A stretch of 64,000 bases of DNA from Candidatus Margulisiibacteriota bacterium (lineage in GTDB: Bacteria > Margulisbacteria > Termititenacia > CAZZFK01). The translations under genes and the position numbers were made by a program. This document shows, one piece after another, positions 1-64,000 of the stretch (position 1 is its first letter; the number at the start of each line of letters is the position of its first letter). The DNA is taken from NCBI GenBank assembly GCA_042562495.1, contig JBHPMC010000002.1, positions 12,425 to 76,424 on the forward strand. The letters are read 5' to 3'. The notes under the pieces were generated by a model. The model saw only the letters and a list, made by a program, of their open reading frames with translations, was not told the origin of the DNA and made no database searches.

Positions 1-1306
1 TGCCACCAGGGAATTCATTTTTATTAACATTTTGAACTTTACCAGATTCTATTTGTTTAACAGCTTCTTCAAAGTAGGAAATTCCTTTGTCTAGTGTACG
101 ACCAAAAGAAATTTCTTCAGATTTGATTATTTTTGTAATATATTCTTCATTAGTAATGATTTCAGGAAATGTTTCACCTAAAGTATTAATAACAGCAGGA
201 ATAAGTTTATACAAAAATGGATCATGTAAGTTCAAGTTTCTTCCAAATCTTGCGGCACGTCTCAAGATCCTACGCATGACATAGCCACGTCCCTCGTTCG
301 ATGGTGAAGCTCCGTCGGTTATTGCAAAGGTCAGAGCACGAATATGGTCGGCAATTACTCTGTGCGCAATATCTGTTCCTTGGTTTTGACCATATTTAAC
401 ACCGGAGATCTTGGCCGTTTCTTGGATAATATCCTGAAAAAGATCTGTATCGTAATTACTTTTCTTTTTTTGAAGAACCGCACAGATACGTTCTAAGCCG
501 GCGCCGGTATCGACATGTTTATGTGGAAGATCGTTCAACTTTCCGTTTGCATCACAGTTATATTGAATAAAAACCAGGTTCCAAAGTTCAATGTATCGCC
601 CACAACCAGAATTCACTCCGCATTTATGTTTCTTATCACTTTTCTTATCGCAATGAGCTGATCCAAGGTCGATATGTATCTCCGAGCATGGGCCGCAAGG
701 ACCGGTATCGCCCATTTCCCAGAAATTATCCTTTTTTCCAAAGGGCATAATGTGTTTAGGATCGATATCTGTCTCGTTTTTCCAAAGCTTTTCAGCTTCG
801 TCATCAGTCTCATAGACCGTTGCGTATAATATTTCTTTGGGTAATTTATATACTTTGGTGAACAATTCCCAGGCCCAGGCAATAGCTTCTTTTTTATAAT
901 AATTACCAAAAGACCAATTACCCAACATTTCAAAGAAGGTGTGATGATAGGTATCTTTGCCTACTTCTTCCAGATCATTATGCTTGCCGCTTACCCTGAT
1001 ACATTTTTGAGTATTAACAGCTCGTTTATAATCCCGTTTACCTGTTCCTAAAAAGACATCTTTGAACTGGTTCATCCCGGCATTTGTAAAGAGCAGAGTA
1101 GGATCATCAGTTGGGACAACAGGGCTTGATTTTACTTCTGTATGCCTAAGTTCTTTAAAAAAATTAATGAACTTTTTACGTATTTCCTTAGAAGTAGGAA
1201 TTTCATCATCTTTATGTTTTTGTTCAGGTATTTTCGTAGATTTGTCATCCATAGGCTGTCTACGAGAATAATCTTGATTAGGATATCCAATAACTGGGTA
1301 TGGCAT
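1..1306 (-). CDS. alaS: Alanine--tRNA ligase, N-terminal part (gene continues past window start)
   Basis: Absent from the supplied ORF track because it is open at the window edge. My own reverse-strand translation from ATG 1306..1304 runs without stops to position 1. It contains AlaRS hallmarks [49 protein letters not shown] and DTGAGLERI. The start is uncertain: there is an internal Met about 18 codons in, and the N-terminus is about 40 aa longer than typical AlaRS. Confidence 0.9.
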
Positions 1307-1319
1307 GGGTCAAATAATA

Positions 1320-1358
1320 TCACAAAAAACAAAAGGCGACATTGAGGAATGTCGCCTT
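1320..1358 (-). terminator. Rho-independent terminator after the 70-aa ORF
   Basis: On the minus strand AAGGCGACAT-(6 nt)-ATGTCGCCTT forms a 10-bp stem (1333-1358). It is followed by TTTGTTTTTTGTG. Confidence 0.55.
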
Positions 1359-1383
1359 GTTAAATCGAAATAAATATTAATTA

Positions 1384-1596
1384 TCAATCTTTATCTTTCT
1401 TCTTTTTTTTGCCAAAACGATTGAAAAAATCGAACCAACCCTTGATATCGGTCAAAATGCTGATCCGCTCGGCGATGTCGGCAACTGCGCGCATGGTCTT
1501 GCGTACATTCCAGAGAACCATAGCCAAAATGACCAACACAACGAACAATGCTCCGGCAACAGCAGCCCAAAGATAAGATATTATTTGTTGTGGCAT
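1384..1596 (-). CDS. Small membrane protein, hypothetical
   Basis: 70-aa ORF with one hydrophobic helix (YLWAAVAGALFVVLVILAMVLW) and a Lys-rich C-terminus. It abuts the YtxH-like gene. Confidence 0.45.
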   Translation of the reverse strand: MPQQIISYLWAAVAGALFVVLVILAMVLWNVRKTMRAVADIAERISILTDIKGWFDFFNRFGKKKKKDKD

Positions 1597-1605
1597 AAAT
1601 CCTCC

Positions 1606-1875
1606 TTAAACTTTTTTACGACCGGGAGTTTTTTTCTTTTCCTGGATAGTGGTGGAAAGCTTTTCAATACCTTCATCGATCGCGGCTTTGGTATTTTCGA
1701 TCATATTTTCTGTGCTTTCCTTAGCATTGTCGATCAGATCCTGATTCTCATCTTTTACTTTTTTGATCCAGGCTCTGGTCTGGTCCCCGGTTTGCGGAGC
1801 ATAAAGGAGAGCTGCTACAGCTCCAACAATACCTCCTAAAATAAAACCATCTAAAAATCTACTATCATTGCTCAT
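1606..1875 (-). CDS. YtxH-like protein
   Basis: 89 aa. N-terminal GFILGGIVGAVAALLYAPQTG followed by a charged helical tail, as is typical of the YtxH family. Confidence 0.6.
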   Translation of the reverse strand: MSNDSRFLDGFILGGIVGAVAALLYAPQTGDQTRAWIKKVKDENQDLIDNAKESTENMIENTKAAIDEGIEKLSTTIQEKKKTPGRKKV

Positions 1876-1934
1876 AAGATCGCTCCTTTCTTGCTTTATT
1901 ATCTTACCAACTTTATGTATAAAATATACATAGC

Positions 1935-2990
1935 TTAATTTTCAATTACTCCGCCACCCAAGACAGTATCTTTATGATAAAAGACAACATTTTGACCAGG
2001 AGTGACAGCGGATTGAGATTTTTTAAAAAGAACTTTGGCTCTCTGGCCACTGAGTAATTCGACATTTGCTTTAAATTTTTCACTATTATAGCGAATTTTA
2101 CACTCGATGCAAGATAACTTATCCGGCTTCCTGTTCACCCAGTGTACATCCTTAGCAAATAGCTCTATAGCTTCCAGATCTTTTTCGATGCCGAGGATTA
2201 TTTCGTTCTTAGTCGGGTCCAATTTAACTACATAGAGCCGTTCTTTGGCAGAGATTCCTAAGCCTCTACGCTGACCGATCGTATAGAAAGGGAGGCCTTT
2301 ATGTTTTCCCAGGACCTTGCCGCTGGCATCAACGAAGTTGCCGGGAGTGATGACCTGATCAGTGTAATTTGAAATGAAATTCTGATAATTATCGTCGACA
2401 AAACAGGCGTCCTGGCTGTCTGCTCTGTCTGCCGGAGATAAGTTGTACTTCTTGGCCAGTTTCCTGACCTTAACTTTTGTCAATTTTCCAAGTGGCAGCA
2501 ATAAATTTTCCAGCTGGGACTGGTTCAGTCTATAGAGCATATAGGATTGGTCTTTTTGCTTATCTTTGCCTTCTTTTAAGACAAAGTCGCAGCCTTTTTG
2601 TAATACTTGGGCATAATGCCCTGTAGCGATGGAAACATCACTTACTCCGAAATCCAATTCAATATGCTTTTTGATCTTATTGTACATTTCACCAAAACGG
2701 ATGAAGAAATTACACCTGGTACAAGGATTGGGAGTGCGTGCATTCAGATATTCACTAACGAAATCATCGACCACATCTTTCTTGAATTCCCGGGTCAGGT
2801 CGATCAGGTAATGCTTGATATCCAATTGGTGGCAGATCTTTTGGGCTTCGAGGATTGCAGATTCGGAGCAGCATCGTGAATCCGGCCACACAATAGCTGT
2901 GACCCCGACTATTTGATGACCTTTTTCTTTGAGTAAAGCAGCTGCAACGGCGCTATCTACACCGCCGGATAGCCCGACAGCAACGATCAT
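1935..2990 (-). CDS. mnmA: tRNA-specific 2-thiouridylase
   Basis: 351 aa. PP-loop SGGVDSAVAA at the N-terminus, conserved Cys residues (CCSE, CTRCN), and MnmA-typical length and C-terminal barrel. Confidence 0.9.
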   Translation of the reverse strand: MIVAVGLSGGVDSAVAAALLKEKGHQIVGVTAIVWPDSRCCSESAILEAQKICHQLDIKHYLIDLTREFKKDVVDDFVSEYLNARTPNPCTRCNFFIRFGEMYNKIKKHIELDFGVSDVSIATGHYAQVLQKGCDFVLKEGKDKQKDQSYMLYRLNQSQLENLLLPLGKLTKVKVRKLAKKYNLSPADRADSQDACFVDDNYQNFISNYTDQVITPGNFVDASGKVLGKHKGLPFYTIGQRRGLGISAKERLYVVKLDPTKNEIILGIEKDLEAIELFAKDVHWVNRKPDKLSCIECKIRYNSEKFKANVELLSGQRAKVLFKKSQSAVTPGQNVVFYHKDTVLGGGVIEN

Positions 2991-2995
2991 GGTCT

Positions 2996-3898
2996 TTAAC
3001 TGAGGTCCTTGCCAGTCACCCGCTTATAAGCTTCGCGGTATTTTTCACTGGTCTTTTGGATGATATCTTCCGGTAGATGCGGGATGGGCGGTTCTTTATT
3101 CCAGTTGATGCCTTCCAAATATTCACGGACAAATTGTTTATCGAAGCTCATTTGAGCATGACCTGGATCATAAAATTTATTATCCCAAAAGCGCGAGGAA
3201 TCCGGAGTAAGGATCTCATCGATCAAAAGCAAATTGCCATTGCTGTCCAAACCAAATTCAAATTTTGTATCAGCGATGATTACCCCGTTCTTTAAAGCTG
3301 TTTCGCTGGCATATTTATAGACGGATATCGCAGCATTGATGACTTTTTTTGTGAGCTCTTTACCCAGCTCTTTTTCCATTTCTGCTACAGAGATATTGAT
3401 ATCATGGCCTTCATCCGCTTTAGTGGAAGGAGTGAACATGATCTGGGGGAGCTTATCTCCTTGCTTCAGGCCTGCTGGTAATTTTTCGCCGCAGATGGCG
3501 CCGGTCTTTTTATAATCTTTCCAGCCGGATCCTTCAATATAGCCGCGGACGATACATTCAATAGGCAAAACCTGAGCTTTTTTGACCAACATGGAACGGC
3601 CGGCCAGCTTATCTTTGTGCTTTTTTAGATCTTCCGGATATTCATCGATATTGGCTGTAATAAAATGATTTTCGACTATATGCTTGGTCTTAACGAACCA
3701 GAATGCCGAGATAGAAGTGAGGACTTTGCCTTTATCAGGTATCCCTTCGGCAAAGATATGATCAAAAGCTGAGATGCGATCGGAAGCAACAAAAAGTATC
3801 TTGTCGCCCAGATCATAAAGTGAACGTACTTTTCCTTCTTTTATCGGTGTGATCCCCGGTAGTTCTATATTACGTAAGATAGTTTTTGTTTGTCCCAT
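2996..3898 (-). CDS. purC: SAICAR synthetase
   Basis: 300 aa with motifs GKVRSLYD, ASDRISAFD, ADTKFEFG and LIDEILTPDSSRFW. Confidence 0.9.
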   Translation of the reverse strand: MGQTKTILRNIELPGITPIKEGKVRSLYDLGDKILFVASDRISAFDHIFAEGIPDKGKVLTSISAFWFVKTKHIVENHFITANIDEYPEDLKKHKDKLAGRSMLVKKAQVLPIECIVRGYIEGSGWKDYKKTGAICGEKLPAGLKQGDKLPQIMFTPSTKADEGHDINISVAEMEKELGKELTKKVINAAISVYKYASETALKNGVIIADTKFEFGLDSNGNLLLIDEILTPDSSRFWDNKFYDPGHAQMSFDKQFVREYLEGINWNKEPPIPHLPEDIIQKTSEKYREAYKRVTGKDLS

Positions 3899-3965
3899 AA
3901 GCCACCTCTTTTATTTTTATAGACTAGGATTATACATGTTTTGCTTAAGCTTAAGAAGTATGAAT

Positions 3966-4961
3966 TTAGATCTTAGTTATCAGCAGCTCCCCTGCTTTTT
4001 CATAGATCAAGATGCCTTGGCAGGCGTTCTTTTTAAGGATCTCTTTGCCTGTTCCTGGGCCCATGACGAATATCCCTGTAGATAGGATATCTGCAGTAAG
4101 TGCATCCGGGCAGATCACAGTAGCGCTGATCATTCCGGTCGCGGATCGCCCGGTCTTGGGATTCATAATATGGTGATATCTTTTATGCCCTTGGATAAAG
4201 AATTGTTCGTAATCACCCGAAGTAGCTACAGCAATATTAGATAAAGAAATAGTATCGATCAATTTTTCATTTTTTCTGGGATGACGGAGGCCGATCTTCC
4301 AGGGAGTAAAATTCTTGGTCCTACCCAGGGCATAAATATTGCCTCCGGCGTTAATAAATCCCGAGCTGATCCCATGGTTCTTAAGTACTTTTATTCCTTC
4401 AGCAACAGCATAGCCTTTGGCGAGCCCGCCCAGATCGAGTTTGATACCTTTTTTTGCCAGTCGGACCGATCTTCTTTTTTCATTGAGGATTATGTACTGA
4501 TAGCCGACCAGGTTCAGGGCTTTTTTGGTCTGTTCCTTAGTGGGGACTTTTTTTGTGTCCGTACCAAATCCATATAGCATGGAAAGAGGTGTGGCGGTTA
4601 TATCAAAGGCCCCGTCGGTCACTTTGGAGCCCCAGAGGGCTTTACTCAGCAGGTAATACATTTCCTCACTGACCTTTACTTCTTTATAGGCGGCTTTCTG
4701 GTTTATTTTAGAGAGCTCACTTTTAGGATCGAAAAAATTGACCATTTTTTCTATTTCAGTGATGCGATCGAATACTTTCAAAATGATTTCCTGGGCTTTT
4801 ATTTTATTACGAGCCAGGACCAGGACCTCGGTCTGGGTATGGAGGATATATTTTTGTTCGGAATAGGTCTTCAAGCCAAAGATATTTCTGCCTAAACCAA
4901 GGATGATCAAAGTGCCGAGCAATGCATAAATGAGCAGGGCAGTGTTTTTTTTCTTTAGCAT
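3966..4961 (-). CDS. apbE: FAD:protein FMN transferase (ApbE family)
   Basis: 331 aa with an N-terminal TM/signal segment. Motifs GAFDIT, LDLGGLAKGYA and VATSGDYE. Confidence 0.85.
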   Translation of the reverse strand: MLKKKNTALLIYALLGTLIILGLGRNIFGLKTYSEQKYILHTQTEVLVLARNKIKAQEIILKVFDRITEIEKMVNFFDPKSELSKINQKAAYKEVKVSEEMYYLLSKALWGSKVTDGAFDITATPLSMLYGFGTDTKKVPTKEQTKKALNLVGYQYIILNEKRRSVRLAKKGIKLDLGGLAKGYAVAEGIKVLKNHGISSGFINAGGNIYALGRTKNFTPWKIGLRHPRKNEKLIDTISLSNIAVATSGDYEQFFIQGHKRYHHIMNPKTGRSATGMISATVICPDALTADILSTGIFVMGPGTGKEILKKNACQGILIYEKAGELLITKI

Positions 4962-5035
4962 GTGAGGATTTTAGCATATCTTACAGAAGGGGATATTGTT
5001 TTCTTAATAAGGATTTAAAGGTAAAATATTGCACC

Positions 5036-6469
5036 ATGATCAAACAGATAAGCTTACTTCTGGTCATTAGCTTTCTTTTAGTATCGGGCTGTGCGACCAA
5101 TCCGGTCAGTAAAGAATCAGAATTCATGCTTTTTTCCGAACAACAGGAAGTGGAGATGGGCAAGGAGTATCACCCGCAGATATCCAAATTATATATTGTT
5201 TATGATGATCCTGAGTTGATCGCCTATGTTGATCGTGTAGGCCTGAAAGTGGCGGCTGTATCTCATCGTTCAAATCTGGATTATACGTTCACGGTGCTTG
5301 ATTCCCCGATCGTAAATGCTTTTGCTGTGCCCGGGGGTTATGTCTATGTGACCAGGGGTATCCTGGAGCGCATGAATTCCGAAGATGAGCTGGCCAGTGT
5401 CTTAGGCCATGAGATCGGCCATGTGTCTGCACGGCATTCTATGCAAAGAATGTCCCAGCAATATGGTTTGATGGGAGTGTTCTTAGGTGTCCAGCTTTTT
5501 GGCAATAGTGAGGATTTTGAGCAGTGGTCGCCCTGGGTCAATGCCGGGGCTTATCTTACCTTGTTGAATTACGGGCGAGAAGCCGAATATCAAGCCGATC
5601 GTTTGGGAGCAGAGTATGCTGTGGCCGCCGGTTATTCTCCAAAAGGGAGCACGGATATGCTGCGCATGATCCGCAAGCTGCATGATAGTGAGCCTAATTT
5701 TATCCAGGAATTAATGGCTACCCATCCGCCGCCGGCAGTACGTGTGGATCGTGCCAGGCACACTCAAAGAGAATTTGAAAGCGATGTAGGTATGCTTGCA
5801 GAAAAAGATAATGAATATAAAACGGCGATCGCCGGGATGGTGATCGGCCCTAATTTGCACCATGGCCAAGCTATAGGCAATGCCTATTTTAATAAAGCCT
5901 ATGATTGTGTTTTTGAATTTCCAGCCAGCTATACTACCTATATTGGCCAGCCCGGCTATTTATTCTACGGAAAAGAACAAGATATAGAAGCTTTAGCACT
6001 GCAAAAAGTCGATCTTGAAAAAAATATGTCTTCCAGGGATTTTGCTAAAAGCATCGAAACTCAGGCCAAGATAAGCCCTAAATTGACAGGATCCAAGACC
6101 GTGGCCGGGATCCCGGGCTGGATAGCAAAATATGAACAGGGAAAAGATGATAACAAACAATATATCTCTAGGTTCTATTGGGTTAAAGAAAAGACCGGTT
6201 ATATTTTAAGCTGCGTGACCAGCTTACAGAACAGAGGGCGCAACGACAGTACTTTTAATGAGGCGATCGCTACATTTCGTGAGCTGACAGATGCAGAAAA
6301 AAATAAATTAAGTATCAAAAAGCTTGCTGTGCATACAGTGTTAAAGGGAGAGACGATCGTTTCGATAGCTAAAAAATACAATACAACTTCTGAAAAGATC
6401 AAGGAATATAACGCTTTGGAAACAACAAATCTAATGGACGGTCAAAAACTGAAGATACCTTCTTCTTAA
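5036..6469 (+). CDS. M48-family zinc metalloprotease with C-terminal LysM domain (lipoprotein-like signal)
   Basis: 477 aa. Signal ending LLVSGC, HEIGHV zinc motif, and a C-terminal LysM-like segment HTVLKGETIVSIAKKYNTTSEKIKEYN. Confidence 0.8.
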   Translation: MIKQISLLLVISFLLVSGCATNPVSKESEFMLFSEQQEVEMGKEYHPQISKLYIVYDDPELIAYVDRVGLKVAAVSHRSNLDYTFTVLDSPIVNAFAVPGGYVYVTRGILERMNSEDELASVLGHEIGHVSARHSMQRMSQQYGLMGVFLGVQLFGNSEDFEQWSPWVNAGAYLTLLNYGREAEYQADRLGAEYAVAAGYSPKGSTDMLRMIRKLHDSEPNFIQELMATHPPPAVRVDRARHTQREFESDVGMLAEKDNEYKTAIAGMVIGPNLHHGQAIGNAYFNKAYDCVFEFPASYTTYIGQPGYLFYGKEQDIEALALQKVDLEKNMSSRDFAKSIETQAKISPKLTGSKTVAGIPGWIAKYEQGKDDNKQYISRFYWVKEKTGYILSCVTSLQNRGRNDSTFNEAIATFRELTDAEKNKLSIKKLAVHTVLKGETIVSIAKKYNTTSEKIKEYNALETTNLMDGQKLKIPSS

Positions 6470-6852
6470 AAATCCTGTCCTACGGTCGAAGTTACCCCGA
6501 TACCGCCGCGGATATTATATATCGTGCGGACCATTAGTTGTTTTGGTCCTAAGATCTTTTTAAGGTCCTGATAGATCCTATCGGTGGCGGCTTCCTGGTA
6601 AATGCCGACGTTGCGAAAAGAAATGATATAGTATTTCAAGGATTTTAATTCGATGCATTTTCCTTTGGGGCTATATTTTATGATCAATTTGGCGAGGTCC
6701 GGCAGGCCGGAAAAAGGACAGACCGCAGAAAATTCTTCGGTCACGATCTCAATGGTTTGTTCTGTGCCATCAAAAGGGAAGGTTTCTAAAAGATCCGGCT
6801 GGATATTTTCAGGCCCGTTGAACTTAAAGATCTTGCCTTCGGCTTGAGCCAT
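6466..6852 (-). CDS. queF: NADPH-dependent 7-cyano-7-deazaguanine reductase
   Basis: 128 aa. EFSAVCPFSGLPD catalytic Cys motif and unimodular QueF length. Confidence 0.85.
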   Translation of the reverse strand: MAQAEGKIFKFNGPENIQPDLLETFPFDGTEQTIEIVTEEFSAVCPFSGLPDLAKLIIKYSPKGKCIELKSLKYYIISFRNVGIYQEAATDRIYQDLKKILGPKQLMVRTIYNIRGGIGVTSTVGQDF

Positions 6853-6854
6853 AA

Positions 6855-8192
6855 TTATTTTGCTCCTTTGGACTTGCGGCGAAAATTAAAGATGACCGGA
6901 CTGCCGATGAATCCAAAATGATCACGCAGTCTGTTCTCCAGAAATCTTTTATAGTTCGTTTGCAGTAATTTAGGATTGTTCACAAAGATACTGAATTTTG
7001 GAGGAGAGGTGCCGATCTGCGCAGCATAAGATAATTTTAAAAGTTTGCCGCCGAAGCTGGGTGGCGATTTTTCTTTAATGACCAGCTGCAGCCATTTATT
7101 TAATTCCGGAGTAGGTACCTTGCGGGTGTATTCCTTATATAATTGTTGCAGCAGAGGGAAAACTGCTTCAGTGTTTTTCTTTTTCTTGGCGGCGGTTAAA
7201 AGCAAAGGAGCATGGTCCACGAATTTCAAGCGATTAAAAACATATTCCTCAAAAGCTTCTAAATGCCCCTCGGCAATAAGATCACATTTGTTCAAGACCA
7301 AAAGGCAGGATCGCTCAGCTCTGGCGATCAGCCCGGCAATTACCTGATCCTGCTTGGTGACCCCTTCTCGAGGATCGATCATTAAGATACAGATATCAGA
7401 GCGATTCACAGCGCGGGTAGCTTGTTTGATGCTCAAGGTTTCTATCCGAGTATCGATCTTTTTCTTTTTGCGGATCCCGGCCGTATCGATAAAACGATAA
7501 GTCTTTCCCTCGTGGATGAAATCAGTATCGATAGCATCGTGAGTTGTCCCGGCTATATCGCTGATGATGGATCTATCCGTGCCAATGAGCACATTAAATA
7601 AGGATGATTTGCCGACGTTAGGCCGACCTAAAATGGAGACCTTGATCATTGGTTCTTCAACTTTTATTTTAGCTGCTTCTTTAGGAATGAGTTCGACTAC
7701 CTGATCGAGGAGATCCCCGATATTGATCCCGTGTTTAGCTGAAATGGGAACGACTTCTCCTAAAGAAAGATTATAAAATTCCGAGGCTGAGATCTCCTGG
7801 CCGGGATTATCTACTTTGTTGGCGACAATGATGGTAGGTTTGTTGAAGCTACGTAATTTATGGGCGATCTCCAGATCAAGAGGCGTGATGCCCAGGCGAT
7901 TGTCGACCATAAAAAGTACGACAGAGGCATGCTTTATGGCAATATCGACCTGCAGCTCGATCTCCAATTGAAATTCTGCAGAAAGGCTTTCGTTGCGTCT
8001 ATTGAAAAAAAGACCACCGGTATCAACTACCTGAAAAAGCTTGCCTTTCCAGCTGGCTTTTTCATAAAGACGGTCTCGGGTAACGCCAGGGCGATTATCA
8101 ACAATAGCTGCTGGCTTGCCACAAAGCCTGTTAAATAAAGCGGATTTTCCAACATTAGGACGGCCAACGATAGCAACAGAGTGGAGTGTCAT
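6855..8192 (-). CDS. der: Ribosome-biogenesis GTPase Der (EngA)
   Basis: 445 aa. Two tandem G domains (GRPNVGKSALFN and GRPNVGKSSLFN; DTGG/DTAG; NKVD/NKCD) plus a KH-like C-terminus. Confidence 0.92.
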   Translation of the reverse strand: MTLHSVAIVGRPNVGKSALFNRLCGKPAAIVDNRPGVTRDRLYEKASWKGKLFQVVDTGGLFFNRRNESLSAEFQLEIELQVDIAIKHASVVLFMVDNRLGITPLDLEIAHKLRSFNKPTIIVANKVDNPGQEISASEFYNLSLGEVVPISAKHGINIGDLLDQVVELIPKEAAKIKVEEPMIKVSILGRPNVGKSSLFNVLIGTDRSIISDIAGTTHDAIDTDFIHEGKTYRFIDTAGIRKKKKIDTRIETLSIKQATRAVNRSDICILMIDPREGVTKQDQVIAGLIARAERSCLLVLNKCDLIAEGHLEAFEEYVFNRLKFVDHAPLLLTAAKKKKNTEAVFPLLQQLYKEYTRKVPTPELNKWLQLVIKEKSPPSFGGKLLKLSYAAQIGTSPPKFSIFVNNPKLLQTNYKRFLENRLRDHFGFIGSPVIFNFRRKSKGAK

Positions 8193-8215
8193 TGCTTAGC
8201 CCCTTTTTACCAGAA

Positions 8216-9655
8216 CTATTGCTTCTGTTCTTCGGACTTGGCCAGAGATTCTTTCATAATATCCCCGAGCTTGGGAGCTGCGGGATCTGAAGAGTCTTTT
8301 TTCTGATATTGCTCCAGGTCCTTTTTAGGAACGATCTCCGGATGTTCCCGCAGGCTTAAGCCGATGCGTTGTTCAGCAGGGAACATCTTGATGATCTTGG
8401 CTTCGATGAATTCACCGGAGGTCAATACATCTTCAGGTTTGATCGGCGGAGTATCTGCTAATTCTGTGATATGGATCAGGCCTTCCAAGCCTTTTTCCAA
8501 TTCAATGAATGCACCGAATTTCACAAGGCGGGTGATCTTGCCGCGGACCTTTTCACCGATCGTATAGCGTTCCTCAACATTTACCCAAGGATCGGGTTGT
8601 AATTGACGCAGGCCCAAGGATATTTTCCCGGATTCATCATCAACACCAAGGACGAACACATCTAAGGTCTGCCCGGTCTGAACAATTTCTTCAGGGCTGC
8701 TGATCCTGCCCCAAGACATTTCTGAGATATGGATCAAGCCTTCGATCCCGCCAAGATCAACAAAGGCCCCGAAAGGTTTGATATTGGTCACGGTACCTTT
8801 ACGGACCTGACCCGGTTCGATCGATTGTAATAATTCTTTGGCTTTTGCTGTGTCTTTCTTAGAACCGCTGAGCTTATGGGAGAGCACAACTTTGCGGCGT
8901 TTACGATTGACGTCGATCGGTTTTACTGAAATGGTCTGTTTTACCAAGGCTTCCAGATCGTTCTGGTATTCTTTGCTTACATGAGAAGCGGGAACGAATC
9001 CGCGAATACCACCATAATCAACGACCAGGCCGCCACGCACGGCATTAGTCACATAGACATCGAGCGCTTCTTTTCTTTTAAAAGCATTGAATAGATCCAG
9101 CCAACAGGTTTCATATTCTGCCCGACGTTTGGAAAGCATAGGATTACCATCCTTATTTTCCAGCTTCAAGATCATTACTTTGATCTGCTGACCAACTTTA
9201 ACAACATCGGATGCTTTGATATTAGGATTGGAAGTAAGCTCATCGCCTTCAATGATACCTTCGGATTTATAAGCGATATCAACAAAGACCAACCCTTTTT
9301 CAACTCGAGTAACTATTCCTGAGACAATATCACTGACTTGATAATCTTTTACTGAATGCATCATAGTATCCATGACATGGGCTTTGGATACAGGCAGATC
9401 TGTTTTTGCCGGTGATTTTTGTATTTGTTCAGCTGAGGGTTGAGCTTGTTCGATATCTGGTTCCGGGGATTCTGGAATAGGTTCTTCTTTTATAGGGCTT
9501 TCCAGGCCTAAGCTTTTTTCGAAATCTGAACTCTCACCAATCTTGGTACCCTTAAAACTCTCTTCGCCTAAAGGGGCGGCACCTATATCACCACTTAATT
9601 CTTCTTCTATCGAAAAATGATCTCCACCAAGTTTTGTCCCTTCCATTGAATCCAT
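8216..9655 (-). CDS. rpsA: 30S ribosomal protein S1 (four S1 repeats, acidic N-terminal extension)
   Basis: 479 aa. Repeated S1 signatures (G.V..V...G.FVD/I..G..GLIH.SE). About 100 aa of acidic/Pro-rich N-terminal extension. Confidence 0.85.
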   Translation of the reverse strand: MDSMEGTKLGGDHFSIEEELSGDIGAAPLGEESFKGTKIGESSDFEKSLGLESPIKEEPIPESPEPDIEQAQPSAEQIQKSPAKTDLPVSKAHVMDTMMHSVKDYQVSDIVSGIVTRVEKGLVFVDIAYKSEGIIEGDELTSNPNIKASDVVKVGQQIKVMILKLENKDGNPMLSKRRAEYETCWLDLFNAFKRKEALDVYVTNAVRGGLVVDYGGIRGFVPASHVSKEYQNDLEALVKQTISVKPIDVNRKRRKVVLSHKLSGSKKDTAKAKELLQSIEPGQVRKGTVTNIKPFGAFVDLGGIEGLIHISEMSWGRISSPEEIVQTGQTLDVFVLGVDDESGKISLGLRQLQPDPWVNVEERYTIGEKVRGKITRLVKFGAFIELEKGLEGLIHITELADTPPIKPEDVLTSGEFIEAKIIKMFPAEQRIGLSLREHPEIVPKKDLEQYQKKDSSDPAAPKLGDIMKESLAKSEEQKQ

Positions 9656-9779
9656 AAAGACACGCCTCCTTGAACACGCAGATTTTTACGATTTTCACGC
9701 TTTTCATACATAAGTTTCCATACAATGGACGATTATACTACTATAATAATAGGCTTATTGGCAAGGCAACGGATAGGTT

Positions 9780-10520
9780 TTGAGTGAAATTATGGTAAAA
9801 TATCGCACAATGATAAGAAAAATCGTAGTTATTTTCCTTTGTTTATTGTTAATAAATAGTGTCCTCGCTGCCGGTAATTATGATGGGCTATGGTTCCTGG
9901 GCTTTAATCTAAAGAGTTCTAGTTTTAAAGGTCCACAGGGGCTTATCTTGAGGCGAGCTATAAACGAGGCAATTGATCGAAAATACCTTGGCCAGAAGAT
10001 AATGGGAGCCAGCTTTATTCCGGATAGTTTCATTCCTTTAGGAATGGATGGCTATGTAGCCCGGGAAAATTTTTATGAATATGATCCGGAGCAAGCCAAG
10101 GCATTAATAAAAGAAAATGAAGGCCTAAGTAAGATCAAAGTACTAAAGTTGCTGCATACAGACGGAGTTAAGACCGAAAGAGTAGCGAAGAAGATCAGGT
10201 CAGAGCTATCTAATCTTGGGATCGATCTGGTCCTAATGCCGGTCAATTATGCGGATGCGGATAGTTTTGAAAAAGAATTAAAAGCCAAGGATTATGATAT
10301 TTTCTTGATGGGATTCAAGACCAAGGAAGGGCAGACCAAGGAATTAGTACGAGAGCTATTTAGCTCAGAAGGCAAGGCGAATTTTTTTGGATTGGATGAT
10401 CCGGTGCTTACTAGGCTGAGTTCAACTCCTTCGGCCGATCAAAAAGTGTATAATGATATACAAGATATTTTATGGCAGAAGCAAGTGATCCTGCCGATAT
10501 TCTATATAGAGAGGCTATGA
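9780..10520 (+). CDS. Secreted SBP_bac_5-like (peptide/nickel ABC solute-binding) protein, unusually short
   Basis: 246 aa with an N-terminal signal/TM. Family-5 SBP-like segments (FLGFNLK..., RRAINEAIDRKYL, YEYDPEQAKALI, DIFLMGF). Only about half the usual length, and no transporter genes are adjacent. Confidence 0.4.
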   Translation: MSEIMVKYRTMIRKIVVIFLCLLLINSVLAAGNYDGLWFLGFNLKSSSFKGPQGLILRRAINEAIDRKYLGQKIMGASFIPDSFIPLGMDGYVARENFYEYDPEQAKALIKENEGLSKIKVLKLLHTDGVKTERVAKKIRSELSNLGIDLVLMPVNYADADSFEKELKAKDYDIFLMGFKTKEGQTKELVRELFSSEGKANFFGLDDPVLTRLSSTPSADQKVYNDIQDILWQKQVILPIFYIERL

Positions 10521-10524
10521 ACTT

Positions 10525-11052
10525 ATGAGCATTATGCAAAAAGCAGCCCAGATGATCACGCCTAAAGAAAGATTCGGATCGATCTACGATGTGAGCTTAA
10601 GTTATTTATTAAAAAAAGGTATCAAGGGTATTATTCTTGATGTCGATAATACTTTATTATCTCCCGAGGCTAAAAGCCCTTCTCTAAAATGCAGGCAATG
10701 GCTGGAGGCGCTTAAAGACCAGGGGCTTAAAGCGTGTTTGGTCAGCAATGAACGTGATCCTAAAAGGCTGACCATGTTGGCAGAAGTTTTCAATGTCCCC
10801 GCTGTGCATTCGGCCTTAAAGCCTTTTCCCTGGGCTATGGAGAACGCGATCCAGGAGCTTTTAGGCCTGTCTCCGCAGGAAGTAGCAGTGATCGGAGATA
10901 CTATAATTTCTGATGTCATTCCCGGGAATTTATTAAAAGCACATACGATCCTTGTCGATCCTATTGCAGAGCAGGAAGATCATGTATTCCACTGGCTGAC
11001 CAGGCGGACCGGGGATGCTTTAGCCAGGGTAATAACCAGAACAGCGAAATGA
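10525..11052 (+). CDS. YqeG-family HAD phosphatase
   Basis: 175 aa. HAD motif I ILDVDNTLL and the YqeG-like motif GDTIISDV. Confidence 0.75.
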   Translation: MSIMQKAAQMITPKERFGSIYDVSLSYLLKKGIKGIILDVDNTLLSPEAKSPSLKCRQWLEALKDQGLKACLVSNERDPKRLTMLAEVFNVPAVHSALKPFPWAMENAIQELLGLSPQEVAVIGDTIISDVIPGNLLKAHTILVDPIAEQEDHVFHWLTRRTGDALARVITRTAK

Positions 11053-11507
11053 GAAAACTTGCCTTAGTCATAATATTCATTTTTATAACATCCAATCTAT
11101 ATGCTTTAGATATCAGCCATGACGGGCGAGTTGTAAAGGTCCAATCAGGCGAGAGTGCTGTTAAATATATTTCTCTATTGAACCGTGAAGAAAAACCGAA
11201 TTGGGTAAGAGTTGTATCGCGGAGTTCCGGGCCGGTCTTTAATTTTAAGGATATCCTGAGCAGATCTGCCCTGGGCTGGACTTTGGTGCAAAAAGGCTGG
11301 TTGAAAGTCGAGCAGAGTAAATTAAAAAAATTAAGAGTAGAATTTCTGCCGCCGTCGAAGACGAAAAAAGGAAAATACAAAGTTTGGTTATTACTGGAGC
11401 AGCAAAATACACCGCCCAAGGTATTGGGCGAAGAGCAGCGGGGCCGCAGCTTACAGGCGGAGACGATCGAGACCTATTATCTGCCGTTGGTTGTTCAAGT
11501 TGATTGA
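11049..11507 (+). CDS. Hypothetical secreted protein
   Basis: 152-aa ORF with a signal-like N-terminus (LALVIIFIFITSNLYA). Its start overlaps the previous stop by 4 nt. Confidence 0.4.
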   Translation: MRKLALVIIFIFITSNLYALDISHDGRVVKVQSGESAVKYISLLNREEKPNWVRVVSRSSGPVFNFKDILSRSALGWTLVQKGWLKVEQSKLKKLRVEFLPPSKTKKGKYKVWLLLEQQNTPPKVLGEEQRGRSLQAETIETYYLPLVVQVD

Positions 11508-11611
11508 AATACAACCACCCCTAACCTAAGATAAGGGATAATTCAGGAATAAAGACCCCTCCTTTGCAAGGAGGGGATAATAAGGTAAAGATTTTATTGG
11601 AGGTGAGAAAA

Positions 11612-11929
11612 TTGGCACAAGAAGTAAGTAGTCAGTCGTTTGCAGCAGAAGTATTGCAAGCACAGCAGCCGGTATTGGTGGATTTTTGGGCACCTTGGTG
11701 CGGTCCCTGCCGAATGATGCCGCCGATCTTAGAAAAAGTTGCAGAAAAGGTGGCTGATAAAGCTAAAATAGTAAAGCTCAATACGGATGAAAATCCGGAT
11801 ATTGCAGGCCAATATCAGATCACAGGTATTCCAACCTTAATTGTCTTCAAAGGCGGGCAGGAAGTTGAGCGTTTAGTTGGTGTTCGCCAAGTAGAAGAGC
11901 TGATAGCTGCTCTGAATAAGCATGCTTAG
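11612..11929 (+). CDS. trxA: Thioredoxin
   Basis: WAPWCGPCR active site. I place the start at in-frame TTG 11612, 8 nt after GGAGG 11599-11603, which gives a canonical 105 aa. The track's 11564 start adds 16 aa and lies inside a hairpin. Confidence 0.9.
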   Translation: MAQEVSSQSFAAEVLQAQQPVLVDFWAPWCGPCRMMPPILEKVAEKVADKAKIVKLNTDENPDIAGQYQITGIPTLIVFKGGQEVERLVGVRQVEELIAALNKHA

Positions 11930-11983
11930 TAAAAAGATCCCTATATAATTGAAGGCAGTCTGATCATTTCCTACAGCTGCCCA

Positions 11984-12020
11984 TAGGCAGGCCAGCGGCC
12001 TGCCTATTTCTCTTTATTCC
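11984..12020 (+). terminator. Rho-independent terminator after trxA
   Basis: ATAGGCAGGCC-agc-GGCCTGCCTAT forms an 11-bp stem. It is followed by TTCTCTTTATT. Confidence 0.6.
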
Positions 12021-12030
12021 ACAAAAAAAC

Positions 12031-12062
12031 GTATAAAAAACCCGAAATATGGGTATAAAAAG
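12031..12062 (+). promoter_or_regulatory. Conserved upstream element (copy A), shared with 63791..63820
   Basis: GTATAAAAAACCCGAAATATGGGTATAAAAAG here versus GTATAAAAACCCATGAAAATGGGTAAAACA at the other site. Each holds a small ACCC..GGGT hairpin. Both lie upstream of orphan genes. Confidence 0.35.
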
Positions 12063-12155
12063 AATGCAAAACATATTTGTAGGAATATGCCTTATTTCTT
12101 AGGTAAGAATGGCATGTGCTTACTATTGTATATATGTGTCGTAAGGGGGTGAAAA

Positions 12156-15100
12156 ATGTCTGATGTTAAAAAAAGTGATCATATAAGATCAGAACAAATC
12201 TACTCAGCAAAAATCTATACAGATCTTAAAGGAAAACAACCGCCTATAATATCTGTAACTGGTTCAACTACAATTGATGATATTGAGAAACAAATATCCA
12301 AGCCAGGGAAATATCTACTTCGATTTATTGATCATAATGGACAGAAAAAAGAAATAATAATCGATAACAAAATTGGTTCTAAGAAATATGCTGAAGAAAG
12401 GATCAAATTAGCAGATTTTATTCGCAAGCAAGGCTTAGAAATTAACGCAAATACTTTAAAAATATATCAGGATAAATATATTCAAAACTATAAACAGGGC
12501 AACATAAAGTTAGAGGATATTAAAGAGTATATGTTGCAGCTTGATAATATATTCAAGGCCTCAAAACTAGATATTCAATCCGATGATATTAATAAATATA
12601 AAACAGATCTGCTTGGATTTTTAGTGCAAGGCTTAAAGCATGAAGCAGAAGTGTATTTGAAGAGAACAGCTAACTCTTTGGAAATGAAGCGAGTAAAACA
12701 AGAAGAAAAAAAATACATCAATAAAATATCAGAACAGCAGGAATTACAGAATAAATACTTAAAACAAATAAAATATCATGAACAGAAGATCAAAGAATAT
12801 GAGGCTAAGCTTGACTATGGATATAACAAGGAGATCGATGAATTGCAAAAGGAGATCGAACAGATTACCAGCAGTAGTAATGCTTTCGCTTGGGGTGCGA
12901 TCGCAGAGGATTATTCTCAAACAGGAAGGGCGCAGTCGGGATTTGCAAAACCCTCTTTGGATCAACAGAAGAGATATATTGAATGTAAACTTAAATTGGA
13001 TAAATTACTTTATGCGGAATCCAGAAGAGTTGCCTTAAGACAAAGCGAGTATAAAGAAAAAATACTTAAAGCTGAAGGAAAGATAAAAGTGCTGGAATTA
13101 TTATTTCATGATACACAGCAATTGCAGCTTGAGAGCAAATTAAGGATATTCAATCGACGTCGTTATCAGGCGAACCTTTTAATAAAGGATAGATTGTATC
13201 AATTAGAAGCTGAAGGTTATATCAAGATAGCCGATGCTCAATTACTATTTAAACAAAAAGATGCTTTCATTAATGATCTATTCATAAAGGGCAAGCTTAA
13301 TTCAAAATATGCCAAGGTTATCAAAGCGATACCCAAAGATAAGTTAAGGGATCTTAAGGAACTGTGGCAAGGAATTATTGATGAATTTAATGGTAAAGCA
13401 AATGAAGAAAATCAATATCTAGGTTTCAGTAGAAGTGAATATACAGCTGTTTTCAAGAATAAGGAATTCCATGAATATCTGATCTTGAAGAAAAACGAAG
13501 AATTATATGCTCTAGGTGCTTATGAACATCTAAATCCTTATATTGCTGGTGGTAGTAAAAGGAATTATTCGCAATATATATACTATAGAAAAACTTCAGC
13601 AACTTATGAAAATAAATATTTGCAGCAAGCGATCGATAATTTAAAAGATCCTGAGGTCGATTTATATTTTTATGATTTTGGAAAATATTCCGATTATTCA
13701 GATGAAGAGCTTGGAAAACTTGTTCCGGCAAAACACAGAAGGCAGCAAAATAATCAGCATTATAAAGTTTGCTTGAGTTACTATAAACATATCCTTAGAT
13801 ATGAAGATATGTTGAATACTCTTGATACAAAATTTGCAACCAATAAGGATGAAGAATTAAAATTACTAGGAAATATAATGAGAACAAGCGCTGCAATTGA
13901 TAAGCAAAAGCAGCTCATACAAAGAAGAATGGGATATGCTAAGAAAGTAATAAATAGCCCCGACTATGATAAAAATGAAAAAAGAAATCAAATAGAAAGG
14001 ATAGAGTATTTTAAAAAAACTTTAGCAGTATTGGAATTTGAAGCAAATAAGATCGCATCTATTAAAGAATTTGCCTTAAAAAAATCTTCCTTTATGCAAA
14101 CCATGAGCCATGAGATGCTTGAGTTAGGTCCAAAATTACAAGAATTAATAGTTACCATAAATAGTTATAAAAGAATAAAAGATAGTAATAGACCTAGAAG
14201 ATCAGAGTTGTTAAAAGAATATGCTGCAAAATCTGAAAAATTAGCAAAAGAGATACGTAATTCATCAGAATACAATTATTTCAAGATGTGGGTAAGTCAT
14301 TATTCTGCGCGGGGAGAAATGTCATTGCTATATGGTGTTTTCAATGATCCTGCCTTGGTAGGGATGAGAAATATTATTGACTTATTTAAACCAATTAAAG
14401 GTCAAGGTTTGGCACGAGAAGGAGCGCTTGGAATAGAAGATCTGCTGGAGGAAGCAGAAGATATGGATAATCTGATTAGAATTTCTTATAGAGACCTGAT
14501 AATTATCTCTGCAGCAGTTGTAGGTGCAGTTGTGGCCACTGCAATGATCGCAGCCCCGGAACCGGGATCAAGTGTTGCTGGTGTATTCTTGTTAAAAACA
14601 GCAATAGCTGCACTAGGAGCAACTATAGGGCAAGAAGGGGGAAAGATGATTGTCTCTGTATTAGATCACAGATTTGAATATAATTTTAATATTAAAGAAA
14701 TCGGTATAAATTATCTAGTGAATTTCGGTATGATGCTAATTTTTATGGGATTAGGACATGCTGCAGGAAAAGGTTTGCAGATGTTGAGTGGGGCAAAAGT
14801 ACCATTACTATCTTCAGCAAGCGGGAAATTAGTAGCTTTAGCAAATCATACCAGCAAATTAACCCATCTGGGAGGATTTAAAGCTGGAGAAGTATTTGTT
14901 GTGCAATTTGCCAAACAGACTGGTGGAGAAGTATTTGAAGAAATTGTAGAGGAGACAGCTCAAAGAGTACACCCTGTATTAGGTTTTTTTGCTTCCACTT
15001 GGAATTCAATGGATGGTGTAAATGTCGGTAAAGTGCAGTTGGCCGATCTCAATATGACCTATAAAAATAAGTTCACCAAAATAGAAGGCGGAAAAGACGT

Positions 15101-17546
15101 GAACATAATCACATATGAATATGCTCAGGGGAAGACAGAGCGCTTAATCACTGAATTGAAAAAAAGGCTAGGCAAACAGGATTTTGAAGAAAAGGTCACA
15201 GTAGATAAAAAAAGCGGCAGGGTGATCTGTGAGATCACCGATAGTAATGGCAAAACATATCGGCAGATTTTTGATCCAACTCAGGAAAGTATGGAAATGC
15301 GCACTCTACAAAACAAGGATCATTTTTTACTAAGTAATGATCTTGCAGAAGATTACAAGCTTGTTCGTGGTGAAGGATGTTATCTTTATACTGATATCAA
15401 TATTGATGGGCGCCTTTCATTAGCAGAATATCTGATGAAAAACCATGGTTTTGTATTAAAAACAGGAGATATTCATGGCGACTTTACTCTAGTCAAAGGT
15501 AATCAAGAGATAGACTTTAAGAAAAGCAAAGGATTAAAAGATACAGCAAAATATAATACACTGGTGGCCAAACATCCTGGTTTGGAAATTGCAGTAGCTT
15601 ATGATCCTCAGTCCGGCGAGTTCTATCTTCCCAAAAAAGGTACTGTTTTTAATATTAATGATATTAGGATCGAGGGAGATACGGAAATGACCTTGGCAGC
15701 AAGGGAAGGATTTGCCGATCTTTTTAAATATCATCAAGACCAGATCATCTTTTTAAAGAAAAAAGTTGAAAATGGAGAGATCAGCAGAAAACAATACGAT
15801 AAAAATATTCTTAAATTAAAGCAAGAATTTCTGACGGATCTAAAAACCTTTTTAGAGCAAAATAACATTAAAAATGCAGGGAAAATATACAAAAGAGCAA
15901 ATGATTTTATAAATAATAAGAAATTTTGGGGATTAGATGGGGATTTATATATTGAAGTATTTATTGCGGATACATATACTTCCCCGACCAGAATATATGC
16001 AGAAAGGGTTCCAGATCATTGCCGTTTTGCCCATGAACATCCCAAGGGTCAACCGCGTAGCAAAATAGATCAAGAGGCAGGGCTAGATCTGATCACACGC
16101 AATCGGGATGGATCATTAGGTTTAGAAATAATCAGGGGTAGCGATACTTTTAATCATAGGATAGCTGCAGCAGGAGAGGTTGAAGGGATAAAAGGGCTTG
16201 AAGAGCTATATAAATTATATGGCCGAGAAATGCCCGATGTAGGGCAGCTGCCAATAGCAAAAGAATTTTATGGGGATGTAAGTATTGAATTGGCTGTTGA
16301 AAATGCAAATGATGTAAATGTTAATAGTACTACTTCCTTTAAGAAAAAAGCTCTGGCATTGTTAAAATCGGGTTCATTTTCAAAGCCAGATATTGAAACA
16401 ATGAAAATGTGGGCAGATGAATATATCCAGTTGAATGGCAAGGATAAATTTATACAAGATTATAAAAAAATATTATACGGATCGGAAAAAAATCTTATTG
16501 TTAAAAAGAATAATCTTGTTAATCATCTTGAAGCCCAGGGTACAATAAAAGCAGATATAGAATTAGATCTAAAAAAGAGATTAAAAAGTTTAGAGAATAA
16601 TATCGATGATAGGATCAATGATTTTAAAGAGGAAGTGCTAAATTATGAAACTAAAAATGAATATGAACAGGCTATCGATGATTATATAGAAAAGCATGGC
16701 ACAGATGAATTTATAAATACTTTCAGAAAGCGTATTTCAAATATTGAAGAAATGAATAATGAAAAGCTTGGTGAGACAAGAGAATATCTAAATGGTATTA
16801 ATACGAATAAACTAAAACAAAACTTAGAAACGGCGCAAAATACAGTTGATGTTTATTATAAATATATAGAAATGCACAGGACAGGGCAAGATAGCCTTAG
16901 TTATGAGCTTATTAAAGAGAATCATGATACTGCTCCAGATATTAGCGAACAGCTAATATATGACTATTTATTGGCTGAAGCAAATAAAAGTTTTAATAGA
17001 GCTCTCGAGGTGCTGGGTATGAAAGATGATGGAAGCTATACAGATGAGCAAAAGAACCATTTAATTGATTTTTATGATAATTATTATAACAAGATCACTG
17101 AACCTGATCATAAGAAAATAATTGATGAACCTATTAAAAATGATCCCCAAAGTATGCTTGATACGATACTTGCAAAAAACAAACCTGAAATGAATACTGC
17201 TATGATAAGTTATTTAAAGAGCGTAAGAGGTGAAAGTTTAATAAAAACAATGTTAAAGAAAAAGTTCAATATTGAGGTCATTGAAGTTCTCCATGAATAT
17301 ACACTGCCTTCACCAGGAAAGAATAAAAAGAAACCGATTTTAATAATGGCTATAAAAGTAAAAGGATTTGAATATGGTGGTCAGAAATTTTCAGGGGAAC
17401 GAGTTATTGAGCTATTATCTCATGATCCGCATGGGATACATATGGATATTCAGACAAAACCTAGAGCAAAAACCCATAAGGCAGATCATCAATTCTTCTT
17501 TTCCAAATATGTAACGATAGCAGAGTTCTTTTCAGGCAAATACTAA
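12156..17546 (+). CDS. Giant hypothetical protein (1796 aa): coiled-coil N-half, central multi-TM segment, unknown C-half
   Basis: Single uninterrupted ORF with RBS GGGGGT 6 nt upstream. Lys/Glu/Asn-rich heptad-like N-terminal region of about 750 aa. Hydrophobic cluster IIISAAVVGAVVATAMIAAP...VFLLKTAIAALGATIG...LVNFGMMLIFMGLGHAAG. No enzymatic motif that I recognise. Clearly AT-richer than its neighbours. Confidence 0.75.
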   Translation: MSDVKKSDHIRSEQIYSAKIYTDLKGKQPPIISVTGSTTIDDIEKQISKPGKYLLRFIDHNGQKKEIIIDNKIGSKKYAEERIKLADFIRKQGLEINANTLKIYQDKYIQNYKQGNIKLEDIKEYMLQLDNIFKASKLDIQSDDINKYKTDLLGFLVQGLKHEAEVYLKRTANSLEMKRVKQEEKKYINKISEQQELQNKYLKQIKYHEQKIKEYEAKLDYGYNKEIDELQKEIEQITSSSNAFAWGAIAEDYSQTGRAQSGFAKPSLDQQKRYIECKLKLDKLLYAESRRVALRQSEYKEKILKAEGKIKVLELLFHDTQQLQLESKLRIFNRRRYQANLLIKDRLYQLEAEGYIKIADAQLLFKQKDAFINDLFIKGKLNSKYAKVIKAIPKDKLRDLKELWQGIIDEFNGKANEENQYLGFSRSEYTAVFKNKEFHEYLILKKNEELYALGAYEHLNPYIAGGSKRNYSQYIYYRKTSATYENKYLQQAIDNLKDPEVDLYFYDFGKYSDYSDEELGKLVPAKHRRQQNNQHYKVCLSYYKHILRYEDMLNTLDTKFATNKDEELKLLGNIMRTSAAIDKQKQLIQRRMGYAKKVINSPDYDKNEKRNQIERIEYFKKTLAVLEFEANKIASIKEFALKKSSFMQTMSHEMLELGPKLQELIVTINSYKRIKDSNRPRRSELLKEYAAKSEKLAKEIRNSSEYNYFKMWVSHYSARGEMSLLYGVFNDPALVGMRNIIDLFKPIKGQGLAREGALGIEDLLEEAEDMDNLIRISYRDLIIISAAVVGAVVATAMIAAPEPGSSVAGVFLLKTAIAALGATIGQEGGKMIVSVLDHRFEYNFNIKEIGINYLVNFGMMLIFMGLGHAAGKGLQMLSGAKVPLLSSASGKLVALANHTSKLTHLGGFKAGEVFVVQFAKQTGGEVFEEIVEETAQRVHPVLGFFASTWNSMDGVNVGKVQLADLNMTYKNKFTKIEGGKDVNIITYEYAQGKTERLITELKKRLGKQDFEEKVTVDKKSGRVICEITDSNGKTYRQIFDPTQESMEMRTLQNKDHFLLSNDLAEDYKLVRGEGCYLYTDINIDGRLSLAEYLMKNHGFVLKTGDIHGDFTLVKGNQEIDFKKSKGLKDTAKYNTLVAKHPGLEIAVAYDPQSGEFYLPKKGTVFNINDIRIEGDTEMTLAAREGFADLFKYHQDQIIFLKKKVENGEISRKQYDKNILKLKQEFLTDLKTFLEQNNIKNAGKIYKRANDFINNKKFWGLDGDLYIEVFIADTYTSPTRIYAERVPDHCRFAHEHPKGQPRSKIDQEAGLDLITRNRDGSLGLEIIRGSDTFNHRIAAAGEVEGIKGLEELYKLYGREMPDVGQLPIAKEFYGDVSIELAVENANDVNVNSTTSFKKKALALLKSGSFSKPDIETMKMWADEYIQLNGKDKFIQDYKKILYGSEKNLIVKKNNLVNHLEAQGTIKADIELDLKKRLKSLENNIDDRINDFKEEVLNYETKNEYEQAIDDYIEKHGTDEFINTFRKRISNIEEMNNEKLGETREYLNGINTNKLKQNLETAQNTVDVYYKYIEMHRTGQDSLSYELIKENHDTAPDISEQLIYDYLLAEANKSFNRALEVLGMKDDGSYTDEQKNHLIDFYDNYYNKITEPDHKKIIDEPIKNDPQSMLDTILAKNKPEMNTAMISYLKSVRGESLIKTMLKKKFNIEVIEVLHEYTLPSPGKNKKKPILIMAIKVKGFEYGGQKFSGERVIELLSHDPHGIHMDIQTKPRAKTHKADHQFFFSKYVTIAEFFSGKY

Positions 17547-17551
17547 AAAAG

Positions 17552-17578
17552 TGAAATATTCAAGTATTACTTACGATA
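17552..17578 (+). promoter_or_regulatory. Sigma-28-like promoter motif (TGAAAT-N12-CTTACGATA)
   Basis: gTGAAAT attcaagtatta CTTACGATA, 37 nt upstream of ATG 17616. Confidence 0.6.
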
Positions 17579-17615
17579 TATAATAGAGTTAATTCGTTAG
17601 AAGAGGATAGGCAAA

Positions 17616-18434
17616 ATGTATAAAAAAATAATTGAATCTATAAAAGAAATGCCCAGAAGGCGTTATTTGATTAATCCTTTGTTTTTTAATTACAACAAAT
17701 TAGAGAATTATCTAAAAGGAATAGCACAAATGTATCCAGAATTGATAAAAAATCTAAATAATTTGTTAGGCTTTAATGTGCAGAAAATGAATATAACTGA
17801 GGCAAGAAGAAATATTGTAGAAATGTTTAAACGTCGGATGGATATGGATCCCAGCCATATTATTAAATACGATATTCCTAAAGTAGCTAAATATGAAGAA
17901 CTCTTTAAAAAATATCCTGGCCGAGCAATTCCGATATCAATAGTACATGATAATAAGGGTGAAATAAAAATAATAACTCCACGTTCAAAGAATATATTAA
18001 CTATGGATGGGGATCTTGATCAGCACATGGGTTTACATATGTTGGTTGAATCGTTTCAAAGAAATGAGAGCCAGGAAGATGCGGTAAAAGAAAAAATTAT
18101 AAAAATATTTGCAAAACGTAGCGATTGGCTTGAATTGGTCAAAAAAATTGATATTAAAAAAATCGAGGTTATCTTCAGTAAAGATTATACATCCTATACA
18201 AAAGCTTTTTTAAAAAGAATTGCCAGCGAAGAAAAGAGAGTGTTTTTCAACAATTCTGAGGAATATTTTGATACACATGGTTTCAATTACCTAGATATCG
18301 CAAGTGGGAATACATATCTATTGGCTGTAAATAAAGATATGTATAGATTGGTTTTTATGGCAAAAAGATACAGGGATTATTATATAAAACAAAAATATAC
18401 AGTAAATAGCCTTAAAAGATTTAAAAAAAGTTAA
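17616..18434 (+). CDS. Hypothetical protein (272 aa)
   Basis: ORF with AGAGGA-type RBS upstream. AT-rich with no recognisable motifs. Sits 18 nt upstream of the GGQ gene, so probably co-transcribed with it. Confidence 0.55.
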   Translation: MYKKIIESIKEMPRRRYLINPLFFNYNKLENYLKGIAQMYPELIKNLNNLLGFNVQKMNITEARRNIVEMFKRRMDMDPSHIIKYDIPKVAKYEELFKKYPGRAIPISIVHDNKGEIKIITPRSKNILTMDGDLDQHMGLHMLVESFQRNESQEDAVKEKIIKIFAKRSDWLELVKKIDIKKIEVIFSKDYTSYTKAFLKRIASEEKRVFFNNSEEYFDTHGFNYLDIASGNTYLLAVNKDMYRLVFMAKRYRDYYIKQKYTVNSLKRFKKS

Positions 18435-18452
18435 TGTCAAGAAAAGGGGAAA

Positions 18453-18890
18453 ATGAGCAATATGTTTATCAAAAAGATAATAAACGGGGGCCCTTTATTA
18501 TTAGAAAAACAAGGATATTTTAATACTAATAATAATATTATAAAAAAACAAGTAACAATAATTCCCATCCACGCCTCCGGCCACGGCGGTCAAAAGGTCA
18601 ATAAAACCAGCTCGGCGGTCAAGATAATCCATAAGCCTTCTGGTTTTGTTTTCAAGGTCCAGGATACTCGTTACCTACAAAGGAACATAAAGATCGCTAT
18701 GCAAAGGTTAAGAGAAAAACTTATCTCTATGAATAAAGCTAACAAAAGAAGAATGGAAGTACTCCGGCATAAAAATAGTGTCGGGTCTAGATCCAGGCCT
18801 AAGCATGTTCAAGAAAGCATTTTAGCTAAAAAACACCGAAATTCTACCAAGAAAAACAGACGCAGGGGAAACAAGATCAGAGTTTATTAA
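18453..18890 (+). CDS. GGQ-domain peptidyl-tRNA hydrolase, ArfB/ICT1-like (release-factor domain 3 plus basic tail)
   Basis: 145 aa. SGHGGQKVNKTSSAVKIIHKPSG...QDTRYLQRNIKIAMQRLREKL matches the class-I RF GGQ domain. The C-terminal tail is Lys/Arg-rich (KKHRNSTKKNRRRGNKIR) as in ArfB. No codon-recognition domains are present. Confidence 0.75.
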   Translation: MSNMFIKKIINGGPLLLEKQGYFNTNNNIIKKQVTIIPIHASGHGGQKVNKTSSAVKIIHKPSGFVFKVQDTRYLQRNIKIAMQRLREKLISMNKANKRRMEVLRHKNSVGSRSRPKHVQESILAKKHRNSTKKNRRRGNKIRVY

Positions 18891-20140
18891 GTTTGTTTGT
18901 AGGAAGCTAGGGCGTTGGCTTTATAAAGAGGCTTGATCAAGTCGAATTGCATTAAAGAATCCATAACAGCATCTATATCCTTGTAAGCATTCGGTGCTTC
19001 ATGCAGCATTTGCTTCAAGTGGTAGGTCGTATAGATCTTTCTGAGCTGTTCTTTATATTTTTTTATATCTAATTTAAATCTGGCGCGATTAGAAGACATC
19101 AGTCGTCCTGCACCGTGGCCGATCGTGTTGTAGGTCAGCTTACTCGCAGCAGGAGAGCCTGCTACATAATAGGTTCCGTTTGCGACAGTCCCCGGTAGAG
19201 GTGTAATACGATCTGTATCGACAGTATTGGCTCCCTTGCGGTGGATGATAGTATCTCTATTGATCTCTACATAATTGTGGGATGCATTTGAGATCACTTC
19301 GGCATTTGTGTTTAATCCGAACTTTTGTTTTATTTTTTGGTTGATCACATTGGCAATGGCCAATCTATTGGCAAAGCTGAAGTTCATGGCCATGTTGTAG
19401 GCATTTAAATATTCCTGGACCATTGGTGAAGATAGCGGGCCGCCCGGGAAACTGAATTCAGAATTCTTTAATTTATTTAAATAATGTTGTGAGATCGCAG
19501 AACCAATGTTCCTGGAGCCGGTATGTATCAAGAACAAGATATTTCCTTTGGATAAATGATTATCCCGTGCAGGATCGCGTATGTCCGAGACGTATTGCAT
19601 TTCCAAAAAATGATTTCCTTTGCCAATAGTTCCGAAAGAACGAGCACCCAACTCATTTAATTTTAATTCAGCTATCTGTTCATCCATCTTTTTTCTGATC
19701 TTGATCTTGTTGTATTGTTCATAAGCAATACTCAGCTCGTTATCAAGTACTCCGGTTCCTTTATAAAGAAGGCTCTCGGAATATTTATATAGTTTTTCTC
19801 TTTCTAAGGCATATTTAATGGTTTCCATTAAGGAAGCGATCTCAACATCTTGCAGCTCATATTTATAGAGATCGGTCTTTAAAAGCAGATATCCGCAGCC
19901 GATATCATCACCTACCAGCTCCGGAGAGACGATGCTGTTCTTATCCCCAACGGTCACTGTCCCGATCGGTACGGATAAACCTTTTTGAAAATCAGGCAGG
20001 AGAATGATCTTTTTAAAGATATCAAGTTTTTCCAGCTTTCGAATGTATTCAAAGGCTTGGTTTTGTTTTTTTGTAACTTCTTTGAAGATCTTTTTGTTAA
20101 AGATCTGAAGTAAATTACTTGCTAATAATTTATTTTGCAT
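18887..20140 (-). CDS. rtcB: RtcB-family RNA 3'-phosphate ligase
   Basis: 417 aa. RtcB motifs VGDDIGCG, GKGNHFLEMQ, HTGSRNIGS, SHNY and GHGAGR. Its stop codon overlaps the stop of the convergent GGQ gene (TTAA at 18887-18890). Confidence 0.85.
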   Translation of the reverse strand: MQNKLLASNLLQIFNKKIFKEVTKKQNQAFEYIRKLEKLDIFKKIILLPDFQKGLSVPIGTVTVGDKNSIVSPELVGDDIGCGYLLLKTDLYKYELQDVEIASLMETIKYALEREKLYKYSESLLYKGTGVLDNELSIAYEQYNKIKIRKKMDEQIAELKLNELGARSFGTIGKGNHFLEMQYVSDIRDPARDNHLSKGNILFLIHTGSRNIGSAISQHYLNKLKNSEFSFPGGPLSSPMVQEYLNAYNMAMNFSFANRLAIANVINQKIKQKFGLNTNAEVISNASHNYVEINRDTIIHRKGANTVDTDRITPLPGTVANGTYYVAGSPAASKLTYNTIGHGAGRLMSSNRARFKLDIKKYKEQLRKIYTTYHLKQMLHEAPNAYKDIDAVMDSLMQFDLIKPLYKANALASYKQT

Positions 20141-20196
20141 AAATGTACACCTTATACTAATTGAGCATATGTTAAGTGTTATTTAACTCTTAAATA

Positions 20197-20223
20197 TATC
20201 GTAAGCTAATCAGAGAAATTGCA
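20197..20223 (-). promoter_or_regulatory. Sigma-28-like promoter motif (TGCAAT variant)
   Basis: Minus strand reads TGCAAT ttctctgattag CTTACGATA, 56 nt upstream of the rtcB start. Confidence 0.5.
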
Positions 20224-20231
20224 GTGAATTA

Positions 20232-21872
20232 TTATTCTTTAAGAAAAGATAATTTATCTATGTAGACAGTTTCTTTTCCTTGTTTTGGAAAATTTACAAC
20301 AATAGCCGCTAAATTTTCTGTATCGACCTCAAAATCCCGCAAAGGCAGGAGTACCCACTGCCATTGACCGGTCAAATTCTTGATCTTAATGCGCTTAAAG
20401 GTCGCCGATCGGTCCATATTTGTTGCTTCTTCGGCCTTTTGGTCGACAAGATAGATCTCCAGGACCGCAGCTTCACCCCCACGGACCTGGAAGGCCAGTT
20501 TATTGTATTCAGAAGCATCAAAAGATTTATCTTTGATCTTTAAAGATGTCATAAATCCGCAAAGCCCGCTGCCTGGTTGTGTATATTCTATTTTTAAGCA
20601 GGGATCATCTTTGGCAAAAGCACCTTCCAAGGTCTGGTTTACTTTGATCTTGGCCGAACCATCTTCGAAGGTTTTTAATCGATTGCCCAGATCATTGGTC
20701 AAGCCATTGTCAAAACTATGAATATTAAAACGATCCAGCGGTTCATCTGTCTTATATTTCTTGAATTCCCGGGTCGATAAGCTGAGATCATCGATAAAGA
20801 TAGTAGTTGTTTTATTGTCCGGAAAGATCAGGAATAGCTCGCGAACTTGTTTTAAAGGTAATTTACCAAAATCATCCAAGGGGACATGTACTTCTTCCCA
20901 ATCTTTAGTTAATTTATGGCCTAAATATCTGCTGATGCTATTGGCTCTCCAGGGGACTTCACGAGAACGAGGATTCTTATCCGAGATCGCGATATCTGCA
21001 TCTTCTCCGCCTTTTGCTCCACGTACTTTAAAGATCAGTGTCTTATAAGGCCTGGCATCAAAGAACTTTTCTCCCTGCTGTAGAGAATTAGCATAGATGC
21101 TCCAGCCGCGGTCCTTATTTACGGCAGTGATCTTCAAGCAGCGGTCTTTTTGGCTACTATCTTTCATCATACGTTCAACAGAGATCTCGGAAGGAGCCAG
21201 AGAATAGATCCGGTCCTTTTGGCCGAAACGATTTAAATTATCATTAAAATGATCGATCAGGTAAGCACCGGGAACATTATCTTTGTAGAGATCAGAATTA
21301 TGATCGAAGAACTTTATTTTTTGGATCTTAAATTCCCCCGGACCGTTGGTGTTGGCATAGATACGGACATTGGTGACCTTTTTAAGATCTATTTCTGGAT
21401 AAGCAGAGAGCGGGATCAAGTAGAGCTGTTCCCCCTGCCAGTGATCGGTGAGTGAGATAAGCTTGGCCCTATCGAGCTCGTTCTTTTCTTTGGTGCCGAC
21501 CAGGGCTACGAAGAAATCACGGTCGGGAGGAAAATAGCCGGTGATACCCAGCTCATCAAAGTTGCGGGCATCTAAATATTTCTTTTTATTGAGCACAATA
21601 TTAGAATAAAATCCGACCACGGCCCCCACAGCTTTGTTATAGTTGATCACTCCATAGAAATCTTTATATGTGAATTTTGCTGTAGATGGTTTTTGGACTA
21701 AGGTCCCGTGCTGGCCGCGTAATCTATTATAACGCAGAGAGTTACTAGATCTAAAATTCTCAACTTCAATAGTCTTATAAGGAATATATTTTGCTTTTTT
21801 CTTGGCAGCAGCCGGTAGGATCATCAGCAAACATAAAAGCAGGAGTAAGGAGATCTTTAATTTGCTGTTCAT
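20232..21872 (-). CDS. Secreted protein with repeated beta-sandwich (CBM/CIA30-like) modules
   Basis: 546 aa with signal peptide LLLLCLLMILPAAA. Internal repeats are visible (CLKITAVNKDRGWS...LIFKVRG...IFIDDLSL versus CLKIEYTQPGSGLCG...LAFQVRG...VYIDKLSF). Its start overlaps the ruvA stop by 4 nt. Confidence 0.5.
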   Translation of the reverse strand: MNSKLKISLLLLLCLLMILPAAAKKKAKYIPYKTIEVENFRSSNSLRYNRLRGQHGTLVQKPSTAKFTYKDFYGVINYNKAVGAVVGFYSNIVLNKKKYLDARNFDELGITGYFPPDRDFFVALVGTKEKNELDRAKLISLTDHWQGEQLYLIPLSAYPEIDLKKVTNVRIYANTNGPGEFKIQKIKFFDHNSDLYKDNVPGAYLIDHFNDNLNRFGQKDRIYSLAPSEISVERMMKDSSQKDRCLKITAVNKDRGWSIYANSLQQGEKFFDARPYKTLIFKVRGAKGGEDADIAISDKNPRSREVPWRANSISRYLGHKLTKDWEEVHVPLDDFGKLPLKQVRELFLIFPDNKTTTIFIDDLSLSTREFKKYKTDEPLDRFNIHSFDNGLTNDLGNRLKTFEDGSAKIKVNQTLEGAFAKDDPCLKIEYTQPGSGLCGFMTSLKIKDKSFDASEYNKLAFQVRGGEAAVLEIYLVDQKAEEATNMDRSATFKRIKIKNLTGQWQWVLLPLRDFEVDTENLAAIVVNFPKQGKETVYIDKLSFLKE

Positions 21873-22474
21873 AGGTGTTTTAAGGTCTGGCGGACCACAT
21901 CTTCCGCGGAAGAATCTTTTTTGAGGTCCTTCAATTTACTCAGCGCATGCTTGATCTCTTTAGCGTTGTAGCCAAGAGTTGATAGCGCAGAGGTAACATC
22001 CTGGACGACATTCGTCGGCAGGGCCAGCTGCTTGGGCATATCCTTATCCATCTCAAAGCTTTCTGGGGCCAGAGAAATGATCTTATCCTTAAGATCGATG
22101 ATCAGCCGCTCGGCAGTCTTCTTGCCGATACCGTGCAGGCGCGACATAAAAGCAGCATCGCCGGTAGCTATCGCTTTGATCAATTTTTCGACCGGGACCT
22201 CGGAGAGGATGTTCATGGCGATCTTGGGGCCGACACCTGAGACCGAGATCAGCAATAGAAAAAGTTTTTTCTGATGCGGGGTCAGAAAGCCGTACATGGT
22301 CTGCGAGGTTTCGGTCACATGTAAATAAGTATAGAGCTTGGCCTTATCGCCGATATCCGGCAGCAGGCCTTCATAGCTTTTAGGGAACATGACCTCATAG
22401 CCGATCCCCTGGACATTGATCAGCAGCAGCCCGCTTTCTTTATGATCCAATATTCCTTCTAAAGATCCGATCAT
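21869..22474 (-). CDS. ruvA: Holliday junction DNA helicase subunit RuvA
   Basis: 201 aa. N-terminal OB fold (MIGSLEGIL...VQGIGYEV) and HhH motifs (ISVSGVGPKIA, LHGIGKKTAERL). Confidence 0.9.
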   Translation of the reverse strand: MIGSLEGILDHKESGLLLINVQGIGYEVMFPKSYEGLLPDIGDKAKLYTYLHVTETSQTMYGFLTPHQKKLFLLLISVSGVGPKIAMNILSEVPVEKLIKAIATGDAAFMSRLHGIGKKTAERLIIDLKDKIISLAPESFEMDKDMPKQLALPTNVVQDVTSALSTLGYNAKEIKHALSKLKDLKKDSSAEDVVRQTLKHL

Positions 22475-22986
22475 TAGAACTCCTGCTTTATATTATAATT
22501 TCTGGCTGATTGCAGATGGCAATAAGCAATGGCAATGGCATCGGCCGCATCATCTGGTTTGGGGATCTTGCTTAGGTTCAGCAGCCGCTTGGTCATTTCC
22601 TGCACCTGTTTTTTATCAGCGCGTCCGTAACCGGTGACCGCTTGTTTGACCTGTTGGGGATTATAGGAAAAGGTCTCGATATCAGCTTGCGCTGCGGAAA
22701 GCAGGGCAACGCCGCGGGCTTGAGCCACCGAGATAGCGGTCTTAACATTTTTACTGAAAAAAAGATTTTCAATGGCCATTACTTCCGGTTTGTATTTTTT
22801 TAGGATCTTTTTAAGCTCGCTATTTATTTTGGCCAAGCGCTTGGGTAGCGCGGTCTTAGCAGAGGTAGTGATGCAGCCATATTTCAGAAGGGATAATTTA
22901 TTTCCTTTTTTAAGGAGCAAGCTATAACCCATGTTGGCCGTGCCAGGGTCGATTCCGATCACTATCTGCTCGCTATTTTTTTGCAT
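22474..22986 (-). CDS. ruvC: Holliday junction resolvase RuvC
   Basis: 170 aa. IGIDPGTANMGY, AIENLFF and DAADAIAIAYCH catalytic acidic residues. Confidence 0.9.
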   Translation of the reverse strand: MQKNSEQIVIGIDPGTANMGYSLLLKKGNKLSLLKYGCITTSAKTALPKRLAKINSELKKILKKYKPEVMAIENLFFSKNVKTAISVAQARGVALLSAAQADIETFSYNPQQVKQAVTGYGRADKKQVQEMTKRLLNLSKIPKPDDAADAIAIAYCHLQSARNYNIKQEF

Positions 22987-22989
22987 GAA

Positions 22990-23637
22990 CTAATCCTTTT
23001 TGAGCTCAGGAAGTTCTTTGAATTTATGCTTACTCAATACTCCTCCGGAAACGATCAATTTTAAAGCATCATCTAAGTTCATATCCAGAGGGATAACCAT
23101 ATTCCTGGGGACCAGGACCATAAAGCCTGTGGCCGGAGTAGGAGTGGAAGGCACGAACACATTGAGCAGATCCTTCTTGGTCTTCTGCTCGATCTCCAGA
23201 GGAGCTTCATTGGTCAAAAAAGCTACGGTGTATACACCCGGATGAGGATAGGGGATCAAGCAGGCCTTGCGGAACATGGTCTTTTCTTTCTGAAGAAAAA
23301 GGATCTCGTTGATCTGTTTGGCGGTGGAATAAATGCTTTTTACGATAGGGATCTTGATCACGGCTTTTTCTGCCCAGCCGAAGATACGAGTAATGAAAAC
23401 ATTGGTGCCCAGGTAACCAAGAATAATAATAAATAATATTGAGACGATCAGCCCGACACCTTGAGGCGGGGCCCAGGGCAGTATTTGCAGAGGGGCGGTC
23501 AGGATATTATCTGCTATGCCGACCAATAATTGCAGAATATAAATAGTTACAGCTAGTGGAAATAGTAAGATAAGGCCGTTAAAAAAATACTTGCCAAACT
23601 TTCCGCGGATACTTTCGGGATGTTTGTTTTCTACCAT
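22990..23637 (-). CDS. DUF502-family membrane protein
   Basis: 215 aa. Two N-terminal TM helices and the conserved STPTPATGF segment typical of DUF502. Confidence 0.6.
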   Translation of the reverse strand: MVENKHPESIRGKFGKYFFNGLILLFPLAVTIYILQLLVGIADNILTAPLQILPWAPPQGVGLIVSILFIIILGYLGTNVFITRIFGWAEKAVIKIPIVKSIYSTAKQINEILFLQKEKTMFRKACLIPYPHPGVYTVAFLTNEAPLEIEQKTKKDLLNVFVPSTPTPATGFMVLVPRNMVIPLDMNLDDALKLIVSGGVLSKHKFKELPELKKD

Positions 23638-23785
23638 GAAAAAAGTGTAGCATGCAGTAAGTAGGTCGTCAAATTTATTGTAATCATAGCTAAAAACGGC
23701 TATTTTCTACTTGGACTTAGCCTATTAAATATGTTATTCTTTTGCCGGATAAAAGGCCTATAGAAAGGACAGGGGGGTTTTAGTA

Positions 23786-24292
23786 GTGAAGATGGATTTT
23801 GAAGTCATTATTTCTAAATTCAAGAACCGATTTAAAGCTATCTGTCCTGATTTCCCTGATTGCATCGGAGAAGGGGATAGTGAAGAAGAGGCCATGGAAG
23901 ATCTGGGCAACGTGATCACCTTGCATTTAGGTGATACAGTGCGCCGGACCATGGATGATGTTAAGCAATTAGGGCTACTGCGCCGTGTTTCTGAAGTTGA
24001 TAATGATCAGGGCAAGCCTTTAAAAAAGTCTCTCTCTTTTAAAAAAGATCCCTTAACCAAAGAAGGCAAGATAATGTTTGCCGGTAAATTGCCTATTCAG
24101 CAGGAGTGGCTGAAAAAAATCGATAAAAGCCACAAGGGTTCAAAAGTTAAGAAGATCTTGGGTATTGGCAGTGTTTCCGGATTAGGTTCCTCAGCTATGT
24201 TTAATCCGCTTTTAGATGAGCTGCAAAGCCCTTTCACCACTGAATTGATGGATGAAGGGCTGTTGTTCGGCGTTCCTCTTTCACTTAATTAA
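23786..24292 (+). CDS. Hypothetical protein with HicB/UPF0150-like N-terminal fold
   Basis: 168 aa. The N-terminus (FEVIISKFKNRFKAICPDFPDCIGEGDSEEEAMEDLGNVITLHL) resembles HicB-like antitoxin domains. No HicA partner is visible. Confidence 0.4.
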   Translation: MKMDFEVIISKFKNRFKAICPDFPDCIGEGDSEEEAMEDLGNVITLHLGDTVRRTMDDVKQLGLLRRVSEVDNDQGKPLKKSLSFKKDPLTKEGKIMFAGKLPIQQEWLKKIDKSHKGSKVKKILGIGSVSGLGSSAMFNPLLDELQSPFTTELMDEGLLFGVPLSLN

Positions 24293-24299
24293 TTTCAAA

Positions 24300-26039
24300 A
24301 TGAGTAAAAAAGCCGCAAGTGTGACGAATCCATCACTAGAAACATATCGTCATAGCATAGCGCATGTCATGGCTGCTGCAGTTCTGCAATTATTCCCGGA
24401 TGCCAAGATAGCGATCGGTCCGTCCATTGCTGAAGGATTTTATTATGATTTTGATCTGCCGCAGACACTGCATCCTCAGGATCTGCAAAAAATAGAAAAG
24501 CGGATGAAGAAGTTGATCAGCCAGAACCTGGTCTTTGAAAAAAAGATCCTGCCTAAAGCCGAGGTCGTTAAAATGATGGATAAATTGGGGCAGATCTATA
24601 AATTAGAACTCTTGAAAGATATTCAGGAGAACGAGGTCTCGGTATATCAGACCGGGGATTTTATCGATCTTTGCCGAGGTCCGCATGTGGATTCGACAAA
24701 AGAGCTTAAAGTTTTTAAATTACTCAAAGTAGCCGGAGCATATTGGCGGGGTGATGAAAAGAACAAGATGCTACAGCGGATCTATGGTACGGCCTTTATA
24801 AAGCAAGAAGAGCTGGATAAACATTTAAAGAATTTGGCAGAAGCAGAGAAGCGTGATCATCGACGTTTAGGTAAAGATCTGGAGCTTTTTAGTTTTCATG
24901 AAGAAGCTCCGGCCAATGTTTTCTTTCATCCCAAGGGTACTTTTATTTTTAATACATTATTGGATTTTGCCAGAGCTGAAAATACGAAGCGTGGTTATCA
25001 AGAAGTAATGACCCCTCTGATCCTGAGTTCTTCTTTATGGCATAGATCAGGGCACTGGGATAATTACCGGGATAATATGTATTTTACGGATATCGACGGC
25101 AAGGAATTCGCGGTCAAGCCGATGAATTGTCCAGGCGGGCTTTTGATCTATCGTTCCAAGCGCCATTCCTATCGGGAACTACCCCTGCGGATAGCGGAAT
25201 TCGGGCGGGTCCATCGTCATGAAAAAAGCGGAGTGACCCATGGCATGTTCAGAGTGCGTACCTTTGTTCAGGATGATGCCCATATTTACTGTTCCGAAGA
25301 CCAGCTCGAGGCGGAGATCAAAGGTGTTATCGAGCAGGTCTTTTATACCTACAAAGCTTTTGGTTTCAATGATGTCAGTATTGAGCTTTCCACAATGCCA
25401 GAACAGGATTTTGTTGATAAAAAGACAGCGGACAAAGCTGAAAGTGCTTTAAAAGCTGCTTTGGAACATTCTAAGATAAAATATAAACTCAATCCTGGTG
25501 ATGGTGCTTTTTATGGTCCTAAAATAGATTTTCATATTAAGGATTGTCTGGGCCGGAATTGGCAATGCGGGACTATCCAGCTGGATTTTTCCATGCCGCG
25601 TCGTTTTGAGCTGGAGTATACCGGGAGCGACAGTAAGCTGCATACCCCGGTCATGATCCATCGGGCGATATTCGGATCACTGGAAAGGTTCTTTGGTATA
25701 TTGATCGAGCATTATGCGGGAGCATTTCCGATGTGGCTGGCACCTGTGCAGGTAAAGATCCTGCCAATTGCGGATCGTCATTTTAAATATTCAGAGAAGA
25801 TCCAAAAAGAATTAATGGCCAAAGGCTTGCGAGTGGAAGTGGATGAGACGAGCGAAAAGGTCGGGCATAAGATCCGTTTGGCCCAATTACAAAAAGTTCC
25901 CTACATGCTGATAATCGGTGATAAGGAAGTTAAATCAAAAAAGGTCGCACTGCGTTCCAGGAAAGATGGGGATCTGGGCAGCAAAGCCTTGACCAGTTGT
26001 TTGAAGCTTTTCTCCAAAGAAGTAGAAGAACGCAAATAA
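24300..26039 (+). CDS. thrS: Threonine--tRNA ligase lacking the N-terminal TGS domain
   Basis: Start moved to ATG 24300 (MSKKAASV...) because the track's 24252 start overlaps the previous gene. The protein opens directly with editing-domain motif RHSIAHVMAAAV...GFYYDFDL. Class-II catalytic core (FRVRTFVQDDAHIY) and an anticodon-binding C-terminus follow. Confidence 0.9.
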   Translation: MSKKAASVTNPSLETYRHSIAHVMAAAVLQLFPDAKIAIGPSIAEGFYYDFDLPQTLHPQDLQKIEKRMKKLISQNLVFEKKILPKAEVVKMMDKLGQIYKLELLKDIQENEVSVYQTGDFIDLCRGPHVDSTKELKVFKLLKVAGAYWRGDEKNKMLQRIYGTAFIKQEELDKHLKNLAEAEKRDHRRLGKDLELFSFHEEAPANVFFHPKGTFIFNTLLDFARAENTKRGYQEVMTPLILSSSLWHRSGHWDNYRDNMYFTDIDGKEFAVKPMNCPGGLLIYRSKRHSYRELPLRIAEFGRVHRHEKSGVTHGMFRVRTFVQDDAHIYCSEDQLEAEIKGVIEQVFYTYKAFGFNDVSIELSTMPEQDFVDKKTADKAESALKAALEHSKIKYKLNPGDGAFYGPKIDFHIKDCLGRNWQCGTIQLDFSMPRRFELEYTGSDSKLHTPVMIHRAIFGSLERFFGILIEHYAGAFPMWLAPVQVKILPIADRHFKYSEKIQKELMAKGLRVEVDETSEKVGHKIRLAQLQKVPYMLIIGDKEVKSKKVALRSRKDGDLGSKALTSCLKLFSKEVEERK

Positions 26040-26048
26040 ATCCTTAAA

Positions 26049-27695
26049 TTATTTAGGGTCGTTCAAAGATACGTTCAGATATGCGATCTGAATACTACCT
26101 GTGATCTGAGCAATAGAATCTTTTAAGGTTAAACGAGATTGCTGATAATTACGGTATTGCTTATATACTTCGTAATACTGGTTGATCTTTTCCTGGAACA
26201 GCTCTAAATAATTAATAGCCTTATTTATCCTGAGTGCATTGCTGGGTTTATAATTCCGATGCGATATGTTTTCCAGGAATTCCGTAAGTGCTTTTAATGA
26301 GTTCAGCAGATCAGCCTTTTTCTTATTAGCGATCGCTGCTTGAAATAATTTCAACATGTTTTTCATTCCGCTCAAAGAGATGAGGTCAGTAAGTGTTTTC
26401 ATAAGATGTTTTTCCAAGAATTCTTTATTGCTTAATTTTATTTCGTTCAACAAAAGCTGGCATTCATTCTTTTTGGCCAAAGGAAGTGCCTTAGAGACCA
26501 GCTTAGTAATGTTGTTTATTTTTGTTGAAAAATCCTTTTGTTCAGAATTCAGGAGGAACATGTTCTTTTGATAACCGCTCTGCAAGCCTTCCAGGGTATT
26601 TAGGATATCCTGTAGGGTCTCAGGTATGGGTAGTGTCTTAAGCCCATGTTCAATATCTTTAAGCTGAGAATTGGCCAGGACATTACGGCGGCGATTGATC
26701 CTGCTTAGCTGGCTATTGAGCTCGACCAGCCTTTGTTTTAAATATTTCAAAATGACCTTGAGCGAAATCTGTAATTTTTTCTTAGAACCGGATAAGTTTT
26801 TAGATCTAACGGAGATCTGCTGTAGTTTTGTAGTATCAGCTAAAATATTGCTTATTCTGGCACGCAAATTAGTCTGAGCAGTAGTTTTACGCTGAGCCAG
26901 AATGGTTATATATTTTTTAAGATGAGTGCTGAAATTCAAAAGATTATTTTTTGTAAAAAAATCATTATTTTCTATATCCGCAAGACGATTTTCAAAATAG
27001 GTCAGGACGCTTTTTAGCTGACGACCATAGCTGACGATGCTTTCTAATTCATGAGCCTGCTGACGGATGAGCTGGTATTTCGAGGTATGCAAACGTACGG
27101 AGGTTTTTTCATATTTCCCTTTTTTTACTTTTTTCCAGCTGGTCGAAGGTAAGCTTAGAATATCACTTCTGTTCCGATATACTTTATATCCTGAGAGGGT
27201 TCTGGCCCCGGTCATGTGCAGATCAAGCGCTAGGGTATGCAACCAGTTCTGCCAATGTTTCAAAGCTTTATCTGTAGAAGTAGTACGGCCGATCAGCTCG
27301 CGTATGATCTGCATAGCATCAGAACAGTGGCTGACATTTGGGTAAAAAGGACTGGTAGAAACATTCGTATTATAACTACGCCCGGTGGTACGATGTTTTT
27401 CAACTTCTGCTAAGAATTCAAATACTTTATAGGATCTTTTTTCTAAATTGATCAAAATTGCCTTGATCTGTGGCTCAATTTTGGTCCAGCGCAGGGTCTT
27501 TTCTTTACTGCGCAGGCGTGATGATAGATCAGGCAGAGTATTCCTGATAAAGGGGCCTATGCCGGTTAAATGGTATTGTTCGATGGTATGTCTGGCCAGG
27601 GCAGGGTAGATCTCTACCAGACCCAGCACTTTAGGGCTGTGTTTGGCGAGCCAAACAGTATAAGCAATAATCTTGTTTAACATGATCTTCTGCAT
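26049..27695 (-). CDS. Hypothetical protein (548 aa), helical/coiled-coil-rich
   Basis: Long AT-rich ORF with no recognisable motifs. The sigma-28-like motif ends only 4 nt upstream of its first ATG. Confidence 0.55.
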   Translation of the reverse strand: MQKIMLNKIIAYTVWLAKHSPKVLGLVEIYPALARHTIEQYHLTGIGPFIRNTLPDLSSRLRSKEKTLRWTKIEPQIKAILINLEKRSYKVFEFLAEVEKHRTTGRSYNTNVSTSPFYPNVSHCSDAMQIIRELIGRTTSTDKALKHWQNWLHTLALDLHMTGARTLSGYKVYRNRSDILSLPSTSWKKVKKGKYEKTSVRLHTSKYQLIRQQAHELESIVSYGRQLKSVLTYFENRLADIENNDFFTKNNLLNFSTHLKKYITILAQRKTTAQTNLRARISNILADTTKLQQISVRSKNLSGSKKKLQISLKVILKYLKQRLVELNSQLSRINRRRNVLANSQLKDIEHGLKTLPIPETLQDILNTLEGLQSGYQKNMFLLNSEQKDFSTKINNITKLVSKALPLAKKNECQLLLNEIKLSNKEFLEKHLMKTLTDLISLSGMKNMLKLFQAAIANKKKADLLNSLKALTEFLENISHRNYKPSNALRINKAINYLELFQEKINQYYEVYKQYRNYQQSRLTLKDSIAQITGSIQIAYLNVSLNDPK

Positions 27696-27699
27696 ATTT

Positions 27700-27726
27700 A
27701 ATCGTAAGTTTTAAGGGGGGATTTCA
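27700..27726 (-). promoter_or_regulatory. Sigma-28-like promoter motif
   Basis: Minus strand reads TGAAAT ccccccttaaaa CTTACGATT, 4 nt from ATG 27695 and 16 nt from the second in-frame ATG at 27683. Confidence 0.55.
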
Positions 27727-27775
27727 TTTATTTTGAATTTTTACCGAAAAATAGGCAAAAAAACCGTTTTCTTTG

Positions 27776-27805
27776 TTGACACTGAATAAAAACAGAGGCT
27801 ATAAT
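27776..27805 (+). promoter_or_regulatory. Sigma-70-type promoter of infC-rpmI-rplT
   Basis: TTGACA (27776-27781), an 18-nt spacer, then TATAAT (27800-27805). Confidence 0.65.
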
Positions 27806-27850
27806 GACCATCCTTTTTGGAGGTGATAAAGCATCAGGAGAGATATTATT

Positions 27851-28342
27851 ATGAACAGGCAGATCCGAGCCGATGAAGTTCGGGTCATTGATGATTCAGG
27901 CAGTATGCTGGGCGTCATGAGCGTTGACGAAGGTGTTGCTAAAGCAAAAGAAAGAGGTCTGGATCTGATCCTTGTCTCCCCAAATGCTAATCCACCGGTT
28001 TGTAAGATCATTGAATATGGTCAATATAAATATGAGGCCAACCGCAAAGAAAAGAGTGCGAGGAAAAGCCAAAAAAGCGGTGTAGTGAAAGAATTGAAGA
28101 TGAGCCCGATAATCGGGGAGCATGATCTTCAAGTTCGGTTGAGACAGGCCGAAACATTTTTGAAAAAAGGACATAAGGTAAAGGTTTGTGTTGTTTTTCG
28201 GGGCAGGGCCAATACCCATCCGGAAGTAGGATTTGCTTTGATCGATAGATATCTGGAAGGCGTGGCTGAGTGGGGCCTGCCAGAGGAAGAGCCGAGGAAG
28301 ATCGGTCGTAATATTATAGTCATGCTGAGCCCGTTAAAATAA
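27851..28342 (+). CDS. infC: Translation initiation factor IF-3
   Basis: 163 aa from the ATG. IRADEVRVIDDSG, CKIIEYGQYKYE and C-terminal domain KELKMSP...RGR. In-frame ATT ATT immediately precedes the ATG (27845-27850), so an AUU start is possible. Confidence 0.9.
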   Translation: MNRQIRADEVRVIDDSGSMLGVMSVDEGVAKAKERGLDLILVSPNANPPVCKIIEYGQYKYEANRKEKSARKSQKSGVVKELKMSPIIGEHDLQVRLRQAETFLKKGHKVKVCVVFRGRANTHPEVGFALIDRYLEGVAEWGLPEEEPRKIGRNIIVMLSPLK

Positions 28343-28353
28343 GGAGTAAGAGA

Positions 28354-28557
28354 ATGCCAAAATTAAAAACAAAAAAATCGGCAGCTAAAAGGTTCAAGGT
28401 TACCGGCAACAAGAAGTTCTTGCGCCGGAAAGCCGGGATCAGCCATTTGTTGGGCCATGAAGATTCAGGAGAAAAAAGAGCTCGCCATCAAAAGGTCGAG
28501 ATCAGCCCTTCCGATGAATACAAGGTAGCCAGAATGCTGCCATACCGAGGTAAATAG
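28354..28557 (+). CDS. rpmI: 50S ribosomal protein L35
   Basis: 67 aa. [28 protein letters not shown]. Confidence 0.92.
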
Positions 28558-28567
28558 GAGGAAAAGA

Positions 28568-28915
28568 ATGAGAATCAAAAGAGGTAATGTTGCCAGAAAT
28601 AAAAGGAAAAAAGTATTAAAGCGAGCCAAAGGTTTTTATGGTGCTCGTGGCCGTTTATATGGTGTTGCTGCAAAGCCGGCGGTGACCAAAGCGGGAGTCT
28701 ATGCTTACTCACATCGTCGCACTAGAAGGCGCGATATGCGTGCACTTTGGATAATCCGGATCAGTGCTGCTGCCAAAGCTAATGGTGTTTCCTACAGCCA
28801 GCTGATCTTCATGCTTAAAAAAGCCAAGATCGCGTTGGATCGCAAGATCCTATCCGATATTGCTGCTACAGATGGCAAGGTTTTTTCCAAATTAGTAGAA
28901 GCTGTTAAGAATTAA
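28568..28915 (+). CDS. rplT: 50S ribosomal protein L20
   Basis: 115 aa. [25 protein letters not shown]...SYSQLI. Confidence 0.92.
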
Positions 28916-28931
28916 ATAGGAGCAGAATTCT

Positions 28932-29447
28932 ATGATCGAGATGGAATTAGGTGGATTGGGTTTTGATCCGCGAAACATGTCTCCCATTGTGTTGTTAAGG
29001 GATAAAGAAGAGCGCAATTTTCTGCCGATCTGGATCGGCATGTTCGAGGCTGCGGCCATTGCTATGGAGCTGCAGGATTTCAAGCCTCCTCGCCCGATGA
29101 CCCACGATCTTTTAGTTTCGGTGATCAAAGGTGTCGGGGCCAGAGTATCCAAGGTAGTTATCAATGAGATCAAGGATGATACTTTCTATGCGACCATCGA
29201 AGTGCGACCGGTCGTGGAAGAAGGAGAGCAAGTAGAGGCTGAAGATATCGTGATCATTGATTCCAGGCCATCGGATGCGATCGCGATCGCTGTACGCACC
29301 AAGACACCGATCTTTGTTTCAGAGAACGTAATGATCAAAGCGAAAATGGTCAATACTGAAAAGGATGAAGAAGAGACCAAGAAGTTCAAAGATTGGGTGA
29401 GCAACGTAAAGCCGGAAGATTTCCAGAAATACTTCGACAAGCATTAA
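28932..29447 (+). CDS. Bifunctional nuclease (BFN/DUF151) family protein
   Basis: 171 aa. PIVLLRDKEERNFLPIWIG..EAAAIA...PRPMTHDL is typical of the BFN domain. Confidence 0.7.
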   Translation: MIEMELGGLGFDPRNMSPIVLLRDKEERNFLPIWIGMFEAAAIAMELQDFKPPRPMTHDLLVSVIKGVGARVSKVVINEIKDDTFYATIEVRPVVEEGEQVEAEDIVIIDSRPSDAIAIAVRTKTPIFVSENVMIKAKMVNTEKDEEETKKFKDWVSNVKPEDFQKYFDKH

Positions 29448-30772
29448 CCAGAAATTTTAAAGTTCTTAAGATGTTTATATAGGTCCGGTATCGATTTAAA
29501 GATGCTGCCAATATAATTCCATATGTCATAATCATCTATCTCCATAGCTATCTTAGTATCTATGTGTTCTTTGTGTTTTTCAATATGATCGTTCTTGTCC
29601 TGATTCTTTGTGTCTAGTTCGTTCAGCTTATTTTGAGCATTTTCCAGCGTAATTTCTCTGGTGGGGATGCCTAGTAGCTTGCTGAGATCGACAATGACCT
29701 GGTTCTTTTGATATGAGCTCATTTTCTTAGATAGGCCTTTTAATTTTTCGTCGGCTTTTTTGAAATTCTGTTTCCTTTTTTCGTAGCGTTTGGAGACCTT
29801 TTCTAGGATATCGCTTAATTTTACTTTAAATCGATAGCCTGTATATTCTTTTGGCAGAAGTTTAATGAATTTCTTGAAGAAATATGGCTGAGTGTTGCGT
29901 TTTAAGAACGGAGAAAGATGCTTTTTGTAGTATTGGGATAAGCGTCTTTTAGTAAAAAAGCTGCGTAGGAGCATAAAAACGATCACTGCTAAGGCAGCGA
30001 AGAACCAGAAATCCTTGATAAAAAAGGCGGTTATCTGTTCCATGCCCAGGACCAAAGTGACCTTTTGATGAGCCAATTTAGCGATCAATTTTACCATAGT
30101 GACGAAATGGGTAAGGATCTTTCCTGAAGCACCCAGACTGAATATAGTGGTAATAGCTTTATTCTTGCGGCTTAAGTATTTCTTTAAAGGAATATACAGC
30201 GGTGCTATCTCCTGGCTTAGCTTCCTGTTGACCAGTTCATCGATGATATCCTCAGTGTTGACGATGATCTCTTCGATAAGTTCTGCATTGAGCATATCCC
30301 TGTGAAAATATTTATCGATATCCTTATCGATCTGGCTGCGTACATATTCGCTGGTGATCTTGGCAAAATCTGTGCTGATAGAATTATCAAATAGTTTATC
30401 TCTTTCTGTAAAAAGAAAGTGGGTGGTAGTTGAAGCAATGATCGCATAAGTACGTATGAACCGGACGATCTTCCTGGTGATCTTCTTCTTTTGGATCTCG
30501 CTTATTTTCGAAAGCGGGATAGGATTCTCGACCATATGTTTATCCAGTACCGCCTGTAATTGGTTCTCGTCCAGGCAATTATCGTTTTGGAAGAGGATCT
30601 TATCTATGTTCTTTTGTTTGGCGAATAAGACCGATACAACATTTTTGGACATAGAGGTCATATAGCGGCTGAGCTTGATATCATCGCTGGACATATCAGC
30701 ATGGACCTTGAAGAATTTACGCTCCAAGATGTTCTTATTTCGTTCCTTTGTGCTTATGATCTTATTGAACAT
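29444..30772 (-). CDS. Hypothetical membrane-anchored protein (442 aa)
   Basis: AT-rich ORF with a central hydrophobic segment (FFIKDFWFFAALAVIVFMLL). No known motifs. Confidence 0.5.
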   Translation of the reverse strand: MFNKIISTKERNKNILERKFFKVHADMSSDDIKLSRYMTSMSKNVVSVLFAKQKNIDKILFQNDNCLDENQLQAVLDKHMVENPIPLSKISEIQKKKITRKIVRFIRTYAIIASTTTHFLFTERDKLFDNSISTDFAKITSEYVRSQIDKDIDKYFHRDMLNAELIEEIIVNTEDIIDELVNRKLSQEIAPLYIPLKKYLSRKNKAITTIFSLGASGKILTHFVTMVKLIAKLAHQKVTLVLGMEQITAFFIKDFWFFAALAVIVFMLLRSFFTKRRLSQYYKKHLSPFLKRNTQPYFFKKFIKLLPKEYTGYRFKVKLSDILEKVSKRYEKRKQNFKKADEKLKGLSKKMSSYQKNQVIVDLSKLLGIPTREITLENAQNKLNELDTKNQDKNDHIEKHKEHIDTKIAMEIDDYDIWNYIGSIFKSIPDLYKHLKNFKISG

Positions 30773-30802
30773 AATAATTATTTATACCTTCCGGTATGAA
30801 TA

Positions 30803-30829
30803 TATCGTAGGCAAAGGAGGAAAATTTCA
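30803..30829 (-). promoter_or_regulatory. Sigma-28-like promoter motif
   Basis: Minus strand reads tTGAAAT tttcctcctttg CCTACGATA, 30 nt upstream of start 30772. Confidence 0.6.
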
Positions 30830-30841
30830 ATAAATTGCTAT

Positions 30842-32038
30842 TTAAATAGAACGGAGCCTGAGTAGAGCTTTTTCCTTGCCGATGAGCGTGAGGACTTCAA
30901 ATATTCCAGGGCTGACCTTGGTGCCGGTCAATGCCACGCGCAGGGGATGAATGATATCGGCGGCTTTTTTATCCTTAGTTGCAGCAAAATCACGGACCAC
31001 TTTCTCCAGTCCTGCTTCTGTCCAATCAGACAAGTTTTTAAGCTCGTTAGACAGTTCTTTTAATAACGAAATATTCAGGTCAGTAAGCATTTCTTTTTTT
31101 GCTTGAGGGTCATATTCAATAGAATCATCCAGAAAATAAGCAATGGCCTTGTTGAGTTCAGTTACAGATTTAGCCCGAGAGTTGACCAGATCGATGATCT
31201 TATCAAGTTCTTTAGCGGACTGATATTTTTCCAGAACATATTCTTTTAATCTTTTAGCAGAGGAGTTCTTGATGTGTTCGGAATTCACCCAAGTAAGCTT
31301 TTCAGGATCAAAGATCGCTGCAGAGCTGCCCAATTTATTAATAGAGAATTTCTTGATCAGATCGTCCGTTGTAAAGAACTCCTGATCTTTATAAGCCCAA
31401 CCCAGGCGCGCTAAGTAATTGCGCATAGCTTCGGGCAGAATACCTTGTGCTTTGAACTCCATTACAGAAGCAGCTCCGTGGCGTTTGCTTAAGCGTTCTC
31501 CGTCCGGGCCCAGTATCATCGGGACATGGACGAATTTGGGAGGCTTGAGCTCCAGTGCTTTATAGATCAGGATCTGCCGCGGAGTGTTCGATAGATGATC
31601 ATCGCCGCGGATGACATGGGTCATACCCATTTCTACATCGTCAACGACAACTGCAAAATTATAGACCGGATGACCATCTGATTTTATGATCACGAAATCA
31701 TCAATATTCTTTTCGACATCTCCTTTGATATAGATCGCGCCGTCTTTTTTATAGGCCAATCCTTTATCAAGTAAAGCCGTGTAATATTTTTTATAGATCT
31801 CTAAGCGTTTGGTCTGAAAAAAAGGCCCTTCATCCCAATCCAAGCCGAGCCATTTCATTCCGTCCAAAATAGCCTGTACCGATTCCGGAGTGGAGCGTTC
31901 CCTGTCTGTATCCTCGATGCGCAAGATGAATTTCCCGCCTTTGTTCTTGGCATAAAGCCAGTTGAATAGAGCAGTGCGGGCGCTGCCAATATGCAGATAG
32001 CCGGTCGGTGATGGTGCAAAGCGTGTTCTAACTGTCAT
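30842..32038 (-). CDS. gltX: Glutamate--tRNA ligase (short, 398 aa)
   Basis: RFAPSPTGYLHIGSART (HIGH motif), ILRIEDTD and RLSKRHG (KMSKS-like). The C-terminal anticodon-binding region is shorter than typical enzymes of about 470 aa. Confidence 0.85.
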   Translation of the reverse strand: MTVRTRFAPSPTGYLHIGSARTALFNWLYAKNKGGKFILRIEDTDRERSTPESVQAILDGMKWLGLDWDEGPFFQTKRLEIYKKYYTALLDKGLAYKKDGAIYIKGDVEKNIDDFVIIKSDGHPVYNFAVVVDDVEMGMTHVIRGDDHLSNTPRQILIYKALELKPPKFVHVPMILGPDGERLSKRHGAASVMEFKAQGILPEAMRNYLARLGWAYKDQEFFTTDDLIKKFSINKLGSSAAIFDPEKLTWVNSEHIKNSSAKRLKEYVLEKYQSAKELDKIIDLVNSRAKSVTELNKAIAYFLDDSIEYDPQAKKEMLTDLNISLLKELSNELKNLSDWTEAGLEKVVRDFAATKDKKAADIIHPLRVALTGTKVSPGIFEVLTLIGKEKALLRLRSI

Positions 32039-32102
32039 GTTATCCTACAATGTTTACAAAATTTGTGGGCTATTATAACATACACCGCGGTCTCCAATTT
32101 TA

Positions 32103-32669
32103 TTGAAAGCTATTATGATGTTGAAAAATAATCCTGTTTTAAAGTTCTTATTAGGCCTCTGTCCTACCTTGGCGGTCACCACCAATGTGGTCAACGGTAT
32201 GGGCATGGGATTGGCAGCGACCTTTGTCTTGGTCTTTTCTAATGTCATAGTTTCCTTTATAAAGCCGATCATTCCGCCAAAGATACGTATCCCGATCTTC
32301 TTGATCGTTATCGTTACTTTCGTATCCACGGTAGATATGTTAATGGCTGCCTTTGCTCCGGCATTACACCGCACCTTAGGGGTTTTTGTTCCTTTAATAG
32401 TCGTTAATTGCATTATTTTAGGCAGGGTGGAATCCTATGCTTATAAACACAGCGTGCGCCTGGCTTTATTGGATGGTTTGCTGATGGGGATATCCTTTAC
32501 GCTGACCCTGATGGCCATCGGCGGTATCCGTGAGATCCTGGGTAATGGTACTTTAATGGGTTTAACAATATTAAGTAATTACACTCCGATGTTATTCATG
32601 ATCCTGCCGCCGGGTGCCTTTTTAGTACTGGGCCTATTGGTCGGTGTAGCAAATTTGGATAAAAAATGA
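32103..32669 (+). CDS. rnfE: Rnf/Rsx electron-transport complex subunit E
   Basis: LLGLCPTLAVTT...GMGLA, LGVFVPLIVVNCIILGR and REILGNGTL match RnfE rather than RnfA. The likely start is ATG 32115. Confidence 0.8.
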   Translation: MKAIMMLKNNPVLKFLLGLCPTLAVTTNVVNGMGMGLAATFVLVFSNVIVSFIKPIIPPKIRIPIFLIVIVTFVSTVDMLMAAFAPALHRTLGVFVPLIVVNCIILGRVESYAYKHSVRLALLDGLLMGISFTLTLMAIGGIREILGNGTLMGLTILSNYTPMLFMILPPGAFLVLGLLVGVANLDKK

Positions 32670-33919
32670 AGCACTATAAAGAGCAGACCGTAAAACTAGA
32701 GATCAAAGATTTTCCGGCACCGGAGATCATCGTTATGCCTCTGGTCCAGCATTTAGGTGCACCTACCGAAGCTAAAGTTAAAGTAGGAGATGAAGTAAAA
32801 GTAGGGCAGGTCTTAGGTTCAGCGGATGCCTTTGTAACCGCACCTATTCACGCCAGTGTTTCCGGAAAGGTCCAAGCCATCGAGGTAAGGCCTCATCCCT
32901 CCGGAATACCGGTCTTATCCATAGTCATCCAGAACGATGGAAAAAATGAAATTGATGGGGCAATAAAGCCGTATCCGGAATTAGATTCCTTATCTAAAGA
33001 ACAGATAATCGATCTTGTAAAAAGTTCCGGGCTGGTCGGTATGGGCGGGGCAGCTTTTCCGACCCATGTAAAACTTCAGCCACCGAAAGAAAAAAAGGTA
33101 GATACTTTGATCTTGAATGCTGCCGAATGCGAACCATACCTAACGGCCGACCACAGAGTTTTACTGGAAGAGACAGCTGATGTTCTGCTGGGGCTTAAGG
33201 CAGCGGCCAAGGCCTTGGCTGTGCAGAACATATATATAGGCATAGAAAATAATAAAATGGATGCTGTAAAAAAGTTAAAAGAGGCAGGGGCAGAGAGCTT
33301 TGCTAAAATAGTTATCTTAAAGACAAAATATCCGACCGGAGCAGAAAAAGTTCTGGTCAAAAAGGTAATAAAACGTACTGTTCCTCCGCTGGGGATCCCC
33401 TTGGATGTGGGTTGTGTTGTTTCAAATGTAGGCACAATGGCCCAGCTTGGGAAGACCATTAAAACAGGATTGCCTTTGATAGAGCGTATCGTTACCTTGG
33501 CGGGATCAGAAGTTGATAATCCCGGGAATTATAGAGTAAAGCTCGGTACCAGATTGCAGGATCTTATAAAATTCAAGATCGATCTTTATAAAGAGGATGC
33601 TAAAGATTATAAGTTATTGATGGGCGGTCCGATGATGGGTTTGTCCCAATCTACTTTGGAAGTTCCCATTATGAAAGGATCTTCCGGAGTGCTTTTGATT
33701 GATGCAGTTACCCCTGCTGAAGAGAATTGTATCCGTTGCGGGCGCTGTGTCGATAATTGTCCGCTAGATCTTTTACCTTATGATGAATTTGATAAAGTGA
33801 ACGATAATTGTATGGAGTGCGGATTGTGTGCCTACAATTGTCCGGCGAAAAGACATTTAGTACAGAGGATCAAAATGCTGAAATTAGAACGCCAGATCAA
33901 AAAGAAGAAAGGTAAATAA
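32666..33919 (+). CDS. rnfC: Rnf complex subunit C
   Basis: 417 aa. GMGGAAFPTHVK, NAAECEPYLTAD and two ferredoxin motifs (CIRCGRCVDNCP, CMECGLCAYNCP). Confidence 0.85.
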   Translation: MKHYKEQTVKLEIKDFPAPEIIVMPLVQHLGAPTEAKVKVGDEVKVGQVLGSADAFVTAPIHASVSGKVQAIEVRPHPSGIPVLSIVIQNDGKNEIDGAIKPYPELDSLSKEQIIDLVKSSGLVGMGGAAFPTHVKLQPPKEKKVDTLILNAAECEPYLTADHRVLLEETADVLLGLKAAAKALAVQNIYIGIENNKMDAVKKLKEAGAESFAKIVILKTKYPTGAEKVLVKKVIKRTVPPLGIPLDVGCVVSNVGTMAQLGKTIKTGLPLIERIVTLAGSEVDNPGNYRVKLGTRLQDLIKFKIDLYKEDAKDYKLLMGGPMMGLSQSTLEVPIMKGSSGVLLIDAVTPAEENCIRCGRCVDNCPLDLLPYDEFDKVNDNCMECGLCAYNCPAKRHLVQRIKMLKLERQIKKKKGK

Positions 33920-34821
33920 TGGGCTTAGTATTATCTTCGGGTCCGCATTTAAGAGATAAAGACAGCACGGAACAGATCATGCGTGATGTTTTACTGGCGC
34001 TTGTTCCGGCATTTGTTGCTTCTGTGATCTTTTTTGGTTTACGTTCAATATTATTAGTTATTGTTTCTGTATTTTTTGCAGTATTAACAGGAATGATCTG
34101 TGATGTAATGCGTCGCAGAAAAAGCACTATTCATGATGGCAGCGCAGTTCTCACCGGGGTGCTTTTAGCCCTGACCTGTCCGCCGGGATTACCGCTTTGG
34201 ATGGTCGCCTTGGGATCTTTTGTGGGGCTCGCGATCGCCAAAGAAGCGTTTGGCGGTCTGGGCTTTAATATTTTTAATCCGGCTTTGGTCGGCAGAGCAT
34301 TTCTTTTAGCTTCTTATCCGGTAGCTATGACCACTTGGAATATGCCCGGGCAAGCGATCATTGCAGCTAATACCGGGGCAACGCCACTTGGTATGATAGC
34401 CGAAAGTACTTTTGATAAATTGCCTGTTTTAAAAGATCTGATACTTGGAAATATCGGAGGTTCTTTAGGTGAGACCTCAGCTTTAGCGCTCTTAATAGGG
34501 GCAGCTTATCTAATATATAAAAAGATCATTGATTGGCGTATCCCGGCTTCGTATATCGGGACAGTAGCCATATTGTCTTTTGTTTTCGGGCAGGATCCAA
34601 TGTTCCACATCTTTGCCGGCGGTTTGATCCTGGGAGCTTTTTTCATGGCGACGGATTATGTTACTTCTCCAATGACCACCAGCGGTAAGCTGATCTTTGG
34701 TCTTGGCGCCGGGATCTTGGTCGTGGTGATCAGATTATGGGGAGGCTATCCGGAAGGTGTTTGTTATTCTATTCTTTTAATGAACGCGGTAACTCCGCTC
34801 TTAGATAAGCTCAAGAAATGA
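33919..34821 (+). CDS. rnfD: Rnf complex subunit D
   Basis: 300 aa polytopic membrane protein. SSGPHL, FNPALVGRAFL and the ATDYVTSP FMN-attachment region. Confidence 0.85.
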   Translation: MGLVLSSGPHLRDKDSTEQIMRDVLLALVPAFVASVIFFGLRSILLVIVSVFFAVLTGMICDVMRRRKSTIHDGSAVLTGVLLALTCPPGLPLWMVALGSFVGLAIAKEAFGGLGFNIFNPALVGRAFLLASYPVAMTTWNMPGQAIIAANTGATPLGMIAESTFDKLPVLKDLILGNIGGSLGETSALALLIGAAYLIYKKIIDWRIPASYIGTVAILSFVFGQDPMFHIFAGGLILGAFFMATDYVTSPMTTSGKLIFGLGAGILVVVIRLWGGYPEGVCYSILLMNAVTPLLDKLKK

Positions 34822-36161
34822 CCTTAAAAGTAACCATTTCCGGTGTGCGCGGCATATACGGTACCGACCTGACCGAAAAGATCGCTTTTGATTTCGGTAA
34901 AGCTTTCGGTCAATTCATTCATCCCAGAACTAAAGTTGTCGTCGGCGCAGATACCAGGCAATCCAGCCCGAGCTTAAGAGAGGCGATGTTCGAAGGCCTA
35001 AAAGCTGCCGGCTGTACACCGATCGATATCGGAATCTGCCCAACGCCTACGGTACAGATCATGGTCCGCGAACTACAGGCCGATGGCGGTGTAATGATCA
35101 CAGCCAGTCATAATCCCAAGGAATGGAACGGATTGAAATTCATCAGGCCGGATGGGATATTCCTAAATTCTACAGAAGCAGAACATTTCATCGATATATA
35201 TTATAAAAAACTAGCAAAACAATCCAAATCCGGACATTTTTTAGTAGAAGAAAATAGCACAGCCATAAAAACCCATCTTATAAAAGTCTTAAAATATGTG
35301 GATATCTCTGCTATAGAAAATAAAAAATTCAAAGTTGTCTTAGATGCTGCCAATGGTGCCGGTTGTGTGATCGGCAGAAAATTATTAGAAGAGCTTGGCT
35401 GTGAGGTCATCATGATAAACGGCGAACCTAAAGGAGATTTTAATCGAGATCCCGAACCAGTGCCAAAAAATATTACTGAACTTTGCGAAGCTGTTAAAAA
35501 GAATAAGGCCTCTATTGGTTTTGCCCAGGATGCCGATGCTGATCGCCTGGCGATCGTAAATGAAAAAGGTGAGCCGATCGGTGAAGATAATACACTTGCA
35601 CTAGCGGCTGATTATATCCTCCAAAAAGTTAAAGCAGGTAAAGCAAAAGGTGAAAAGATAATCGTTACCAACCTTTCTACCAGCAGAGTAATGGAAGATA
35701 TCGCTAAAAAGCATGGCGGCAGGGTAGAGCGGACCAAAATAGGTGAAGTCAACGTTTCAGAAAAGCTAAAAAGCTTAAATGCTGCGGTAGGCGGAGAAGG
35801 CAATGGAGGAGTAATGATGCCGGAGATCGGATTTGGCAGGGATAGTATTGCCGGAATAGCGATACTGCTGGAATATATGGCCACATCGGGCAAGCAAGTA
35901 TCTGAGCTGGTGGATCAAAATCCGAAATATGTTATGTACAAGACCAAGATCGATTGTTCTTCGGACAAAGAAGTTCAGGCAATGCTAGAAAAGGTAAAAG
36001 CAAAGTTCAAAGGTGAAGAGCTCAATGTATTGGATGGTGTAAAAGTTATTTTTCAAGATGGCAATTGGCTGCATGTCAGAGCGTCTAACACAGAGCCTAT
36101 TATTAGGATTATTACCGAAGCTTCTACTGAAGCTGAAGCAAAAAAACTTGTCCCAGCTTGA
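34818..36161 (+). CDS. Phosphomannomutase/phosphoglucomutase-family phosphohexomutase
   Basis: 447 aa. Active-site TASHNPKEWNGLK and metal loop FAQDADADRL. Confidence 0.8.
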   Translation: MTLKVTISGVRGIYGTDLTEKIAFDFGKAFGQFIHPRTKVVVGADTRQSSPSLREAMFEGLKAAGCTPIDIGICPTPTVQIMVRELQADGGVMITASHNPKEWNGLKFIRPDGIFLNSTEAEHFIDIYYKKLAKQSKSGHFLVEENSTAIKTHLIKVLKYVDISAIENKKFKVVLDAANGAGCVIGRKLLEELGCEVIMINGEPKGDFNRDPEPVPKNITELCEAVKKNKASIGFAQDADADRLAIVNEKGEPIGEDNTLALAADYILQKVKAGKAKGEKIIVTNLSTSRVMEDIAKKHGGRVERTKIGEVNVSEKLKSLNAAVGGEGNGGVMMPEIGFGRDSIAGIAILLEYMATSGKQVSELVDQNPKYVMYKTKIDCSSDKEVQAMLEKVKAKFKGEELNVLDGVKVIFQDGNWLHVRASNTEPIIRIITEASTEAEAKKLVPA

Positions 36162-36167
36162 GAGGAA

Positions 36168-37100
36168 TTAATTTTTCGCTAAAGCAATAAAAATATCGGT
36201 AGATTGCCTAGCCTCAATTGTTACTGCTGCAGTGTTGGCAGTGATCAAGGCGCATTTTCCTCCAGGAACAGTTATTCCATTTGCCTTAATGGTTTGTCCA
36301 ATAGGTAATATTAAATGGAATCTGTCAATTTCCAGCTCTTTTGTTGTAGAGCCAGAAACTTTCAAGTGTTCGATTTTGAAATTGGGTTTATCGAAGAACA
36401 CGCCTGTGCCTTCGATCTTTTGAGGACGAGAATCATAGTTCAAAGCAGCCAAGGCATGCTCTAAATGAAGTGGGCGAGCTGCTTTCTTCCTTCCCCAATC
36501 ATAGATCCTGAAGGTGGTATTAGAGGGTTGTTGAGGTTCTAAAAGATTTCCCTCTAAAATAGCGTGAACTGTCCCGCTTTCAACGTAAATAGCTTCTCCT
36601 TTGGCTAATTCGACCAAGTTCATAAAATTTTCCAGGTCGGCCACAGGATGTTTTTGTTCAAAGAAGCCTTCTTTTATTAACTTGGCAAAATCATCTTTAT
36701 TAAAGCCTGGTTTAAAACCGCAAAGTACTTTGGAAGCAGTTACGGCCCACCAGCCTTCGGTCTTCCCGGGTATACGTTTATTGCCTATAAGCTCATCGCT
36801 GGGATGGACCTGCAGAGAAAGCGGTTCTCGAACTGCCAGAAATTTTAATAAGAACGGGAATTCGTCACGATTTTTAAAGACCTCGCCGAATATTTTTGTT
36901 CTATTATTTGTATCATTAAAAATATCGTGCAGGGGCTTGCCCTCCATGTTCGTACTGCGCTCAGGAAGGCCTGAAGCCAGGAATATCTCGCCGACCGTGA
37001 GCTTAAAAGGGATGTTCTCTCCAAGAAATTCATTTATGGCCTGGTTATTGCCCCAGGTTTTGTCAGCAAAAATTGGATCAAGTAAATTGATCTGAGGCAT
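36168..37100 (-). CDS. manA: Class I mannose-6-phosphate isomerase
   Basis: QVHPSD and ESGTVHAI cupin motifs. Start moved to ATG 37100 (MPQINLL...) because the track's 37229 start overlaps trmB by 125 nt. Confidence 0.75.
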   Translation of the reverse strand: MPQINLLDPIFADKTWGNNQAINEFLGENIPFKLTVGEIFLASGLPERSTNMEGKPLHDIFNDTNNRTKIFGEVFKNRDEFPFLLKFLAVREPLSLQVHPSDELIGNKRIPGKTEGWWAVTASKVLCGFKPGFNKDDFAKLIKEGFFEQKHPVADLENFMNLVELAKGEAIYVESGTVHAILEGNLLEPQQPSNTTFRIYDWGRKKAARPLHLEHALAALNYDSRPQKIEGTGVFFDKPNFKIEHLKVSGSTTKELEIDRFHLILPIGQTIKANGITVPGGKCALITANTAAVTIEARQSTDIFIALAKN

Positions 37101-37104
37101 GAGC

Positions 37105-37716
37105 TTATTTCCTTTTATATTGTAATCTAAAGATCGGATGGCCATGCTGTATATGATATAGCTCAATATCAGAAAAAAATCCAGAAATATTTTCCGGTGC
37201 CCAATTATTTTTATCAAAAAGATTTCCAAAGAGGTCGCTACTATTTATGATCTCACGCATATCTTTGGCCAGTTGTTCCTGATCGGTAGCAATATGCAGG
37301 ATGCCATCTTTTTGCATGGCCTTATGCAGGATCGGCAGGAACTTTGGATTTATTACGCGGCGTTTTAAATGCCGATCCTTATACCAGGGATCAGGGAAAA
37401 GGATCAGAGTAGTGGAAATACTTTCTGGCTTAAATAATTTTTCCAAAGCAGTGTTGGCATTGGCCAGCAGTACATAGGCGTTGGGCAATTCTTCTTTTTT
37501 AATGGTCTCTTTAACTTTATCCACGAATTTCTTGCGGACTTCAAGGCCTACAACGTTCAGGTCAGGATTAGCTTTTGCATAGGGAATTAGCCAGCGTGCA
37601 TTAGAAAAACCGATCTCAAGGACCAGTGGATTTTTATTAGGAAAGATCTTTGACCAATCAGGGGTCTCGATCTCTCCGAATATATTAAATGGATTAAAAT
37701 GTGGATGGGCGCGCAT
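37105..37716 (-). CDS. trmB: tRNA (guanine-N7)-methyltransferase
   Basis: 203 aa. LEIGFSNARW, FPDPWYKDRHLKRR. Confidence 0.85.
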   Translation of the reverse strand: MRAHPHFNPFNIFGEIETPDWSKIFPNKNPLVLEIGFSNARWLIPYAKANPDLNVVGLEVRKKFVDKVKETIKKEELPNAYVLLANANTALEKLFKPESISTTLILFPDPWYKDRHLKRRVINPKFLPILHKAMQKDGILHIATDQEQLAKDMREIINSSDLFGNLFDKNNWAPENISGFFSDIELYHIQHGHPIFRLQYKRK

Positions 37717-38453
37717 CAGGCGTTGATCTTATTTAGTTCCTTTTCGGCACGTTTTAGATCATCAACGGTATTGATGCCATGTACTTCCAGCTCATGATCG
37801 GTAGCAATAGCCGAGACTTTTTTGCCTTTGTTTTTCAGGATCTCAATAACATCGGTCAGATAATATTCCTTTTGGTCATTATCTGTAGATAAACCATGGA
37901 TCGCTTCAAAAAGCTCGGCGGTCTCAAAAGCATAGATGCCGGTATTGATCTCATTGACCTTGCGCTCTTCGTCAGTTGCATCGCGGTATTCAACTATCTT
38001 TTCCACGTCACCATCTGTTTGCCTTATTATCCGGCCGTAATGTTTGGGATCCTTAAGCTTTATCGTCAAAATAGTACCTGCAGCTTTTTGCTTATGATGA
38101 TGATCTATTAAGGTCTGGATAGTCTTTTTCGTCAACAAAGGGACATCCCCGCAGAGTATGAGCGAAGTGCCCGCCTTGGTCTTAAGCTGAGGTTCAGTGA
38201 CCAGGATAGCGTGGCCGGTGCCCAGCTGTTCTTTTTGTTCAACATAAACTACGTTGTATTCTTTAGTCACTTCTTTGACCATATCTGCCTGGTGCCCGAC
38301 AATTAAATAGATGTTCTCGGGAGAGAGCTTATTGGCAGTATCTAAGACATAATCGACCATGTGCCTACCGTTGATCTGATGCAGTACTTTAGCAAGATCG
38401 GATTTCATTCTGGTGCCTTTACCGGCTGCTAAGATGATGATCTGTAGGGTCAT
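37716..38453 (-). CDS. Sugar-1-phosphate nucleotidyltransferase (GlmU N-terminal domain only)
   Basis: 245 aa. ILAAGKGTRMKS..KVLH and LILCGDVPL. No left-handed beta-helix acetyltransferase domain is present. Confidence 0.75.
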   Translation of the reverse strand: MTLQIIILAAGKGTRMKSDLAKVLHQINGRHMVDYVLDTANKLSPENIYLIVGHQADMVKEVTKEYNVVYVEQKEQLGTGHAILVTEPQLKTKAGTSLILCGDVPLLTKKTIQTLIDHHHKQKAAGTILTIKLKDPKHYGRIIRQTDGDVEKIVEYRDATDEERKVNEINTGIYAFETAELFEAIHGLSTDNDQKEYYLTDVIEILKNKGKKVSAIATDHELEVHGINTVDDLKRAEKELNKINA

Positions 38454-38556
38454 AAAAAAACCTCCGCTTTGGCAATAAATATATCACGGATCGATCAAAA
38501 GGCGAAGAGAAGAACACGGTTTTCATTAAGTTTTTTCATAGGTATAATAACTTTTA

Positions 38557-39114
38557 ATGTATAAAGCTATTGAATTCAAACTGCAGCAGAACATATCTCC
38601 CAAACGTTTTGCCCATTCCAAACGGGTGGCGGAGACAGCAGAACATCTGGCGGCAAAATGCGGAGCTGATCCCAATAAAGCATATCTTTCCGGGCTATTA
38701 CATGATTGTGCCCGTGATCTGAGCGAAAAAGAATTGACCGAGCATGTAGCAAAAAATAAACTTAAAGTGAAAAAGTATGAGCTGCAGTATCCGGTGTTAC
38801 TGCATGGCGAAGTAGGTGCGGACCTTGCCCAACAAGTATATGAAATAGAAGATGAGGAGATCCAAAATGCTATTAGACAACATACGGCAGGGGGCAGAGA
38901 TCTGGCGCCTTTATCTAAAGTGCTTTATGTGGCTGATTTTATCGAGCCGGGGCGGAGCGGTGATATAGTAAAGGTCATCAGTGCTATAGCGGAAAAGAAT
39001 TTAGAGCGGGCTGTACTGCAGAAAGCCCAATTTATGCTGGAATTTTCTAAGCGGGTCAGAGAAAAGCTGCATCCGGATGTCTTGGCGACCTTGGAGTTTT
39101 ATAAAAATGCCTGA
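38557..39114 (+). CDS. yqeK: HD-domain phosphohydrolase YqeK
   Basis: 185 aa. RFAHSKRVA..., LLHDCAR and YVADFIEPGR. Confidence 0.8.
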   Translation: MYKAIEFKLQQNISPKRFAHSKRVAETAEHLAAKCGADPNKAYLSGLLHDCARDLSEKELTEHVAKNKLKVKKYELQYPVLLHGEVGADLAQQVYEIEDEEIQNAIRQHTAGGRDLAPLSKVLYVADFIEPGRSGDIVKVISAIAEKNLERAVLQKAQFMLEFSKRVREKLHPDVLATLEFYKNA

Positions 39115-40348
39115 TCAAAAAAATACTTACAAAGTAATAGCCATAACCCTGATAATTTCTCTGGTCGTGGGATTGTTCGGCTTCTTTTTGGCTATGGGAG
39201 TGCTCAAGCTTTCCTTGGTCAAGATGCTTTTAAAGATCATGCCCCAGCATCAGCTGATCAGTCAGATGAATATCTTGATCATTGGTGTCGATGAGACAGG
39301 TGATTCTCAACGGGCGGATACTATTATTGTTGCTAATCTTAATCCGCACACCAGACATATCGGCTTGATATCGATCCCGAGGGATACCAGGGTCTATATA
39401 CCCGGGTTTGGAATGGATAAGATCAATCATTCTTATACTTATGGCGGGGTTGCTTTGGTCCAGCAGGCGGCGGCTTCTTTTTTAAAGATACCTATTCCTT
39501 ATTTTGTAGCGATCAATATGTCGGGAATGGATAAAGTGATCGATGAGATCGGCGGTGTCGAGATAGATGTAGAAAAACGGATGTATTATATCGATAGGGC
39601 CGGAGATCTTTATATAGATCTTTATCCGGGCAAACAAAAATTATCCGGGCGCAAGGCCATGGGCTATGTCCGGTTTCGGCATGATCCCAGCGGTGATATC
39701 GGCCGGGCCAAACGTCAGCAGAAGTTCTTAAAGGCCATGGGCCAAAGCATTTTAAAAGCAGGCTTGCTCACGAAGGCACCTTTCGTCATGAAGAGGCTGG
39801 GGGAGAATATGAAGACCAATCTTTCATCTCGCGAGATAGTTACTTTTGCGCTGAAAATGAAAGAGGGGTATCAGGAAGGCAAATTAGATATGGGGACAAT
39901 TCCGGGGCAAGCTAAGATCGTGGATGGTTTGAGCTATTGGATTCCGAATGCTGTAAAGACCGAAGCTATGGTCAATAGCATAATCAATGATTTTGAGTAT
40001 GTTTCACCTAAGGAGTTGGCCGGCAAGAAAAGCAGGCAGGTGGATGAGGCCAGGATCCCGCCCCAAAATTTAAAAGTTGAAGTATTGAATGGAACAGGGA
40101 TAACCGGGTTTGCTTTAAAGGGTGCCGGATATATCCGTCGACAGGGCTATGTGGTACCCTGGATCGGGGATGCCAAGAACAAGGATTATTCCGAGACCGT
40201 ATTGGTCAATTGGCGTGGTGCGAAAAAGATAGTTGAAGCGGAATATTTAGCAAAGAAGATAGGAGTGGCCACTCAGCGTATCGTAAATTATGATTATCCG
40301 GAAAAAGATATCGATTTTACTGTCGTTTTAGGTAAGAATTGGCGTTAA
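39107..40348 (+). CDS. LytR-CpsA-Psr (LCP) family protein with LytR_C-like C-terminus
   Basis: Start at ATG 39107 (MPDQKN...). TM anchor, ILIIGVDE..RADTIIVANL, SIPRDT and RFRHD..GDIGRAKRQQ. Confidence 0.8.
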   Translation: MPDQKNTYKVIAITLIISLVVGLFGFFLAMGVLKLSLVKMLLKIMPQHQLISQMNILIIGVDETGDSQRADTIIVANLNPHTRHIGLISIPRDTRVYIPGFGMDKINHSYTYGGVALVQQAAASFLKIPIPYFVAINMSGMDKVIDEIGGVEIDVEKRMYYIDRAGDLYIDLYPGKQKLSGRKAMGYVRFRHDPSGDIGRAKRQQKFLKAMGQSILKAGLLTKAPFVMKRLGENMKTNLSSREIVTFALKMKEGYQEGKLDMGTIPGQAKIVDGLSYWIPNAVKTEAMVNSIINDFEYVSPKELAGKKSRQVDEARIPPQNLKVEVLNGTGITGFALKGAGYIRRQGYVVPWIGDAKNKDYSETVLVNWRGAKKIVEAEYLAKKIGVATQRIVNYDYPEKDIDFTVVLGKNWR

Positions 40349-40360
40349 AATAAACTGATC

Positions 40361-40732
40361 ATGAAAAAACATACTGTAAAGAACAAACAAAATCCGGAAG
40401 ATAAAATGCTCAAAAAGATCTTAAAGGTCCTTGAAGATAAAAAGGCAGAGGATATTCAGATCTTTAAAGTGCAAGACCTGGTCAGTTATACGGATTATTT
40501 TGTTTTTTGTACCGGGACGAGCAATCCTCATTTAAAGGCCTTGCACGATTCTATTAAAAAAGACCTAAAAAAAGATAAGCATAAGATCCTCGGCAGCGGA
40601 GCTAAAGATAGCGGTTGGGTCGTGCTCGATTGCGGGATGGTCGTTGTCCATTGTTTAAACCAAAAGCAAAGAGACCGCTACAGGCTGGAAGAGCTCTGGC
40701 AGGATGCGGATATTGTCCACCACCACTATTAA
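40361..40732 (+). CDS. rsfS: Ribosome silencing factor RsfS (Iojap)
   Basis: 123 aa. DYFVFCTGTSNPHLKAL and WVVLDCGMVVVHC. Confidence 0.85.
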   Translation: MKKHTVKNKQNPEDKMLKKILKVLEDKKAEDIQIFKVQDLVSYTDYFVFCTGTSNPHLKALHDSIKKDLKKDKHKILGSGAKDSGWVVLDCGMVVVHCLNQKQRDRYRLEELWQDADIVHHHY

Positions 40733-40804
40733 ATAATCCTGATAATTAAAGGGAAAAGCAATCCAAGTAATTGGCGACGCATTGCGTGTAGTAAAAATTA
40801 ACTC

Positions 40805-40842
40805 TTGACATACATTAGGTTATAAAGTATACTAAGTATACT
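40805..40842 (+). promoter_or_regulatory. Sigma-70-type promoter with overlapping tandem palindromic operator
   Basis: TTGACA (40805-40810), a 17-nt spacer, then TATACT (40828-40833). Two copies of the 8-bp palindrome AGTATACT sit at 40826-40833 and 40835-40842. Confidence 0.55.
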
Positions 40843-40850
40843 TGATTGAT

Positions 40851-40933
40851 GGGGGGCGGATATCGAGATCTTAGGTAGGCGTGGGGACGCATATCGAAGG
40901 AAGCAGCAAAGCCGTGGGGGGCGCATAAGGATG
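40851..40933 (+). repeat. Three G-rich direct repeats at about 32-nt spacing in the leader of the RHH gene
   Basis: GGGGGGCGGATATCGAGA (40851), GGGGACGCATATCGAAGG (40883) and GGGGGGCGCATAAGGATG (40916). Confidence 0.5.
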
Positions 40934-40940
40934 ATGGGTC

Positions 40941-41111
40941 ATGAAGAAGCCTAGGGATGAGACTATTACATTTAAGGCTGATAGAAAGCTCAAGGATGAT
41001 CTGGAGGGATTCTGTAAGAATTCAGCCGGATTGATCGGGTTTGAGGTCACCGTATCTGCATTCTGCCGCCAGGCAGTCCAGGAAAAACTGCAAAAATTAA
41101 AAAAAACATAA
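40941..41111 (+). CDS. Ribbon-helix-helix (CopG/Arc-like) small DNA-binding protein, unannotated (56 aa)
   Basis: Below the ORF-track cutoff. My translation is MKKPRDETITFKADRKLKDDLEGFCKNSAGLIGFEVTVSAFCRQAVQEKLQKLKKT. The pattern is strand (ITFKAD), helix, helix. A palindromic operator lies at its promoter. Confidence 0.55.
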   Translation: MKKPRDETITFKADRKLKDDLEGFCKNSAGLIGFEVTVSAFCRQAVQEKLQKLKKT

Positions 41112-41249
41112 AAACCTCTGATTTTCCGGATAAAAAAGCACTATAACCACCATAAAAAAGAACATTTTCCAGGAAAGCTGTAAGCTCTAAATTTACACAG
41201 CTTCACAATATTTCGTTAAATCATAAAAAGACCGTTGATAAAAAGTAAT

Positions 41250-41276
41250 TGGGATATTTAATTTATGCTTACGATA
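41250..41276 (+). promoter_or_regulatory. Sigma-28-like promoter motif (weak upstream half TGGGAT)
   Basis: TGGGAT atttaatttatg CTTACGATA, 29 nt upstream of ATG 41306. Confidence 0.4.
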
Positions 41277-41305
41277 TCTGTTTGCAAAAAAGAAAGGAGA
41301 CATAT

Positions 41306-42124
41306 ATGCCGGTATTTATCAGCCCCAGTGCTTATTGTATGTACGGAAATTTTTATTTTAATTCAGGGATCGATTTTAATATGAACAAGGAAAATAATTG
41401 GGATAAAAAGCCGGGTTTAAAATTGTTTAACGTAAGCGTAGAATTTGAGACTGCATTTAAATCAGAGGCGATCGAGACTATCCAATATTATCTATTAAGA
41501 GCAAAAGATGAAAAAGAGGAGGAGTATTTATATAATAAAATAAAGAACTACCGCAGTTGGCGGTCATACTGGGATGGGAAAATCGAAGCTAATTTGGATG
41601 CAACTAGAATGGGTTTTCATGTTAAGTATGGTGTTTTGTGGCAGCCCAAAGGGAATATAAATATTTATGCGGCCACTGCTTATAAAAATGCTTCACAAAC
41701 ATTAGCAGAACATACACAACTTAAGTCCAATATTGGTTCATTGGATCTGGGGATAGCCTATATGTTTAAAACTGAAAAATTAAGGATCGTGCCTAAACTT
41801 AATTTATCTGGCGGATATTATATAAATAATATTGAAAATACAGATTATTTATATAAAGATGTCCCTTATGCAACTAAAGATTATGAAATGTCTTATAAGA
41901 ATAAACCGAAGTATTTTGCTGCACAGCTCGGGATAGAAATGAATTGGCAAATTACACCGAAAGTAGGTTTAGGTAGCGCAATAAATGTCTATTACAATAA
42001 AGTAGATCATGCCAGAGCGATCCCCAATGGAATAGAAGTAAAACGGAATTTAGATAATATTTCTATCGAGTTCGATATACTTAAGGTAGACCTGGCCATT
42101 ATTGGAGATTTTCTGCTCTTATAA
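41306..42124 (+). CDS. Hypothetical beta-rich protein (272 aa)
   Basis: Start at ATG 41306 with RBS AAGGAGA 41294-41300. The track's 41249 start would include the promoter motif. Alternating Tyr/Gly/Asn beta-strand-like pattern, with no clear signal peptide. Confidence 0.5.
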   Translation: MPVFISPSAYCMYGNFYFNSGIDFNMNKENNWDKKPGLKLFNVSVEFETAFKSEAIETIQYYLLRAKDEKEEEYLYNKIKNYRSWRSYWDGKIEANLDATRMGFHVKYGVLWQPKGNINIYAATAYKNASQTLAEHTQLKSNIGSLDLGIAYMFKTEKLRIVPKLNLSGGYYINNIENTDYLYKDVPYATKDYEMSYKNKPKYFAAQLGIEMNWQITPKVGLGSAINVYYNKVDHARAIPNGIEVKRNLDNISIEFDILKVDLAIIGDFLLL

Positions 42125-42183
42125 AAAAGAGAATTTTCATTATTTTCCATAGTTTCTATGAATCTCACGGGACGAGAAAGAAT

Positions 42184-42210
42184 TGAAATTTCCTGAAATT
42201 ACTTACGATA
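42184..42210 (+). promoter_or_regulatory. Sigma-28-like promoter motif
   Basis: tTGAAAT ttcctgaaatta CTTACGATA, 17 nt upstream of ATG 42228. Confidence 0.6.
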
Positions 42211-42227
42211 TATTATTAGAAGAAATC

Positions 42228-43247
42228 ATGACAACTGGGAAAGGATTTATTTTTATGAATACCAAGATTATCGCAAGAAATGCAGAAAAAAAAGATTTCA
42301 AATATAAATTATTAAAAATATTCAGCCCATCAAGTTTTGTCAAAAGTGTAAGTCCAAAGGATTCTATTAAATATCTTTTATCAATCCATATTAGTGACGC
42401 CAGAAAAGTCCTAGGAAAGATTGGAGAAGAAAAAACAGCTGCCATTTTGGCAAAAGCAGCACCGAAGGATGCTGCATCATTATTATATTCTCTTCTAGAA
42501 AACTGGGCTCAAAAAACCTTACCAAAGATAGAAATAAACCAGGCTTTTAAAATAATAGATCAAATGTGTAAACTAGACCGATCCGGCCAACAACTTAGTT
42601 ATACTAATACTAAGTATATCAACCGTACCGCTAAGATCTTGTCCGACATGCATGATGATTATAAAAACATAGCGACTGTAAAAGCCCTCCTCTCAAAGTT
42701 ATCTCTGGATAACAAAATGATAATATTTGAGGGGATTCTTTATACAGAGGATGCCGTTAAATTATTAAGACTATTAAGCCTAAAAGATACTTTGTTAATA
42801 TTAAGAAAAATGAGCGATTTCGATAAAGCCAAGAAGATCTTTCGTACCATAAATCCCGACAATGAAGAAGAGAGAAATATTTTTAAAACACTGCCAGCAA
42901 ATCCCCGCAATGAAGAAATTGCAAATATTTTTAATAAACTACCAGCAAAAGATCTGGATAAATACTTCGATTGGATGGCATATAGCGCAAAATTACCAAA
43001 AGAATATTTGGCAGATATCCTACGTATGATGAAGCCAACTAAAGCAGCTAAAGCATTGTCTAAAATGCTCCCTGCATTGGCTGCAGACATTCTTGCTCAA
43101 ACAACAGCGAAGGAATCTAAGTCTTTTTTCGCTAAAATGAAACCAGATAATGTAAAAGAAATTAAGCAATCTATTAGAATCCGGGGAACTGATTTATTTA
43201 AGCTCAAACGAGAAATTGTAAATTATGCACTTAACCGAAAAACTTAA
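42228..43247 (+). CDS. Hypothetical helical-repeat protein (MgtE_N/MotE-like repeats)
   Basis: Start at ATG 42228. Repeats of the type AAILAKAAPKDAASLL and AAKALSKMLPALAADILAQ resemble MgtE N-terminal/MotE/FliG-like helical repeats. Confidence 0.45.
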   Translation: MTTGKGFIFMNTKIIARNAEKKDFKYKLLKIFSPSSFVKSVSPKDSIKYLLSIHISDARKVLGKIGEEKTAAILAKAAPKDAASLLYSLLENWAQKTLPKIEINQAFKIIDQMCKLDRSGQQLSYTNTKYINRTAKILSDMHDDYKNIATVKALLSKLSLDNKMIIFEGILYTEDAVKLLRLLSLKDTLLILRKMSDFDKAKKIFRTINPDNEEERNIFKTLPANPRNEEIANIFNKLPAKDLDKYFDWMAYSAKLPKEYLADILRMMKPTKAAKALSKMLPALAADILAQTTAKESKSFFAKMKPDNVKEIKQSIRIRGTDLFKLKREIVNYALNRKT

Positions 43248-43368
43248 AGAAAAAACATCACATTGTATTAAAAGACAATCATGGGAAAATATTTTCTAAA
43301 AACAAAGTCTTGCCAGAGCGGATCTCTTCATACTATTTAATCATTCGGCACCGGTCGAAACTGAAAAA

Positions 43369-43384
43369 TGGTGGAGATGAGGGG
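43369..43384 (-). repeat. Copy (15/16) of the tRNA-Ala T-stem-3'half-to-CCA 16-mer, 108 bp downstream of the tRNA
   Basis: Minus strand CCCCTCATCTCCACCA here versus CCCATCATCTCCACCA in the tRNA (43477-43492). Confidence 0.8.
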
Positions 43385-43476
43385 CAATCGTGCAGGTTGC
43401 GCGCTGCATTTCGCCAGGCCGAAAGGTATTCGGCCGGCTCAAGATTTGAACCACTGGTAGTATTGAAGTTTTTCTC
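43385..43476 (-). repeat. Hairpin-rich cassette between tRNA-Ala and its 3'-end copy
   Basis: Hairpins TGCAG/CTGCA (43391-43408) and GGCCGAA/TTCGGCC (43417-43435), plus a T-loop-like GATTTGAAC. Architecture and the GCTGCATT 8-mer are shared with 61180-61276. Confidence 0.5.
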
Positions 43477-43553
43477 TGGTGGAGATGATGGGAGTTGAAC
43501 CCACGACCCCTTGCATGCCATGCAAGTGCTCTAGCCAGCTGAGCTACATCCCC
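43477..43553 (-). tRNA. tRNA-Ala (anticodon GGC), CCA encoded
   Basis: Hand-folded as GGGGATG TA GCTC AGCTGGCTA GAGC A CTTGC ATGGCAT GCAAG GGGTC GTGGG TTCAACT CCCAT CATCTCC ACCA. The G3:U70 alanine identity pair is present. Confidence 0.9.
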
Positions 43554-43623
43554 ATAGATTTTTAAAAGATCATGTAGAAATTTAACCTATCAGCTTCGCT
43601 GCAGTCCTGAGCGAAGTCGAAGG

Positions 43624-43636
43624 GCTACATCCCCAT
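43624..43636 (-). repeat. 13-nt copy of the tRNA-Ala 5' end (ATGGGGATGTAGC), 81 bp upstream of the tRNA
   Basis: Plus-strand gctacatccccat occurs at 43543-43555 (the tRNA 5' end) and again at 43624-43636. Confidence 0.8.
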
Positions 43637-43751
43637 CAAAGAATCAAAGAGCAGTTAGTATGCCTTATATAAATATTAGTTGTCAACTAAATAGCTAGAA
43701 ACTAAGGCAAATGCGTAAGCTGAAGCATAAAAGTGAAAATATATTACAATA

Positions 43752-44219
43752 TTAATTAATCTCAGGCGGAGTATCTTTAAAAGTATTAATCATGGAAAGT
43801 TGTTCTTTGCAATCTCTAAGCCAATCTATAGCATCAAAGAACGCACATCGATAATTAGTTGCCTTTTCAAAAGAATCTATCGCATTTTTACGATCCAGTA
43901 GATAGTAATAAGCTTTACCCAAATAAAAATAGGCTTCAGCAGTATCTATCGGTATACCAATATTATCAGTATTATTATTTTGATCATAATTAACGGAAGT
44001 TACAGATAAATATTTATTTAAATAGTGCACTGCCAATTCATATTCCTTATATTTAAGATAAAAACATCCTAGTATAAAGTTTGCTTCAGGAGAATTAGGA
44101 TATTGTTGTATAACTAATTTGCATTTCTCAAATAGTACATTATCCCGCCCGTTTTTAAGCAGAGTATTTGAATTTTTAAATATATCTTTTATTGGCGATA
44201 ATATTATTTTATTTAGCAT
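43752..44219 (-). CDS. TPR-repeat protein
   Basis: 155 aa. TPR-like repeats (EANFILGCFYLKYKEYELAVHYLNKYL; AEAYFYLGKAYYYLLDRKNAIDSFEKA). Confidence 0.6.
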   Translation of the reverse strand: MLNKIILSPIKDIFKNSNTLLKNGRDNVLFEKCKLVIQQYPNSPEANFILGCFYLKYKEYELAVHYLNKYLSVTSVNYDQNNNTDNIGIPIDTAEAYFYLGKAYYYLLDRKNAIDSFEKATNYRCAFFDAIDWLRDCKEQLSMINTFKDTPPEIN

Positions 44220-44236
44220 AAAATACGCTCAATATT

Positions 44237-44263
44237 TATCGTAATAAAAAATAATATATTTCA
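44237..44263 (-). promoter_or_regulatory. Sigma-28-like promoter motif
   Basis: Minus strand reads cTGAAAT atattatttttt ATTACGATA, 17 nt upstream of start 44219. Confidence 0.55.
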
Positions 44264-44346
44264 GATATTTATTATGACCTGGTTCATAAATGGGGCTTTA
44301 TTATCTTCCCGTGACGGTTCTTCTTATCTAAGCTACGATGTCCTCT

Positions 44347-45426
44347 ATGAAATTATATCTGCGAACCAAGCAATTCTGGCGCTCACTGCAGTATCTGGCC
44401 GCTATTATTTCCAAAAGAAAGATCTTTCCGTTCTGGGCCTATATTACCTTGACCCGCAAATGCAATCTTAATTGTCCTTACTGTTATGTACTTGATGATT
44501 CCGCTCCTGATCTGTCAATTGCGGATACCATTACTGCTGTTAATAAGCTGTATCAGCTCGGCACGCGCTGGATATCTTTTACCGGAGGGGAACCAACCTT
44601 AAAAAGAGCAGAACTTTTGGCAGGGATCCGCCAGGCCAGTTTAAAAAAAGGAATATTCACCCAGCTGGCAACTAACGGCACACTGCTCAACCAGGAATAT
44701 CTAGCAGCGCTGGGCCAAGCCGGGCTGGATCTCTTGGATATATCTTTGGATAGCTTAGCAAAACACAAAAGCCAAAAAGGGCTTCTGGATAAAAATGAGA
44801 AATTCAGTACAGAGATATTAGCAGCTCAAAAAAAATACGGATTCATTTTAAAATCTAATTTTGTACTCAATAAGGAAAATATCAATGAGGTGGAGGAGCT
44901 TCTGGAATTTTGCCATAAACACATGATACTGCTTTCATTGCGTATGGTTTTCCCTTCACCGGGTAAAAGCGCTGTCCACCGGCCCCAGGAATCAGGGTTT
45001 TTCACTAAAAATGATCTGCCAAAAATAAAAAAAGCTGTCGATCTGATCATTGAGAAAAAAAAGCAAGGCTATCTTTTAACCGAGCCGATCTCCTATTATT
45101 TACTCTGGAAAAAATACTTGGTTGAATCTGGGCAAGGGCGTGATCTTTGGGAATGTGAAGCTGGGGAACATTGTTTGGGAGTAGATACTGACGGTATGGT
45201 CCGTATTTGTAATTCTTTGCCTGCCGCCGAGGGCCGTACCGATCTCCATATCTCAAAACTCGATAAGAAATATTATAAGCTACTACAAGAGCAAGCTAAG
45301 GAAACCAAGAAATATTGCCAGAGCAAGTGTCTATCCGCAGCTTATTATTGTTCGCAATACTATCATCGCCATCCGTTTTCCTTTCTTAAGGATAATTTTT
45401 ACAAAAAACAATACTTCGGCAAATGA
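44347..45426 (+). CDS. Radical SAM protein with Cys-rich (SPASM/twitch-like) C-terminal region
   Basis: CNLNCPYCY cluster motif, ISFTGGEPTL, and C-terminal Cys residues (CEAGEHC...ICNS, CQSKC). The start may be ATG 44338 or 44347. Confidence 0.75.
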   Translation: MKLYLRTKQFWRSLQYLAAIISKRKIFPFWAYITLTRKCNLNCPYCYVLDDSAPDLSIADTITAVNKLYQLGTRWISFTGGEPTLKRAELLAGIRQASLKKGIFTQLATNGTLLNQEYLAALGQAGLDLLDISLDSLAKHKSQKGLLDKNEKFSTEILAAQKKYGFILKSNFVLNKENINEVEELLEFCHKHMILLSLRMVFPSPGKSAVHRPQESGFFTKNDLPKIKKAVDLIIEKKKQGYLLTEPISYYLLWKKYLVESGQGRDLWECEAGEHCLGVDTDGMVRICNSLPAAEGRTDLHISKLDKKYYKLLQEQAKETKKYCQSKCLSAAYYCSQYYHRHPFSFLKDNFYKKQYFGK

Positions 45427-45439
45427 TATAATCAATCCC

Positions 45440-46402
45440 ATGCAAGATACTTGGAAGATACTGGATCACGATACTATTCTGGATACGATCGAAAGTACGA
45501 TCGGTGAGAAGCTTACCAGCCTATTACTACAGCGCAACAGCTATATCAATCGTGTCTATGAATTGGAAAAGGCAGATACCAAAGCAAGGCTGATCGTAAA
45601 ATTCTACCGGCCTGGCCGCTGGACAAAAGAAATGATCCTGGAAGAACATCAATTCCTGGATAAATTAGCTGAAAAAGAATTGCCGGTTATTCCGCCTTTA
45701 AAATACAGTAACAATTCCCTGTTTTTTTTGAAAAACATCCCGTTTGCCATATTCCCCAAAAAAGGCGGCCGGGCTTTTGATGAATTTGATAAAGATAGCT
45801 GGCAAGAGATCGGCAGGCTCTTGGCTCGCTTACATATTGTCGGCGAAACGATCAAGGATCATAAAAGAATAATCTGGCGGCCGGACATTGCGACCAGGCA
45901 GCACCTGGATCTATTGCTAAATAAAGGACATGTCCCTGTTGAGTTCAAGGATAGCCTAAAAAAGATTGTTGACCTGTTTATCAATAAGGCTACGCCTTTG
46001 TTTGAGAAAGAAAAAATGTTCTTGATCCATGGTGATTGCCATAAAGGAAATCTGATCCATCGCCCGGGGGAGGGTGTTTTTATAGTCGATTTTGATGATA
46101 TCTCGGTCGGGCCTGCCGTGCAGGATCTTTGGATGCTATTGCCGGGAAGCCCGGAAGAATCAGAACTGGAGCTGGGCTGGTTTTTGGAGGGCTATCGAAC
46201 TTTCGGAGAGTTTGATCAAGGCTCTTTAAGCCTGGTCCCTGCACTTAAGATCATGAGGATCATTCACTATGCCGGCTGGTGTGCTATGCAAAGCAATGAT
46301 CCGGATTTTAAGCATCATTTCCCGGAATGGGGCACGACCAAGTATTGGAACGGATTGATCAGAGATGTGCAGGAGATAGTCTATTCTTCTGTTGCGCCAT
46401 AA
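45440..46402 (+). CDS. SrkA/YihE-like protein kinase (aminoglycoside phosphotransferase fold)
   Basis: 320 aa. NRVYEL, KFYRPGRW, HGDCHKGNLI and FIVDFDD. Confidence 0.65.
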   Translation: MQDTWKILDHDTILDTIESTIGEKLTSLLLQRNSYINRVYELEKADTKARLIVKFYRPGRWTKEMILEEHQFLDKLAEKELPVIPPLKYSNNSLFFLKNIPFAIFPKKGGRAFDEFDKDSWQEIGRLLARLHIVGETIKDHKRIIWRPDIATRQHLDLLLNKGHVPVEFKDSLKKIVDLFINKATPLFEKEKMFLIHGDCHKGNLIHRPGEGVFIVDFDDISVGPAVQDLWMLLPGSPEESELELGWFLEGYRTFGEFDQGSLSLVPALKIMRIIHYAGWCAMQSNDPDFKHHFPEWGTTKYWNGLIRDVQEIVYSSVAP

Positions 46403-46514
46403 AATATTACTTCACTTTTTCATTTTGATGTAGCTCTATCGACCCATAAGAAACAATGGGAAATCCATGAAATAGTAACGATATCTTTTTACTAAAATAA
46501 AATGGTTAATATAA

Positions 46515-47120
46515 ATGTATAAAAAGATAATAGCTTATAAAAAATTAATTTCAGAAACAAAATTGGATCAATTGCTGGAACATGTTGTGGATAATCTTGA
46601 TCCTGAACATATTTCCGTGATCCCGGAAGTATATTTCAGCAGGCGCTTAAAGACTATAATGCCTTTGATCTCAGCAGAATACCGAGAGATCATAAATAAT
46701 TCTAAGGATCCCATGGATTATATAGATGAGGAGGCACCCAGCGGGGCTTACAAATCTTTTTATCTAGCTATAATGGAAGGTTATTGGGAATACGATAAAG
46801 TATATTTTTCCAGCCCGGATAAGCCAAAAAAAGAAGCTGATGGCATTATTCAATCTAAAGCTCAAGTTAAGGCCGGTATCGTCAAGAATATCCAAGCTAG
46901 TTTACGTAAGATATTCTCGGAAAAGATCGTAGTCGGGTTACAAAGAGATGAGCTCAACGGTTTGGCCGATAGGCTGAAAGAATTCAAGATATTCAAAAAA
47001 TACCCAAAATATGCTCAATATCTTCATGAAATATTGGTCGAGCATATACTCAATAAAAGGCTAGAACTGGAAGATCCTTTTACCATAAGCATGATTCTGC
47101 ATATTACCCATATTATTTAA
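46515..47120 (+). CDS. Hypothetical protein (201 aa)
   Basis: AT-rich ORF with no recognisable motif. Confidence 0.45.
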   Translation: MYKKIIAYKKLISETKLDQLLEHVVDNLDPEHISVIPEVYFSRRLKTIMPLISAEYREIINNSKDPMDYIDEEAPSGAYKSFYLAIMEGYWEYDKVYFSSPDKPKKEADGIIQSKAQVKAGIVKNIQASLRKIFSEKIVVGLQRDELNGLADRLKEFKIFKKYPKYAQYLHEILVEHILNKRLELEDPFTISMILHITHII

Positions 47121-47133
47121 TGTTCTTGAAGCA

Positions 47134-47316
47134 ATGAATGAAACAATTAAAGATAAAGGCGGGAAAGAGTTGCTTGTGAAGATATATCAATTAAGTTATT
47201 ACATAAAAAAGGTATCGGGGAGAAAAGCATTAAATCTTTTGGAAAAATTGGAATTACTTAAAGAGATAAAAAAGGTTTTGTTGGAAGAATCCGATCATGA
47301 TGAGGATGATGATTGA
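47134..47316 (+). CDS. Hypothetical small protein with acidic C-terminus
   Basis: 60-aa ORF 13 nt after the previous gene. It ends in EESDHDEDDD. Confidence 0.3.
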   Translation: MNETIKDKGGKELLVKIYQLSYYIKKVSGRKALNLLEKLELLKEIKKVLLEESDHDEDDD

Positions 47317-47323
47317 TACAAGC

Positions 47324-47713
47324 TTATTGGCACAATCTATAACCAAGCTTTACAGCATATATGCCCAGCAAGACCATCAGTATTCCCAGTGCATTGTTCA
47401 AGGCAATATTGGTCAGCAGCATTTTGATCTGCCCCTGCTTAAATAAATGATAGTTTTCCAGGCTGTATGTTGAAAAAGTAGTATAAGCTCCCAAGAAGCC
47501 TATCAATAAAAAGCTGCGCAGATCGCTGGGGTGCTGAAAGGTATATTCCATCAGCTGAAAAAATATGCCTATCATGAAAGATCCGCTCAGATTGACCGCC
47601 AGGGTTCCCCAGAGCATTAAGCTGCCCGTAAAATGTGCTGTAAGATTATATATATAATGCCGGCTGAGCGCTCCCAATCCGCCGCCCAGAAAGATAAATA
47701 ATAATAATTGCAT
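47324..47713 (-). CDS. crcB: Fluoride ion channel CrcB/FluC
   Basis: 129 aa with four TM helices. GGGLGALSR and GFLGAYTTFSTY. Confidence 0.85.
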   Translation of the reverse strand: MQLLLFIFLGGGLGALSRHYIYNLTAHFTGSLMLWGTLAVNLSGSFMIGIFFQLMEYTFQHPSDLRSFLLIGFLGAYTTFSTYSLENYHLFKQGQIKMLLTNIALNNALGILMVLLGIYAVKLGYRLCQ

Positions 47714-47790
47714 GCGCGAGATTATAACATAGATAGCAAGCTCTGCTTTCTATCAGCAGGAAAAACAGGGGGTTTTCTTTTTTAGGATTC

Positions 47791-47954
47791 TGTAGTAGTA
47801 TTCATTTGTTACAGGTTCTTTATCAGTTTTATTTTCTTTCGTTTTTTCTTCGCAAACTCTTAGTTTTCAGAAGTAATTGATCGAATCTATTAATTTCCAT
47901 AAAGAAGTAGTCGACTTGTACGTTAAACAAATAAATTTTTGAAAGGAGACCAAT
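47791..47954 (+). promoter_or_regulatory. Conserved long leader of rbp gene 1 (paralogous to 49221-49378)
   Basis: Blocks shared with the second rbp leader are TGTAGTAnTAT, GTTnCAnGTTCTTTA, ATTTCTTyCG and GTCGnCTTGnACGTnAAnCAAAnnAAATT...AAAGGAGA. Confidence 0.5.
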
Positions 47955-48239
47955 ATGGCTAAGAAATTATATGTAGGCGGATTATCTTACAGCACCACTA
48001 ACGAAAGCTTAAAAACAGCTTTCGCACAAGCCGGTGCCGTAGAATCTGCTGTGATCATCATGGATAGAGAATCCGGAAGATCAAAGGGTTTTGGCTTTGT
48101 AGAATTCAGTTCGGATTCCGAAGCTGATCAGGCTATCACTATGTTCAATGATCAAGAGCTCGATGGGCGCAAGATCAACGTGAACGTTGCTAGACCTAAA
48201 GTTGAACGCAAAGAGAACAGCTTCAGCAGAAGCTACTAA
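47955..48239 (+). CDS. RRM-type RNA-binding protein
   Basis: 94 aa. RNP2 KLYVGGLSY and RNP1 KGFGFVEF. Confidence 0.9.
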   Translation: MAKKLYVGGLSYSTTNESLKTAFAQAGAVESAVIIMDRESGRSKGFGFVEFSSDSEADQAITMFNDQELDGRKINVNVARPKVERKENSFSRSY

Positions 48240-48252
48240 GCGTTTTAAGGAT

Positions 48253-48282
48253 GGGGCGCGTGAGAACGCGCCCCTCTATTCC
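48253..48282 (+). terminator. Possible terminator after rbp gene 1
   Basis: GGGGCGCG-tgagaa-CGCGCCCC forms an 8-bp GC stem (48253-48274). The trailing T-run (TCTATTCC) is weak. Confidence 0.4.
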
Positions 48283-48418
48283 AAGCTGTACTTCAAGAGC
48301 AAAGGCTTCCCACCTGATTTATCAATACTTTTCGATAATAAAAATATATATGGCGGATCAAGATCAGAATAGCTGAACTAAGAGAGGTTCTGTTTTAAGT
48401 TTTCTTCAGTTATTATTT

Positions 48419-49051
48419 TTAAGCCAGGTAAATTAATATGACCAGAAAATGCAGAAAAGAAGCAATGAGCACAAGGGTGTGCCAAAGTTCGTGATAGCCG
48501 AAAGCTCTGGAGAAGTTAGGTTTTCTAATAGTATAAATGATCCCGCCTACAGAATAGACCAAGCCTCCGCTCAAGAACAAAAGAAAACCCTGTATAGGTA
48601 AAGCGGCCAGCAAAGGCTTGAAGACGACAATGACCAGCCAGCCCATAATTATATAAAAAGTGGTCGTCAACCAGCGGGGCAGGTTGATATAGATCGCTTG
48701 TAAAGTGATAGCCGTTATCGCTAATCCCCAGCTGATGCCAAATAATGTCCAGCCCCAGGCGCCTCGCAAGGTTACCAGGCAAAAAGGAGTATAAGTTCCG
48801 GCAATCAGGGCATAGATCGCTAAATGATCTAATTTACGGAAGATCTGATAACGTCCGCCAGTTTTTTTAGGTAGCCAGTGGTATAGAGTGCTAAAAGTAT
48901 ACAGCAGGAAAAGAGTGGTACCATAGATCGAAAAAGAGACGATCTTCCAAGGGGAATCCACTCCTTTTACTATCAAAATGACCAGTGCCGGGATAGCCAA
49001 AAAGGCCCCGATCAAGTGGAGAAAGCCGGCTAAAGGTGTTCTTAAATCCAT
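48419..49051 (-). CDS. Hemolysin III / PAQR-family membrane protein
   Basis: 210 aa with seven TM helices. LDHLAIY, HELWHTLV. Confidence 0.8.
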   Translation of the reverse strand: MDLRTPLAGFLHLIGAFLAIPALVILIVKGVDSPWKIVSFSIYGTTLFLLYTFSTLYHWLPKKTGGRYQIFRKLDHLAIYALIAGTYTPFCLVTLRGAWGWTLFGISWGLAITAITLQAIYINLPRWLTTTFYIIMGWLVIVVFKPLLAALPIQGFLLFLSGGLVYSVGGIIYTIRKPNFSRAFGYHELWHTLVLIASFLHFLVILIYLA

Positions 49052-49220
49052 AACGGCGAAATTATACTAGTAGATAATAATAATAAAAAGTATTTTTATA
49101 TTAATGAATAATCAGCATTTAAGCTATAAAGCGGCCGATCCATCGCGTTTTACTCAGCTAAAAATGGGCAAATATAGCTGGATCTGGGGAGGAAGCTAGT
49201 ATTTCTTTTTTCAATAAAAA

Positions 49221-49378
49221 TGTAGTAATATATTGTCGTTGCAAGTTCTTTAAGGTTTAGATTTCTTCGCTATTTTTCTCAGCTGTTAGGTTTCCCAAGA
49301 AGAGATAGGTAAGGAAGAATACTGATCAAGAACAGGTCGTCTTGCACGTAAAGCAAAATAAATTAAAGGAGAACTAAA
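49221..49378 (+). promoter_or_regulatory. Conserved long leader of rbp gene 2
   Basis: See 47791-47954. It has the same block order and similar length (158 versus 164 nt). Confidence 0.5.
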
Positions 49379-49696
49379 TTGGCTAAAAAATTATATGTAG
49401 GTAGCTTGTCATTCAGTACTACAGATGAAAGTTTGCGCACTGCTTTTGCTCAGGCTGGCACTGTCGAATCAGCATCTGTTATCACTGATCGTGCTTCCGG
49501 CAGATCCAAAGGTTTTGGTTTTGTCGAAATGAGCACGGATGAAGAAGCTAAAAAGGCTATTGAAATGTTCAATGGTCAGGATCTTGACGGTCGTAAATTG
49601 ATCGTTAACGAAGCAAGGCCTAAGACCGATCGCGGCCCTGGTGGTGGTGGACGCGGGCATGGTTTTGGTGGCGGCAACAAAGAACGTCGTTTCTAG
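49379..49696 (+). CDS. RRM-type RNA-binding protein with Gly-rich C-terminus (TTG start)
   Basis: 105 aa. KLYVGSLSF, KGFGFVEM and a tail GPGGGGRGHGFGGGN. The start codon TTG follows AAAGGAGA. Confidence 0.88.
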   Translation: MAKKLYVGSLSFSTTDESLRTAFAQAGTVESASVITDRASGRSKGFGFVEMSTDEEAKKAIEMFNGQDLDGRKLIVNEARPKTDRGPGGGGRGHGFGGGNKERRF

Positions 49697-49719
49697 ATTT
49701 GATTATTGAGTAACAGGGG

Positions 49720-52119
49720 TTAAGGCTGAATAAGACGGTCACCAACGGTGACAATGCATTTTTTGCCGTTTTCTTTGGCCTCCTGCTGTCTCGAGTCGGC
49801 GGTCGACAAGAAGTTCTCCGGTGAATGAAAATCTTCTTCACTGGAGCAGGCTGCGCCGAAAGAAGCCGAGATATCCACTTTTTGTTTTATACTCTTTTTA
49901 CCTACATGATCGATCAATTTCTCTCGTAGTTCACTCGTAGTTATATTATCGAACTGCAGTTCCAGGAATTTATCCATGGCAGCGTTCAAGTGCTTGTTCT
50001 TAGTATCGAAGATATTTACATCTTCCAGGGTAGCTAATATATAGTCTTTGATCTCCTGAAGGACCTCTTCTTTGATATTAGCCTGTTGGGACCTATGCTT
50101 AGAGCTGTTCTGGAACAATTCATCCATAAGCATGATCAATTCCCGATGATCATCAGTTTCTATTTCTCTATCCAGATACTTACTTAGCTTTTCTTTGAGT
50201 TTTTTCATGCTTTTGGTATCTTCTTGTTTTTTTAATATCCCAAGGTAGTTCCTGAACATCTTCTGACGTTTAGTTAGTACTTCTTTTGTCTCTTGCTTCT
50301 TGGTCTTCTTACCGCGTTGTTCTTTATCGGTAGATCTTTCCGGATTCATGAGCTTATCAAGCATGCCGATCAGATTTATATGGAATTTCCCATCATCGAT
50401 AACATCCTTTTTGGCGATGTCCAAATTGACAGATATGGGATTATTAATGATCTCTGCCAGCAGATTTTCTGTGGCCTTGGTCACCTGTTCTTCGTTCAAG
50501 TGTCCCAGAATAATGAATTCATCGCCGCCGTAACGAGCTGCCAGGCAATTGCCTTTCTGACAGATACTGTTGATCTTATTGAGCTGGGCCAAGAACAGTT
50601 TGCCGATATGGGCCAGGAGCTGGTCGCCAAATCCGTGGCTGACCATATCGTTCCAAAATTTTAGATTATCCATATCAACGAAGATCAAGCCTGCTTTTTC
50701 ACCGGTGGTTTTATAATGTAAATAATATTCCAGGATCTTGGCGCGAATAAATCGTCTGTTGTAGAGGCCGGTATCCAGGTCGTATTTGCCCAATACGCTC
50801 ATCACGCAGTTCTTAACGTTGCTGTTGATGATCTTGAGGATGTCTTTCAGCATCTCGGCATGTCTTGGAGAGAGGTCATTTTTAGGTGCTATATATAGGA
50901 GGATATCCAAAGAGCCGCTTTCTTCACCCATGGTCAATTTTTCCTGAAGAAAATTCCCGGCGTGGAGCTCGGCCTTGGAATAAGGCCGGTCATTGATCGC
51001 AAAAGAGAGAGCTTGTTCCGGATCGAATGATTTTTTAATAAAACGAGAAATATCTTGGTCCATAAAATAGAGTTGCATTTTTTTATAGCCGAACATCCTG
51101 TTCAAGAGCATGGCAGAATGATTGAGTACAAAGGCAATATCTTTATTGACCATGTTCGCCTGCTGTTTTTTGACAAACCTTTCCCAATGAAGCTCCTTGT
51201 TGGCGATCATCTTTTCAAAGGTCTTCTGTAGTATTGTATTGAAGATAGTATAAAAATCATCGAAACAATTCGGGCCGTTCTTGGTGAAGTTATTGTGGCT
51301 TTTACTTTCAAAAAACATTTCAGCCGAGATCTGCTCGGTGATCGGCAGATCCACTCTTATTGAATCTGTAGGCATTTCTTTTTTTTGCTTGATCGGTTTT
51401 TTTCCTTCCTTATCTACAACAGTCAGTTCGATATTGTGTTTGGCTTTCTTGGGCAATGATTTTAAATCCAGATATTCGATATTCATAGTATCGGCCTGTG
51501 TGTCTAATTTAAATTTAATGGTCTGGGAGTGCAGCGGTGTACCCAGATCTTCGGAGAAGATGAAATTGATCTGGCCTTCCTGTAGATCCAGGTATTGTTT
51601 GCCTAGCTCAATGAATTCTTTGACCACTTCTTTTAAGTTGATCGTTGATTGAGTATGGCTGAAAGAATAACCGCCGATCATATGGGCGAAATGTTTGAAT
51701 TCTTTTTGTTTGATATCCACGAATTTACTGAATACTGCTTGTTTAGCCTGGAGGGAAGGATCTCCTTCAAATTCAACAGAAAGTATCCAGCGACCGATTC
51801 GGATCTTATGATTGAGATTAGTACCTTTAACGCCCGGCACTATTTGTTCAAGTTGTGTTTTATGCATTGGATCACCATCATGTTTGGGGGATGGCGGCCC
51901 TTTACTTTTTAGATCTTCCTCTTTATCTTTTTTATCTTTACTATAAGCTTCAACTTGTTGAGTGATTATCGGGGATTTCTTTGTTTTGCCAGTATGGTAA
52001 AACCTGTGTAGAAATACACGCTTTACTCCATCGATCTCCTCTACGATATCCTTGATCGAACTTACAGAGATATATTCATCATATGTATTTATATCAAAAG
52101 CTAGTATTTTATACTGCAT
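49720..52119 (-). CDS. GGDEF-domain diguanylate cyclase with large unknown N-terminal region and C-terminal extension
   Basis: 799 aa. GLYNRRF...IFVDMDNLKFWND..GHGFGDQLL...ARYGGDEFIILG. About 440 aa N-terminal and about 190 aa C-terminal are unassigned. Confidence 0.8.
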   Translation of the reverse strand: MQYKILAFDINTYDEYISVSSIKDIVEEIDGVKRVFLHRFYHTGKTKKSPIITQQVEAYSKDKKDKEEDLKSKGPPSPKHDGDPMHKTQLEQIVPGVKGTNLNHKIRIGRWILSVEFEGDPSLQAKQAVFSKFVDIKQKEFKHFAHMIGGYSFSHTQSTINLKEVVKEFIELGKQYLDLQEGQINFIFSEDLGTPLHSQTIKFKLDTQADTMNIEYLDLKSLPKKAKHNIELTVVDKEGKKPIKQKKEMPTDSIRVDLPITEQISAEMFFESKSHNNFTKNGPNCFDDFYTIFNTILQKTFEKMIANKELHWERFVKKQQANMVNKDIAFVLNHSAMLLNRMFGYKKMQLYFMDQDISRFIKKSFDPEQALSFAINDRPYSKAELHAGNFLQEKLTMGEESGSLDILLYIAPKNDLSPRHAEMLKDILKIINSNVKNCVMSVLGKYDLDTGLYNRRFIRAKILEYYLHYKTTGEKAGLIFVDMDNLKFWNDMVSHGFGDQLLAHIGKLFLAQLNKINSICQKGNCLAARYGGDEFIILGHLNEEQVTKATENLLAEIINNPISVNLDIAKKDVIDDGKFHINLIGMLDKLMNPERSTDKEQRGKKTKKQETKEVLTKRQKMFRNYLGILKKQEDTKSMKKLKEKLSKYLDREIETDDHRELIMLMDELFQNSSKHRSQQANIKEEVLQEIKDYILATLEDVNIFDTKNKHLNAAMDKFLELQFDNITTSELREKLIDHVGKKSIKQKVDISASFGAACSSEEDFHSPENFLSTADSRQQEAKENGKKCIVTVGDRLIQP

Positions 52120-52195
52120 TGCTAAGGGCTCTTTTCTTATAAGTCATTTATAGGGAATATTAGCTTAGAAGCGTAATTCCCCCATTGTATAAATA

Positions 52196-52222
52196 TATCG
52201 TAAGCAAATCCTTAAAGTTGCA
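52196..52222 (-). promoter_or_regulatory. Sigma-28-like promoter motif (TGCAAC variant)
   Basis: Minus strand reads TGCAAC tttaaggatttg CTTACGATA, 76 nt upstream of start 52119. Confidence 0.45.
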
Positions 52223-52260
52223 GTTTTTTTTATGTATACAATGAAGAAAGCAGGCTTTGT

Positions 52261-52290
52261 TTGACAAAAAGGGGCCAAACAAGATAGTAT
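52261..52290 (+). promoter_or_regulatory. Sigma-70-type promoter of ppdK
   Basis: TTGACA (52261-52266), an 18-nt spacer, then TAGTAT (52285-52290). Confidence 0.55.
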
Positions 52291-52391
52291 AGCAACTGTT
52301 TTTTCACTTCATAGGAAATGTGGAGGCCGATTTTTTACGATTATCACATAAAAAAATCAACAATATACTTTGAAAGGGGAAATTTAAAATC

Positions 52392-55271
52392 ATGGCAAAA
52401 AAAGGCGCAGTTAAGGTAAAAAAAGTAAAAAAAGGCTTAAAGGTCAGTGCAAGGGTGGTGACCAAAGCTGTAAGTTCAGATAAAACTAAAATGGTCTATT
52501 TCTTTGGTAGTGGAAAAGGCGAAGGCAATGTAAATATGAAGGATCTTTTAGGAGGAAAAGGAGCTAACTTGGCCGAGATGACCAATTCTGGCGTCAATGT
52601 TCCTGCCGGATTTACAATTACCACAGAAACTTGTGATGCTTATTATAAAGCAGGCAAAAAAATGCCTAAAGGCTTGGACGCTCAAGTAGAAGCCAATATG
52701 AAGAAATTGGAAAAAGCTATGGGTATGAAGTTCGGCGATCCTAAGAATCCTCTTTTAGTTTCTGTGCGTTCCGGAGCAAAAGAATCTATGCCCGGTATGA
52801 TGGATACGGTTTTAAATCTTGGTCTTAACGAAAAGATAGTTGAAGAAATGGCCAAGAAGACCAAGAACCCGCGTTTTGCCTGGGATTCCTACCGTCGTTT
52901 TATTCAAATGTTCGGTGATGTTGCTATGGATGTTCCTAAGCATGATTTCGAACAGTTGCTGATAGAAGAAAAAAACGCGTATGCCAAAAGGAACGGTAAA
53001 AATCCAAAAGAAGTAAAAGATACGGATCTAAGCGCCGAAGATCTTAAAGCGCTGGTTAAAAAATATAAAGCTCTGTATAAGAAAGTAAAAGGCGAAGAGT
53101 TTCCTGACGATCCTATGAAGCAATTGTGGGCTTCTGTGGGAGCTGTATTTGGTTCCTGGAACAATGAAAGAGCGATCGTTTACCGTCGTAAATATAATAT
53201 CAAAGGTTTACTAGGGACCGCGGTCAACGTTCAGGCTATGGTCTTCGGTAATATGGGTGAAGATTCCGGTACCGGCGTATGTTTTTCCAGAGATCCGGCC
53301 ACCGGTCAAAAAGAATTCTATGGAGAATTTTTGATCAATGCTCAAGGTGAAGATGTTGTGGCCGGTATCCGTACACCGCAGCAGATCTCTTTAAGAGCTT
53401 CCAAAGAATGGGCTAAAGATAACGAGGTCTCTGAAGCAGATCGTAAAGCGGACTTTCCTTCATTAGAAGAAAAGATGCCTGCTGTTTACAAACAATTAGT
53501 GAAATATAAAGATATGTTGGAAAAGCATTATGCCGATATGCAGGACATGGAGTTCACCATTCAGGATAAGAAGCTGTATATGCTGCAGACCAGGAATGGT
53601 AAGCGTACCGGATTTGCCGCTATCAAGTGTGCAGTAGATATGGTCAAAGAAAAAATGATCGACAAGAATACCGCGGTTAGCCGTGTTCTTCCCGACCAGT
53701 TGAATGAATTGCTACGTCCGATATTCGATCAAGTTGAAAAAGACAAGGCGATCAAAGCAGGTCATCTGATCGCTAAAGGTTTGAATGCAGGCCCTGGCGC
53801 TGCTACCGGGAAGGTCTATTTTTCTGCAGCAGAAGCTGTAGAAGGTACTGAAAAACGCGGTGAGGATACGATCCTGGTCCGCATTGAGACCACGCCGGAA
53901 GATATCAAAGGGATGATAGTTGCTAAAGGTATTCTTACCGCCATGGGCGGAGCTACTTCACATGCTGCTGTAGTTGCCCGTCAATTGGGCACGGTCTGTG
54001 TGGCCGGCTGCGGCAAGCTGCAGATCGATTACAAGACCAAGAGCATGTCTGTTGGCAAAGAGGTCATCAAGCAAGGCGATTATATTTCGATCGACGGTTT
54101 TACCGGCGAGGTCATAAAAGGTCAGGTTCATACTAAGCCTTCGGAGATCCTGCAGGTAGTTATCGAAGGTTCATTGGATAAGAAAGATTCTGAGCTGTAT
54201 CAGGAATACAACAGTATCATGACCTGGGCCGACGGGATCAGGAAGCTAAGGGTCCGGACAAATGCCGATCAGCCGGATCAATGTGAAAATGCTATTAAAT
54301 TCGGTGCTGAAGGTATCGGGCTGTGCCGTACCGAGCATATGTTTTTTGGCGGAGACCGCATCAAAGCTGTGCGCGAGATGATCCTTTCCGATACCGCGGA
54401 AGGCCGCAAGAAAGCATTAGCTAAATTGCTGCCAATGCAAAGAGAAGATTTTACCGGTGTATTCAAAGCCATGCAGGGTTTTCCGGTCACTATACGTCTG
54501 CTCGATCCGCCTTTGCACGAATTCTTACCGCATAAGGATTCAGATATCGAAGAATTGGCTAAAGAGATGAACGTCTCGGTTGAAAAATTAAAGATAAAAG
54601 TAAAATCTTTACATGAATTCAATCCGATGCTCGGGCATCGCGGTTGTCGTTTGAGCATTACTTATCCTGAGATCTGCGAAATGCAGGTGCAGGCGATCAT
54701 GGAAGCGGCCGTAGAGATCAAGAGATCCGGAAAGGATATCATCCCGGAGATCATGATCCCTCTAGTAGGTCACGTTAAAGAGCTGAAGATCTTAAAAGAT
54801 CTTTCTATTAAGGTGATCGCTGATGTCTTGAAAAAAGCTAAAGTAAAGATGGATTATAAGATCGGGACAATGATCGAAGTTCCCCGGGCAGCAATGACCG
54901 CAGATGAGATCGCCGAGGAAGCAGAATTCTTTTCTTTCGGCACAAATGATCTTACTCAAATGGGTTGCGGTTTTTCCCGAGATGATTCCGGGAGCTTTTT
55001 GCCAGAATATGTTGAAAAAGGTATCTACGATAAGGATCCCTTCCAAAGCTTGGATCAGCCGGGTATCGGTCGTATGATGGAGTATTGTATCCAGTCTGGC
55101 AGGAAGGTAAATAAAGATCTCAAGATCGGTATTTGCGGAGAGCACGGCGGCGATCCGGATACCGTAGAATTCTGTCATCGGATCGGCCTAAATTATGTTT
55201 CTTGTTCACCATTCCGCGTGCCCATTGCGCGTCTTGCAGCAGCGCAGGCTGTCTTAAAAGAACAAAAGTAA
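52392..55271 (+). CDS. ppdK: Pyruvate, phosphate dikinase
   Basis: 959 aa. LLGGKGANLAEM, phospho-His region GGATSHAAVVARQ and the C-terminal PEP-utilising domain (GICGEHGGDP). It has a Lys-rich N-terminal extension of about 33 aa if ATG 52392 is used. Confidence 0.92.
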   Translation: MAKKGAVKVKKVKKGLKVSARVVTKAVSSDKTKMVYFFGSGKGEGNVNMKDLLGGKGANLAEMTNSGVNVPAGFTITTETCDAYYKAGKKMPKGLDAQVEANMKKLEKAMGMKFGDPKNPLLVSVRSGAKESMPGMMDTVLNLGLNEKIVEEMAKKTKNPRFAWDSYRRFIQMFGDVAMDVPKHDFEQLLIEEKNAYAKRNGKNPKEVKDTDLSAEDLKALVKKYKALYKKVKGEEFPDDPMKQLWASVGAVFGSWNNERAIVYRRKYNIKGLLGTAVNVQAMVFGNMGEDSGTGVCFSRDPATGQKEFYGEFLINAQGEDVVAGIRTPQQISLRASKEWAKDNEVSEADRKADFPSLEEKMPAVYKQLVKYKDMLEKHYADMQDMEFTIQDKKLYMLQTRNGKRTGFAAIKCAVDMVKEKMIDKNTAVSRVLPDQLNELLRPIFDQVEKDKAIKAGHLIAKGLNAGPGAATGKVYFSAAEAVEGTEKRGEDTILVRIETTPEDIKGMIVAKGILTAMGGATSHAAVVARQLGTVCVAGCGKLQIDYKTKSMSVGKEVIKQGDYISIDGFTGEVIKGQVHTKPSEILQVVIEGSLDKKDSELYQEYNSIMTWADGIRKLRVRTNADQPDQCENAIKFGAEGIGLCRTEHMFFGGDRIKAVREMILSDTAEGRKKALAKLLPMQREDFTGVFKAMQGFPVTIRLLDPPLHEFLPHKDSDIEELAKEMNVSVEKLKIKVKSLHEFNPMLGHRGCRLSITYPEICEMQVQAIMEAAVEIKRSGKDIIPEIMIPLVGHVKELKILKDLSIKVIADVLKKAKVKMDYKIGTMIEVPRAAMTADEIAEEAEFFSFGTNDLTQMGCGFSRDDSGSFLPEYVEKGIYDKDPFQSLDQPGIGRMMEYCIQSGRKVNKDLKIGICGEHGGDPDTVEFCHRIGLNYVSCSPFRVPIARLAAAQAVLKEQK

Positions 55272-55277
55272 ACTAAT

Positions 55278-55331
55278 AAACCACAGAGGAGCAGCAAAGA
55301 TAAATTAAGCTTTCTGTATCTTCTGTGGTTT
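55278..55331 (+). terminator. Possible terminator hairpin after ppdK
   Basis: AAACCACAGA (55278-55287) pairs with TCTGTGGTTT (55322-55331). The loop is long (34 nt). Confidence 0.35.
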
Positions 55332-55410
55332 AATATTAAGGCAAGTTTACTTAAGGGAAAGACGATATATTAAATAGCAGGGCGAGGGTAAAAAATCCAA
55401 AAAAATTCCG

Positions 55411-55437
55411 TGAAATTTCGATGGTTTACTTACGATA
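55411..55437 (+). promoter_or_regulatory. Sigma-28-like promoter motif upstream of dnaG
   Basis: gTGAAAT ttcgatggttta CTTACGATA, 32 nt upstream of ATG 55470. Confidence 0.6.
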
Positions 55438-55469
55438 GCTTAGTGAATGTTTGATAGGAATAAAAAAAT

Positions 55470-57227
55470 ATGATCCCTGCGGAGACAATAGAAGAGATCA
55501 AAGGTAGGTTGGATATCTTAAATGTTATCTCTTCCTATGTTCCGCTGAAAAAGAAAGGGCGCAATTATCTGGGCTTGTGTCCCTTCCACCAGGAGAAGAC
55601 GCCGTCATTTACGGTGAGCCCAGAGAAAGATCTTTGGCATTGTTTTGGTTGCGGAGCCGGCGGGAATGCGTTCTCTTTTGTGATGAAGCTCGAGAACCTT
55701 TCTTTTGTGGAGACCTTAAAACTTCTGGGCGAACAAGTAGGAGTTGTGGTCCAGGATGAGATGACCGGTTCTTATAATAATAAAAAAGAAAAAAAAGATA
55801 TTTTGTATGCGCTGGTTCTCAAGGCTAGTGAGTTCTTTCAAACTCAGTTGCGTGGAGAGCAGGGGCAGATCGCCCGGGAATACCTAGCGGCCCGGGGAGT
55901 GGATGAAGCCATGCTCGAGAAATTTAAGCTAGGGTATGTCCCCGCAGAGTGGGATAGATTATTGAAACAGCTGACACAAGCAGGGTATGGTCCGGAGCTC
56001 TTGGAGCAGGCGGGTTTGATAGTAAAACGTGAAGCTAGTCCTGACGCTGGAAGCGGAAGGAATGGCAGTGGTCATTACGATCGTTTTCGCGGCCGCTTGA
56101 TCTTTACAGTGACGGACAGCAGAGAACGCCCGATAGCGTTCGGCGGGAGGATCTTAACCGGAGGCGATAATGAGCCTAAATATTTAAACTCCCCGGAAAC
56201 AGCTATCTTTAATAAGGGCAAATTATTGTATGCTCTGCCGCAGGCTCAAAAAGCCATGAGAGAGCAGGGGATAGTGATCCTGACCGAAGGTTATATGGAT
56301 ACACTGACCTGTCATCAATTTGGTTTTGAGAACGCGGTGGCGACCTTGGGAACGGCTTTGACGACGGACCAAGCGAAGTTGCTGGCACGCTATGTAAAGA
56401 CAGTGATCTTAGCTTATGATGCCGATCAAGCCGGGCAAATGGCTACGGAGCGCGGAATAGATATCTTAAGAGAAGCCAACTTAAATGTAAAAGTGGCTTA
56501 TTTAAAAGGGAAGGATCCCGATGATATGCTCCGCAACGAAGGCCGAGATGCTTTTGCTAAGGCACTGAAAGACGCGGTCCCGTATTTACGATATTTGTTG
56601 GACCGAAATTTTAAGAATTACGAGATCAGTGCACCGGAAGGCAAGAATCAAGCAGCTCAGGCCGCGATCAAGATCCTGGGGACAGTAAGCCAGGATGTGC
56701 TGCGTAGTGAATATATACGATATGTGTCGGAAGTTTTAAAAATTAAAGAAGAGCTTTTGGTGGCAGCACTGAACCAGGGCCGGTATTATAATAAGCGACA
56801 AGCGCCGAAGATAATTACCCCTTGGGTGCGGACATCTTCAAAGCAAGCCAAGGCTGGGGAGACCTTGCTCAAGGCTTGTTTAGAGAGTCCGGAGATGTGC
56901 AGCAAGATTTTAGCCGAGCTTAAGGTGGAAGATCTGCAGGATAGCAAGGCGCAGGCCTTGTGGCAGGAGATCCAAGCCAACCAAGAGCAAGCCGGCTATG
57001 ATTGGCTGGAAAGCGTACCAGGGGATGTGCAGAAATTAGCACGTCGTTTATTACTGCAAGATGAGCCCTGGCACGATAAAATAATCGATGATTGTTTAAA
57101 GGTCATCAAAGAGGCGCGCAGTGATGAAAAGAAAGATGTACTGCGGCAAGAATTAAAAAATGCGGAGGCCAAGGGAGATGAGGCGAAAGCCCGAGAGGTT
57201 CTGGAAGCCCTGCAAAAAAGTATATAG
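55470..57227 (+). CDS. dnaG: DNA primase
   Basis: 585 aa. Zinc-finger CPFHQEKTPSFTVSPEKDLWHCFGCGAGG and TOPRIM EGYMD...AYDADQAG. Confidence 0.92.
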   Translation: MIPAETIEEIKGRLDILNVISSYVPLKKKGRNYLGLCPFHQEKTPSFTVSPEKDLWHCFGCGAGGNAFSFVMKLENLSFVETLKLLGEQVGVVVQDEMTGSYNNKKEKKDILYALVLKASEFFQTQLRGEQGQIAREYLAARGVDEAMLEKFKLGYVPAEWDRLLKQLTQAGYGPELLEQAGLIVKREASPDAGSGRNGSGHYDRFRGRLIFTVTDSRERPIAFGGRILTGGDNEPKYLNSPETAIFNKGKLLYALPQAQKAMREQGIVILTEGYMDTLTCHQFGFENAVATLGTALTTDQAKLLARYVKTVILAYDADQAGQMATERGIDILREANLNVKVAYLKGKDPDDMLRNEGRDAFAKALKDAVPYLRYLLDRNFKNYEISAPEGKNQAAQAAIKILGTVSQDVLRSEYIRYVSEVLKIKEELLVAALNQGRYYNKRQAPKIITPWVRTSSKQAKAGETLLKACLESPEMCSKILAELKVEDLQDSKAQALWQEIQANQEQAGYDWLESVPGDVQKLARRLLLQDEPWHDKIIDDCLKVIKEARSDEKKDVLRQELKNAEAKGDEAKAREVLEALQKSI

Positions 57228-57236
57228 AGGGGAAAC

Positions 57237-58412
57237 ATGAGGAAAAATAAACAAATAATTAAGAATAAGAATAAGCCGGGTAAAGCATCCGCTAAGCCAA
57301 AGGTTATTACCCAAGGGCAGAAACAATATTCTGCGCAGGTGGTCGATGCGATCTATGAGCAGAAACGTACGGTATTAGAGAAGCAGGCCACAAAGCGCGG
57401 CTTTTTAACGCCGGAAGATGTCCTAAAAGTATTTCCTGATCCCGAACAGGCGATGAACGCTACCGAAGATATCATGGGTATGGGCATAGAGGTCTTGAAA
57501 GAAGATGCTACTATCGCTCTTACCAAAAAAGATGAGCGGCGCAAAGGCAAGCGGGCTCGGGTAATGAAGGATAAGCTGGATGTCGGAGTAGATGATGCTG
57601 TCCGCATGTATCTGCGCGAGATCGGCGAGATCGATCTATTAAGCTTCGATGAAGAGCAATCTTTGGCCAAACGCATCCGCGACGGCGATAAATCCGCCAA
57701 GCATGCTCTGGTCAATTCCAATTTACGCTTGGTCGTAAGTATCGCCAAGAAATATACCGGACGCGGAATGTTATTTCTGGATCTTATCCAGGAAGGCAAC
57801 CTAGGTTTGATCCGGGCTGCGGAAAAATTCGATCATACTAAAGGCTATAAATTCTCAACCTATGCCACCTGGTGGATCCGTCAGGCGATCACGCGCGCGA
57901 TCGCTGATCAGGCTCGTACGATCCGTATCCCGGTGCACATGGTGGAGACGATCAACAAGCTGCGGAAAGTCTCCCGCAATCTGCTGCAGAAGATGGGCCG
58001 CAAACCTACCGAAGAAGAGATCTCGGATAAATCCGATATTCCTTTGGATAAGGTGCGCGAGATCATCAAAGTCGCACAGGTGCCTCTATCATTAGAGATG
58101 CCGGTCGGCGATGAAGATTCCAGCCGTCTGGGTGATTTTGTGGAAGACCGCACTGTTGATATCCCCGATGATCAGGTCGTTCGCGATCTGCTTCGTGAAG
58201 ATCTGGATCGGGTCATGGGCACACTTACCGAGCGAGAGAATATGGTCCTTCGCCTGCGTTTCGGATTGGATGACGGCCGTCCTCGAACACTTGAGGAAGT
58301 AGGCCGGGTCTATGAAGTTACTCGTGAGCGAATTAGACAAATAGAGGCCAAGGCTTTGCGCAAGCTTCGACATCCTACACGGAACAAGAAGCTGAGGGAG
58401 TATCTGAACTAA
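57237..58412 (+). CDS. rpoD: Primary RNA polymerase sigma factor
   Basis: 391 aa. Regions 1.2 to 4.2 including [38 protein letters not shown] and [28 protein letters not shown]. Confidence 0.92.
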
Positions 58413-58449
58413 GCAAAGCATACGCTGGACCTACAAAGAATAAATTGAA

Positions 58450-58479
58450 GGACCCTGCTAAAGCAGGGTCCTTTTTTTT
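58450..58479 (+). terminator. Rho-independent terminator after rpoD
   Basis: GGACCCTGC-taaa-GCAGGGTCC followed by T8. The T-run merges into the upstream half of the next promoter motif. Confidence 0.8.
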
Positions 58480-58505
58480 GAAATAATTGATATGAACTTA
58501 CGATA
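58479..58505 (+). promoter_or_regulatory. Sigma-28-like promoter motif upstream of the second sigma gene
   Basis: tTGAAAT aattgatatgaa CTTACGATA, 16 nt upstream of ATG 58522. Confidence 0.6.
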
Positions 58506-58521
58506 GCCATCAGGTGTATTA

Positions 58522-59415
58522 ATGCAAAAAAAGATCATAGCTCTTGAAAAGATACAGGTGCGCTCACGTGCGAAAAAAGTACGTTCGCATGGTCTATCTT
58601 TGGTCCAACAATATGTCAGTGATCTGGAGCCGCTTGATATTCTGACACCTGCGGAAGAAAGAGAATTGGTAAAGCATTTCAAGGAAGAAAAAGACAAGCA
58701 TCAGGATCGCTTTATTCAGGGGAACTTACGCTTTGTGATCAGAATAGCTCAGCAATACTTAGGCCTGGGAGTGCCTTTGATCGATCTGGTCCAAGCCGGG
58801 AATATCGGCTTATTAACAGCATATGAAAAATTCCGCACAGATAAAAATGTCCGTTTCTTAAGCTATGCTGTATATGATGTGCGCCAAGCTATCCGCAAAA
58901 CGATCACGACCCATGCTTATGTGGTGAAGCTGCCTCATAAAAAAATAGAACTTTTTTTAAGAATTAAGAAGGCCAGGCTAGAGCTTCAGCAGGTGCTTGG
59001 CCGTGAGCCAAAGCTTTCAGAGGTCGCTTCGCATTGCCGTTTGAGTGAGAAGAAAGTACTGAGCATTATGAAATTGAACGAGAAAGCAGATTCTTTGGAT
59101 AGGAAAGCAGGTACCGAAACTGAGCAGACCCTGCTTAGTTTCATAGAAGATCCGCATGGCGAGCTATTTAAAAAGATGTTGGAACGTGAGAAGTTCTTCA
59201 GTGAATTAGACAAGGTCTTGGCAGATGTACTAACTATCCGTGAAAGCCAAGTCATCAAGTTGCATAACGCGATCGGTATCGAAAAGAAATGGACCTTAAG
59301 GGAGCTGGGAGCTTTATTCCATCTTTCACCAGAAGCTATACGCCTGATCGAGATAAGGGCTAAAAAGAAATTAAAAAGAGATCGCAGGTTCAAGTTGTTA
59401 AAAGATTATCTATAA
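58522..59415 (+). CDS. Alternative sigma-70-family factor (group-3-like; candidate sigma-28/FliA-type)
   Basis: 297 aa with regions 2 to 4 only. NLRFVIRIAQQY, DLVQAGNIGLLTAYEKF, YAVYDVRQAI and C-terminal HTH LRELGALFHLSPEAIRLIEIRAKKKL. The subgroup assignment is inference. Confidence 0.8.
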   Translation: MQKKIIALEKIQVRSRAKKVRSHGLSLVQQYVSDLEPLDILTPAEERELVKHFKEEKDKHQDRFIQGNLRFVIRIAQQYLGLGVPLIDLVQAGNIGLLTAYEKFRTDKNVRFLSYAVYDVRQAIRKTITTHAYVVKLPHKKIELFLRIKKARLELQQVLGREPKLSEVASHCRLSEKKVLSIMKLNEKADSLDRKAGTETEQTLLSFIEDPHGELFKKMLEREKFFSELDKVLADVLTIRESQVIKLHNAIGIEKKWTLRELGALFHLSPEAIRLIEIRAKKKLKRDRRFKLLKDYL

Positions 59416-59422
59416 TAAAAAA

Positions 59423-59459
59423 CCCCGGCCAGTTCGACAAGCTCACTGTAAATCCGGGG
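59423..59459. terminator. Possible bidirectional terminator between convergent genes
   Basis: CCCCGG (59423-59428) pairs with CCGGGG (59454-59459). A-run upstream and T-rich downstream. The loop is long. Confidence 0.3.
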
Positions 59460-59486
59460 CTTTATCTTTCTATTAGACTTTTTCTT

Positions 59487-60833
59487 TTACTTCACATCCA
59501 TCTTATCGTAACGGTTCAGGTAGCCCAGCAAACTGGATACTTCCTTTGCGGCCAGAGCTTCAGAATCGGCTTGGCCGAGTTTCTTGCCATTCACATAAGC
59601 GGTCACTTCAATTGCTACACCTTCATTACCTAAGCTGTTTACCGAAAGAGCAGCAGTAACATTCTTATTAGCGATCTTTACACCGGCTACGACCATATTT
59701 GCTTGATCAGCCTTGGTGACAGTGTATCCGCGGCCGACCAGAGCATTGCGTGCATAACGATATGCTTTGTCTGTCGGGGTGGTGGTGAACATCTTGTTGT
59801 CGCTTCTGGAGATCTGGTACATGGCTAATTCATCTTTGATATCGGTAAGAGCTGAATCAGCAGCAGATTCTAAAGCTTCCTTGCTCACTCCGCCTTCACC
59901 GCTTACCACAACATCAACAGCGGACATGTTGTTCCCGGCATCGGTAACAGAGACCATGATTTTCAAGCCGTCTTTCATACTGGTTAGGGTTTTTGCTGCT
60001 GTATCTTCACTATCGATCACATAACCCAGATTATCCATGGCCATTTTGCTCCAGGCCAAAGCTTTGCTTGTTGATACATAAGCATAATTCTGCTGGATGC
60101 TCTTTTCGACCACAGGATAATTCTCAACGATGGAGATCAATTCATTTATCGCTTCACGTGATTTTTCCTCATTACCGTTGCGATCGTAATTACCTTCGAT
60201 GCTGGCGGAAAGAACGATGCTGACCTCGTTATCTTGAGGAGTAGCTTCGATCTTGACCATCATTGGTTCATTATATTCATTAGAAGGGATAGTCTCTCTG
60301 CCTTCTACGGAAGTATCCGTAGCAGAAGCAGTATAGCCTTTAGTGCCAAGTGCACTGGCTGTATAAGCAATGAATTTTTCCATATCGACCGCAGGCAGTG
60401 TGAAAGAACCTTCCTGGGTCACTGTGAACATGCCGTATTTATTCAATTCTTCGATCAAGCGATCCACGGCACGGCGAGCTACCAAGGTGCTTTGCTTTTC
60501 ATCGACATCGCCGGAGATCAAAGCTTCGATCTCGACCATGACATCATTCTCTTCAGCTCTTTCCTTTATATAAACATTTACTTTAGGATCATCTTTGATA
60601 GTAGCGAAGATCTCATTATCCTTTTCCGGAACAGATTGGATAACACCATCTTTGCGGCTTCTTTCTTTAATTATGTAGCCTTCGGTCTCTAAGGCTGAAG
60701 CGGAGAATTTATAGACCATATCTTTATCCGCATCGGTAAAGATCTTATTACCTTCCTGTTTAATTTGTACTCCACAACCTGAAATTATCAAACCGGCAAG
60801 CATCAATACTAAAAACAAAGCTATCTTTCTCAT
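59487..60833 (-). CDS. Lipoprotein with four tandem repeat modules
   Basis: 448 aa. Lipobox LIISGC. Four modules of about 100 aa each carry an A..AL...GY(T/I/V) core (SASALETEGYII, TASALGTKGYTA, KMAMDNLGYVI, ARNALVGRGYTV). Confidence 0.6.
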   Translation of the reverse strand: MRKIALFLVLMLAGLIISGCGVQIKQEGNKIFTDADKDMVYKFSASALETEGYIIKERSRKDGVIQSVPEKDNEIFATIKDDPKVNVYIKERAEENDVMVEIEALISGDVDEKQSTLVARRAVDRLIEELNKYGMFTVTQEGSFTLPAVDMEKFIAYTASALGTKGYTASATDTSVEGRETIPSNEYNEPMMVKIEATPQDNEVSIVLSASIEGNYDRNGNEEKSREAINELISIVENYPVVEKSIQQNYAYVSTSKALAWSKMAMDNLGYVIDSEDTAAKTLTSMKDGLKIMVSVTDAGNNMSAVDVVVSGEGGVSKEALESAADSALTDIKDELAMYQISRSDNKMFTTTPTDKAYRYARNALVGRGYTVTKADQANMVVAGVKIANKNVTAALSVNSLGNEGVAIEVTAYVNGKKLGQADSEALAAKEVSSLLGYLNRYDKMDVK

Positions 60834-60994
60834 ATTTTACCCCTTTTCTTTTTGTTGATTTAATCGAAAAAAGTGAAGGTATTTTATCATTTTTATGGTA
60901 TTTGTAAAAGTTGAATTATAACTTAATAAATAGTTTGAAAATAACTATAAGTTAGGGATTAGGGCGTAGGGGTAGTTGTTAGTTGTGAGTTATG

Positions 60995-61010
60995 TGGTGG
61001 GACAGGCGAC
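60995..61010 (-). repeat. Degenerate (11/16) third copy of the tRNA-Met 3'-terminal 16-mer
   Basis: TGGTGGGACAGGCGAC here versus TGGTGGGCCAGGTAGG in the tRNA. Confidence 0.35.
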
Positions 61011-61163
61011 GCGCAGCTAGTCCCGCGTAGCTTTAGCGAAGCGGGATAGGTGTTTTGACTTGAAAGATAGTAATCAGGAATATGAAGTCACCTTTGGCGG
61101 CTGGTGCCTATGGGCGGCCGGGGTTGCAATGCTCAATTTCATTTCGCATTGCTTTTATCGGCC

Positions 61164-61179
61164 TGGTGGGCCAGGTAGG
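61164..61179 (-). repeat. Exact 16/16 copy of the tRNA-Met T-stem-3'half-to-CCA segment, 113 bp downstream of the tRNA
   Basis: Plus-strand tggtgggccaggtagg occurs at 61164-61179 and at 61277-61292. The minus strand reads CCTACCTGGCCCACCA. Confidence 0.85.
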
Positions 61180-61276
61180 CAGCAATTTGGTTAATTGCTG
61201 CATTCCGGCCGCTGTGCAGAATGATATCAGCGGCCTCCAGGATCGAACTTGGCTTAAGACGGATTTTGTTGTTTGA
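61180..61276 (-). repeat. Hairpin-rich cassette between tRNA-Met and its 3'-end copy
   Basis: Perfect hairpins GCAGCAATT/AATTGCTGC (61179-61201) and GGCCGCTG/CAGCGGCC (61207-61235), plus a T-loop-like GGATCGAAC. GCTGCATT at 61197-61204 matches 43403-43410. Confidence 0.5.
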
Positions 61277-61352
61277 TGGTGGGCCAGGTAGGGATCGAAC
61301 CTACGACCAATCGGTTATGAGCCGACTGCTCTAACCACTGAGCTACTAGCCC
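61277..61352 (-). tRNA. tRNA-Met (anticodon CAT; elongator type, could be lysidine-modified tRNA-Ile2), CCA encoded
   Basis: Hand-folded as GGGCTAG TA GCTC AGTGGTTA GAGC A GTCGG CTCATAA CCGAT TGGTC GTAGG TTCGATC CCTAC CTGGCCC ACCA. G1:C72 is paired, so it is not an initiator. Confidence 0.85.
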
Positions 61353-61403
61353 AAGCAAATTCAAAATGAATTTTAAAGGAAGTTATGGGAATTGTCCAAG
61401 GGT

Positions 61404-62621
61404 CTATGACAGGAAAGGCTTACTCTTTTTCCAGAGATCCAGGAGCTCTTGACCACCGATGCCTTTAACGAGGTCTTCTGTAAGCGAATCTTTTCGCCAT
61501 TTAAGAAATTTCTGGTTCGGATTCTCTGGAGTCTCAAAGGCTATCATCCATTTACGATCTTTGATCGTGCTGATATGTACTACACCGAGCATTTCCTGAG
61601 CAAGCTCGTGAGCTATTTTATAATAAGTTCTAGCTATTTCTGATCTGGGATTGAATTTTGAGTAGATCAGTTTCAGGGCTATATGAAAATCATAATCAGC
61701 AGCATTTGGTATCCTATAGATAGGGAATTTCGAGAAATCGAAATCCAAAGGAGGTCTGTCCGGATGGCTTTTATTATATTTGGCACATAATTTTTTAGAA
61801 GTCGCACTTATGAATTGCTTGGTAACATTTTCATGATACTCTTTCTCGCTCTTTTCTTTTCCATGCATTATTTTCTTATATATTTTTTTGTAAAACTCTT
61901 CATGATACTTTTGATATACAAAGCGGATCTTAGCCTTATTAATGTTTTTACCCATAACTTCCAATAGTTTATATAGCTGGATAGCGAGGCCATCATTTGT
62001 ATCTTTATTTAGATGTGTTATAAAAAATAGTTCAGTGCCAAGATCAACGGCAGTTTTAATAAAATGGAATAATTGTTCAGAGTCGTCTCCTCCTGAAATA
62101 TCCACTATCTTCAGGGCGTAGCCTGGGATGTCTTTAATGTTCTTTATGAATTTTTCATGCGAAGTGGACTGCATATTTGATAAATAGGTAGCAAAATCAG
62201 CCAATATATCTACTGTAGAATCAATATATTTTTGATCAGGATCTTGCGCTTTTATGGAGTTTATAATTCTGCTTCTAAGTATGAGTTTTTTCATTTTTTC
62301 GGTATCTTTTAATACTCTATAAATCTTATTTTTATTAGTATCTTCTTTTATTTCTTCAATAAAAGTATAGGCGGGTTGATTTTCATCTAAATTAGTTTGA
62401 TAGTAATTTAAAAGATTATTCTGCTTATCTATATCAATGCCAAGTAATTTCCCGTTTATCTCCTTGAAGATCTCTGACAATACATAAAGGAGATTAATTA
62501 CGAATTGAGATTTACCGGTTCCGCCTTTACGGCCGAGGACAAGGATAAGCTTTTCATTATCTTTCGATATTCTGGAAGAGATTCCTGGAATTCCGCTCGA
62601 TAATATCTTAGTTGATAACAT
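61404..62621 (-). CDS. ParA/MinD-superfamily P-loop ATPase-like protein with long unknown C-terminal region
   Basis: Deviant Walker A LGRKGGTGKSQF near the N-terminus. Start placed at ATG 62621 with GGAGG 62626-62630; the track's 62660 is a TTG. The remaining 350 aa or so are unassigned. Confidence 0.55.
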   Translation of the reverse strand: MLSTKILSSGIPGISSRISKDNEKLILVLGRKGGTGKSQFVINLLYVLSEIFKEINGKLLGIDIDKQNNLLNYYQTNLDENQPAYTFIEEIKEDTNKNKIYRVLKDTEKMKKLILRSRIINSIKAQDPDQKYIDSTVDILADFATYLSNMQSTSHEKFIKNIKDIPGYALKIVDISGGDDSEQLFHFIKTAVDLGTELFFITHLNKDTNDGLAIQLYKLLEVMGKNINKAKIRFVYQKYHEEFYKKIYKKIMHGKEKSEKEYHENVTKQFISATSKKLCAKYNKSHPDRPPLDFDFSKFPIYRIPNAADYDFHIALKLIYSKFNPRSEIARTYYKIAHELAQEMLGVVHISTIKDRKWMIAFETPENPNQKFLKWRKDSLTEDLVKGIGGQELLDLWKKSKPFLS

Positions 62622-62672
62622 TTTTCCTCCAAATAAATACTTAAAAAAAGTAAACAACAATACTCAATTATT

Positions 62673-62699
62673 AATCGTAAGCAATTTTCATAAATTTCA
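62673..62699 (-). promoter_or_regulatory. Sigma-28-like promoter motif
   Basis: Minus strand reads aTGAAAT ttatgaaaattg CTTACGATT, 51 nt upstream of ATG 62621. Confidence 0.6.
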
Positions 62700-62748
62700 T
62701 TTATTTAGTAATCATTAACACCGGTTGGTCGCGGTTATTACAAGTTTA

Positions 62749-62775
62749 TGAAATTTCTGGGATAAACCTACGATA
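62749..62775 (+). promoter_or_regulatory. Sigma-28-like promoter motif
   Basis: aTGAAAT ttctgggataaa CCTACGATA, 35 nt upstream of ATG 62811. It is back-to-back with the 62673-62699 site. Confidence 0.6.
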
Positions 62776-62810
62776 TATAACTAAATGACACAGGATCAAG
62801 GGTGTAATTA

Positions 62811-63776
62811 ATGATCTATGCAAAAAAGATAATATTGGTTGAAAATAATGAAAAGAAAGATTCATGCCTGATCAGCACTGGTCGTTCTCACGAAAACTAT
62901 GAAGCAGATGAAATATTTAATTCTGCTCAAGCTGGAAAGAAAAAGAAGCCAAATGTAATCAAACAAAAAGGCCCGAAAAATAATACTTGGACCAAAGAAA
63001 CACTTACCTCTGAAGAAATATTTAATCTTGATAATGGTGCTCCTAAAATTAAAAAAGAAAAGATCAAAAAATCTATCAAGGTAAAGAGCGAGCATAAAGC
63101 TTTAAAGAAATCAGTAGCTGCCTTAAAGGATCTTTGGGTTTTGGTACTAGGTCATAAAAAATTATCGATCTTTATTGCAGTATTGATAGTCTTGCTCTTT
63201 GCCGGTTACGTTGGCAGGAAAAGGATCTCTCAGGGGATCAAGAGCCTTTCCAATTGGTCGCAAAGTGTAGGTAAGAATAAAGAAGACAAGCGAAAGGCTT
63301 TAGAGCAAAAAAAGCTGGATGAGGAAAAACGTGCCGAGGAGATCCGAAAAATGGAGGAGAAAAAGGCAGCTGAAGATAAAAGGCGTGCAGATCAAAGATT
63401 GGCTGATCAAAAGCTCTCCGATGCAGAGGAGCTGAAACGCAAGCAGCGCGAAACAGAATTAGAACAGCAGCGCAAGGATGATGAAGCTAAAAAAGCTGAA
63501 ATTGAGCGGAAAAAGCTAGAAGAGCTGAAAAGGCAAGAAGATCTGCTTAAGAATAGGAATTATGTGGATAAGGTCACTGATATACGGAGTATGAATTCCT
63601 CGATAAAGGCTTCCGGCGACCGTAGATTGATAGATCCGGCAGCCGTACATGTGGATAGAGCCAATGAATTAAAGCAGAAGATCGAAGCCAGCAGCGATCC
63701 TAATGAAAAAAAGAGATATGAAGCAGAATTAGATGAAATTTTGAAGAAAATGATCATATTGCGTGATCAGATCTAA
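62811..63776 (+). CDS. Membrane-anchored coiled-coil protein (Lys/Glu-rich, TolA-like composition)
   Basis: 321 aa. One TM helix (LSIFIAVLIVLLFAGYVG) followed by an EKKRAEEIRKMEEKKAAEDKRRADQRLADQK... charged helix. Confidence 0.55.
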   Translation: MIYAKKIILVENNEKKDSCLISTGRSHENYEADEIFNSAQAGKKKKPNVIKQKGPKNNTWTKETLTSEEIFNLDNGAPKIKKEKIKKSIKVKSEHKALKKSVAALKDLWVLVLGHKKLSIFIAVLIVLLFAGYVGRKRISQGIKSLSNWSQSVGKNKEDKRKALEQKKLDEEKRAEEIRKMEEKKAAEDKRRADQRLADQKLSDAEELKRKQRETELEQQRKDDEAKKAEIERKKLEELKRQEDLLKNRNYVDKVTDIRSMNSSIKASGDRRLIDPAAVHVDRANELKQKIEASSDPNEKKRYEAELDEILKKMIILRDQI

Positions 63777-63790
63777 ATTGAAAAAAATAG

Positions 63791-63820
63791 GTATAAAAAC
63801 CCATGAAAATGGGTAAAACA
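63791..63820 (+). promoter_or_regulatory. Conserved upstream element (copy B), see 12031..12062
   Basis: GTATAAAAACCCATGAAAATGGGTAAAACA contains the hairpin ACCCAT-gaaa-ATGGGT. It lies 26 nt upstream of ATG 63846. Confidence 0.35.
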
Positions 63821-63845
63821 TAGATGAGAAATAGGAAGGTGTGAA

Positions 63846-64000
63846 ATGACCGGACCAATTAAAAGAACTGGTTCAGGCAAAGACATACCGCTTAGGCCTG
63901 ATGGCTACGGTATTCGCCCGGAAGAAACACCCAAAAAAGGTGCTAAGAGTACACCTATAGGTCATGACCCTGCTCCTCCTGAGGCTTATGATGTACCTCA
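63846..64000 (+). CDS. Hypothetical protein, N-terminal fragment (runs off window end)
   Basis: Not in the ORF track. ATG 63846 follows AGGAAGG. My translation is MTGPIKRTGSGKDIPLRPDGYGIRPEETPKKGAKSTPIGHDPAPPEAYDVP, open to the window edge. Confidence 0.4.
   Translation, partial: MTGPIKRTGSGKDIPLRPDGYGIRPEETPKKGAKSTPIGHDPAPPEAYDVP

Follow-up and report, generated by a model that had tools for sequence, protein, structure and literature searches.

Organization of the tRNA-Ala locus

Candidatus Margulisiibacteriota DNA was analyzed over a stretch of 64,000 nucleotides, referred to here as the window. Within it, an intact tRNA-Ala(GGC) gene lies on the minus strand, and a short copy of one of its own ends is found on each side of it. 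The 3' side of the gene faces rsfS, and the GC profile shows that the two genes are separated by 2.6 kb of low-GC DNA, in which three lineage-specific ORFs lie (40941-43247). We refer to the piece upstream of the tRNA as the leader, to the piece downstream of it as the trailer, and to both together as the shell. The features of the locus are as follows.

40361..40732, plus strand: rsfS, used as the context anchor (Pfam)
43384-43369, minus strand: outer 3' fragment, CCCCTCATCTCCACCA, 15/16 identical to the last 16 nt of the inner tRNA
43385..43476, minus strand: trailer interior, with predicted hairpins at 43452-43436, 43435-43417, and 43415-43383
43553-43477, minus strand: intact tRNA-Ala(GGC) with G3:U70 and an encoded CCA (ARAGORN; Rfam tRNA model, 63.9 bits)
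43554..43623, minus strand: leader interior, with a 7-bp hairpin at 43616-43594 followed by an A/U-rich tail; fold z=-2.8
43636-43624, minus strand: outer 5' fragment, ATGGGGATGTAGC, an exact copy of 43555-43543
43657..43686, minus strand: promoter-like site TTGACA-18-CATACT, upstream of the outer 5' copy

The outer 5' fragment is 13 nt long and corresponds to positions -2 to +11 of the tRNA-Ala gene. The outer 3' fragment comprises the 3' strand of the T-stem, the 3' strand of the acceptor stem, and ACCA; it ends 108 nt downstream of the tRNA and is directly followed by TTTTT at 43368-43364. The identity boundaries of both copies are sharp. An earlier reading made from the sequence only (the sequence-only reading) had described the complete tRNA, a 5' 13-mer identical to its 5' context, and a 3' 16-mer matching its T-stem-to-CCA segment at 15 of 16 positions. 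All three descriptions were confirmed, the tRNA by both ARAGORN and Rfam. It was also right in placing the outer 16-mer 92 nt from the tRNA, but the 81 nt that it gave as the 5' spacer is the start-to-start distance from the fragment to the real gene; the spacer that separates the two 13-mers is 68 nt.

Our own arithmetic from base composition puts the expectation for such a copy within 300 nt at roughly 1e-6 each. As controls, we used a contig pattern scan to collect tRNA-Ala genes of other species with the same GGGGATG/CATCTCC acceptor stem, and among the matches listed, a copy of the 5' 11-mer was found up to 300 nt upstream in 1 gene of 121, and a 3' copy up to 300 nt downstream in none of the 121. 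Both copies go far beyond what chance would give, and we take the observation to be real. Further copies of either tRNA-Ala end are absent from the 64-kb window, and no further att copies occur near rsfS, both at a threshold of up to three mismatches in 16 nt. An assembly artifact is unlikely because the repeats, at 13 and 16 nt, are shorter than the k-mers of any assembler. The same scan showed that the GGGGATG/CATCTCC acceptor stem is widespread, including in unrelated phyla.

The TTGACA-18-CATACT site is the sole promoter-like site of its kind upstream of the tRNA besides one within the end of a TPR gene. Terminator-like sites are absent from the inside of the unit, including the stretch between tRNA-Ala and the outer 3' repeat. 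The complete 108-nt trailer has a predicted fold of -33.4 kcal/mol (z=-4.1), making it unusually well folded, and the third of its predicted hairpins extends 2 nt into the outer 3' fragment. It matched no Rfam family and has no copies elsewhere in the window. The full 266-nt predicted fold is closed by the outer 7-bp helix (z=-3.2).

Two candidate origins for the interiors of the shell were considered and rejected. Decayed tandem tRNA copies were not supported, as the leader interior and the trailer interior gave no significant alignment with the tRNA, with one another, or with the flanks; a weak collinear match of GGTTAAATTTCTACATGATCT to GGTTCAACTCC-CATCATCT reached p=0.15. REP- or MITE-like repeated hairpins were looked for by blastn of 43300-43700 against the window, and none were found.

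Comparison with related loci

The radical-SAM and LCP proteins that adjoin the locus match Candidatus Margulisiibacteriota MAG proteins at 100% identity. We compared the locus with five related Margulisbacteria loci (L155, L156, L159, L160, and L162), using the LCP protein next to rsfS as the anchor. Its identity to the window protein is 72% in L155, 62% in L156, 73% in L159, 47% in L160, and 48% in L162. Four of these relatives carry tRNA-Ala, and in three of the four (L156, L160, and L162), neither end of the gene is copied. In L162, 8 nt separate rsfS from a plain tRNA-Ala(GGC) that is convergent with it, and a promoter-like site (TTGGCA-17-GATAAT) ends 11 nt before the tRNA. The promoter of L162 recurs in L160, where it differs at two positions over 49 nt, and L160 also has an extra leader of 92-102 nt that contains no copy of either tRNA end. 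Between rsfS and the 3' end of the L160 tRNA are 2.5 kb of unrelated DNA encoding a CLC channel, a GST, and a glyoxalase, and no flanking or att repeat accompanies this insertion. L156 has a plain tRNA-Ala(GGC) that is located elsewhere, and L155 has no tRNA within 2.2 kb of rsfS. The synteny of the radical-SAM neighbor was also followed, and no tRNA is present there in relatives at 65% and 47% identity. [quoted passage not shown] Judged from these loci, the gene order in which rsfS faces the tRNA-Ala(GGC) 3' end is ancestral, while the leader and the DNA on the 3' side are variable.

The closest tRNA-bearing relative is L159, in which the tRNA unit is inverted and follows rsfS on the same strand. 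Its promoter-like site, TTGACA-18-CATACT, is identical to that of the window, and the block TAAGGCATACTAACT...TTCTTTGAT..GGGGATGT is homologous between the two loci, with a local alignment score of 48 versus 18.4 +/- 2.5 for shuffled sequences. In this block, which extends from the -10 region to ATGGGGATGT, the latter is kept in L159 at the same place after the promoter, 113 nt before the L159 tRNA. The interiors of the two leaders could not be significantly aligned, and L159 has no 3' copy downstream of its tRNA. It follows from this comparison that the 5' fragment is probably older than the split between the window lineage and L159, or else was regenerated at the same site, and that the 3' fragment is specific to the window lineage among the loci compared. 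The sequence-only reading had held that plain relatives without flanking copies would make the scars strain-specific. L156 and L162 have a plain tRNA-Ala, L160 has no copies and an extra leader, and L159 keeps the 5' copy.

The outer 3' fragment also bears on the history of the tRNA itself. In both L159 and L156, the last bases of tRNA-Ala(GGC) read ...AGGGGTTCAA(A/C)TCCCCTCATCTCCACCA, and the outer 16-mer of the window is identical at 16/16 positions to the last 16 nt of both. Up to position 48, the inner tRNA of the window is identical to that of L159 and has one D-loop difference from that of L156; its T-stem reads GTGGG/CCCAT versus AGGGG/CCCCT in both relatives. Measured against these relatives, the inner T-stem is derived and compensated, with pair 50:64 changed from G-C to U-A. 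The single mismatch in the 15/16 match is therefore a change in the live gene, of which the fragment keeps the ancestral letter, and this ties the outer 3' end to tRNA-Ala.

The shell is not a tmRNA

The first of three interpretations offered by the sequence-only reading was a degenerate or split ssrA gene interrupted by tRNA-Ala. The motif that suggested it, GGGGnnG(n6)UUCGAC in the outer 5' part, is indeed present as GGGGATG-TAGCCC-TTCGAC. However, ARAGORN reported no tmRNA in the 64-kb window, and in an Rfam cmscan of 43200-43800 (E<=10), the shell was unmatched by any tmRNA model. The tmRNA model matched only the inner tRNA, at 38.6 bits, which falls short of the gathering score of 47. Of the searches proposed as a check, ARAGORN and the Rfam tmRNA models thus both missed the shell, and the ssrA interpretation fails.

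Inspection of the individual elements gave the same result. No 5' strand of a T-stem precedes the outer CCCCT; the preceding sequence is ACGATTG, with CCTGC before that, and predicted folds place this region in another hairpin. We read all frames of both pieces by eye for a tag and found just AAKLIG* and EKLQYYQWFKS*, which are unlike known tags such as ADNYGYALAA* in L008. Pseudoknots were not found in the shell. The sequence-only reading had likewise seen no 5' half of a T-arm, no pseudoknots, and no convincing tag. No smpB gene was found within the 64-kb window, no tmRNA was found among the Margulisbacteria loci compared, and the exact 23-nt 5' shell motif had 0 matches in 241 million metagenome records.

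The shell does share some features with tmRNA. Like tmRNA, including its two-piece forms, the shell has an Ala-type acceptor helix (GGGGAUG / CAUCUCC-ACCA) with G3:U70, a discriminator A and CCA, and UUCGAC soon after the 5' strand; what sets it apart is that it lacks a T-arm, a tag frame, and pseudoknots and is not matched by a covariance model. The outer pieces are complementary and form a 7-bp "acceptor stem" because they are copies of both strands of one acceptor stem, and G3:U70 and ACCA, being inherited from the tRNA-Ala copies, are not diagnostic of tmRNA. A permuted gene order is known for the two-piece tmRNA family, and the order in the window shell differs from it. The outer 3' 16-mer equals the 3' end of the relatives' tRNA-Ala, and it is the neighboring tRNA-Ala gene, not ssrA, that accounts for the outer ends.

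A P2-like pairing between the outer pieces had also been proposed, with a local hairpin as its alternative. The complementarity is there, as TTCGCTCAGG (43615-43606) is able to pair with CCTGGCGAA (43418-43410) over 9 bp with a bulge. In the minimum-energy folds, both strands occupy local hairpins and the long-range pairing is absent. When the two pieces were reduced to their non-tRNA parts, the energy of their best duplex did not improve on that of 1000 dinucleotide shuffles (duplexfold, p=0.16). We conclude that the shell is not a tmRNA.

A related possibility is a functional split RNA that accepts alanine, in which, once the tRNA has been cut out, leader and trailer stay paired through the G3:U70 helix with its ACCA end, are charged by AlaRS, and serve a non-canonical process. 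By construction, the helix has the alanine identity pair, and the charging of minihelices by AlaRS is established, reportedly through the work of Francklyn and Schimmel in 1989. In predicted cofolding, the dimer is about 7 kcal/mol more favorable than the monomers, and UUCGAC stands in the 5' piece at a tmRNA-like position. Against this, a T-arm, pseudoknots, and a tag frame with a degron-like end are missing from the shell, and both ARAGORN and all Rfam tmRNA models fail on it. The two pieces show no significant pairing outside the inherited 7 bp, none of the four related tRNA-Ala loci has the arrangement, and the exact 23-mer of the 5' piece is without a metagenomic match. We regard such an RNA as extremely improbable. 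The sequence-only reading had raised a similar idea, in which RNase-processed outer pieces re-associate, and it gained no support here: the outer helix is not conserved, because L159, the closest relative with the tRNA, keeps the 5' copy but no 3' copy.

Comparison with known tRNA-derived repeats

The trailer resembles the tRNA-linked repeats (TLRs) of E. coli, a family described in PMC8144298. Some repeats of this class follow 5S rRNA; for these, processing is linked to the repeated 3' end, and the RNAs accumulate (PMC8144298). In the tyrT/tyrV locus of strain MG1655, the tRNA-Tyr 3' end recurs as exact 19-mers (AATCCTTCCCCCACCACCA): one copy separates the two genes, and three more follow downstream at a 178-nt period. 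One of these copies forms the exact end of the annotated sRNA RttR. No copies of the 5' 12-mer were found at tyrT/tyrV. The E. coli TLRs and the window share a unit of ~100-180 nt directly downstream of a tRNA, presumably co-transcribed with it, whose last 16-19 nt repeat the tRNA 3' end from the T-loop or T-stem to CCA; in TLRs, the final 18-19 nt of the tRNA are repeated. The window trailer (43476-43369) lies on the same strand as the tRNA and starts at the base after its CCA, as a TLR does, and it ends in a 3' repeat of the same kind that is, at 16 nt, slightly shorter than the E. coli 19-mers.

There are also clear differences. E. coli TLRs are found on the 3' side only, whereas the window also has a 5' fragment, and they form tandem series, whereas the window has a single unit. 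The window copy is one base off the live gene, because the live gene and not the copy has changed, and the trailer has no sequence similarity to any E. coli TLR.

The second known system is that of tDNA fragments displaced by integrating islands. Displaced fragments have the same orientation as the gene and are found as a 5' fragment upstream or a 3' fragment downstream (PMC4383910). In the Islander collection, 3' fragments mark 3760 islands and 5' fragments mark 159 (PMC4383910), and T-stem crossover sites are common for integration (PMC4383910; PMC9897764). The orientation of the window fragments, the origin of the 3' fragment in the T-stem region, and the position of the locus in a hotspot of variable DNA are all similar. 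Unlike in the Islander cases, the gene in the window is separated from its fragments by just 68 and 92 nt, and neither an island nor an integrase lies there; fragments flank one gene on both sides, and the variable 2.6 kb lies beyond the 3' fragment.

Nested att scars were the second interpretation of the sequence-only reading. On this explanation, two integrase insertions, one with a core at the 5' end and the other with a core at the T-stem and 3' end, were followed by almost complete deletion of both elements, leaving 68 and 92 nt. Of what had been proposed, this geometry came nearest to the evidence, as it is exactly that of displaced tDNA fragments, with a 3' fragment from the T-stem region (PMC4383910; PMC9897764). 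The sharp identity boundaries and the variable DNA at the locus in relatives point the same way, and the fact that the window and L159 combine one 5' core with unlike leader interiors would be consistent with turnover of elements at one att site. However, no gene for an integrase or other mobile element adjoins the locus, as no such domains were found in the neighboring ORFs, and neither shell end has an exact match in viral contigs. The spacers are far too short, so that two independent, near-complete deletions that spared the repeats would be required. Rather than separating the 3' fragment from the tRNA, the variable 2.6 kb is found on the far side of that fragment, and the 2.5-kb insertion of L160 came without an att repeat. 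We therefore consider att scars an unlikely origin of the fragments.

Truncated tRNA-like units in metagenomes

We scanned metagenomes for GGGGATGTAGC followed 60-90 nt later by GGGGATGTAGCTCAG, and 28 loci were returned. About 17 of the 28 are not tandem tRNAs and instead have truncated tRNA-like units before a real tRNA, mostly tRNA-Ala with a GGC or CGC anticodon. Loci with truncated upstream units include L007, L127, L128, L130-L132, L135, L136, L138, L140, L142, L146, and L147. The units are sometimes found two or three in tandem with a period of 76-99 nt, as in L007, where the periods are 81 and 78 nt. As in the window, each begins with a 5' tRNA fragment of 11-60 nt at roughly the position expected for a tRNA start behind the promoter, as judged by eye, and has a strong hairpin and an A/U-rich tail, placed 76-99 nt before the real tRNA. 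They differ from the window unit in that far more of the tRNA is usually kept (a D-arm, a non-anticodon hairpin, and half of a T-arm) and in that they are often tandem. The upstream units of the 17 loci matched no Rfam family and share nothing beyond the tRNA-derived part. Because the units are rare (1/121 controls, among the matches listed) and share only this part, sporadic DNA events fit them better than a conserved RNA family does.

Copies of the other end were also found at some of these loci. Twelve tRNA-Ala loci of this type had enough downstream sequence to be counted, and in three of them (L131, L132, and L135), an exact 13-16-nt copy of the tRNA 3' end lies 320-410 nt downstream. A partial 3' copy was thus present in 3/12 loci versus 0/120 control tRNA-Ala genes (Fisher p=5.9e-4). 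The pieces on the two sides of the tRNA share 40-45 nt of overlap in L131 and L135 and have a non-anticodon hairpin in common; they belong together as the two parts of a single tRNA-Ala-like pseudogene. L132 has an intact 79-aa GIY-YIG ORF between the tRNA and the 3' fragment, and a frameshifted GIY-YIG remnant is found at the same position in L135.

These units also bear on whether the outer copies are selected for a role in cis in making tRNA-Ala. The 5' copy might belong to the initial transcribed region of the promoter, or it might pair with the 3' copy in a helix between leader and trailer that guides or times processing or provides the trailer with a tRNA-like 3' end, as has been proposed for E. 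coli TLRs. The promoter and ATGGGGATGT are conserved in L159 and nothing after them is, and the metagenomic units begin roughly where a tRNA start would be expected behind the promoter. The predicted folds, both of the trailer and of the full unit closed by the outer helix, would also suit such a role, as would the processing-linked repeats that follow 5S rRNA (PMC8144298) and the annotation of RttR as an sRNA. Against it stand the lack of conservation of the outer helix (L159 is without the 3' copy, and L156, L160, and L162 are without both), the rarity of the units among tRNA-Ala genes with this acceptor stem (the single case in 121, among the matches listed), and the restriction of their similarity to the tRNA-derived part, with no Rfam family. 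We judge a selected role in cis to be decidedly unlikely.

A broader version would take the nested layout, which is found in the window as well as in three or more unrelated metagenomic lineages, as a functional design, either a split, anticodon-less Ala acceptor or a processing or regulatory module of tRNA-Ala. If this were true, the precursor would be cut into tRNA-Ala and a leader and trailer that are joined by the G3:U70 helix, carry a CCA end, and can be charged by AlaRS. We consider this very improbable.

Discussion

The outer pieces are tRNA-gene fragments of a known kind, in a two-sided form. As the probable explanation, we favor DNA-level end fragments of the tRNA-Ala gene that are carried passively, or nearly so, in its precursor. 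Short segmental duplication or insertion at the tRNA locus would have made both fragments, and the locus would be rearrangement-prone in this lineage. The 5' event would be the older one because its product is shared with L159, and it would have placed positions -2 to +11 just after the promoter, where the tRNA would be expected to start. Pair 50:64 would have changed later in the working gene, with the 3' fragment left unchanged.

A single transcript from one promoter would comprise a ~97-nt leader, then the tRNA, and finally a trailer that is at least 108 nt long and ends in ...CCACCA-UUUUU. Cleavage by RNase P would occur at the inner G+1 (43553), the usual 3' enzymes would free the tRNA, and the leader and trailer would be by-products. 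Since the 3' end of the trailer repeats that of the tRNA, it could be trimmed like a tRNA end, and such trimming may stop at the CCA of the trailer itself, as in E. coli TLRs such as RttR.

Two observations qualify how passive these by-products might be. The conservation of ATGGGGATGT beside a leader that cannot be aligned hints at constraint or repeated regeneration, against a pure "dead scar." The strongly folded trailer, as predicted (z=-4.1), speaks against pure debris.

For the annotation of this genome, a false lead is removed, as there is no hidden or split tmRNA at the locus, and fragments of this type can mislead both tRNA and tmRNA annotation. TLRs have been known in E. coli since 1978, mostly without an assigned function, and the window extends them to a candidate phylum. 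It does so in a two-sided version, with a 5' fragment by the promoter in addition to the 3' repeat. Comparison with relatives dates the pieces, as the 5' fragment is common to the sister lineage, and the 3' fragment is a small "fossil" of a compensatory change in the live tRNA. The occurrence of 5' and 3' fragments together around tRNA-Ala in several phyla points to a recurring way of rearranging tRNA genes.

T-stem change and variable DNA beside the tRNA locus

The live tRNA-Ala(GGC) of the window carries a compensatory change in the T-stem (T-arm at 43505-43489) relative to two related Margulisbacteria loci, L159, the closest relative carrying the tRNA, and L156. Pair 50:64 is changed from G-C to U-A, and A49 is also replaced by G. 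The ancestral letter of position 64 is kept in the outer 3' fragment, the 16-nt copy of the tRNA 3' end.

The tRNA locus is separated from rsfS, the gene facing the tRNA 3' end, by the following feature:

40733-43368, low-GC block of 2.6 kb, GC 0.35-0.38

This block contains three lineage-specific ORFs of 56, 291, and 354 aa, the last with an MgtE_N-like domain; the 291-aa ORF matches no family, and no mobility genes were recognisable in the block. The rsfS-tRNA gap is 8 nt in the related locus L162, and the corresponding region in L160, L155, L156, and L159 is filled by unrelated genes. Therefore, the block is a variable region. Elsewhere, the window reaches its lowest GC (0.315-0.354), together with strongly positive GC and AT skew, in a part that contains a 1796-aa ORF (12156-17546, +).

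The promoter-leader-tRNA-Ala unit of L159 (2338-2581, +) is inverted relative to rsfS when compared with the window (43686-43477, -), L160, and L162. One inversion breakpoint lies at most 30 nt from the -35 element and the other just past the tRNA.

Within a 442-aa ORF, the sequence CATCCCCACCAGAGAAA at 29653-29669 (-) agrees at 16/17 positions with the end of the tRNA extended by the first 6 trailer nt. This is probably a chance match, as its blastn E-value is 0.31.

Partial tRNA-like units upstream of tRNA genes

In several phyla, real tRNA-Ala genes are preceded upstream by truncated tRNA-Ala-like units. The hosts include a Fimbriimonadaceae MAG and contigs that are Bacteroidota-like and CPR-like by appearance.

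Truncated tRNA-Ala-like units
L007, 2682-2916, +, Fimbriimonadaceae MAG
L131, 1-236
L132, 9110-8809, -
Further loci: L140, L142, L136, L135, L146

In each unit the acceptor 5' strand and D-arm lead into a stable hairpin that is not an anticodon arm (often TCCCGA-N4-8-TCGGGA), and the acceptor 3' strand is missing. A locus carries one to three units, tandem copies recurring every 76-99 nt, and no Rfam family matches them.

Units also lie upstream of a tRNA in three archaeal contigs, with archaeal RNase P RNA or 23S rRNA close by.

Archaeal units
L139, 5999-6184, +
L141, 2483-2317, -
L151

All three open with the first 11-15 nt of their own tRNA. Those of L139 and L141 close with the complement of their start (GCTACAT/GCTACATC) and thus form a long hairpin. 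The L139 tRNA itself has an insertion near the anticodon.

In two of the tRNA-Ala loci listed above, a small GIY-YIG nuclease ORF lies between the tRNA-Ala(GGC) gene and a downstream pseudogene fragment.

GIY-YIG ORFs
L132, 8516-8755, -, intact, 79 aa
L135, about 6280-6531, -, frameshifted

The downstream fragment covers three-quarters of a tRNA-Ala-like pseudogene, counted from its 3' end, and the matching 5' piece is located upstream of the tRNA. Such an arrangement could represent a tRNA-like gene with a homing-type cassette nested inside it.

Follow-up and report, generated by a model that had tools for sequence, protein, structure and literature searches.

Two short non-coding cassettes in the window (the whole 64,000-nucleotide stretch of DNA that was analyzed), one behind tRNA-Ala(GGC) and one behind tRNA-Met(CAT), join a third copy behind a tRNA-Leu(UAA) of a sister genus in what is, judged from sequence, a real structured family (family B) known from three copies, each behind a different tRNA. 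Each copy starts at the first base after its tRNA gene and closes with a copy of that gene's own 3′ end. The explanation favored here, to which we give an even chance of being right, is that the cassettes are gene-less, non-autonomous, structured insertion modules targeting tRNA gene ends, with the terminal 16-mer as the insertion-site repeat. The assembly holding the window (G000) comprises 1.30 Mb in 36 contigs at 41% GC, is 67% complete, and carries 27 tRNA genes and one tmRNA gene. Comparisons drew on G001, which represents the sister genus and, apart from G000, is the sole genome of the taxonomic family; on G002, G003, G004, and G008, from the same class as G000; and on G016, a complete genome from another class, as a control. 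RpoD of this lineage has its best match, at 65% identity, in Candidatus Termititenax.

All features described below for the window lie on the reverse (−) strand and are read in the tRNA sense. The host gene of cassette 1, tRNA-Ala(GGC), spans 43477–43553 with its CCA encoded, and was placed at the same coordinates by ARAGORN and by an Rfam clan match. Cassette 1 (43369–43476, 108 nt) runs from a spacer of ∼24 nt through a T-loop copy, hairpin X, and GAAATGCAG with hairpin Y to a 16-nt tail. The inner copy of the T-loop region (43443–43452) reads GGTTCAAATC as compared to GGTTCAACTC in the tRNA (90% identity, repeat search). Hairpin X (43417–43435; GGCCGAA-TACCT-TTCGGCC) appears in both the minimum free energy (MFE) and the centroid folds and as a pattern match. 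Hairpin Y (43383–43415), opened by GAAATGCAG, is supported by the predicted fold and by covariation; it shares 2 nt at its base with the start of the tail, and it holds an 8-mer, GCTGCATT (43403–43410, plus strand), that recurs in cassette 2. A direct-repeat search identified the tail, CCCCTCATCTCCACCA (43369–43384), as a copy of tRNA-Ala positions 61 to 76. Assignment of the cassette as a whole to family B rests on its fold z score, global similarity, a score of 118.8 bits with the family-B covariance model (R3, described below), and covariation.

The host gene of cassette 2, tRNA-Met(CAT), occupies 61277–61352, likewise with an encoded CCA (ARAGORN; 72.4 bits with the Rfam tRNA model). Cassette 2 (61164–61276, 113 nt) has the same layout and is supported by the same lines of evidence, scoring 125.4 bits with R3. 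It contains an inner copy of the T-loop region of its own tRNA (GTTCGATCC, 61240–61248; 9/9 bases, p = 0.02 against shuffles), hairpin X (GGCCGCTG...CAGCGGCC, 61207–61235), hairpin Y (GGAATGCAGCAATT-AACCA-AATTGCTGC, 61174–61206, holding GCTGCATT at 61197–61204), and a tail, CCTACCTGGCCCACCA (61164–61179), which the direct-repeat search found to be an exact copy (100%) of tRNA-Met positions 61 to 76; both hairpins rest on the predicted fold and covariation. Cassette lengths of 108 and 113 nt, as given in the preliminary description, agree with the ARAGORN gene ends and the repeats. Its common order of parts was also recovered in full, with a T-loop-like GTTCAAATC or GTTCGATCC, a GGCCG-stem hairpin, and a hairpin opened by GAATGCAGC, and the shared 8-mer was found at 34 and 33 nt from the low end of the respective cassettes.

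Neither cassette contains an ORF. No promoter or terminator was found between tRNA and cassette in either region, and terminator-like sites in the two cassette regions numbered zero. A TTTTT run follows the Ala tail, 10 nt beyond hairpin Y; an intrinsic terminator was considered here and rejected, there being no GC-rich hairpin directly before the T-run. In the tRNA sense, the RNA folds more stably than dinucleotide shuffles of the same sequence (z = −4.1 for cassette 1 and −2.95 for cassette 2). The repeat search also returned a copy of the 5′ end of tRNA-Ala (positions 1 to 11, GGGGATGTAGC, 43624–43636), which lies 81 nt upstream of the gene and downstream of a promoter-like site (43686–43657). 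An outer acceptor stem formed by such an upstream 5′ copy and the tail was considered: 5′ copies occur at tRNA-Ala(GGC), tRNA-Ala(CGC), and tRNA-Asn and are absent at tRNA-Met and at the Leu member in G001, and the arrangement is not a family-B feature.

The preliminary description equated each tail with the last 16 nt of the host tRNA; this is exact for Met (61164–61179 versus 61277–61292, 16/16) but holds for Ala at 15 of 16 positions (43369–43384 versus 43477–43492; 94%, with 12 exact matches in a row), the tail having C where the tRNA has A at position 64. By our own arithmetic, a terminal copy of 12 to 16 nt within 300 nt is expected by chance at a frequency of ∼1e-4 or less per gene. The cassette 1 tail matches the 3′ end of tRNA-Ala(GGC) of G001 at 16/16 positions, while the tRNA of G000 itself has A at 64, and in that gene the T-stem pair 50:64 is altered on both sides. 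A similar relation was observed in a second family (family A, below), whose tail at tRNA-Ala(CGC) matches its own tRNA at 15/16 positions and the end of tRNA-Ala(GGC) at 16/16. The distal tail copies thus keep an older tRNA allele while the tRNAs themselves changed, which fits a displaced or duplicated gene end and hints that the tails themselves are preserved.

In all three family-B copies the block of identity begins at position 61, the junction of T-loop and T-stem, and by our own alignment the tails of families A and B start at position 61 or 62 and extend for 15 to 16 nt. Family B also carries the separate inner T-loop copy, ∼57 nt upstream of the tail, a feature that a simple integrase crossover model does not predict. 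Our own count of the seven T-loop bases gave matches between the cassette motif and its own tRNA of 6/7 for Ala, 7/7 for Met, and 7/7 for Leu, each the best or tied-best match. In each of the three family-B copies, tail and inner T-loop motif alike are those of the tRNA in front.

That the two window cassettes are related to each other, as first proposed, is supported by global similarity, covariation, and the existence of a third member; local similarity taken alone is within chance. With tails removed, Smith–Waterman alignment of the interiors gave p = 0.157, and BLAST of cassette 1 against cassette 2 returned no match. Collinear global alignment of the interiors, however, gave z scores of 3.0 to 4.0 (p = 0.0003–0.004), including against shuffles that keep the composition of 2 to 6 blocks, and the score was equaled by none of ∼3000 random genomic 95-mers. 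Among the downstream flanks of the 28 tRNA and tmRNA genes, the two cassettes are mutual best matches by a margin of at least 10 points. A composite pattern (GGCCG, 7–22 nt, CGGCC, 0–6 nt, GRAATGCAG) has exactly two occurrences in G000 and none in 60 relatives. A pattern scan of metagenomes yielded at least 120 matches, of which 80 were examined; none of the 80 adjoins a tRNA tail, all lie in DNA of 50 to 77% GC, and one has a tRNA-Tyr 300 nt away. These matches were taken as chance. Genome-wide counts of the cassette motifs excluded a dispersed REP-like repeat, and a search for related loci with the neighboring ParA-like protein found no relative.

The covariance model proposed in the preliminary description was built from an alignment of the two cassettes (R3) and run against 11 genomes of the class and 146 genomes of the phylum. 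One match, G001:C1:497460-497568 (E = 0.0028), abuts tRNA-Leu(UAA) with no base between and consists of a 24-nt spacer, GGTTCAATTCCGG, hairpin X, GGAGTGCAG with hairpin Y, and CCGGCCTTCGGCACCA. In this member, GGTTCAATTCCGG is an exact 13-nt copy of positions 52 to 64 of its own tRNA, and the tail, CCGGCCTTCGGCACCA, is an exact copy of positions 61 to 76. Other R3 matches, at G002:C102 (E = 0.014), G000:C8 (E = 0.13), and G004:C7 (E = 0.64), have no suitable adjoining tRNA and were rejected. Family B is thus represented by three copies in 2 of the 146 phylum genomes. The refuting outcome named in the preliminary description, a lack of any additional copy together with chance-level similarity, did not arise, and its proposal of one element family with a tRNA-specific terminal 16-mer is supported, the Ala, Met, and Leu copies each carrying the end of their own tRNA. 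The further suggestion that the element adapts its 16-mer to the host stands insofar as the tail follows the tRNA; given the older allele in the Ala tail, it is better read as target duplication.

Structure is conserved along with this arrangement. Independent MFE folds of the Met and Leu members place hairpins X and Y in identical alignment columns (17 pairs), and the hairpin X of the Met cassette coincides column for column with that of G001, with compensatory differences. Across the three family-B sequences, 8 of the 17 pairs have both sides changed with pairing kept, for a structure derived from two of the three. Paired cells amount to 88%, versus 25 to 49% when the partner is slid by 1 to 3 columns, and the observed covariation was reached by 0/500 shuffles on four of five measures and by 2/500 on the fifth. 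Hairpins X and Y are joined by GRARTGCAG, and hairpin Y, which adjoins the tail, covaries.

Tail-bounded cassettes are not confined to the two loci. In G000, 8 of the 28 tRNA and tmRNA genes have a 12- to 21-nt copy of their own 3′ end 97 to 194 nt downstream, namely Ser(CGA), Asn, Ala(CGC), Leu(UAG), Lys(CUU), Ala(GGC), Met, and tmRNA; this count leaves out Pro-AGG, Arg-CCG, Gly-GCC, His, and Arg-UCG, where the match lies inside the next similar tRNA gene, and a 10-nt match at Ser-UGA. Other genomes were scanned in a similar way, for matches of 11 nt or more and with some variation in windows and offsets from scan to scan, which gave 4/33 tRNAs in G001 (Phe, Arg-CCU, Gln twice, and Ser-GGA), 5/33 in G003, and 1/35 in the out-of-class G016. 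The elements at Leu(UAA) and Lys(UUU) of G001 are additional to the scan and were found by the models. Tandem arrays occur in G001, with three copies at Lys(UUU) and two at Gln. Plain tandem duplications are present among the relatives as well, with a unit of 257 nt at Arg(CCU) of G001, where the post-tail flank repeats the cassette start over at least 60 nt, and a unit of 103 nt at Asn of G003. Rfam searches with E up to 10 over both window loci and six other tRNA loci gave no match in any cassette. None of the public sequencing runs compared with the stretch contains it, the best share of words being 0.07. At least three families of this kind, A, B, and E, are found in the class.

Family A is found in G000 behind Ser(CGA), Ala(CGC), Leu(UAG), and tmRNA, with a mean column identity of 76%. 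Two models were used, R1 and R2, the latter rebuilt from 10 matches; both cover hairpins 1 to 3 and a tail-pairing domain with an N-AGTGCC motif. Six of the 11 class genomes contain the family (G000, G001, G002, G003, G004, and G008); outside the class, a search of 61 genomes gave weak matches only (E = 0.009–0.02). The element lies directly 3′ of tRNA-Ser in G002, G003, and G008, after a 3′ fragment of tRNA-Ser in G004, and in G001 after Ser and, as three tandem copies, after Lys. Run over the whole window with filters off, R1 gave no match at either family-B cassette (E up to 10). Across the 10 family-A sequences, compensatory change is seen at 28 of 41 pairs, in an alignment that was fitted to the model. 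Paired cells reach 96%, versus 36 to 47% in slid controls, a level reached by 0/500 shuffles, and on the tRNA-sense strand 12 cells are G-U versus 3 that are A-C.

Family A ends in a helix in which an inner strand of 6 to 7 nt, the Watson–Crick complement of the tail, pairs with the tail. At tRNA-Ala and tmRNA, this inner strand has A3 where the gene has G3 (GGAGATG versus GGGGATG; GGAGGT versus GGGGGT). Because the inner strand carries A3, complementary to the tail, what it reconstitutes is the end of the gene as duplex DNA, and it is not a copy of the 5′ strand of the tRNA. Family E, found behind Lys(CUU) in G000 and behind Pro, Met, and Leu(UAA) in G003, has a 21-nt tail starting from C56, the T-loop part of which is complemented by an inner strand.

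The surroundings of these elements provide evidence on insertion. Many tRNAs of G000 have a conserved trailer hairpin directly 3′ of the gene that pairs CCA with a following TGG, as exemplified by CCAGCCTTCG-hairpin-TTCGGCTGG, which is seen behind tRNA genes for Met, Leu (two genes), Pro, and Arg and, in variant form, behind that for Asn. At tRNA-Ala(CGC) and tmRNA, this normal trailer hairpin stands after the family-A tail and not after the gene, while at tRNA-Ala(CGC) of G001 it is directly 3′ of the gene; the displacement behind the tail indicates that the family-A element and its tail were inserted between gene and native trailer. Occupancy by family B differs between the two genera, with Ala(GGC) and Met occupied in G000 and both bare in G001, where the element is at Leu(UAA). 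A tblastn comparison of seven flanking proteins with the tRNA-Met and tRNA-Ala loci of G001 showed no synteny, and no orthologous empty site is shown by these loci. G004 encodes a tyrosine integrase of 337 aa, together with a reverse transcriptase, just to the left and ∼110 nt from the tRNA-Ser 3′ fragment that precedes the family-A element; integration at tRNA ends therefore operates in the clade. Island-type genes (RhuM and Abi_2) follow the family-A element in G002 and G003; no third tail copy was found past them over ∼1.7 kb (to the contig end) in G002 or ∼11.5 kb in G003.

Near the window cassettes themselves, a Pfam search of 13 flanking ORFs detected no recombinase, transposase, or reverse transcriptase. 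The whole of G000 encodes two PF00589 proteins of Xer-like size, on contigs C23 and C11 and so off the window contig, and no RVT_1 domain. G001, which is 100% complete, has two PF00589 proteins and no IS110; these two, its only tyrosine recombinases, are cited as Xer candidates. A retro-element origin was rejected since RVT_1 is absent from G000 and from three of five relatives with family A, and the idea of an IS110 element with a bridge RNA was rejected with PF01548 present in 0/5 genomes.

Under the favored explanation of structured insertion modules, a family-B module would dock on the 3′ end of a tRNA gene, leaving each copy flanked by an intact tRNA with its CCA on one side and by a displaced direct repeat of positions 61 to 76 on the other. 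The terminal 16-mer would then be an old or duplicated gene end and not a sequence evolved by the element to match its host. As the module codes for nothing, it must be moved in trans, presumably rarely and by a recombinase acting at the T-loop/T-stem junction, which is the classic crossover zone of tRNA-targeting integrases. Once in place, the module would be cotranscribed as the 3′ trailer of the tRNA. The insertion chemistry, the enzyme, and the action of the hairpins as RNA or as folded single-stranded DNA are inferred. Several features sit uneasily with a plain version of this account. The very few family-B copies (three) weigh against a mobile element; the inner T-loop copy, parted from the tail by hairpins X and Y, is contrary to what a plain attL/attR model would predict; and conserved, covarying hairpins, unexpected of plain att-site scars, indicate that the fold itself has a function, whether in RNA or in single-stranded DNA. 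Also counting against it are the search of flanking ORFs that turned up no recombinase, the lack of synteny with G001 that left no filled/empty pair to be shown, and the tail copies in relatives that are ordinary tandem duplications.

A bolder reading, which we consider quite improbable, would make the elements gene-less integron-like cassettes, docked at the tRNA gene end and recombining in the form of folded single strands. The hairpins adjoining the tail, with their inner complement strand in families A and E, would rebuild the duplex of the tRNA gene end, and a host recombinase, for example Xer, would swap this rebuilt duplex with the real gene end. If true, it would explain the own-tRNA ending of each cassette and the formation of arrays, the A3:T70 of family A versus G3:U70 in tRNA-Ala and tmRNA, and the pairing in family E of T-loop bases that are never paired in the tRNA.

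The main alternative to insertion modules is that the cassette is a structured 3′-trailer RNA within the pre-tRNA that benefits the host. A cut in the A/U-rich spacer may release an ∼85-nt part comprising the T-loop motif, X, Y, and the ...NCCA end, with a possible role in tRNA end-processing or quality control, either as a sponge or by offering the CCA-adding enzyme, RNase P, or 3′ exonucleases a decoy or entry site; the tail may equal the tRNA end because the same enzymes read both ends. The stability of the sense strand relative to shuffles and the covariation of the family-B hairpins favor such an RNA, as do the compensatory changes, near-complete pairing, and G-U excess of family A, kept across the class. 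The CCA/TGG trailer hairpins on many tRNAs suggest an unusual 3′-processing regime, and the lack of any terminator or promoter found between tRNA and cassette and the T-run after the Ala tail are in keeping with a trailer RNA. Against this reading, the tail of the window cassettes has no pairing partner beyond chance (p = 0.75 and 0.30) and so provides no acceptor-stem mimic, the cassettes match neither the Rfam tRNA model nor another family, and they are missing at the same tRNAs of the sister genus. The tail moreover includes T-stem bases that no predicted helix needs and keeps an old allele, resembling duplication and not design. Overall, a trailer RNA is a possible but rather unlikely account.

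Slippage or tandem duplication starting in the 3′ part of the tRNA, followed by decay, could also leave such repeats, the likeness between cassettes then stemming from a shared ancestral trailer. Clear duplications of a tRNA 3′ end with its trailer do exist in relatives, at Arg(CCU) of G001 and Asn of G003, as do the arrays at Lys and Gln in G001. The window cassettes differ from these in that their post-tail flanks do not repeat the cassette starts. Local duplication could not place one module behind unrelated Ala, Met, and Leu tRNAs, each time with that tRNA's own tail and T-loop copy; the start of the repeat is fixed at position 61 in all three copies, and the hairpins are maintained by compensatory changes. 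Scars of this kind are accordingly an unlikely source. Chance resemblance of GC-rich hairpins between two unrelated remnants of integrated elements would accommodate the local alignment result (p = 0.157) and the empty BLAST comparison. It is at odds with the global z of 3 to 4 that none of ∼3000 genomic 95-mers equaled, with the composite pattern found twice in G000 and in 0/60 relatives, and with a third member retrieved by the model and covarying with the others; already contradicted by these results, coincidence is highly improbable.

The favored insertion modules resemble several known systems in part. Two papers describe, for islands at tRNA and tmRNA genes, a regenerated gene and a displaced fragment that mark the island ends (Islander, PMC4383910) and, for tandem ssrA islands of Dehalococcoides, a 20-bp bounding repeat with insertion in the T-loop (PMC3146451). 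Here too, an intact gene is followed by an insert and a displaced 3′-end repeat whose start is in the T-loop or beside it, tmRNA is among the targets in G000, and each unit of a tandem array is closed by the repeat. Unlike such islands, the inserts measure 100 to 215 nt and carry neither a gene nor an integrase nor cargo; several tRNAs are served by a single module family; the insert consists of conserved, covarying hairpins; and family B has the extra inner T-loop copy, with hairpins between copy and tail. A second comparison is with CIMEs, which derive from integrative elements and are non-autonomous, and with MITEs. CIMEs retain both full att sites from a known parent; MITEs are marked by numerous dispersed copies with terminal inverted repeats and short target duplications of fixed length. 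The cassettes share with both that they are short, non-coding, putatively moved in trans, and bounded by target repeats. No parent element was seen for them, in contrast to CIMEs; unlike MITEs, they have internal hairpins only, with no inverted repeat joining the cassette ends in the repeat search, they number only two in G000, and their repeat is 16 nt of tRNA. Of the earlier label of an integrative or MITE-like module, the MITE part does not hold for inverted repeats, short fixed duplication, or copy number.

Integron attC sites recombine as folded single strands, and a possible likeness to integron cassettes lies in stacking behind a docking site, in a structured end site whose outer part repeats the docking sequence, and in structure that would be conserved more than sequence; in family A, moreover, inner strand and tail rebuild a perfect duplex of the tRNA gene end. 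The cassettes differ from integrons in showing no clear IntI, the two PF00589 proteins of G000 being Xer-sized, in having no ORFs and no GTTRRRY/RYYYAAC cores at the cassette ends, and in a docking site that is a tRNA gene end and differs by locus. tRNA-like 3′ modules and minihelices include viral tRNA-like structures and mascRNA-type RNase P signals. A ...NCCA 3′ end identical to that of the tRNA and a T-loop-like motif are shared with these, but the window cassettes show no acceptor helix, models of the tRNA clan (E up to 10) gave no match inside the cassettes, and the family-A helix, with A3:U70 versus G3:U70, copies the DNA duplex and not the 5′ strand of the tRNA. An acceptor-stem minihelix mimic, raised as an alternative in the preliminary description, is not supported for the window cassettes: their tails have no significant partner (p = 0.75 for Ala and 0.30 for Met), in a duplex test that has little power given that a GC-rich 16-mer pairs by chance and that family A, whose helix rests on covariation, also fails it. 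In MFE folds of the window cassettes the tail makes a 4-bp contact only; it is a different family, A, that pairs its tail. The open-access full-text literature searched yielded no description of such elements, and miniature structured elements at tRNA gene ends in this lineage are apparently undescribed so far.

tRNA gene ends are classic landing sites of large mobile islands. Here, an island-type footprint bounds gene-less, conserved, covarying inserts of ∼100 to 200 nt behind various tRNAs and the tmRNA gene. If mobile, they would represent a minimal form of tRNA-targeted element and offer a handle on target recognition; if functional RNAs, they would point to an atypical route by which tRNA 3′ ends are matured or guarded in a lineage that has been little studied.

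In the genome from which the window derives (G000), tRNA-Ala(CGC), tRNA-Leu(UAG), tmRNA, and tRNA-Ser(CGA) each carry immediately 3′ a structured element of 130 to 150 nt, termed family A, which lies between the CCA end and the normal trailer hairpin. These copies occupy loci L016:1005–1154 and L017:1907–2055 (both contig C10), L018:294–440 (contig C36), and L019:286–415 (contig C1), all on the minus strand. Three hairpins precede a domain whose closing helix is formed by an inner strand pairing with the tail, a 13- to 15-nt copy of the host gene's 3′ end. Family A is conserved across the class, its covariation is strong (28 of 41 pairs), and a comparison with Rfam returned no match for it.

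In the sister genus (G001), family A-type elements form tandem arrays (L034:1501–1880 and L067:1576–1780), with three units of ∼119 nt each 3′ of tRNA-Lys(UUU) and two 3′ of tRNA-Gln. Every unit of both arrays is closed by a copy of the tRNA end, and in the Gln units the first two CCA bases are also paired within the closing helix. On contig C32 of a relative in the class (G004), a family A element follows a tRNA-Ser 3′ fragment that terminates in GCTC in place of GCCA, and its first hairpin exhibits compensating changes (GCTCCGC/GCGGAGC). Encoded beside this fragment are a 340-aa reverse transcriptase and a 337-aa tyrosine integrase (L271:2643–5340), and the region resembles the boundary of an island at a tRNA-Ser locus.

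Longer cassettes of 190 to 215 nt, family E, were found 3′ of tRNA-Lys(CUU) in G000 (L017, C10:18217–18430) and of tRNA-Pro, tRNA-Leu(UAA), and tRNA-Met in another relative, G003 (L318, L331, and L332). The family E tail spans 21 nt, from tRNA position C56 on, and its T-loop part is complementary to an inner strand reading GGACTCG, GGATTTG, or GGGATTCG.

Past the family B cassette of tRNA-Met in the window lie ∼200 nt of noncoding DNA (60960–61163) with more hairpins, including GGCCG...CGGCC enclosing a GCAATGC/GCATTGC hairpin, and with short pieces ending in CCA in tRNA orientation (GGCACCA and GTCCCACCA). These pieces and hairpins may represent earlier tail copies that have decayed. The family A model matched weakly at 60999–61093 on the plus strand (E 0.43). 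An imperfect 16-nt inverted repeat (61135–61150/61358–61373; 81% complementary) flanks the unit of tRNA-Met and cassette, and could either reflect pairing between leader and trailer or have arisen by chance in A/T-rich DNA.

Copies of 5′ ends also occur: several tRNAs are preceded, 66 to 140 nt before the gene, by a copy of their own 5′ end beginning at exactly position +1 (L016, C10:1–1500 of G000; window 43624–43636). These span 11 nt for both Ala-GGC and Ala-CGC, 13 nt for Asn, 18 nt for Pro-UGG, and, with mismatches, 26 nt for Val; two of them share the motif CCCTTCGACnnGCTCAG after the copy.

The conserved trailer hairpin, found across the G000 genome, consists of CCAGCCTTCG, a covarying 5-bp hairpin, and TTCGGCTGG, for example 3′ of tRNA-Arg(UCU) and tRNA-Pro(UGG) in L017 and of Met, Leu, and Leu genes on contigs C1, C3, and C5. 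A second type, CCATGAAGTATTYGC...CTTCATGG, occurs frequently in G001, and in G000 it is located after the tail of the tmRNA cassette. Because the first type starts inside the tRNA's CCA, the CCA pairs with TGG downstream, which suggests unusual tRNA 3′-end processing or termination.
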